A DNA stretch of 10,864 nucleotides from an uncultured Phycisphaeraceae bacterium. Its GTDB lineage: Bacteria > Planctomycetota > Phycisphaerae > Phycisphaerales > UBA1924. The stretch covers positions 1 to 10,864 of the forward strand of contig CAYMFP010000081.1 in assembly GCA_964389385.1 (NCBI GenBank). Reading direction: 5' to 3'. This document shows, piece after piece, positions 1 to 10,864 of this stretch. A model generated the notes under the pieces. The model was given only the letters and a program-made list of their open reading frames with translations, ran no database searches and was not told the origin of the DNA. Every line of letters starts with the position of its first letter. Positions within the stretch are counted from its first letter, which is position 1. A program made the translations under genes and the position numbers.

Positions 1-134
1 CCCCGGCGGCGGACAGTAGCGCGAGTCCGCTCAGCGCCCGGGCTCGTCCGGCGCGGCCGCGGGGGCCGCGGCGGGGGCGGCGGGGGCGCGGGGGCGCCCG
101 GGGGGGGGGGGGGCGCGGGGGGGGGCGGAGCTTC
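1..134. repeat. G-rich low-complexity leader (repeated GGGGGC/GGCGG units, a G14 run near 97-110, a G9 run near 116-124); probable contig-end artefact or G-quadruplex-prone spacer
   Basis: Direct reading finds homopolymer G runs of 14 and 9 and no start codon in the downstream ORF frame. A mirrored C-rich tract sits at the other end of the window. Confidence 0.5.
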
Positions 135-2795
135 GTGCTCGATCCGCGGGCCGACGCGTTCCTGGGGCTCGGCGTGTCGGACCCGGAGGATCTGGCCGGG
201 AAGGTGCTCGGGAAGTACACGCTGCTGCGGGTCATCGGGCGGGGCGGGATGGGGACGGTGTACCTGGCCCGCCAGCGCGATCTGGACCGCGAGGTCGCGG
301 TGAAGGTCTTCCCGCCGCACGCGCTGGGGTTCGACGCGAGGCTGCGGTTCGAGCGCGAGGTCCAGGCGCTGAGCCGGGTGAACCACCCGGGCGTGGCCCG
401 CATCTACGACGCGGGGCTGCACGCGGACGCGCACGCCCCGGTGCTGGCGCCCATCCCCTACTTCGCGATGGAGCTGGTCGACGGGCTGCCGATCACGGAG
501 CACGTCGCCCGGCACCGGCTCGGGCTGCGCGAGCGGCTGGCGCTGATGGCCGAGACGGCCGACGCGGTGCACGCCGCGCACCAGCGGGCGATCGTGCACC
601 GCGACCTGAAGCCCGGCAACGTGCTCGTGACGCCGCCGGAGGAGGCGCGCCCGTGGGGGGCGCCGAAGGTGCTGGACTTCGGGATCGCCAGGATGGTGCG
701 GGAGGACGCCCGCGAGCGGACGCTCTGGACCGGCGGGATCCTGCTCGGCACGCTCGGGTACATGGCGCCCGAGCAGGCCCGGGGCGAGGCCGACGAGATC
801 GACGTCCGGACGGACGTGTACGCCCTCGGCGTGATCCTGCACGAGGTGGTGACGGGGCGTCCGCTGCACCGGCTGGAGGGGATGCCGCTGACGGAGGCCC
901 TGCGGCGGGTGAGCGATCCTCGCCCGCCCGCGGTGTGCGTCCCTGACGACTTCACCGGCGGGGATCTGCGGAACGTGCTCTCCGTCGCGCTGGCGCCGGA
1001 GAAGGAGCGTCGTTACCCGTCGGCGGCCGCGCTGGCGGAGGATCTGCGGCGGCTGCTTCGGAGCGACCCGGTCTTCGCCCGCCCGGCGACGACGGTGTAC
1101 CGGGTCCGGAAGTTCGTGCGGCGCCACAGGGGGGGAGTCGCGGCGGCGTCGCTGGCCGCGGCCGGGCTGCTCGGGGGGACGGTGCTCGCGAGCGTCGGGC
1201 TCGTGCGCGAGCGTGCGGCGCGGGGGCGGGCCGAGTCGGCGCGGGCGGAGGCGCAGGAGCACGCGGCGATCGCTCAGCGGCAGCGCCGGCGGGCCGAGGC
1301 CTCGCGGGACTTCCTGACGCACATCGTCTGGTCCGCCGAGCCGGGGCAGATCGGGCGCGACGTCACCGTCGTGGACGCGGTGCGGTCGGCCCTCCCGGCG
1401 ATCGGGGCCTACGCCGGCGGGGATCCGGCGGCGGAGAGCGACCTGAGGCTCACCGTCGCGCAGACCCTCCGCAACCTCGGGCATCCGGAGGAGGCGGACG
1501 CGGAGTTCGCCGAGGCCGTGCGGCTGGCGGAGGAGGCCTTCGGCGTCGGCAGCCCGCAGGCGGTCGGTCCCGCCCTCGAGCGGGCGGACATGCTGACGGG
1601 CCTGGGACGCCTGGACGATGGCCGGGAGATCATCGAGCGGCAGGCGCGGTTCGTGGAGGCGATGCCGCCCGGGCACGAACGCGATCAGTTGGAGGTCGCG
1701 CTGGCGGTCAGCCGCGCGAACCTGCTGGGCGAGGAGGGGGCGTACGCGGAGAGCGCGCAGGCGTTCCGGGAGGTGCTGGCGCGGGTCAGGGCGGAGCCGA
1801 CGCTGCTCGACGCGTACAACCTGGACACGGTCCGCTCGCACTTCGGGCTCTCGCTGCTGTACGCGGGCGAGCTGCGCGAGGCGGAGGCCGTGCAGCGGGC
1901 CCTGGCGGCCGACCGCGCCGCGCGCCTCGGCCCCCTGCACCCGCGGACGCTGATCGTGCGGGAACATCTGGCCGGAACGCTGGTGGACCTCGGGGAGTTC
2001 GACGAGGCGCGGGCGATCCTGGAGGAGGTCATCGCCGAGGGCTCGCGGGCGTGGGGGCCGACGCATCCCTACACGCTCTCGGCGCGGCACGGGCTCGCGT
2101 CGCTCGAGGGCACGCGCGGGAACTACGCGGCCGCCGCGGAACTCGCCGGAGCGATCCTGAAGGACGCCGAGGGCGTGCTGCCGCCGGACGAGCCGTTCCT
2201 GCTGTTCGCGGCGAACACCCGCGCGGTGTCCCTGGCGGCCGAGAAGCGGTGGGAGGAGGCCCTGCCGGTGCTCCGGGACATGGTGCGGCGGGGGACGGCG
2301 ATCTACGGGGCCGAGCACCCGTACACGCTCTCGTTCCGGGCGAGCCTCGCCAACGGGCTGGGGGAGATGGGGGACGCCCGGGCGGCGATGGAGGAGCTGG
2401 AGGGGATCCTGGAGGTGCAGCGCCGGGTGCTCGGCGACGACGCGGAGCCGGTGCTGATCACGAGGAACAACCTCGCGATGTTCCACCTGGAGCTGGGCGA
2501 GCCGGAGCGGGCGGTGCCGGTGCTGGAGGAGGTGCTCGCGGCGGCGACGGCCGGGGAGCGGCGGGCGATCGGCGCGATCTTCCGGCGGAACCTGGGCCGC
2601 GCGCTCGCCGGAGCCCGGCGGTTCGAGGAGGCGGAGGGCCAGCTGCTGCTCGCGCACGACGAGGCCCGCGAGTGGCTGGACGAGAGCCAGGTCCGGCGCA
2701 CGGCGGAGTTCCTCGCCGAGCTGTACGCGGCGTGGGGCCGGGCGGAGGCCGAGGCCGTGTGGCGCGGCGAGGCCGCGGGCGCCGCGGCGGAGTAG
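135..2795 (+). CDS. Hanks-type Ser/Thr protein kinase with a single TM helix and a C-terminal TPR-like repeat sensor domain (886 aa, GTG start)
   Basis: Kinase motifs are all present: Gly-rich loop IGRGGMGTVYLA, VAVKV lysine, catalytic loop HRDLKPGNVLV, DFGIA and GTLGYMAPE. These are followed by the RKFVRRHR juxtamembrane motif, a hydrophobic helix GVAAASLAAAGLLGGTVLASVGLV, and about 500 aa of Ala/Leu/Glu/Arg-rich helical repeats. Codon third positions are nearly all G or C in this frame. Confidence 0.88.
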   Translation: MLDPRADAFLGLGVSDPEDLAGKVLGKYTLLRVIGRGGMGTVYLARQRDLDREVAVKVFPPHALGFDARLRFEREVQALSRVNHPGVARIYDAGLHADAHAPVLAPIPYFAMELVDGLPITEHVARHRLGLRERLALMAETADAVHAAHQRAIVHRDLKPGNVLVTPPEEARPWGAPKVLDFGIARMVREDARERTLWTGGILLGTLGYMAPEQARGEADEIDVRTDVYALGVILHEVVTGRPLHRLEGMPLTEALRRVSDPRPPAVCVPDDFTGGDLRNVLSVALAPEKERRYPSAAALAEDLRRLLRSDPVFARPATTVYRVRKFVRRHRGGVAAASLAAAGLLGGTVLASVGLVRERAARGRAESARAEAQEHAAIAQRQRRRAEASRDFLTHIVWSAEPGQIGRDVTVVDAVRSALPAIGAYAGGDPAAESDLRLTVAQTLRNLGHPEEADAEFAEAVRLAEEAFGVGSPQAVGPALERADMLTGLGRLDDGREIIERQARFVEAMPPGHERDQLEVALAVSRANLLGEEGAYAESAQAFREVLARVRAEPTLLDAYNLDTVRSHFGLSLLYAGELREAEAVQRALAADRAARLGPLHPRTLIVREHLAGTLVDLGEFDEARAILEEVIAEGSRAWGPTHPYTLSARHGLASLEGTRGNYAAAAELAGAILKDAEGVLPPDEPFLLFAANTRAVSLAAEKRWEEALPVLRDMVRRGTAIYGAEHPYTLSFRASLANGLGEMGDARAAMEELEGILEVQRRVLGDDAEPVLITRNNLAMFHLELGEPERAVPVLEEVLAAATAGERRAIGAIFRRNLGRALAGARRFEEAEGQLLLAHDEAREWLDESQVRRTAEFLAELYAAWGRAEAEAVWRGEAAGAAAE
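216..1049 (+). other. Protein kinase catalytic domain of the STK (residues about 28-305)
   Basis: Subdomain I through XI motifs can be read in order, and all catalytic residues (K, HRD, DFG, APE) are intact, so the kinase is predicted active. Confidence 0.8.
1137..1205 (+). other. Predicted transmembrane helix of the STK (residues about 335-357)
   Basis: A 23-aa hydrophobic stretch lies immediately after the basic RKFVRRHRGG motif. This gives the kinase-in, repeat-domain-out topology typical of membrane STKs. Confidence 0.7.
1317..2795 (+). other. TPR-like / tetratricopeptide-type helical repeat region of the STK (extracytoplasmic sensor or scaffold domain)
   Basis: Small and large hydrophobic residues recur with roughly 34-40 aa periodicity (for example LGLSLLYAGELREAEAVQRALAADRAARLGPLHPRTL, AAELAGAILKDAEG, LANGLGEMGDARAAMEELEGILEVQRRVLG). 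There are no enzymatic motifs. Confidence 0.6.
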
Positions 2796-2808
2796 GTGGC
2801 GGGCCGCC

Positions 2809-5800
2809 TCAGGACGCCGGGCCGGGCGGGCCGTCGGCGGGCGCGCGGGCGTCGAGCGTCGGGGCGGTGCGGCCGCTCGGCGGGGCGAGCCGCCCGGCGA
2901 CGCCCGAGGCGAGATCGGTCAGCGTCTGGTTCATCATCGCGAGCTGGGCGAGGAGCTTGGCGGCGGAGTCCTCGTCGCCCCCGAGGGCGGTGTGGCGCTG
3001 GAAGACGCGCTTGACCTCCTCCCACCGGGCGCGATCGGCGTCGGTGGCGCAGCCGAGCATGACCTTGAGCTTGAGGAGGTTCGCCTCGGCGTTCTTGGTG
3101 AGGGTCTGGGCGTCCTGCTCGTAGGCGGAGAGGATGAGCGACTCGAGTTCGGCGTCGTTCATGACGGGGCTGACGCGGGAGGCGAGGCGGTTCATGTTGC
3201 GGTAGGAGCCCTGGAGCAGGAACGGGGGCTCGGTGCGGTAGCGGTCGTCCTGCGCGGCCGAGCGGATGTACTGCTGGTTGACCCGCAGCACGACGTCGCG
3301 CACGCGGAGGAGCTTGCGCATGACCGAGATCATGTCGGCGATCTCGGCCGGGGCGTAGCCGCCCTTCAGGTCGGCCGTCGCGACGCCCGCCGGGGAGGGC
3401 GCGTCGTCGGCCGCGAGGCGAGCGATCGTGAGCACGTCCTCGCGGCCGTGGCGGGCGAGGGGGGCCAGGGCGGGGTTGCTGGTGACGGCGTTCTCGATGT
3501 AGGAGAGTTCGAAGGCCTCGCGCCGGTCGCCGATGATGTCGCCGAGGTTGTAGGTGTCGGCACGGTTGGCGAGCATGTCGGGGATGCGGAAGCGTTCGCC
3601 CGACTCGGTGTAGGGGTTGCCGGCCATGACGACGGCGACGCGGCGCCCGCGGAAGTCGTAGGTGCGCGGGCGCCCGCGGTAGACGCCCTCGATCTTGCGC
3701 TGGGCGTCGCAGAGGCTGATGAACTTCTGGAGGAACTCGGGGCTGACGTGCTGGATGTCGTCGACGTAGATGAGGATGTTGTCGCCCATCTCGAAGGCGA
3801 GGTTGAGCTTCTCCAGCTCCTCGCGCGCCGCGGCGTTGGGGGCGCTGGCGGGGTCGAGCGCGGTGACCTCGTGCCCGAGGGCGGGGCCGTTGATCTTCAT
3901 GAAGACGACGCCGAGCCGTGCCGCGACGTACTCCATCAGCGTCGTCTTGCCGTACCCGGGTGGGCTGATGAGCAGGAGCAGGCCGGAACGCTCGGCGCGG
4001 TTGTCGCCGGCGGCGCCCATCTGCTTCGCGAGGTTCGCGCCGATCAGGGGGAGGAAGACCTCGTCGACCAGGCGGTTGCGGACGAACCCCGGCGGGACGC
4101 GCGGGGTGAACTCCCCGATCCGCAGGCGGCGGCGGGCATCGTCGACCAGCCGCTGCTTGAGCCTCGTGAAGGCCTCGAAGCGCGGGACGCGGCGCTCGCG
4201 GAAGTCCGTGAGGCGGCGGTCGAACTCCGCGTAGTCGAGCGCGAGAACGCCGCCGTTGATCCGCGGGTGGTCGCCGACGAGCCCGGCGATCTCGCGGCGC
4301 GTGCTCTCGGGCACGATGCGGGCGCGGTCGAAGCCGGGGAGGCAGACGAGCCGCGCGGCCTCGTCGAGGAAGTCGGCCGCGGCGGGGCCGGCCGCGCCCA
4401 GCTCGCCGTTCGCGCTGGCGACGAACGCGTGCAGCCAGTCGCGGGCGAGGAGGTGGCGGGCGACGGGGTCGGCGGCGACGGCCTCGAGCGCGTGCTGGAG
4501 CCGGAGGGCGCTGTTCGTCTCGCGCAGGCGGGCGTGCAGGGCCTCGGCGAGCGCGGCGGCCTCCGGCGAAACGGCGAACGAATGGGCAGCGGGTGCGGCG
4601 CTCGGGCTCGCGTGGGGGTCGGCCGGGCCCGCGGCCGGGCCGATGAGTTCGGCGAAGAGGTAGGCCCCGGCGGCGGGGGCGTCGGCGGGGTCGAAGCCGT
4701 GCGCCGCGTGCGACTCGGCGAAGCCGGCGCACAGCGCCGTCAGCTCCGCGATGCACGCCTCCTGCCGCTCGGCGGACGGGAACGCGTGGCGGATCTGCCC
4801 GAAGCCGGCCAGGCGCGCGGCGAGCAGGGGCTTGCGCGGGTGCTCCCAGGCTTCCCACGCGAGCAGGGCGAGGGCGCGGGCGCGCGAGGGGTAGCGGAGC
4901 AGCCCGATGCGGGCCCGCAGCTCGAGCAGCGTCCGGAGGATCAGCGCCGCGTCGTGGTCGTGCACGCCCTTGGTGTACGACTCGGCGTACCGCGGGGCCA
5001 TGAAACGCTGCACGGTCCGGAGGAGGTCGTCCTCGCCGGCTCCGACGGCGCCCTCCGCGGCCCCGGCGGGCTCGGGGATCTCCCCGGCCTCGATCGCGCG
5101 CTGCACCAGGTGGGCGAGGTACTCGCCGCGGTAGACCTCCGGGCTCTCGCTGACGACGTGCTGGTCCCAGCAGTCGCGGGCCTCGTCCAGGCCCGGGTCG
5201 TCGAGCGGCTCGAAGAAGGCGGTGCCGGAGAGGTGGAGCTGGATGCGCCCCTCGCGCGTCGTCGTCGTGAGGTCGACCGCCTGCGTGTTGATGGCGAGCG
5301 GGAACCGCCCGAAGCGGGCGACGGGGCGGCCGTCGAGCGGCTCGTCGCGGTCGCGCAGGCGGCGGTCGGCCTCCTCCCGCACGGAGTCGAGGCGCCCGGC
5401 GATCTCGTCGGCCCGAACGCCCTCGCCGAGTTCGCGCAGCTCCGCGAGCGTCGAGCGGAGCTTCTCGACCATCGGGTCGCCGGCGAAGTACGCGTGGATC
5501 GCCTCGGCGGAGCCGAGCCGCTCGGCCCGGGTGCGCACGCCCTTGAGCACGCGCTCGGCGGCCGCGGCGAGGTTCTCGCCCCGCCTCGCCCGGGCCTCGG
5601 CGAGGCGCAGGCGCCGGTCCTCGAAGGCGGAGTGGATCTCCTCGCGCTTCTCGGCGAGGCGTTCGGCGAACTCGTCGAACTCCGCGAACCGGGCCTCGAC
5701 CTCCTCGAGCTGGAGCATCACGCGCGTGAGCTGCTCCTCGGTCTTCTCCGGCGTGTCGGAGAGTTCGAGCGCCCCGGCGACCGTCTGGTCGAGCAGGCGC

Positions 5801-7929
5801 AGGCGGCTGGCGAACTCGGCGGCGCCCTCCGTGCGCGAGAGGTCGCGCAGGCGGCCCTGCAGCCGCGAACGCGCGGCGTTCAGCTCGGCGAAGACGCCCG
5901 AGACCGCGTCGACGATCGCGGTGCGTTGCGTGGCGTCCTCGATCTTCAGGCCGCCGACGACGTCGATCAGCATCTCCAGCTCGCCGGCGGACTTCTGGAT
6001 CGCCTCGTCGAGCCGCTTGGCGTCGGCGGCGCGGTCGATGCCGTCCACGCGCGCGGCGTGCTCGCGGGCGGCCGCGCGGTACGGATCGAGCGCGTCGTCG
6101 CGCAGCAGGAAGCCGACGGCCCGCCGCGAGACGCCGTCGGCCTGCTCGACGACGCGGGCCTCGAGCCGGTCGATCAGGCCGGGGTCGGCGTAGCGCAGCT
6201 CGCGCAGGGCGATGATCTCGCCGCGGAGCGTCCGGAGCCCGGCGAGGGCGGCGACGAAGTCGCCGATGCCGTCGTACATCCGGGCGTGGTTCTCGGCGAC
6301 GAGGTCGGCGGTCCTCCGCTCCGCCGCCTCGGTCTGCTCGAGCGTGGCGCGGCGGATGGCGCGGACCTTCTCGAACTCGCCCACGGCCGCCTCGGCCGTC
6401 GCGCGGATCGCCCCGAGCGTCTCGGCGAGGCCCCCGGCCGCCGCGTCCTTGAGCCAGTAGTACGAGTCGAGCACCTCCTGCGCCTCGCGGGCGATGTCGA
6501 TGTAGAGGTCGGCGTACGGGTCGCGGCGCTCGACGAGGTTCAGGATCGCGTGGCACTCGGCCATGCCGCGGACGATGTCGCGGTTGCCGACCTTGGCCAG
6601 GTACGAGTCCCGCGCGTGCACCTGCTCGCGCCCCGGCGCCGCGTACGGCGTGCGCCAGAGCTGCAGGGCGTGGTGCCGCTGCGGCTCGTCGCCAGCCCGG
6701 AAGAGCACCATCCGCCCGTCCTCGAGCAGGCTGAACCCGTGGCAGACGACCGGCGTCCCGGCGTCCTGCGCGATCACGTTGTACCCGACGAGGGCGTACT
6801 CGCCCGTGCCGCGGTGGTAGAAGACGAAGAGGTGGTCCTCCCCGTTCGGGGCCGGCACGCGGCGCTCGAAGACGACGCCCTCGGGGACGTTGGGGAACGC
6901 CTGCAGCCGCCCGCTCTCCAGGTAGAACCCGCCGGCGAAGAGCACGCCGTGGTCGTCGGGCAGGAGCAGGGCCGCGTGGGCGAGCCCGTCGGCCCGGCGC
7001 ACCTCGCGCAGCTTGCGGTTGTAGATGAAGTACCGGTGCCGCCGCTCCTGGTAGGGGCGGATCCGCAGCAGGATGAGGCTGCCCACCTGCGCGTACGCGA
7101 TCTCCGCGTCGTCGAGCCCCTGGTCCGGGTTCTCGACGGGCTCGGCGTAGAGCCCGCGCCCGGTCGACGTGTTGTCCTCGGCCTTGATCGTGAGGTCGCC
7201 GCCGATGCAGTCGACGAAGAGCGTGTCGAGGACCGCCACGTGCGGGTGGGCGCCGGGGCGGTGGTCGTCGCGCGTCGTCTGCTTCCAGTCGACCTCGTGC
7301 GGCGCGGGGTAGCGGAGCTCGTGGTCGGAGCGGTTGTCGACGTAGGCCAGGCGCGGCGCGCCGTCCGCGCCCGCCTCCATCCGCCACTTGAAGGCCTTGA
7401 AGTCGTCCGCGTCGCGCCCGATGCGGAACTTCATGTAGAGGAACGCGCCGCGGACGAAGAACTTCGCGAACGTCGCGCCCTTGTAGAAGCGGTACAGGTC
7501 GCGGAACTCCTTGCGGAACTGCTCGTCGCCGAGCAGCTCCGAGAGCGGCAGCTCCGCGTAGCCGGCGGAGCCGTCCCCGGCGTCCTCCATCCGGTAGAGC
7601 GCGAAGACGTCCTCGGGCGCGATCTCCTGCTTGAGCCCGAACGTGACGTTGTACCCGAGCAGCACGCGGCCGCCGATCGAGACGAGATCCCGCGCCACGC
7701 AGTTGTGGGCCGTGGTGACGCGCTGCGTGTCGAGCAGCTCCGTCTCCACCGTGCCGAAGACGCGCTTGCGCTCCTCGTTCAGCGCCGCGAGCCGGCGGCG
7801 CAGCTCCGCCCCCTGCGCCGCGAGGCGCTGCCGGATGATCTCGTACGCCCCCTGCTCGAGGCGCTCGCCGGCCCCCTCCCCCGCGGCGGCCCCGCCGGAC
7901 GCCGGATTCTGCACGCTCTGCTCGGCCAT
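2809..7929 (-). CDS. Giant (1706 aa) multidomain protein: beta-rich N-terminal domain, long coiled coil, helical linker, and a C-terminal MoxR/AAA_5-like AAA+ ATPase. Uncharacterised flotillin-associated ATPase.
   Basis: ATG at 7927-7929 is preceded by GGTGAGCAGGA. Composition is Asp/Glu/Leu/Ala-rich rather than shadow-frame-like along the whole length. Walker A LLLISPPGYGKTTLMEY, Walker B NILIYVDDIQH, sensor-1 VVMAGNPY and an Arg in RIPDMLANRAD are present. No hydrophobic TM segment is seen. The gene lies 98 bp downstream of the flotillin gene on the same strand. Confidence 0.82.
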   Translation of the reverse strand: MAEQSVQNPASGGAAAGEGAGERLEQGAYEIIRQRLAAQGAELRRRLAALNEERKRVFGTVETELLDTQRVTTAHNCVARDLVSIGGRVLLGYNVTFGLKQEIAPEDVFALYRMEDAGDGSAGYAELPLSELLGDEQFRKEFRDLYRFYKGATFAKFFVRGAFLYMKFRIGRDADDFKAFKWRMEAGADGAPRLAYVDNRSDHELRYPAPHEVDWKQTTRDDHRPGAHPHVAVLDTLFVDCIGGDLTIKAEDNTSTGRGLYAEPVENPDQGLDDAEIAYAQVGSLILLRIRPYQERRHRYFIYNRKLREVRRADGLAHAALLLPDDHGVLFAGGFYLESGRLQAFPNVPEGVVFERRVPAPNGEDHLFVFYHRGTGEYALVGYNVIAQDAGTPVVCHGFSLLEDGRMVLFRAGDEPQRHHALQLWRTPYAAPGREQVHARDSYLAKVGNRDIVRGMAECHAILNLVERRDPYADLYIDIAREAQEVLDSYYWLKDAAAGGLAETLGAIRATAEAAVGEFEKVRAIRRATLEQTEAAERRTADLVAENHARMYDGIGDFVAALAGLRTLRGEIIALRELRYADPGLIDRLEARVVEQADGVSRRAVGFLLRDDALDPYRAAAREHAARVDGIDRAADAKRLDEAIQKSAGELEMLIDVVGGLKIEDATQRTAIVDAVSGVFAELNAARSRLQGRLRDLSRTEGAAEFASRLRLLDQTVAGALELSDTPEKTEEQLTRVMLQLEEVEARFAEFDEFAERLAEKREEIHSAFEDRRLRLAEARARRGENLAAAAERVLKGVRTRAERLGSAEAIHAYFAGDPMVEKLRSTLAELRELGEGVRADEIAGRLDSVREEADRRLRDRDEPLDGRPVARFGRFPLAINTQAVDLTTTTREGRIQLHLSGTAFFEPLDDPGLDEARDCWDQHVVSESPEVYRGEYLAHLVQRAIEAGEIPEPAGAAEGAVGAGEDDLLRTVQRFMAPRYAESYTKGVHDHDAALILRTLLELRARIGLLRYPSRARALALLAWEAWEHPRKPLLAARLAGFGQIRHAFPSAERQEACIAELTALCAGFAESHAAHGFDPADAPAAGAYLFAELIGPAAGPADPHASPSAAPAAHSFAVSPEAAALAEALHARLRETNSALRLQHALEAVAADPVARHLLARDWLHAFVASANGELGAAGPAAADFLDEAARLVCLPGFDRARIVPESTRREIAGLVGDHPRINGGVLALDYAEFDRRLTDFRERRVPRFEAFTRLKQRLVDDARRRLRIGEFTPRVPPGFVRNRLVDEVFLPLIGANLAKQMGAAGDNRAERSGLLLLISPPGYGKTTLMEYVAARLGVVFMKINGPALGHEVTALDPASAPNAAAREELEKLNLAFEMGDNILIYVDDIQHVSPEFLQKFISLCDAQRKIEGVYRGRPRTYDFRGRRVAVVMAGNPYTESGERFRIPDMLANRADTYNLGDIIGDRREAFELSYIENAVTSNPALAPLARHGREDVLTIARLAADDAPSPAGVATADLKGGYAPAEIADMISVMRKLLRVRDVVLRVNQQYIRSAAQDDRYRTEPPFLLQGSYRNMNRLASRVSPVMNDAELESLILSAYEQDAQTLTKNAEANLLKLKVMLGCATDADRARWEEVKRVFQRHTALGGDEDSAAKLLAQLAMMNQTLTDLASGVAGRLAPPSGRTAPTLDARAPADGPPGPAS
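3490..4062 (-). other. AAA+ ATPase module (residues about 1290-1480). Walker A maps to about 3940-3966 and Walker B to about 3748-3777.
   Basis: The reverse complement of 3937-3966 reads ATCAGCCCACCCGGGTACGGCAAGACGACG, which translates to ISPPGYGKTT. The reverse complement of 3748-3777 translates to ILIYVDDIQH. The downstream VVMAGNPYTESGERFRIPDMLANRAD resembles the MoxR ATQNP...LDRF region. Confidence 0.7.
5320..6492 (-). other. Extended coiled-coil / helical region of the giant ATPase (residues about 480-870)
   Basis: About 400 aa are dominated by Glu, Arg, Ala and Leu with heptad-like spacing (for example EQLTRVMLQLEEVEARFAEFDEFAERLAEKREEIHSAFEDRRLRLAEARARRGENL). There are no Pro or Gly clusters. 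Confidence 0.55.
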
Positions 7930-7978
7930 TCCTGCTCACCGCTCCCGATTGCCCCGCCCCGGCGCATCCCGATGCAAG

Positions 7979-8010
7979 CCGGCCGGCGCCGCGGACGCGG
8001 CGCCGGCCGG
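7979..8010 (-). promoter_or_regulatory. Perfect 15-bp inverted repeat (CCGGCCGGCGCCGCG ga CGCGGCGCCGGCCGG) forming a GC-only stem-loop in the flotillin-ATPase intergenic region. Candidate intra-operon attenuator, RNA processing site or operator.
   Basis: By direct reading the two arms are exact reverse complements, separated by 2 nt. The repeat sits 17 nt after the flotillin stop and about 49 nt before the ATPase start. No U-tract follows on the transcribed strand. Confidence 0.45.
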
Positions 8011-8027
8011 ACACGAGTTCGACGCGC

Positions 8028-10112
8028 TCAGTTCGCCAGGCCGTCCTTGGAGGCGCCGTTGGCGCCCCCGCCCAGCCCGCCGGCCGCCGCGGCGAGGCGC
8101 GGGGCGAGCCCCAGCTGCTCGAGCGTCCGGTTCCCGAGGCCCGCGGCCTCGATCGCCCCCATCAGCCGCCGCAGCTCCGCCCGCTCGCCGTCGTCGCGGG
8201 AGGCCGCGAGCAGCTTCGCCGCCAGCGCCGCCACGCCGAGGTTCTTCAGGTCCTCGCTCCCGACGCCGAACTTGTCGACGAACGCCTGGAGCTGCGCCCT
8301 GAAGTGCTCCCCGTCGCCGGTGAAGAACGTGTCCCGCACCGTGCGGATGGTGGGGGAGTTCTCGACCGTGCGCTCCACGCTCTTGCCGAGCGTGATCGAG
8401 TTGACGATCTGCTCGAAGAAGCGGTTCTCGCCGCCGACGATGTCGATCCGCGCGCTCTTGAGCGCCTCGCCCAGCACCCGCGCCTGCTGCTCGGCGATGT
8501 CCTTCTGCACGTCGATCTGCGCCAGCTCGACCTGCAGGTCGCGGTTCAGGCGGAGCTTGAACTCCTCGTGGTCGCGCCCGACCCCGTCGAGCACCTTCAT
8601 CGCCTCGGCCTTCGCGCGGGTCGCCCCGGCGTCCGCCTCGCCCTTCTGGCGCAGGATCTCCGCCTCGGCCCGGCCCTTCTGCGCGATGACCTCGGCCTCC
8701 GACTCCCCGTACTTGCGGATCGAGCCGGCCTTCGCCTCCATCACCTGCGCCTCGGCCAGGCCCTCGGCCGCCGCGTCCGCGGTCTTCGCCTCGGCCAGCT
8801 TCATCGTCGCCAGCGCCTCCTTCTCCGCGGCGGCGCGCCTCGCCTCCGCGTCGATCAGCACCTGGTCCGCGTGGAACTTCGCCGCCGACTTCGCCGCCTC
8901 GGCCGCCTTGATCTCCTTGACCATCGCCTCCTCGGCCTCGGCCTCCGCGGCCTTGACCTTCACGCCCTTGGCCCGCTCCGCGGCCGCGAACTCCCGCGTG
9001 TCGTTGATCCGCTCCTCCTCCTCCACGACCGCCCGCTGCACCGCGACGCGCTCGCGGATCACGTCCTGGATCTTCTTCTGCTCGATCTCGACCGCCTTGA
9101 GCTTCTCGATCCGCGCCAGCTCCACCACCCGCTCGCGCTCGGTCTGCTCCAGCTCCTGCTCGCGCTTGACGCGCTCGGCCTCGACCGCGTCGGCCCGCTG
9201 CTTGGCCCGCTCGGCGATGAGCACCGCCCGGAGCTTGTTCTGCTCCTGGATCCCGAGCAGCTCCTCCGCCTCGAGCCGGGCCCGCTCGCTCTTGACCTTC
9301 TCCTCCTCGCGGACCTTGTCCGCCTCCGCCTGCTCGCGGAACTGCGCGATCTCGATCTCGCGCTTCTGCCGCGCCTCGACCTCGGCCTGCTGGCGTTCCA
9401 GCTCCAGGATCGCCTCCCGCGCCTCGACGTCCTGCTTCTTGATCGTCTTCTCGCGCTCGCGGTTGATGCTGTTCGCCAGGATCAGCTGCGTCGCCGTCCG
9501 CTCCGTGATCTTCTTGATGCCCTCGGCGTCGAGGATGTTGTCCGGGTCCAGCGCCTCGACCGGCGTCTGCTCCAGGTAGTCGATCGCCGCGTCGTCGAGG
9601 ATGTACCCGTTCAGGTCCTGCCCGATGTGCCCGAGGATCCGCTCCTTGAACTGCTCGCGCTCGGAGTACAGGTCCGTGAATTCGAACTGCTTGCCGACCG
9701 TCTTCAACGCCTCGCTGAACTTCGCGTCGAACAGGTCGCGCAGCTTGTCCTCGTCGCTCGCCCGGGCGCAGCCGATCGTCTGCGCGACCTTCAGCACGTC
9801 CTCCGCCGCGTTGTTCACCCGCACGAAGAACGCCACCTTGATGTCCGCCCGAACGTTGTCCGCGCAGATCAGGCCCTCGCTCCCGTGCCGGTAGATCTCC
9901 ACCCGCTTGAGCGAGATGTCCATCGTCTCCTTGCGGTGCACCACGGGGAGGATCAGCAGCCCCGTGAAGCTCACCCGCACGCCCCCGATGCCCGTGCGCA
10001 CCAGCGCCGTGCCCTGCTGCACCTTCTGGTAGCACTGCACCAGCATCGCCACGCCCGCGACGAGCACGAGCGCCAGCAACAGCCCGCCGGCGACGATGAT
10101 CCCGATCTCCAT
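8028..10112 (-). CDS. Flotillin (SPFH/band-7 family, YqiK/FloT-like), 694 aa, with an N-terminal membrane anchor, SPFH domain, long EA-rich coiled coil and a Gly/Ala-rich C-terminal tail
   Basis: The N-terminus MEIGIIVAGGLLLALVLVAGVAMLV is a membrane hairpin or helix. The SPFH-like core follows (VRTGIGGVRVSFTGLLILPVVHRKETMDISLKRVEI...ADIKVAFFVRV...). Then come roughly 330 aa of EA/ER/EK-repeat coiled coil (AEAEAEEAMVKEIKAAEAAKSAAK and others). A purine-rich RBS (GGGAAGGGAAGAG) lies just upstream of the ATG. The stop TGA is at 8028-8030. Confidence 0.9.
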   Translation of the reverse strand: MEIGIIVAGGLLLALVLVAGVAMLVQCYQKVQQGTALVRTGIGGVRVSFTGLLILPVVHRKETMDISLKRVEIYRHGSEGLICADNVRADIKVAFFVRVNNAAEDVLKVAQTIGCARASDEDKLRDLFDAKFSEALKTVGKQFEFTDLYSEREQFKERILGHIGQDLNGYILDDAAIDYLEQTPVEALDPDNILDAEGIKKITERTATQLILANSINREREKTIKKQDVEAREAILELERQQAEVEARQKREIEIAQFREQAEADKVREEEKVKSERARLEAEELLGIQEQNKLRAVLIAERAKQRADAVEAERVKREQELEQTERERVVELARIEKLKAVEIEQKKIQDVIRERVAVQRAVVEEEERINDTREFAAAERAKGVKVKAAEAEAEEAMVKEIKAAEAAKSAAKFHADQVLIDAEARRAAAEKEALATMKLAEAKTADAAAEGLAEAQVMEAKAGSIRKYGESEAEVIAQKGRAEAEILRQKGEADAGATRAKAEAMKVLDGVGRDHEEFKLRLNRDLQVELAQIDVQKDIAEQQARVLGEALKSARIDIVGGENRFFEQIVNSITLGKSVERTVENSPTIRTVRDTFFTGDGEHFRAQLQAFVDKFGVGSEDLKNLGVAALAAKLLAASRDDGERAELRRLMGAIEAAGLGNRTLEQLGLAPRLAAAAGGLGGGANGASKDGLAN

Positions 10113-10115
10113 CGG

Positions 10116-10130
10116 CTCTTCCCTTCCCGC
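10116..10130 (-). promoter_or_regulatory. Shine-Dalgarno-like purine-rich tract (GGGAAGGGAAGAG) upstream of the flotillin start
   Basis: The reverse complement of the region just upstream of the ATG reads CCCGGCGGGAAGGGAAGAGCCGATG. Spacing from the ATG is about 4-10 nt. Confidence 0.5.
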
Positions 10131-10166
10131 CGGGCGGCGGCTCGCCGCGCCGGTCTCTCGACGGCC

Positions 10167-10778
10167 TCAGGCCGCCGCTTCCTGTTCCCGTTCACGAACC
10201 CCGTCCCCGCCCGCACCTTGGCCCGGAGCCGCGTCCGCCCCGCCCTCCACCTCCGCCGCGTACGCCCGCAGCGCCCGGTCCGCCCGCGCGGCCCGCAGCG
10301 CCCGCTCCCGCACCGCGGCCGGATCCCGCGCCTCCTCCGGGGCGATCCGCTCCACCAGGTACACCCCGCCCGGCTCGCGACCGAACACGACCGCCGTGTC
10401 CCCCCGCCCCAGCGCCGGACGCCCCGCCCGCACCCGCGCCTCGATCACCAGCGGCGCCCCGCCCGTCGCCACCTCCGCACGGCCGAAGCCCTCGTCCAGG
10501 CGGGTCGTCGCCACCGTGCACGGCCGCCCCAGGATCGCCCGCCGCCAGTCCCGGTCATCCCCCTCGGCGCTGCGGTACAACGCCCGCACCGGCAGCGTGA
10601 CGACCTTCGCCACCGCCCCGCCGACCACCGCCGCCGGGACCGCCGCCGCCGCCACCTCCCAGCCCGAGAGCCCCAGCCGCAGCGTCAGCAGCAGGCTCAG
10701 CGTCCAGACGACGATCAGCACCACGCTCAGCACGACCGACGCGGGCACCTCGCCCAGGTTCAGCAGCCGCCCGAGCAC
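10167..10778 (-). CDS. NfeD-like (YuaF/YqiJ-type) small membrane protein: two N-terminal TM helices plus a C-terminal OB-fold-like beta-barrel. Start uncertain, because the frame stays open into the terminal low-complexity tract.
   Basis: Two hydrophobic helices are VVLSVVLIVVWTLSLLLTLRLGL and AAAAVPAAVVGGAVAKVVTLPV. The C-terminal segment GRPCTVATTRLDEGFGRAEVATGGAPLVIEARVRAGRPALGRGDTAVVFGREPGGVYLVERI fits the NfeD beta-barrel pattern of spaced Gly and Val residues with a final GxxLxVE. The gene is immediately upstream of the flotillin gene on the same strand, with a 54-bp gap, which is the conserved nfeD-flotillin order. Confidence 0.65.
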   Translation of the reverse strand: MLGRLLNLGEVPASVVLSVVLIVVWTLSLLLTLRLGLSGWEVAAAAVPAAVVGGAVAKVVTLPVRALYRSAEGDDRDWRRAILGRPCTVATTRLDEGFGRAEVATGGAPLVIEARVRAGRPALGRGDTAVVFGREPGGVYLVERIAPEEARDPAAVRERALRAARADRALRAYAAEVEGGADAAPGQGAGGDGVREREQEAAA

Positions 10779-10794
10779 GAGACGCAGGTGCGCC

Positions 10795-10864
10795 CCGCCC
10801 CCCCCCCCCCCCCGGGGCCCCGCCCCCCCCCGGCCCCGCCCCCCGCCCCCCCCCCCCGCCCCCG
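10795..10864. repeat. C-rich homopolymer/low-complexity tract at the window end (a C17-18 run, then CCCCG/CCCCGG units); mirror of the G-rich tract at the start
   Basis: Direct reading finds C-runs of 17, 9 and 11 and no coding-like structure. On the minus strand this is poly-G. Confidence 0.5.

Follow-up and report, generated by a model that had tools for sequence, protein, structure and literature searches.

The window analysed here, a stretch of 10,864 nucleotides taken as a whole, carries a Phycisphaerae-like (Planctomycetota) version of an operon found in many bacteria, in which the genes for a YqiJ-like membrane protein, a flotillin and a giant ATPase form a conserved unit. An earlier note on this DNA had taken the three genes for an undescribed system without a name, which does not hold: the same operon, its three-gene form included, is described by Ravi et al. 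(mSystems 2024; bioRxiv 2020; PMC11237479), and it is known from comparative genomics alone. The value of the window is confirmatory, in that it adds a divergent, high-GC, Phycisphaerae-like member; further gains are a synteny survey with counts and, at the level of the fold, support for the domains already published. A soluble AAA+ protein of 1700 residues travels with a YqiJ-YqiK-type pair across at least six phyla, joined in Bacteroidota also by PspA and a CesT-like chaperone, and the operon offers a concrete experimental handle on the function of bacterial flotillins and on the ways in which SPFH cages are assembled, opened and recycled. Gene identity, domain architecture and conserved synteny are established here.

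The window has a GC content of 75%, and a GC3 frame plot places third-position GC of 0.95-1.00 exactly in the frames of three co-directional minus-strand ORFs, 2809..7929 (1706 aa), 8028..10112 (694 aa) and 10167..10778. These frames bear out the three co-directional minus-strand genes of the earlier note, and the gaps of 54 bp and 98 bp that it gave both match the window sequence. Two long shadow ORFs, 2303..8014 on the minus strand and 2992..9579 on the plus strand, lie outside the coding frame by the same plot and were rejected. A Ser/Thr kinase gene neighbours the operon in the window; it is absent from all 80 homologous loci. From its upstream end, the operon is laid out as follows.

10167..10864, minus strand: gene for a YqiJ/YuaF-type (NfeD-like) small inner-membrane protein, 5'-partial (GC3 frame; stop codon at 10167-10169)
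10113..10166, minus strand: intergenic gap of 54 bp between the YqiJ-like gene and the flotillin gene, from sequence
8028..10112, minus strand: YqiK-type flotillin (SPFH/band-7), 694 aa (GC3 frame, hhalign, TM segment)
7930-8027: intergenic gap of 98 bp between the flotillin gene and the ATPase gene, from sequence
7979..8010, minus strand: hairpin in the flotillin-ATPase gap, with a perfect 14-bp G+C stem and without a U-tract
2809..7929, minus strand: giant soluble beta-propeller / coiled-coil / AAA+ ATPase, 1706 aa (GC3 frame, Pfam)

The first gene is 5'-truncated, cut by the end of the window. It is called 5'-partial because its ORF runs open as far as the window end, because the homologues reach about 65 residues further at the N-terminus, with an initial TM helix and an acidic D-x-D linker that are missing here (alignment with 40 syntenic homologues), and because the window ends in ~65 bases of G/C homopolymer-like sequence. 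A GTG at 10778 is not credible as a start, the ORF being open to the window end and the homologues longer N-terminally. Two TM segments are visible in the product, and hhalign of the small-protein family against E. coli YqiJ gives a probability of 96% (E 3e-9, 187 columns) in a match that includes the C-terminal beta-rich part; on this comparison the product of the gene at 10167 is a predicted membrane protein of the YqiJ/YuaF type, NfeD-like. The 203-aa protein has no match in Pfam, NCBIfam or PADLOC, and the NfeD domain PF01957 goes unmatched in Pfam even at E up to 10. The NfeD-like membrane protein proposed earlier is thus right as to type, through the alignment with YqiJ, but not as a complete gene.

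The second gene encodes what profile-profile comparison identifies as a flotillin with an SPFH domain, of the YqiK type. After an N-terminal TM helix (residues 1-29) come the SPFH domain, then a long coiled coil rich in E and A, and finally the C-terminal region; hhalign of the flotillin family against E. coli YqiK reaches a probability of 100% (E 4.8e-41, 382 columns, 31% identity) over residues 21-426 of the 694, where the alignment stops. This match upholds the earlier proposal of a long flotillin, and close homologues carry the source names ‘flotillin family protein’ or ‘YqiK’. The window protein itself has no match in Pfam, NCBIfam or PADLOC, and the Band_7 and Flot models both fail because it is too divergent for them. 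Among 43 orthologues, Band_7 is matched by six (best E 7e-14) and the Flot domain by none. PDB searches with the single sequence and with a profile returned only a weak match, to the coiled-coil region of QmcA, by profile. The Pfam models that the earlier note had named for the three proteins divide accordingly: AAA_5 is matched in the ATPase, but AAA_3, Band_7/Flot and NfeD are not, and both of the smaller proteins needed profile-profile comparison.

The pair formed by these two genes is homologous to yqiJ-yqiK of E. coli and yuaF-floT of B. subtilis, in the same order, and the tight, often overlapping junction of the known pairs is shared with the homologous loci of the operon. In two respects the window departs from them: in E. 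coli yqiK is not followed by an ATPase gene, and the window flotillin lies beyond the reach of Band_7 and Flot.

The third gene encodes a member of a family with the architecture DUF3686-DUF7902-AAA, which carries the database name ‘DNA repair ATPase’ and of which we collected 1738 homologues with sizes of 1.7-1.9 kaa. Its parts, all on the minus strand, are these.

6652..7740, minus strand: beta-propeller (residues 64-426), the core of Pfam DUF3686 (residues 42-491)
5350..6603, minus strand: helical bundle and long antiparallel coiled coil (residues 443-860), with helices of up to 58 residues in the AlphaFold2 model
5845-6096, minus strand: Pfam DUF7902 (residues 612-695), inside the coiled-coil region (E 1.5e-25)
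4330..5130, minus strand: alpha-helical middle domain (residues 934-1200), AlphaFold2 pLDDT mostly 85-95
2890..4074, minus strand: AAA+ module (residues about 1286-1680), by Pfam, PDB sequence matches and Foldseek
3940-3963, minus strand: Walker A, PPGYGKTT, from the translation
3757-3774, minus strand: Walker B, LIYVDD (DD, not DE), from the translation

Pfam DUF3686 covers the N-terminal 450 aa (E 4e-175), and AlphaFold2 with Foldseek models this domain as a beta-propeller, preceded by a helix at residues 20-58. A small beta domain (residues 870-909, AlphaFold2) stands ahead of the middle domain, which has no family assignment. In the AAA+ module, residues 1318-1441 score above the gathering cut-offs of two Pfam models, AAA_5 (28.3 bits) and AAA (28.5 bits), N1438 is the sensor-1 residue and R1456 the candidate arginine finger; both Walker motifs, the sensor-1 residue and the arginine show no variation among 15-56 homologues. 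Because the catalytic position of Walker B holds an invariant Asp in place of Glu, ATP turnover may be slow or regulatory. In the AlphaFold2 model the sensor-1 strand is preceded by a beta-hairpin (residues 1412-1425), and beta2 is followed by a loop of 18 residues. PDB sequence matches of the module are Rix7, Cdc48, Rpt3 and RuvB, and Foldseek matches are RuvB, spastin, NorQ/CbbQ and dynein, with the best target-normalised fold similarity of the core to NorQ/CbbQ (TM 0.54-0.60). The protein contains no TM-like segment (maximum Kyte-Doolittle 19-residue window 1.27), and a C-terminal tail motif kept in at least 90% of homologues is absent from it.

Much of the earlier picture of this protein survives: it is soluble, its roughly 400-aa coiled coil corresponds to the long helices of residues 443-860, and an AAA+ module lies at its C-terminal end, with AAA_5 and AAA above their cut-offs and both Walker motifs present. 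The N-terminal beta-propeller had been overlooked, and the label ‘MoxR-like’ has to be given up, as there is no AAA_3 match and no vWA partner, the sequence matches point to Rix7, Cdc48 and RuvB, and the resemblance to NorQ/CbbQ is at the level of the fold only. Compared with MoxR-type remodellers (RavA, NorQ, CbbQ), the protein shares that best fold match, Pfam AAA_5 and a presumed role as a remodeller, not as the partner of a protease. It differs in that Pfam gives AAA_5, AAA, AAA_22 and RuvB_N only, and in an N-terminal extension of 1280 aa unlike that of any MoxR; a vWA/MIDAS partner gene is found neither in the window nor among the conserved neighbour clusters of the 80 loci.

The case for a conserved unit, which the earlier note had put forward as an idea, comes from a neighbourhood survey of 80 fetched ATPase loci. 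In 70 of them the ATPase gene is preceded, on its own strand, by the gene for a flotillin homologue (50-55% identity), and four of the ten loci without one have less than 250 bp of upstream sequence; counted over the 76 informative loci, defined as those with at least 1.4 kb upstream, the proportion is 92% (70/76), which leaves about six ATPase genes with no flotillin gene nearby. The loci sample Planctomycetota, Verrucomicrobiota, Bacteroidota, Desulfobacterota, Kiritimatiellota, Omnitrophota and Clostridia, and the arrangement is conserved in at least six phyla. In 54 loci the flotillin gene has a YqiJ-like gene immediately before it, with a median gap of 13 bp and often a 4-bp overlap, and in most genomes the two genes are translationally coupled. 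The junction between flotillin and ATPase genes is looser (median 126 bp, above 300 bp in 24/62), and small unrelated ORFs sometimes intervene there. For the closest homologues, the length of the longest contig is common to flotillin and ATPase entries (for example P0123/P0021, 174675 bp; P0139/P0001, 2951637 bp; P0137/P0024, 5539117 bp), and since these lengths match, the survey suggests that the two genes sit on the same contigs.

Bacteroidota carry the fullest form. In 17 loci the operon begins with PspA_IM30 (E 8.7e-41); 13 of these also have CesT_Tir_1 (E 1e-56) and 15 a divergent HTH_3 repressor. Among the surveyed loci, PspA occurs in those of Bacteroidota only and is absent from most. 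The published operon has the order CesT/Tir-PspA-YqiJ/YuaF-Band-7/flotillin-(beta-propeller+coiled-coil+AAA+), with the neighbourhood of ANH61663.1 in Dokdonia donghaensis as its prototype; Ravi et al. (PMC11237479) also report widely distributed ‘abbreviated operons’ without CesT/Tir-PspA and a LexA-like cHTH+protease repressor that adjoins the Bacteroidota operons, and place the operon, by comparative genomics, within the phage-shock membrane-stress systems. All three window genes agree with it in gene order and domain architecture, and our surveyed Bacteroidota loci recover the full published form, whereas the window holds the three-gene form alone, with the contig ending inside the first gene and the upstream side unseen; the window ATPase differs from most members in the missing C-terminal tail motif. 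HMMs built from the Bacteroidota PspA, CesT and HTH genes had no match in a six-frame translation of the window. Exact-sequence contig look-ups with the window ATPase and flotillin, for the region upstream of the truncated first gene, gave no match either; entry P0121 is an identical flotillin, and the 7.5-kb ENA contig that carries it extends just 238 bp beyond the gene on its upstream side. A literature search found no interaction, expression or phenotype studies on any member of the operon.

How might such a unit work? SPFH proteins oligomerise into a ring or cage at the membrane. We lean slightly towards a module for membrane stress or membrane remodelling, with the ATPase as the likely remodeller of flotillin (and PspA) scaffolds, and Ravi et al. 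arrive at the same prediction of function; its physical interactions, oligomeric state, substrate and induction by stress are inferred. The flotillin, held by its N-terminal helix, would oligomerise through its SPFH domain and coiled coil into a ring or cage that sits on the cytoplasmic side of the membrane, with the YqiJ-like protein, going by established knowledge, as its integral-membrane partner. The propeller and the coiled-coil arm could serve the ATPase for docking on this scaffold and, in operons that also encode PspA, perhaps on PspA polymers too. It would then form an AAA+ ring in which ATP drives the remodelling, disassembly or recycling of the scaffold, or the extraction of clients, under envelope stress, with a logic like that of Vps4 on ESCRT-III or of MoxR-type remodellers. 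The flotillin scaffold as functional partner of the ATPase is the most economical reading, and a point against a module is that many YqiJ-YqiK pairs, that of E. coli included, lack such an ATPase. Further points against it are the looser flotillin-ATPase junction, the few ATPase genes away from any flotillin gene, the confinement of PspA to Bacteroidota loci, the Asp in Walker B and the tail motif missing from the window protein.

A narrower form of this proposal can be offered only tentatively: we speculate that the ATPase is a dedicated, ATP-driven assembly or disassembly machine for flotillin cages, and for PspA/ESCRT-III polymers where PspA is co-encoded, a bacterial functional counterpart of Vps4 or NSF. 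If true, no remodeller of an SPFH scaffold that consumes energy would have been known before it. PspA and ESCRT-III (Snf7/CdvB) belong to the same superfamily, and in the Bacteroidota form an AAA+ ATPase is encoded beside a membrane-remodelling polymer, as with Vps4/CdvC on ESCRT-III. The analogy is one of logic only, as the window ATPase has no MIT domain and belongs to another AAA+ clade, and PspA is absent from most loci.

The precedent of HflK/C-FtsH, to our knowledge the only SPFH-AAA+ pair understood mechanistically, raises another reading, in which the flotillin cage corrals membrane-protein clients and the ATPase unfolds or extracts these, not the scaffold. In both cases an SPFH scaffold would be paired functionally with an AAA+ machine, the propeller could bind substrates, and the sequence-level AAA matches include the unfoldases Cdc48 and Rpt3. 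FtsH, however, is membrane-anchored and carries a zinc protease, whereas the window ATPase is soluble, with neither a TM segment nor a peptidase family match in Pfam or NCBIfam, and has a propeller and coiled-coil arm. Its AAA+ core has a pre-sensor-1 hairpin, which the classic clade lacks, and this hairpin together with the best folds, NorQ/CbbQ and RuvB, opposes a threading unfoldase of the classic clade. No conserved client gene appears among the neighbour clusters of the 80 loci. We regard client-directed quality control of this kind as rather unlikely, and keep to scaffold remodelling as the preferred reading.

Defence systems often include giant coiled-coil NTPases and membrane effectors, and the earlier note had suggested an anti-phage role, in which the flotillin-ATPase pair would sense infection and disrupt the membrane as an abortive-infection module. 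A few flanking genes in single loci do match PADLOC models (SspH, SWIM_XIII, MzaA, RT/TIR), and the kinase beside the operon in the window matches the PD-T4-6 models; any Hanks-type kinase would do so, however, and this one recurs in 0/80 loci. PADLOC-DB v2 yields only marginal matches for the ATPase, to IetA (E 0.003) and ZorA (E 0.0095), and none for the two smaller proteins. Among 133 flanking ORFs (57 loci) each defence family accounts for 4 at most, so the suggested defence island finds no recurrent context, and most of what flanks the operon is housekeeping (sulfatases, ABC transporters, citrate synthase, FabI). Identity of ~50% across phyla, with matched divergence of flotillin and ATPase, looks like a vertically kept cellular module. 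An anti-phage function is on these grounds very improbable.

Hardly credible is a DNA repair ATPase with incidental membrane-gene neighbours, as the Pfam description of DUF3686 and the NCBI product names would have it: weak RuvB_N/RuvB matches at the P-loop and the LexA-like cHTH+protease repressor beside Bacteroidota operons speak for it, but the likeness to RuvB is limited to the generic AAA+ core (22 bits for the RuvB equivalog against a cut-off of 282), Pfam and NCBIfam find no DNA-binding, nuclease, helicase, SMC-type or protease domain, 92% of informative loci have membrane proteins as the conserved partners, and we found no paper in support of the name, which we reject.

As to regulation within the operon, consensus promoter and terminator scans of the window gave nothing useful at such a GC content, and the terminator scan did not call the hairpin at 7979..8010 because it lacks a T-run. 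The 111-nt region of the flotillin-ATPase gap has a fold energy of -62.7 kcal/mol (z -2.1), and the hairpin may be an intra-operon attenuator or RNA-stability element.

The window has a G+C content of 75%, and because of this long open reading frames run through every frame; the third-position GC (GC3) plot singles out four real genes:

135..2795, plus strand: Ser/Thr kinase with TPR repeats (GC3 plot; Pfam Pkinase and TPR)
2809..7929, minus strand: giant ATPase gene, 1706 aa (GC3 plot)
8028..10112, minus strand: flotillin gene, 694 aa (GC3 plot)
from 10167 upward, minus strand: YqiJ-like small-protein gene (GC3 plot)

Two open reading frames of 1903 and 2195 aa overlapping the large gene are shadow ORFs on the same plot. 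The three minus-strand genes, read in the earlier note as an operon of an NfeD-like protein, a flotillin and an AAA+ ATPase, are confirmed with some corrections, and the gaps of 98 and 54 bp between them are as given there. The kinase gene is convergent with the ATPase gene and ends 13 bp from its stop codon. The kinase carries its TPR repeats at the C-terminus, has its best relatives among Phycisphaerales kinases of 931-957 aa (54% identity) and lies outside the conserved module, being present in none of the 80 genomic loci fetched around ATPase homologues.

The 694-aa protein has no match in Pfam, NCBIfam or PADLOC. A profile built from 43 syntenic orthologues matches E. coli YqiK with a probability of 100% (E 4.8e-41), the 382 aligned columns spanning the SPFH domain and coiled coil; six of the orthologues match Band_7 directly (best E 7e-14), and close homologues are named 'flotillin family protein' or 'YqiK' in their sources. 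The protein has one TM helix, at its N-terminus. For the small protein, a profile of 41 sequences matches E. coli YqiJ over almost its full length (probability 96%, E 3e-9). In the window copy the first TM helix is missing, as is the acidic linker, and the reading frame continues across a G/C homopolymer-like run to the window end without closing. This makes the gene 5'-partial, and the GTG at 10778, previously taken as its beginning, is not the true start. On the plus strand the terminal ~65 bases (10800-10864) are nearly pure C, correspondingly G on the other strand, and they are in frame with this ORF; the run has the look of an artefact, from the contig end or from poly-G sequencing, and not of true coding sequence.

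The large protein is an AAA+ ATPase. Pfam places DUF3686 at residues 42-491 (E 4e-175), DUF7902 at 612-695 and AAA_5/AAA at 1318-1441 (AAA_5 and AAA each score above the gathering cut-off), and no TM-like segment was found in the protein. AlphaFold2, run on two overlapping pieces with an alignment of 56 sequences (mean pLDDT 87.7 and 83.1), gives the following layout in residues of the ATPase:

20-58: N-terminal helix
64-426: beta-rich (propeller) domain with about seven groups of four strands
443-860: helices, as bundles and as long antiparallel hairpins
870-909: small beta domain
934-1200: helical domain
about 1286-1680: AAA+ module
C-terminal end, after the AAA+ module: disordered tail

The C-terminal piece matches the folds of dynein heavy chains, RuvB, spastin and the MoxR-type NorQ/CbbQ, the last with the best target-normalised TM-scores (0.54-0.60); sequence-level matches in the PDB, to Rix7, Cdc48, Rpt3 and RuvB, are weak. 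Walker A (PPGYGKTT), Walker B (LIYVDD), sensor-1 N1438 and R1456 are invariant in the family, and in the model a beta-hairpin (1412-1425) directly precedes the sensor-1 strand. Such a pre-sensor-1 hairpin is typical of the RuvB/HslU, MoxR, dynein and MCM clades, not of the classic AAA+ clade. The label "MoxR-like" is thus defensible as a fold resemblance but not as membership, since both an AAA_3 match and a vWA partner are absent. Walker B lies at window 3757-3774 (residues 1386-1391) and is followed by IQH. The position of the usual catalytic Glu is held by an Asp, invariant in 56 of 56 aligned family members, a substitution that, judged from sequence, may make ATP hydrolysis slow or regulated.

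The search detected 1738 homologues of the ATPase, mostly from Planctomycetota (best 55% identical), and nearly all are 1.7-1.9 kaa long and share its Pfam architecture. When the N-terminal 600 aa were searched exhaustively, 806 cluster representatives came back, of which 252 have E <= 1e-30; full-length matches measure 1590-2036 aa, and therefore the propeller occurs essentially always within this architecture. The closest relatives of the kinase, flotillin and ATPase all come from Phycisphaerae or Planctomycetota (54-65% identity), so that the DNA probably stems from an uncultured bacterium of this lineage with very high GC, and a 7.5-kb ENA metagenome contig (sample ERZ795039) carries an identical flotillin gene together with ATPase codons 1-1690. 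The C-terminus of the window ATPase (window 2809-2900) is without the tail motif of ~70 aa, VVNKIP..L.VL..QF.LM.GW..PL, which is conserved in no fewer than 90% of the aligned homologues, and tblastn with homologue tails found no trace of it in any frame of the window. Two listed homologues of 1711 aa, P0066 and P0085, likewise lack the motif. P0085 (49% identity) is a full-length family member recorded in EukProt, a eukaryotic proteome collection, which could reflect contamination or horizontal transfer; Pfam too lists DUF3686 in eukaryotes.

The 80 loci come from Planctomycetota, Verrucomicrobiota, Bacteroidota, Desulfobacterota, Kiritimatiellota, Omnitrophota and Clostridia, and in 70 of them a flotillin homologue (50-55% identity) lies upstream of the ATPase gene in the same orientation; as four of the ten negative loci have less than 250 bp of upstream sequence, the rate becomes 70/76 (92%). 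With this clear enrichment, the flotillin-coupled conserved unit that had been proposed is real. Clustering of all ORFs in the 80 loci recovered the ATPase in 76, the flotillin in 65 and the YqiJ-like protein in 54, in each case immediately before the flotillin gene, and no further family conserved across phyla. The longest contigs listed for the nearest flotillin and for the nearest ATPase homologues are identical in length, which suggests that the two lie on the same contigs. Roughly 8% of the ATPase genes lack a neighbouring flotillin gene: in L014, L024 and L036 (also L006, L021 and L068) neither it nor a YqiJ-like gene is found within the available 1.4-10 kb upstream, and the L014 ATPase frame looks disrupted too. 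Conversely, many YqiJ-YqiK pairs, that of E. coli included, are without this ATPase.

The YqiJ-flotillin junction is tight (median 13 bp, often a 4-bp overlap) and the flotillin-ATPase junction looser (median 126 bp; more than 300 bp in 24 of 62 loci). Several loci, mostly of Bacteroidota, carry insertions of one to four small, unrelated ORFs at the latter; among these are a DMP19-like protein, DUF3997, a lipoprotein and some that belong to no family, and the junction appears to be a gene-insertion hotspot. Inserted stretches are found at:

L016, 8612-9695
L031, 6992-8155
L039, 8085-9383
L054, 8519-9943
L074, 7838-9738

A PspA/IM30 gene (Pfam E 8.7e-41) extends the operon in 17 loci, all Bacteroidota, with a CesT_Tir_1 protein (E 1e-56) in 13 and a divergent HTH_3 repressor in 15. 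The PspA gene is placed as follows:

L009, L029, L032, L035, L040, L041, L047, L052, L054-L056, L061, L062, L072, L074, L076: on the upstream side of the flotillin gene
L025: downstream of the ATPase gene, on the opposite strand

This gene neighbourhood is the very one that was published by Ravi et al. in 'The phage shock protein (PSP) envelope stress response: discovery of novel partners and evolutionary history' (mSystems 2024, PMC11237479; preprint bioRxiv 2020.09.24.301986), who report CesT/Tir-PspA combined with three further genes, give a Dokdonia donghaensis example of the same gene order in their Table S3 and describe the divergent HTH repressor of the Bacteroidota operons as LexA-like. 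The operon is therefore not an undescribed system, as had been supposed, but one already described at the level of comparative genomics. We found no experimental study of DUF3686 (PF12458) or of a flotillin- or YqiK/YqiJ-ATPase pairing in the literature. The window thus holds a divergent copy of a kind of operon that is already known but experimentally uncharacterised; its biology is testable, its discovery was published earlier. Judged from gene content, the PspA/CesT/HTH_3 context suggests stress-inducible control of the whole module in Bacteroidota.

Among other readings of the module, FtsH-like quality control would give the ATPase a client-directed role, which it may have, but the protein has neither a protease domain nor a membrane anchor. 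The anti-phage function raised in the earlier note is not borne out: PADLOC has no meaningful match for the three proteins, and no defence family occurs in more than four of the 133 flanking ORFs (57 loci), a housekeeping mix of sulfatases, ABC transporters, citrate synthase, FabI and DAHP synthase. The kinase does match the PD-T4-6 models of PADLOC, as any Hanks-type kinase would, and this is generic kinase similarity. The Pfam/NCBI name "DNA repair ATPase" was rejected, the RuvB equivalog scoring 22 bits against a cut-off of 282, with no DNA-related domain present and membrane proteins as conserved partners.

The mechanism we propose goes beyond the observed protein identities, domain architecture and synteny. 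On what is established for SPFH proteins, the flotillin would oligomerise into a ring or cage anchored in the membrane, and the YqiJ/YuaF-type protein would be its partner there. The soluble ATPase would dock onto this scaffold via its propeller and coiled-coil arm, or onto PspA polymers where these are present, and would assemble into an AAA+ ring that spends ATP on remodelling or recycling the scaffold under envelope stress. This picture is qualified by the invariant Asp of Walker B, by the ATPase genes that have no flotillin neighbour and by the many YqiJ-YqiK pairs without the ATPase. We speculate from the looser flotillin-ATPase junction that the ATPase may be made in smaller amounts than the scaffold. 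In the window, the 98-bp gap contains a hairpin (7979-8010, minus strand) with a perfect 14-bp G+C stem, a 4-nt loop and no U-tract; the fold of the whole gap has a z-score of just -2.1. The hairpin may serve in attenuation or in stabilising the mRNA and, equally speculatively, likewise suggests that less ATPase than scaffold is made.

Follow-up and report, generated by a model that had tools for sequence, protein, structure and literature searches.

A giant ATPase gene in third position of a conserved flotillin operon

The gene for a giant AAA+ ATPase in the stretch of DNA that we analysed (10,864 nucleotides of contig CAYMFP010000081.1 from an uncultured Phycisphaeraceae bacterium, hereafter the window) belongs to a conserved operon, which encodes, in order, a YqiJ/NfeD-like protein, a flotillin (SPFH) and, as its third product, the ATPase. 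Its 1706-aa product is an ordinary member of the widespread DUF3686/DUF7902 AAA+ family. Because the ATPase gene shares its operon with a flotillin membrane scaffold, this gene context suggests membrane maintenance, and not DNA repair, as the most likely function of the ATPase. The same operon, together with its "beta-propeller + coiled-coil + AAA+" protein, has already been described by Ravi et al. 2024 (mSystems, PMC11237479), who proposed roles in sub-membrane dynamics and assembly. What the window adds is a divergent, tail-less member of the family and no further new biology. The features of the operon and of the ATPase are collected in Table 1.

Table 1. Genes of the operon and domains and motifs of the ATPase, with their positions in the window
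Feature	Residues	Position	Strand	Basis or remark
YqiJ/NfeD-like small membrane protein gene, 203 aa		10167..10778	(-)	First gene of visible operon; hydrophobic N-terminus
Flotillin-family gene, 694 aa		8028..10112	(-)	N-terminal TM segment, SPFH domain, Glu/Ala/Lys-rich helical region
Giant ATPase gene		2809..7929	(-)	1706 aa + stop; single ORF; starts MAEQ..., family consensus start MAE
N-terminal long helix	19-58	7756..7875	(-)	AF2 pLDDT >90 from residue 30; family-conserved
All-beta domain, predicted beta-propeller	64-426	6652..7740	(-)	Pfam PF12458, AF2, Foldseek
Echo motif 1, GGRVLLGYNVTFGL	86-99	7633..7674	(-)	Strand 88-95 just past hairpin turn
Echo motif 2, HLFVFYHRGTGEYALVGYNVIAQD	366-389	6763..6834	(-)	Covers strands 365-371 and 378-384
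Helical rod	443-862	5344..6603	(-)	Bundle- or spectrin-repeat-like
DUF7902, inside rod	612-695	5845-6096	(-)	Pfam match
Small beta domain	870-908	5206..5322	(-)	AF2 model 2
All-helical middle domain	934-1196	4342..5130	(-)	AF2
Beta-hairpin and long helix leading into ATPase module	1211-1269	4123..4299	(-)	AF2
AAA+ alpha/beta core	1286-1460	3550..4074	(-)	Pfam AAA/AAA_5, AF2, Foldseek
Walker A, SPPGYGKTT	1322-1330	3940-3966	(-)	Sequence motif
Walker B-like, ILIYVDDIQH	1385-1394	3748-3777	(-)	Sequence motif
AAA+ helical lid	1462-1507	3409..3546	(-)	AF2
Conserved C-terminal helical domain	1527-1680	2890..3351	(-)	AF2, conservation
Unstructured Pro/Ala-rich tail	1681-1706	2812..2889	(-)	pLDDT <50

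The ATPase is encoded by a single gene of a well-populated family

Third-position GC is 0.95-1.00 in the frame expected for the ATPase ORF, unbroken along its whole length (the host DNA is 75% GC), and 120 homologs of 1660-1958 aa are colinear with the protein from end to end. Because of this continuous phasing and colinearity, we conclude that the ORF is one real gene, as the preliminary description of the sequence had assumed, and that it is not two genes joined by a frameshift. Two long overlapping ORFs, 2303..8014 (-) and 2992..9579 (+), were rejected as true genes since their frames are wrong for the GC pattern. Rfam and promoter/terminator scans returned nothing useful.

The Pfam DUF3686 model (PF12458) aligned over its full length (positions 1-448 of 448) to residues 42-491 with 583 bits (cut-off 25; E 4.3e-175), DUF7902 (PF25472) scored 89.6 bits (cut-off 26), and AAA and AAA_5 both exceeded their cut-offs. 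The ATPase has more than 1700 close homologs, and the DUF3686 + DUF7902 + AAA arrangement was found in 723 clusters at 50% identity from at least 10 phyla, a broad distribution with a uniform architecture. The arrangement had at first been thought unusual, a view that we abandon: it is standard for this family and is described in PMC11237479. The window protein differs from the system described there in its divergence, no entry in the databases searched exceeding 55% full-length identity to it, and in missing the extra C-terminal module of its nearest homologs. In the literature we found no experimental work on any member of the DUF3686/DUF7902 ATPase family, and literature searches on the Pfam family, on the repair name in combination with flotillin, and on bacterial flotillin together with AAA+ and cryo-EM retrieved nothing.

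Domain organization of the ATPase

The domain map of the protein now rests on high-confidence models. The module order proposed earlier, a beta-rich domain, a helical region, a single C-terminal AAA+ module and an extension, matches the AF2 map, and the strings quoted in support of it are present in the protein (GGRVLLGYNVTFGL at residue 86, HLFVFYHRGTGEYALVGYNVIAQD at 366 and SPPGYGKT at 1322). The absence of a TM segment was likewise upheld, the highest Kyte-Doolittle 19-residue mean being 1.27. When the single sequence and a family profile were searched against solved structures, matches were confined to the P-loop region (p97, Rix7 and RuvB), and the propeller, rod and C-terminal domain were unmatched.

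About 27-29 strands are predicted over residues 64-426 (model pLDDT 88), within the DUF3686 match, in agreement with the beta-rich N-terminus reported at the outset. Foldseek comparison of this domain retrieved WD40, CyRPA, PON1 and prolyl-oligopeptidase propellers at E 1e-5 to 1e-3, and every significant match covering the region was a 6- or 7-bladed propeller. In the predicted structure the domain is a beta-propeller, probably of 6-7 blades, and an early guess at a propeller-like fold thus agrees with both AF2 and Foldseek. The two echo motifs are family-conserved, the first as G-rflfGYNV and the second as G-YvLL-YNl. Their resemblance had been taken to suggest a duplicated domain, which self-alignment failed to bear out: blastp of one half against the other gave E 0.91 over 11 residues, single-sequence self-BLAST found nothing past the 11-residue echo, and hhalign of the family profiles of the two halves aligned 10 columns with P 0.088. 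Among blade-sized profile segments, the best non-trivial hhalign pair had P 0.0038, uncorrected for about 19 comparisons, and a probability of 8.7%. We conclude that the likeness of the motifs is not significant and that the propeller is seen in predicted structure alone.

The rod had been interpreted as an SMC-like coiled coil. Its helical nature and its Ala/Arg/Glu/Leu-rich composition were confirmed; its SMC-like character was not, since the AF2 model contains twelve helices of 14-58 residues in bundles and no ABC or SMC Pfam domain matched the ATPase. A heptad test, by a crude home-made score and not a validated coiled-coil predictor, was weak on the two longest helices. As modelled, the rod consists of short helical bundles arranged in a chain, and a long Ala/Arg/Glu-rich helical region is the sole likeness of the protein to SMC/Rad50-type ATPases.

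Residues 870-1270, which the preliminary description had omitted, comprise a small beta domain, a helical domain and a beta-hairpin followed by a long helix. The helical domain at 934-1196 is the least conserved portion of the ATPase and matched no Pfam family.

The AAA+ module and its family assignment

An AAA+ core with a C-terminal helical lid is present in the AF2 model at residues 1286-1507 (pLDDT 87), and Foldseek matched the core to RuvB, MCM, NorQ/CbbQ and ClpA with probability 1.00. Across 76 species from at least six phyla, SPPGYGKTT, DDIQH and R1456 are invariant, and N1438 and LLQGSYRNMNR vary little or not at all. By their positions, N1438 is a candidate sensor 1 and R1456 a candidate arginine finger. 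The Walker B motif reads DD where the AAA+ superfamily pattern hhhhDE has DE, and the catalytic rate and mechanism may therefore be atypical. The region after beta2, at the pore-loop position (GPALGHEVTALDP), does not carry the aromatic-hydrophobic motif that protein-threading AAA+ unfoldases typically have, which weakens a simple "unfoldase" picture. Beyond the AAA+ module, a C-terminal extension of about 200 residues is present, as had been noted; within its helical domain, residues 1567-1581 (EPPFLLQGSYRNMNR) are near-invariant in the family.

The ATPase had been described as MoxR/AAA_5-like. The AAA+ fold was confirmed, while the preference for AAA_5 was not: at the core, Pfam AAA scored 28.5-31.1 bits, AAA_22 26.5-29.7, AAA_5 25.6-28.3 and RuvB_N 23-24, so that AAA, AAA_22 and RuvB_N do as well as AAA_5 or better. 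Judged from these profile scores, the MoxR/AAA_5-like label is one among several equally weak family assignments. MoxR-family proteins such as NorQ, CbbQ and RavA are about 250-500 aa long and have VWA partners, and an ATPase of this type could act as a chaperone that matures a partner or inserts cofactors into it. That function for the window protein would be in keeping with several properties of its core: AAA_5 aligns to the largest share of it (positions 2-125 of the 139-position model), the top target-normalised TM-scores (0.5-0.6) are those of NorQ and CbbQ, a beta-hairpin is predicted between the Walker B and sensor-1 strands (strands 1412-1417 and 1420-1425), and DDIQH is similar to the DEINR-type Walker B region of AAA_5 proteins. 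However, by Foldseek E-value RuvB and MCM outrank NorQ/CbbQ, and DSSP assigned coil and short helices, in the model only, to residues 1348-1365 between beta2 and alpha2, with no helix-2 insert hairpin. The window ATPase is also far larger at 1706 aa, with about 1280 residues of additional domains including the propeller and rod, and a VWA-domain partner is absent both from the window and from the conserved neighbours of 80 related loci. We therefore consider a MoxR-type chaperone unlikely; the matter is one of AAA+ clade, and membership would be compatible with a function linked to flotillin.

Conservation of the operon

The three genes lie on the same strand in the order 10778..10167, 10112..8028 and 7929..2809, and 98 nt separate the flotillin gene from the ATPase gene downstream of it. 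Homologs of the 694-aa protein are named flotillin or YqiK, and one of them (P0125, 61-63% identical) passes Pfam Band_7; a profile of the flotillin found no relative in the PDB at E 0.01 or better. Five homologs of the 203-aa protein were scanned, among which L018 matched Pfam YqiJ_N above threshold and L001 gave weak, sub-threshold matches to YqiJ_N and NfeD. Both upstream proteins have N-terminal hydrophobic segments. The convergent neighbour of the ATPase gene is a Ser/Thr kinase gene.

A flotillin gene was found directly upstream of the ATPase gene, on the same strand, at 70 of 80 species loci. At six of the other ten the upstream sequence was too short to judge, leaving four of about 74 informative loci at which the ATPase gene has no adjoining flotillin gene. 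At 59 of the 80 loci the flotillin gene is itself preceded by a YqiJ-like gene, and the YqiJ-like/flotillin/ATPase order is kept across many phyla. Most loci lack PspA, in contrast to flotillin, which is almost always present.

Twelve or 13 Bacteroidota loci also carry a divergent HTH regulator, CesT_Tir_1 and PspA, reproducing the full version of the operon of Ravi et al. 2024 (PMC11237479), whose example is from Dokdonia donghaensis, around PspA ANH61663.1; the same authors reported widely distributed PspA-less "abbreviated" operons. The window, which extends 86 nt beyond the small gene on the upstream side, shows only this abbreviated three-gene form. The CesT/Tir-PspA dyad was confined to the Bacteroidota loci and megaplasmid pQBR103. 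On pQBR103 (P. fluorescens SBW25) the operon is set behind PspA and yjf-type polyamine genes, which are followed by a small gene, an SPFH gene and a "DNA repair ATPase" with DUF3686 (PF12458) and DUF7902 (PF25472; WP_011922896.1). Proteins of this type are colinear with the window ATPase over their full length at about 40-55% identity, share its domain order and likewise have an SPFH gene upstream. A Deinococcus locus has the order small gene, 652-aa gene, ATPase.

Defence systems commonly pair large multidomain ATPases with membrane proteins, and we considered whether the three genes form an anti-phage or conflict system in which the large NTPase senses infection and the membrane component kills or protects the cell. 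Copies of the ATPase do occur on megaplasmids (pQBR103 and plasmids of Deinococcus, Streptomyces and Hymenobacter), and the convergent kinase matches the PD-T4-6/mad6 kinase models of PADLOC. Those matches are generic to the kinase domain, however, and the kinase is not a conserved neighbour of the ATPase gene, with two occurrences among the 80 loci, both distant. PADLOC gave no meaningful match to the ATPase (IetA at E 0.003 over 29 P-loop residues and ZorA at E 0.0095) and zero matches to the flotillin and the small protein, and no homolog of the ATPase was present in a phage sequence collection. Given also the broad distribution and single uniform architecture of the family, and conserved partners that are envelope-stress genes such as PspA, we regard a conflict system as quite improbable.

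NCBI and UniProt records and the Pfam description of DUF3686 use the names "DNA repair ATPase" or "ATPase involved in DNA repair", RuvB and MCM are among the top Foldseek matches, and the region around the P-loop gives weak matches to Pfam RuvB_N and NCBIfam RuvB, but we give very little credence to a genuine repair enzyme acting on DNA like RuvB, MCM or SMC/RecN, since the likeness to RuvB and MCM is limited to the generic AAA+ core (NCBIfam RuvB, 22 bits against a cut-off of 282), the Pfam search gave no DNA-binding, nuclease or helicase-specific domain, the protein has neither an SMC-type coiled coil nor an ABC head, and the conserved neighbours are the membrane proteins flotillin, YqiJ and PspA and not repair genes. 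The name appears to be a propagated annotation, for which we found no supporting paper, and it is unsupported in the gene context of the ATPase.

A proposed role in remodelling of membrane scaffolds

We favour, with moderate confidence, a role for the protein as the cytoplasmic, single-module AAA+ ATPase of the flotillin operon, carrying out ATP-driven remodelling of membrane scaffolds or their clients. In such a mechanism the AAA+ module would drive assembly of the ATPase into a ring, the flotillin/YqiJ assembly would recruit it to the cytoplasmic face of the membrane, and the propeller and rod could serve as an arm for binding a partner or substrate. ATP hydrolysis might then assemble, remodel or dismantle flotillin- and/or PspA-based scaffolds, or clients held there, under envelope stress.

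This arrangement would parallel known pairs of a scaffold and an AAA+ machine, HflK/C-FtsH and ESCRT-III-Vps4. FtsH is a membrane-anchored, classic-clade AAA+ protein fused to a protease. HflK/C-FtsH offers a plausible analogy, an SPFH membrane scaffold being genetically coupled to an AAA+ machine as it is here, although the window ATPase has neither a TM segment nor a protease domain, its core is RuvB/MoxR/MCM-like, and homology is limited to the AAA+ core. Vps4 acts on ESCRT-III, whose superfamily includes PspA/Snf7, a subject taken up in PMC11237479. In some lineages of our data set an AAA+ ATPase and a PspA-family polymer are likewise linked by an operon, and ATP-driven turnover of the polymer is conceivable; the window ATPase, however, has no MIT domain and belongs to another AAA+ clade, and PspA is found at a minority of loci.

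Bacterial flotillins and PspA are intensively studied membrane organisers and repairers, and we know of no partner that spends energy to assemble or recycle the scaffolds of flotillin. The ATPase family is conserved in at least 10 phyla, is nearly always encoded right behind a flotillin gene and is systematically mislabelled as a DNA repair protein, and it is therefore an obvious candidate for such a partner. A narrower proposal, which we put forward tentatively and think rather doubtful, is that it is a dedicated assembly/disassembly motor of flotillin scaffolds (and of PspA where present), docking through its propeller and rod on a cytoplasmic flotillin/YqiJ cage. By analogy, a motor of this kind would correspond, in bacteria, to Vps4 acting on ESCRT-III or p97 acting on erlin complexes and, if real, would be the first enzymatic handle on the turnover of bacterial "raft" scaffolds. 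The scaffold-motor idea has been raised in general terms by Ravi et al. 2024 (PMC11237479).

The annotation of the protein should change to flotillin-operon AAA+ ATPase with a beta-propeller. Tractable carriers of the ATPase include pQBR103 in P. fluorescens SBW25, Proteus mirabilis, Vibrio, Hymenobacter, Chryseobacterium and Streptomyces.

A single gene encodes the giant ATPase

Because the window is so GC-rich (75%), long spurious ORFs occur in several frames, with overlapping ORFs of 1903 and 1706 aa on the minus strand and 2195 aa on the plus strand. The real ORF was chosen using a codon-position GC plot. Between ~3000 and 7800, third-position GC was 0.95-1.00 and second-position GC ~0.45, in the phase and direction of the 1706-aa ORF and unbroken throughout. 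Its product, the giant ATPase, aligned colinearly over its entire length with 120 homologs (1660-1958 aa), and its N-terminus (MAEQ) fits the family consensus MAE. We therefore ruled out a frameshift or gene fusion, in agreement with the preliminary description, which had read this ORF as one gene.

Genes of the window (nucleotides) and features of the giant ATPase (residues)
Feature	Position	Strand	Remarks
Kinase gene	135-2795	+	886 aa; convergent with giant gene; real by codon-position GC
Giant ATPase gene	2809-7929	-	1706 aa
Flotillin-family gene	8028-10112	-	694 aa; real by codon-position GC
YqiJ-like small gene	10167-10778	-	203 aa; real by codon-position GC
Long helix	19-58		AlphaFold2
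All-beta domain	64-426		AlphaFold2; about 27-29 strands
Twelve helices	443-862		AlphaFold2; 14-58 residues each
Small beta domain	870-908		AlphaFold2
All-helical domain	934-1196		AlphaFold2
Beta-hairpin and long helix	1211-1269		AlphaFold2
AAA+ core	1286-1460		AlphaFold2
AAA+ lid	1462-1507		AlphaFold2
Conserved helical C-terminal domain	1527-1680		AlphaFold2
Disordered Pro-rich tail	1681-1706		AlphaFold2
Walker A SPPGYGKTT	1322-1330		Invariant or nearly, 76 species
INGP	after beta2		Invariant or nearly, 76 species
DDIQH	1390-1394		Invariant or nearly, 76 species
AGNPYTE	contains N1438		Invariant or nearly, 76 species
PDMLANRAD	contains R1456		Invariant or nearly, 76 species

The ATPase belongs to a large and widespread family

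The giant ATPase matched Pfam DUF3686 over the full length of the model (E 4e-175), and a word-indexed search found 1738 relatives sharing its Pfam architecture, most of them named "DNA repair ATPase" by NCBI. When residues 1-500 were used as query in an exhaustive HMMER scan, 723 clusters at 50% identity were recovered; full-length members were 1590-2036 aa, with the domain N-terminal in all. With one genome per GTDB species, the family was present in at least 432 species, including Planctomycetota, Verrucomicrobiota, Desulfobacterota, Clostridia, Kiritimatiellota, Omnitrophota, and Bacteroidota (Hymenobacter, Chryseobacterium, Tenacibaculum, Pontibacter). A plasmid collection added Pseudomonas (pQBR103), Proteus, Vibrio, Photobacterium, Halomonas, Streptomyces, Nonomuraea, and Deinococcus, and phage genomes contained no members. 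The nearest relatives, at 55% identity, are from Phycisphaerae/Planctomycetota. A eukaryotic proteome set also held a 1711-aa protein (P0085, eukprot g33011.t1) with 49% identity and the full architecture, which could reflect bacterial contamination or horizontal transfer.

Domain structure of the giant ATPase

Two high-confidence AlphaFold2 models built with 99 homologs together span the protein (pLDDT 88.2 for residues 1-880 and 87.3 for residues 861-1706). The order of modules proposed from the sequence was retained in these models. As also proposed, the protein has no TM segment. The earlier guess of a propeller-like N-terminal fold also proved right, although it is the predicted structure, not the sequence, that establishes the propeller. 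The middle region, previously likened to an SMC coiled coil, was modeled as a series of helices that does not support this likeness. The single AAA+ module so far toward the C-terminus, which had been considered unusual, is the family norm, one module following ~1280 residues.

An internal echo in the N-terminal region had been taken to suggest a duplicated domain or a propeller-like fold. The strings quoted for it and for the Walker A motif were located at residues 86, 366, and 1322, and both echo copies are kept in the family profile (G-rflfGYNV and G-YvLL-YNl), but the statistics did not support a repeat: the N-terminal halves matched with E 0.91 by blastp and P 0.088 by profile-profile comparison, and blade-sized profile segments gave P 0.0038 (probability 8.7%) as the best of ~19 non-trivial comparisons. 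In the model, each motif forms a strand directly following a hairpin turn, one in the first blade and the other in the second-to-last; the echo may faintly reflect repetition of the blades.

Foldseek matched the AAA+ module to MCM, RuvB, CbbQ/NorQ, and ClpA with probability 1.00, and Pfam AAA, AAA_5, and AAA_22 scored above or near their cut-offs, confirming the AAA+ call. Sequence alignment to solved structures was limited to the P-loop and beta2 region (p97, Rix7, RuvB). Motif conservation was scored on sequences of 76 species representing several phyla. Walker B reads DD in place of DE, and the pore-loop region carries no aromatic-hydrophobic motif. A beta-hairpin (1412-1425) sits between the Walker B and sensor-1 strands of the model, which places the predicted module with RuvB, Clp/Lon, MCM, and MoxR in the pre-sensor-1-hairpin superclade. 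Since no helix-2 insert hairpin was visible in the model and no one Pfam AAA+ family was preferred, the narrower label "MoxR/AAA_5-like" is unproven. The "roughly 220-aa extension" noted previously is in part the AAA+ lid; the remainder is a conserved helical domain with a near-invariant motif, EPPFLLQGSYRNMNR, that we suspect supplies a sensor-2-type arginine.

In the nearest homologs, the Pro-rich linker is followed by a conserved module of ~75 aa (VVNKxPxT..QFxLMxGWLxPL). The giant ATPase ends within this linker (window 2809-2889), and the module is not encoded in any frame of the window. Its presence varies among family members, as it was found in 23 of 76 species loci and was missing from 53.

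A conserved flotillin operon

The preliminary description had missed the operon context. In 70 of 80 related loci, the gene immediately preceding the ATPase gene, in the same orientation, is the flotillin gene; six others had too little upstream sequence to tell. The remaining four (L025, L057, L059, L061) have no flotillin gene next to the ATPase gene, and their upstream genes are unrelated (TPR, DUF1549/DUF1553/DUF1501, YdjC, DUF2147, Uma2, TonB_C). No downstream gene was conserved across the 80 loci. The 694-aa flotillin-family protein contains a single hydrophobic segment, at its N-terminus, and a long region rich in Glu, Ala, and Lys; its homologs carry the names flotillin family protein or YqiK. 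Alone, it failed against Pfam Band_7 (E 8.9), whereas a homolog 61-63% identical to it (P0125) passed with 36 bits. No sequence relative was found in the PDB, even with a 38-sequence profile; present models and structures cover this flotillin subfamily poorly.

In 59 of the 80 loci, a homolog of the 203-aa protein is encoded upstream of the flotillin gene. Among five homologs scanned with Pfam, that of L018 exceeded the YqiJ_N threshold; the L001 homolog gave only weak, sub-threshold YqiJ_N and NfeD C-terminal matches. In several homologs, the first TM segments are separated by a long, Asp-rich loop (e.g., DLFDFDLDFDTDVNLDADLDLDVDAD in L001, L001:7102-7779); the window protein lacks this loop and instead carries a C-terminal tail rich in Ala, Gly, and Glu.

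Additional upstream genes join the operon in 12-13 Bacteroidota loci; they encode PspA (PF04012, E 6e-41), a CesT_Tir_1 protein (E 3e-58), and an HTH regulator, the last divergently oriented. The operon copy of pQBR103 is preceded by PspA and yjf-type polyamine genes. Ravi et al. (2024, mSystems, PMC11237479) described the same system computationally: CesT/Tir-PspA is joined by three more genes, one encoding a YqiJ/YuaF-type 3TM protein, and abbreviated operons without PspA are widespread. Their supplementary table lists a Dokdonia operon entry as "Betapropeller+Coiled-coil+AAA-ATPase". We found no experimental study of any family member in the literature. The locus is a divergent, tail-less addition to a computationally described, experimentally uncharacterized family; the family merits experiments, and the window adds little beyond the published description.

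Possible function

Ravi et al. proposed that the system acts in sub-membrane dynamics and in assembling membrane complexes. Alongside the observed anatomy, conserved ATPase motifs, operon, and PspA link, we propose as the most likely mechanism that the flotillin/YqiJ assembly would draw a cytoplasmic AAA+ ring to the cytoplasmic face of the membrane, where its propeller and rod would serve as the binding arm. Under envelope stress, ATP might be spent on assembling, remodeling, or recycling flotillin and/or PspA scaffolds, or their clients. By analogy, we infer a parallel with HflK/C-FtsH and ESCRT-III-Vps4. The DD form of Walker B, the pore-loop region lacking the aromatic-hydrophobic motif, and the four loci with no flotillin gene beside the ATPase gene call for caution about this model.

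A MoxR-type chaperone would be compatible with this flotillin-scaffold model but is improbable, given an ambiguous clade and the lack of a VWA partner. A defense system is less probable again, as PADLOC and phage signals are both absent and the family's distribution is housekeeping-like. A real DNA repair function is very improbable, since beyond generic RuvB/MCM core similarity its support is the database name.

Other features of the window

The kinase is of the Ser/Thr type, with a single TM-like segment near residues 333-358 and an extensive TPR region. Its matches to the PADLOC PD-T4-6 and mad6 kinase models and to NCBIfam FxSxx_TPR were below cut-off. Its stop codon is 13 nt from that of the ATPase gene, and no such gene was a conserved neighbor in the 80 loci.

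A minus-strand hairpin (7979-8010) lies in the spacer that separates the flotillin stop (8028-8030) from the ATPase start (7929). It has a perfect, GC-only 14-bp stem and a 4-nt loop and lacks a U tract. The whole-spacer fold is ordinary for 75% GC sequence (z -1.05). Eight of 37 related loci, from several phyla, also have perfect stems of at least 9 bp in the corresponding spacer, one perhaps an N-run artifact. The hairpin might act as an attenuator or a processing site within the operon, tuning the flotillin-to-ATPase ratio.
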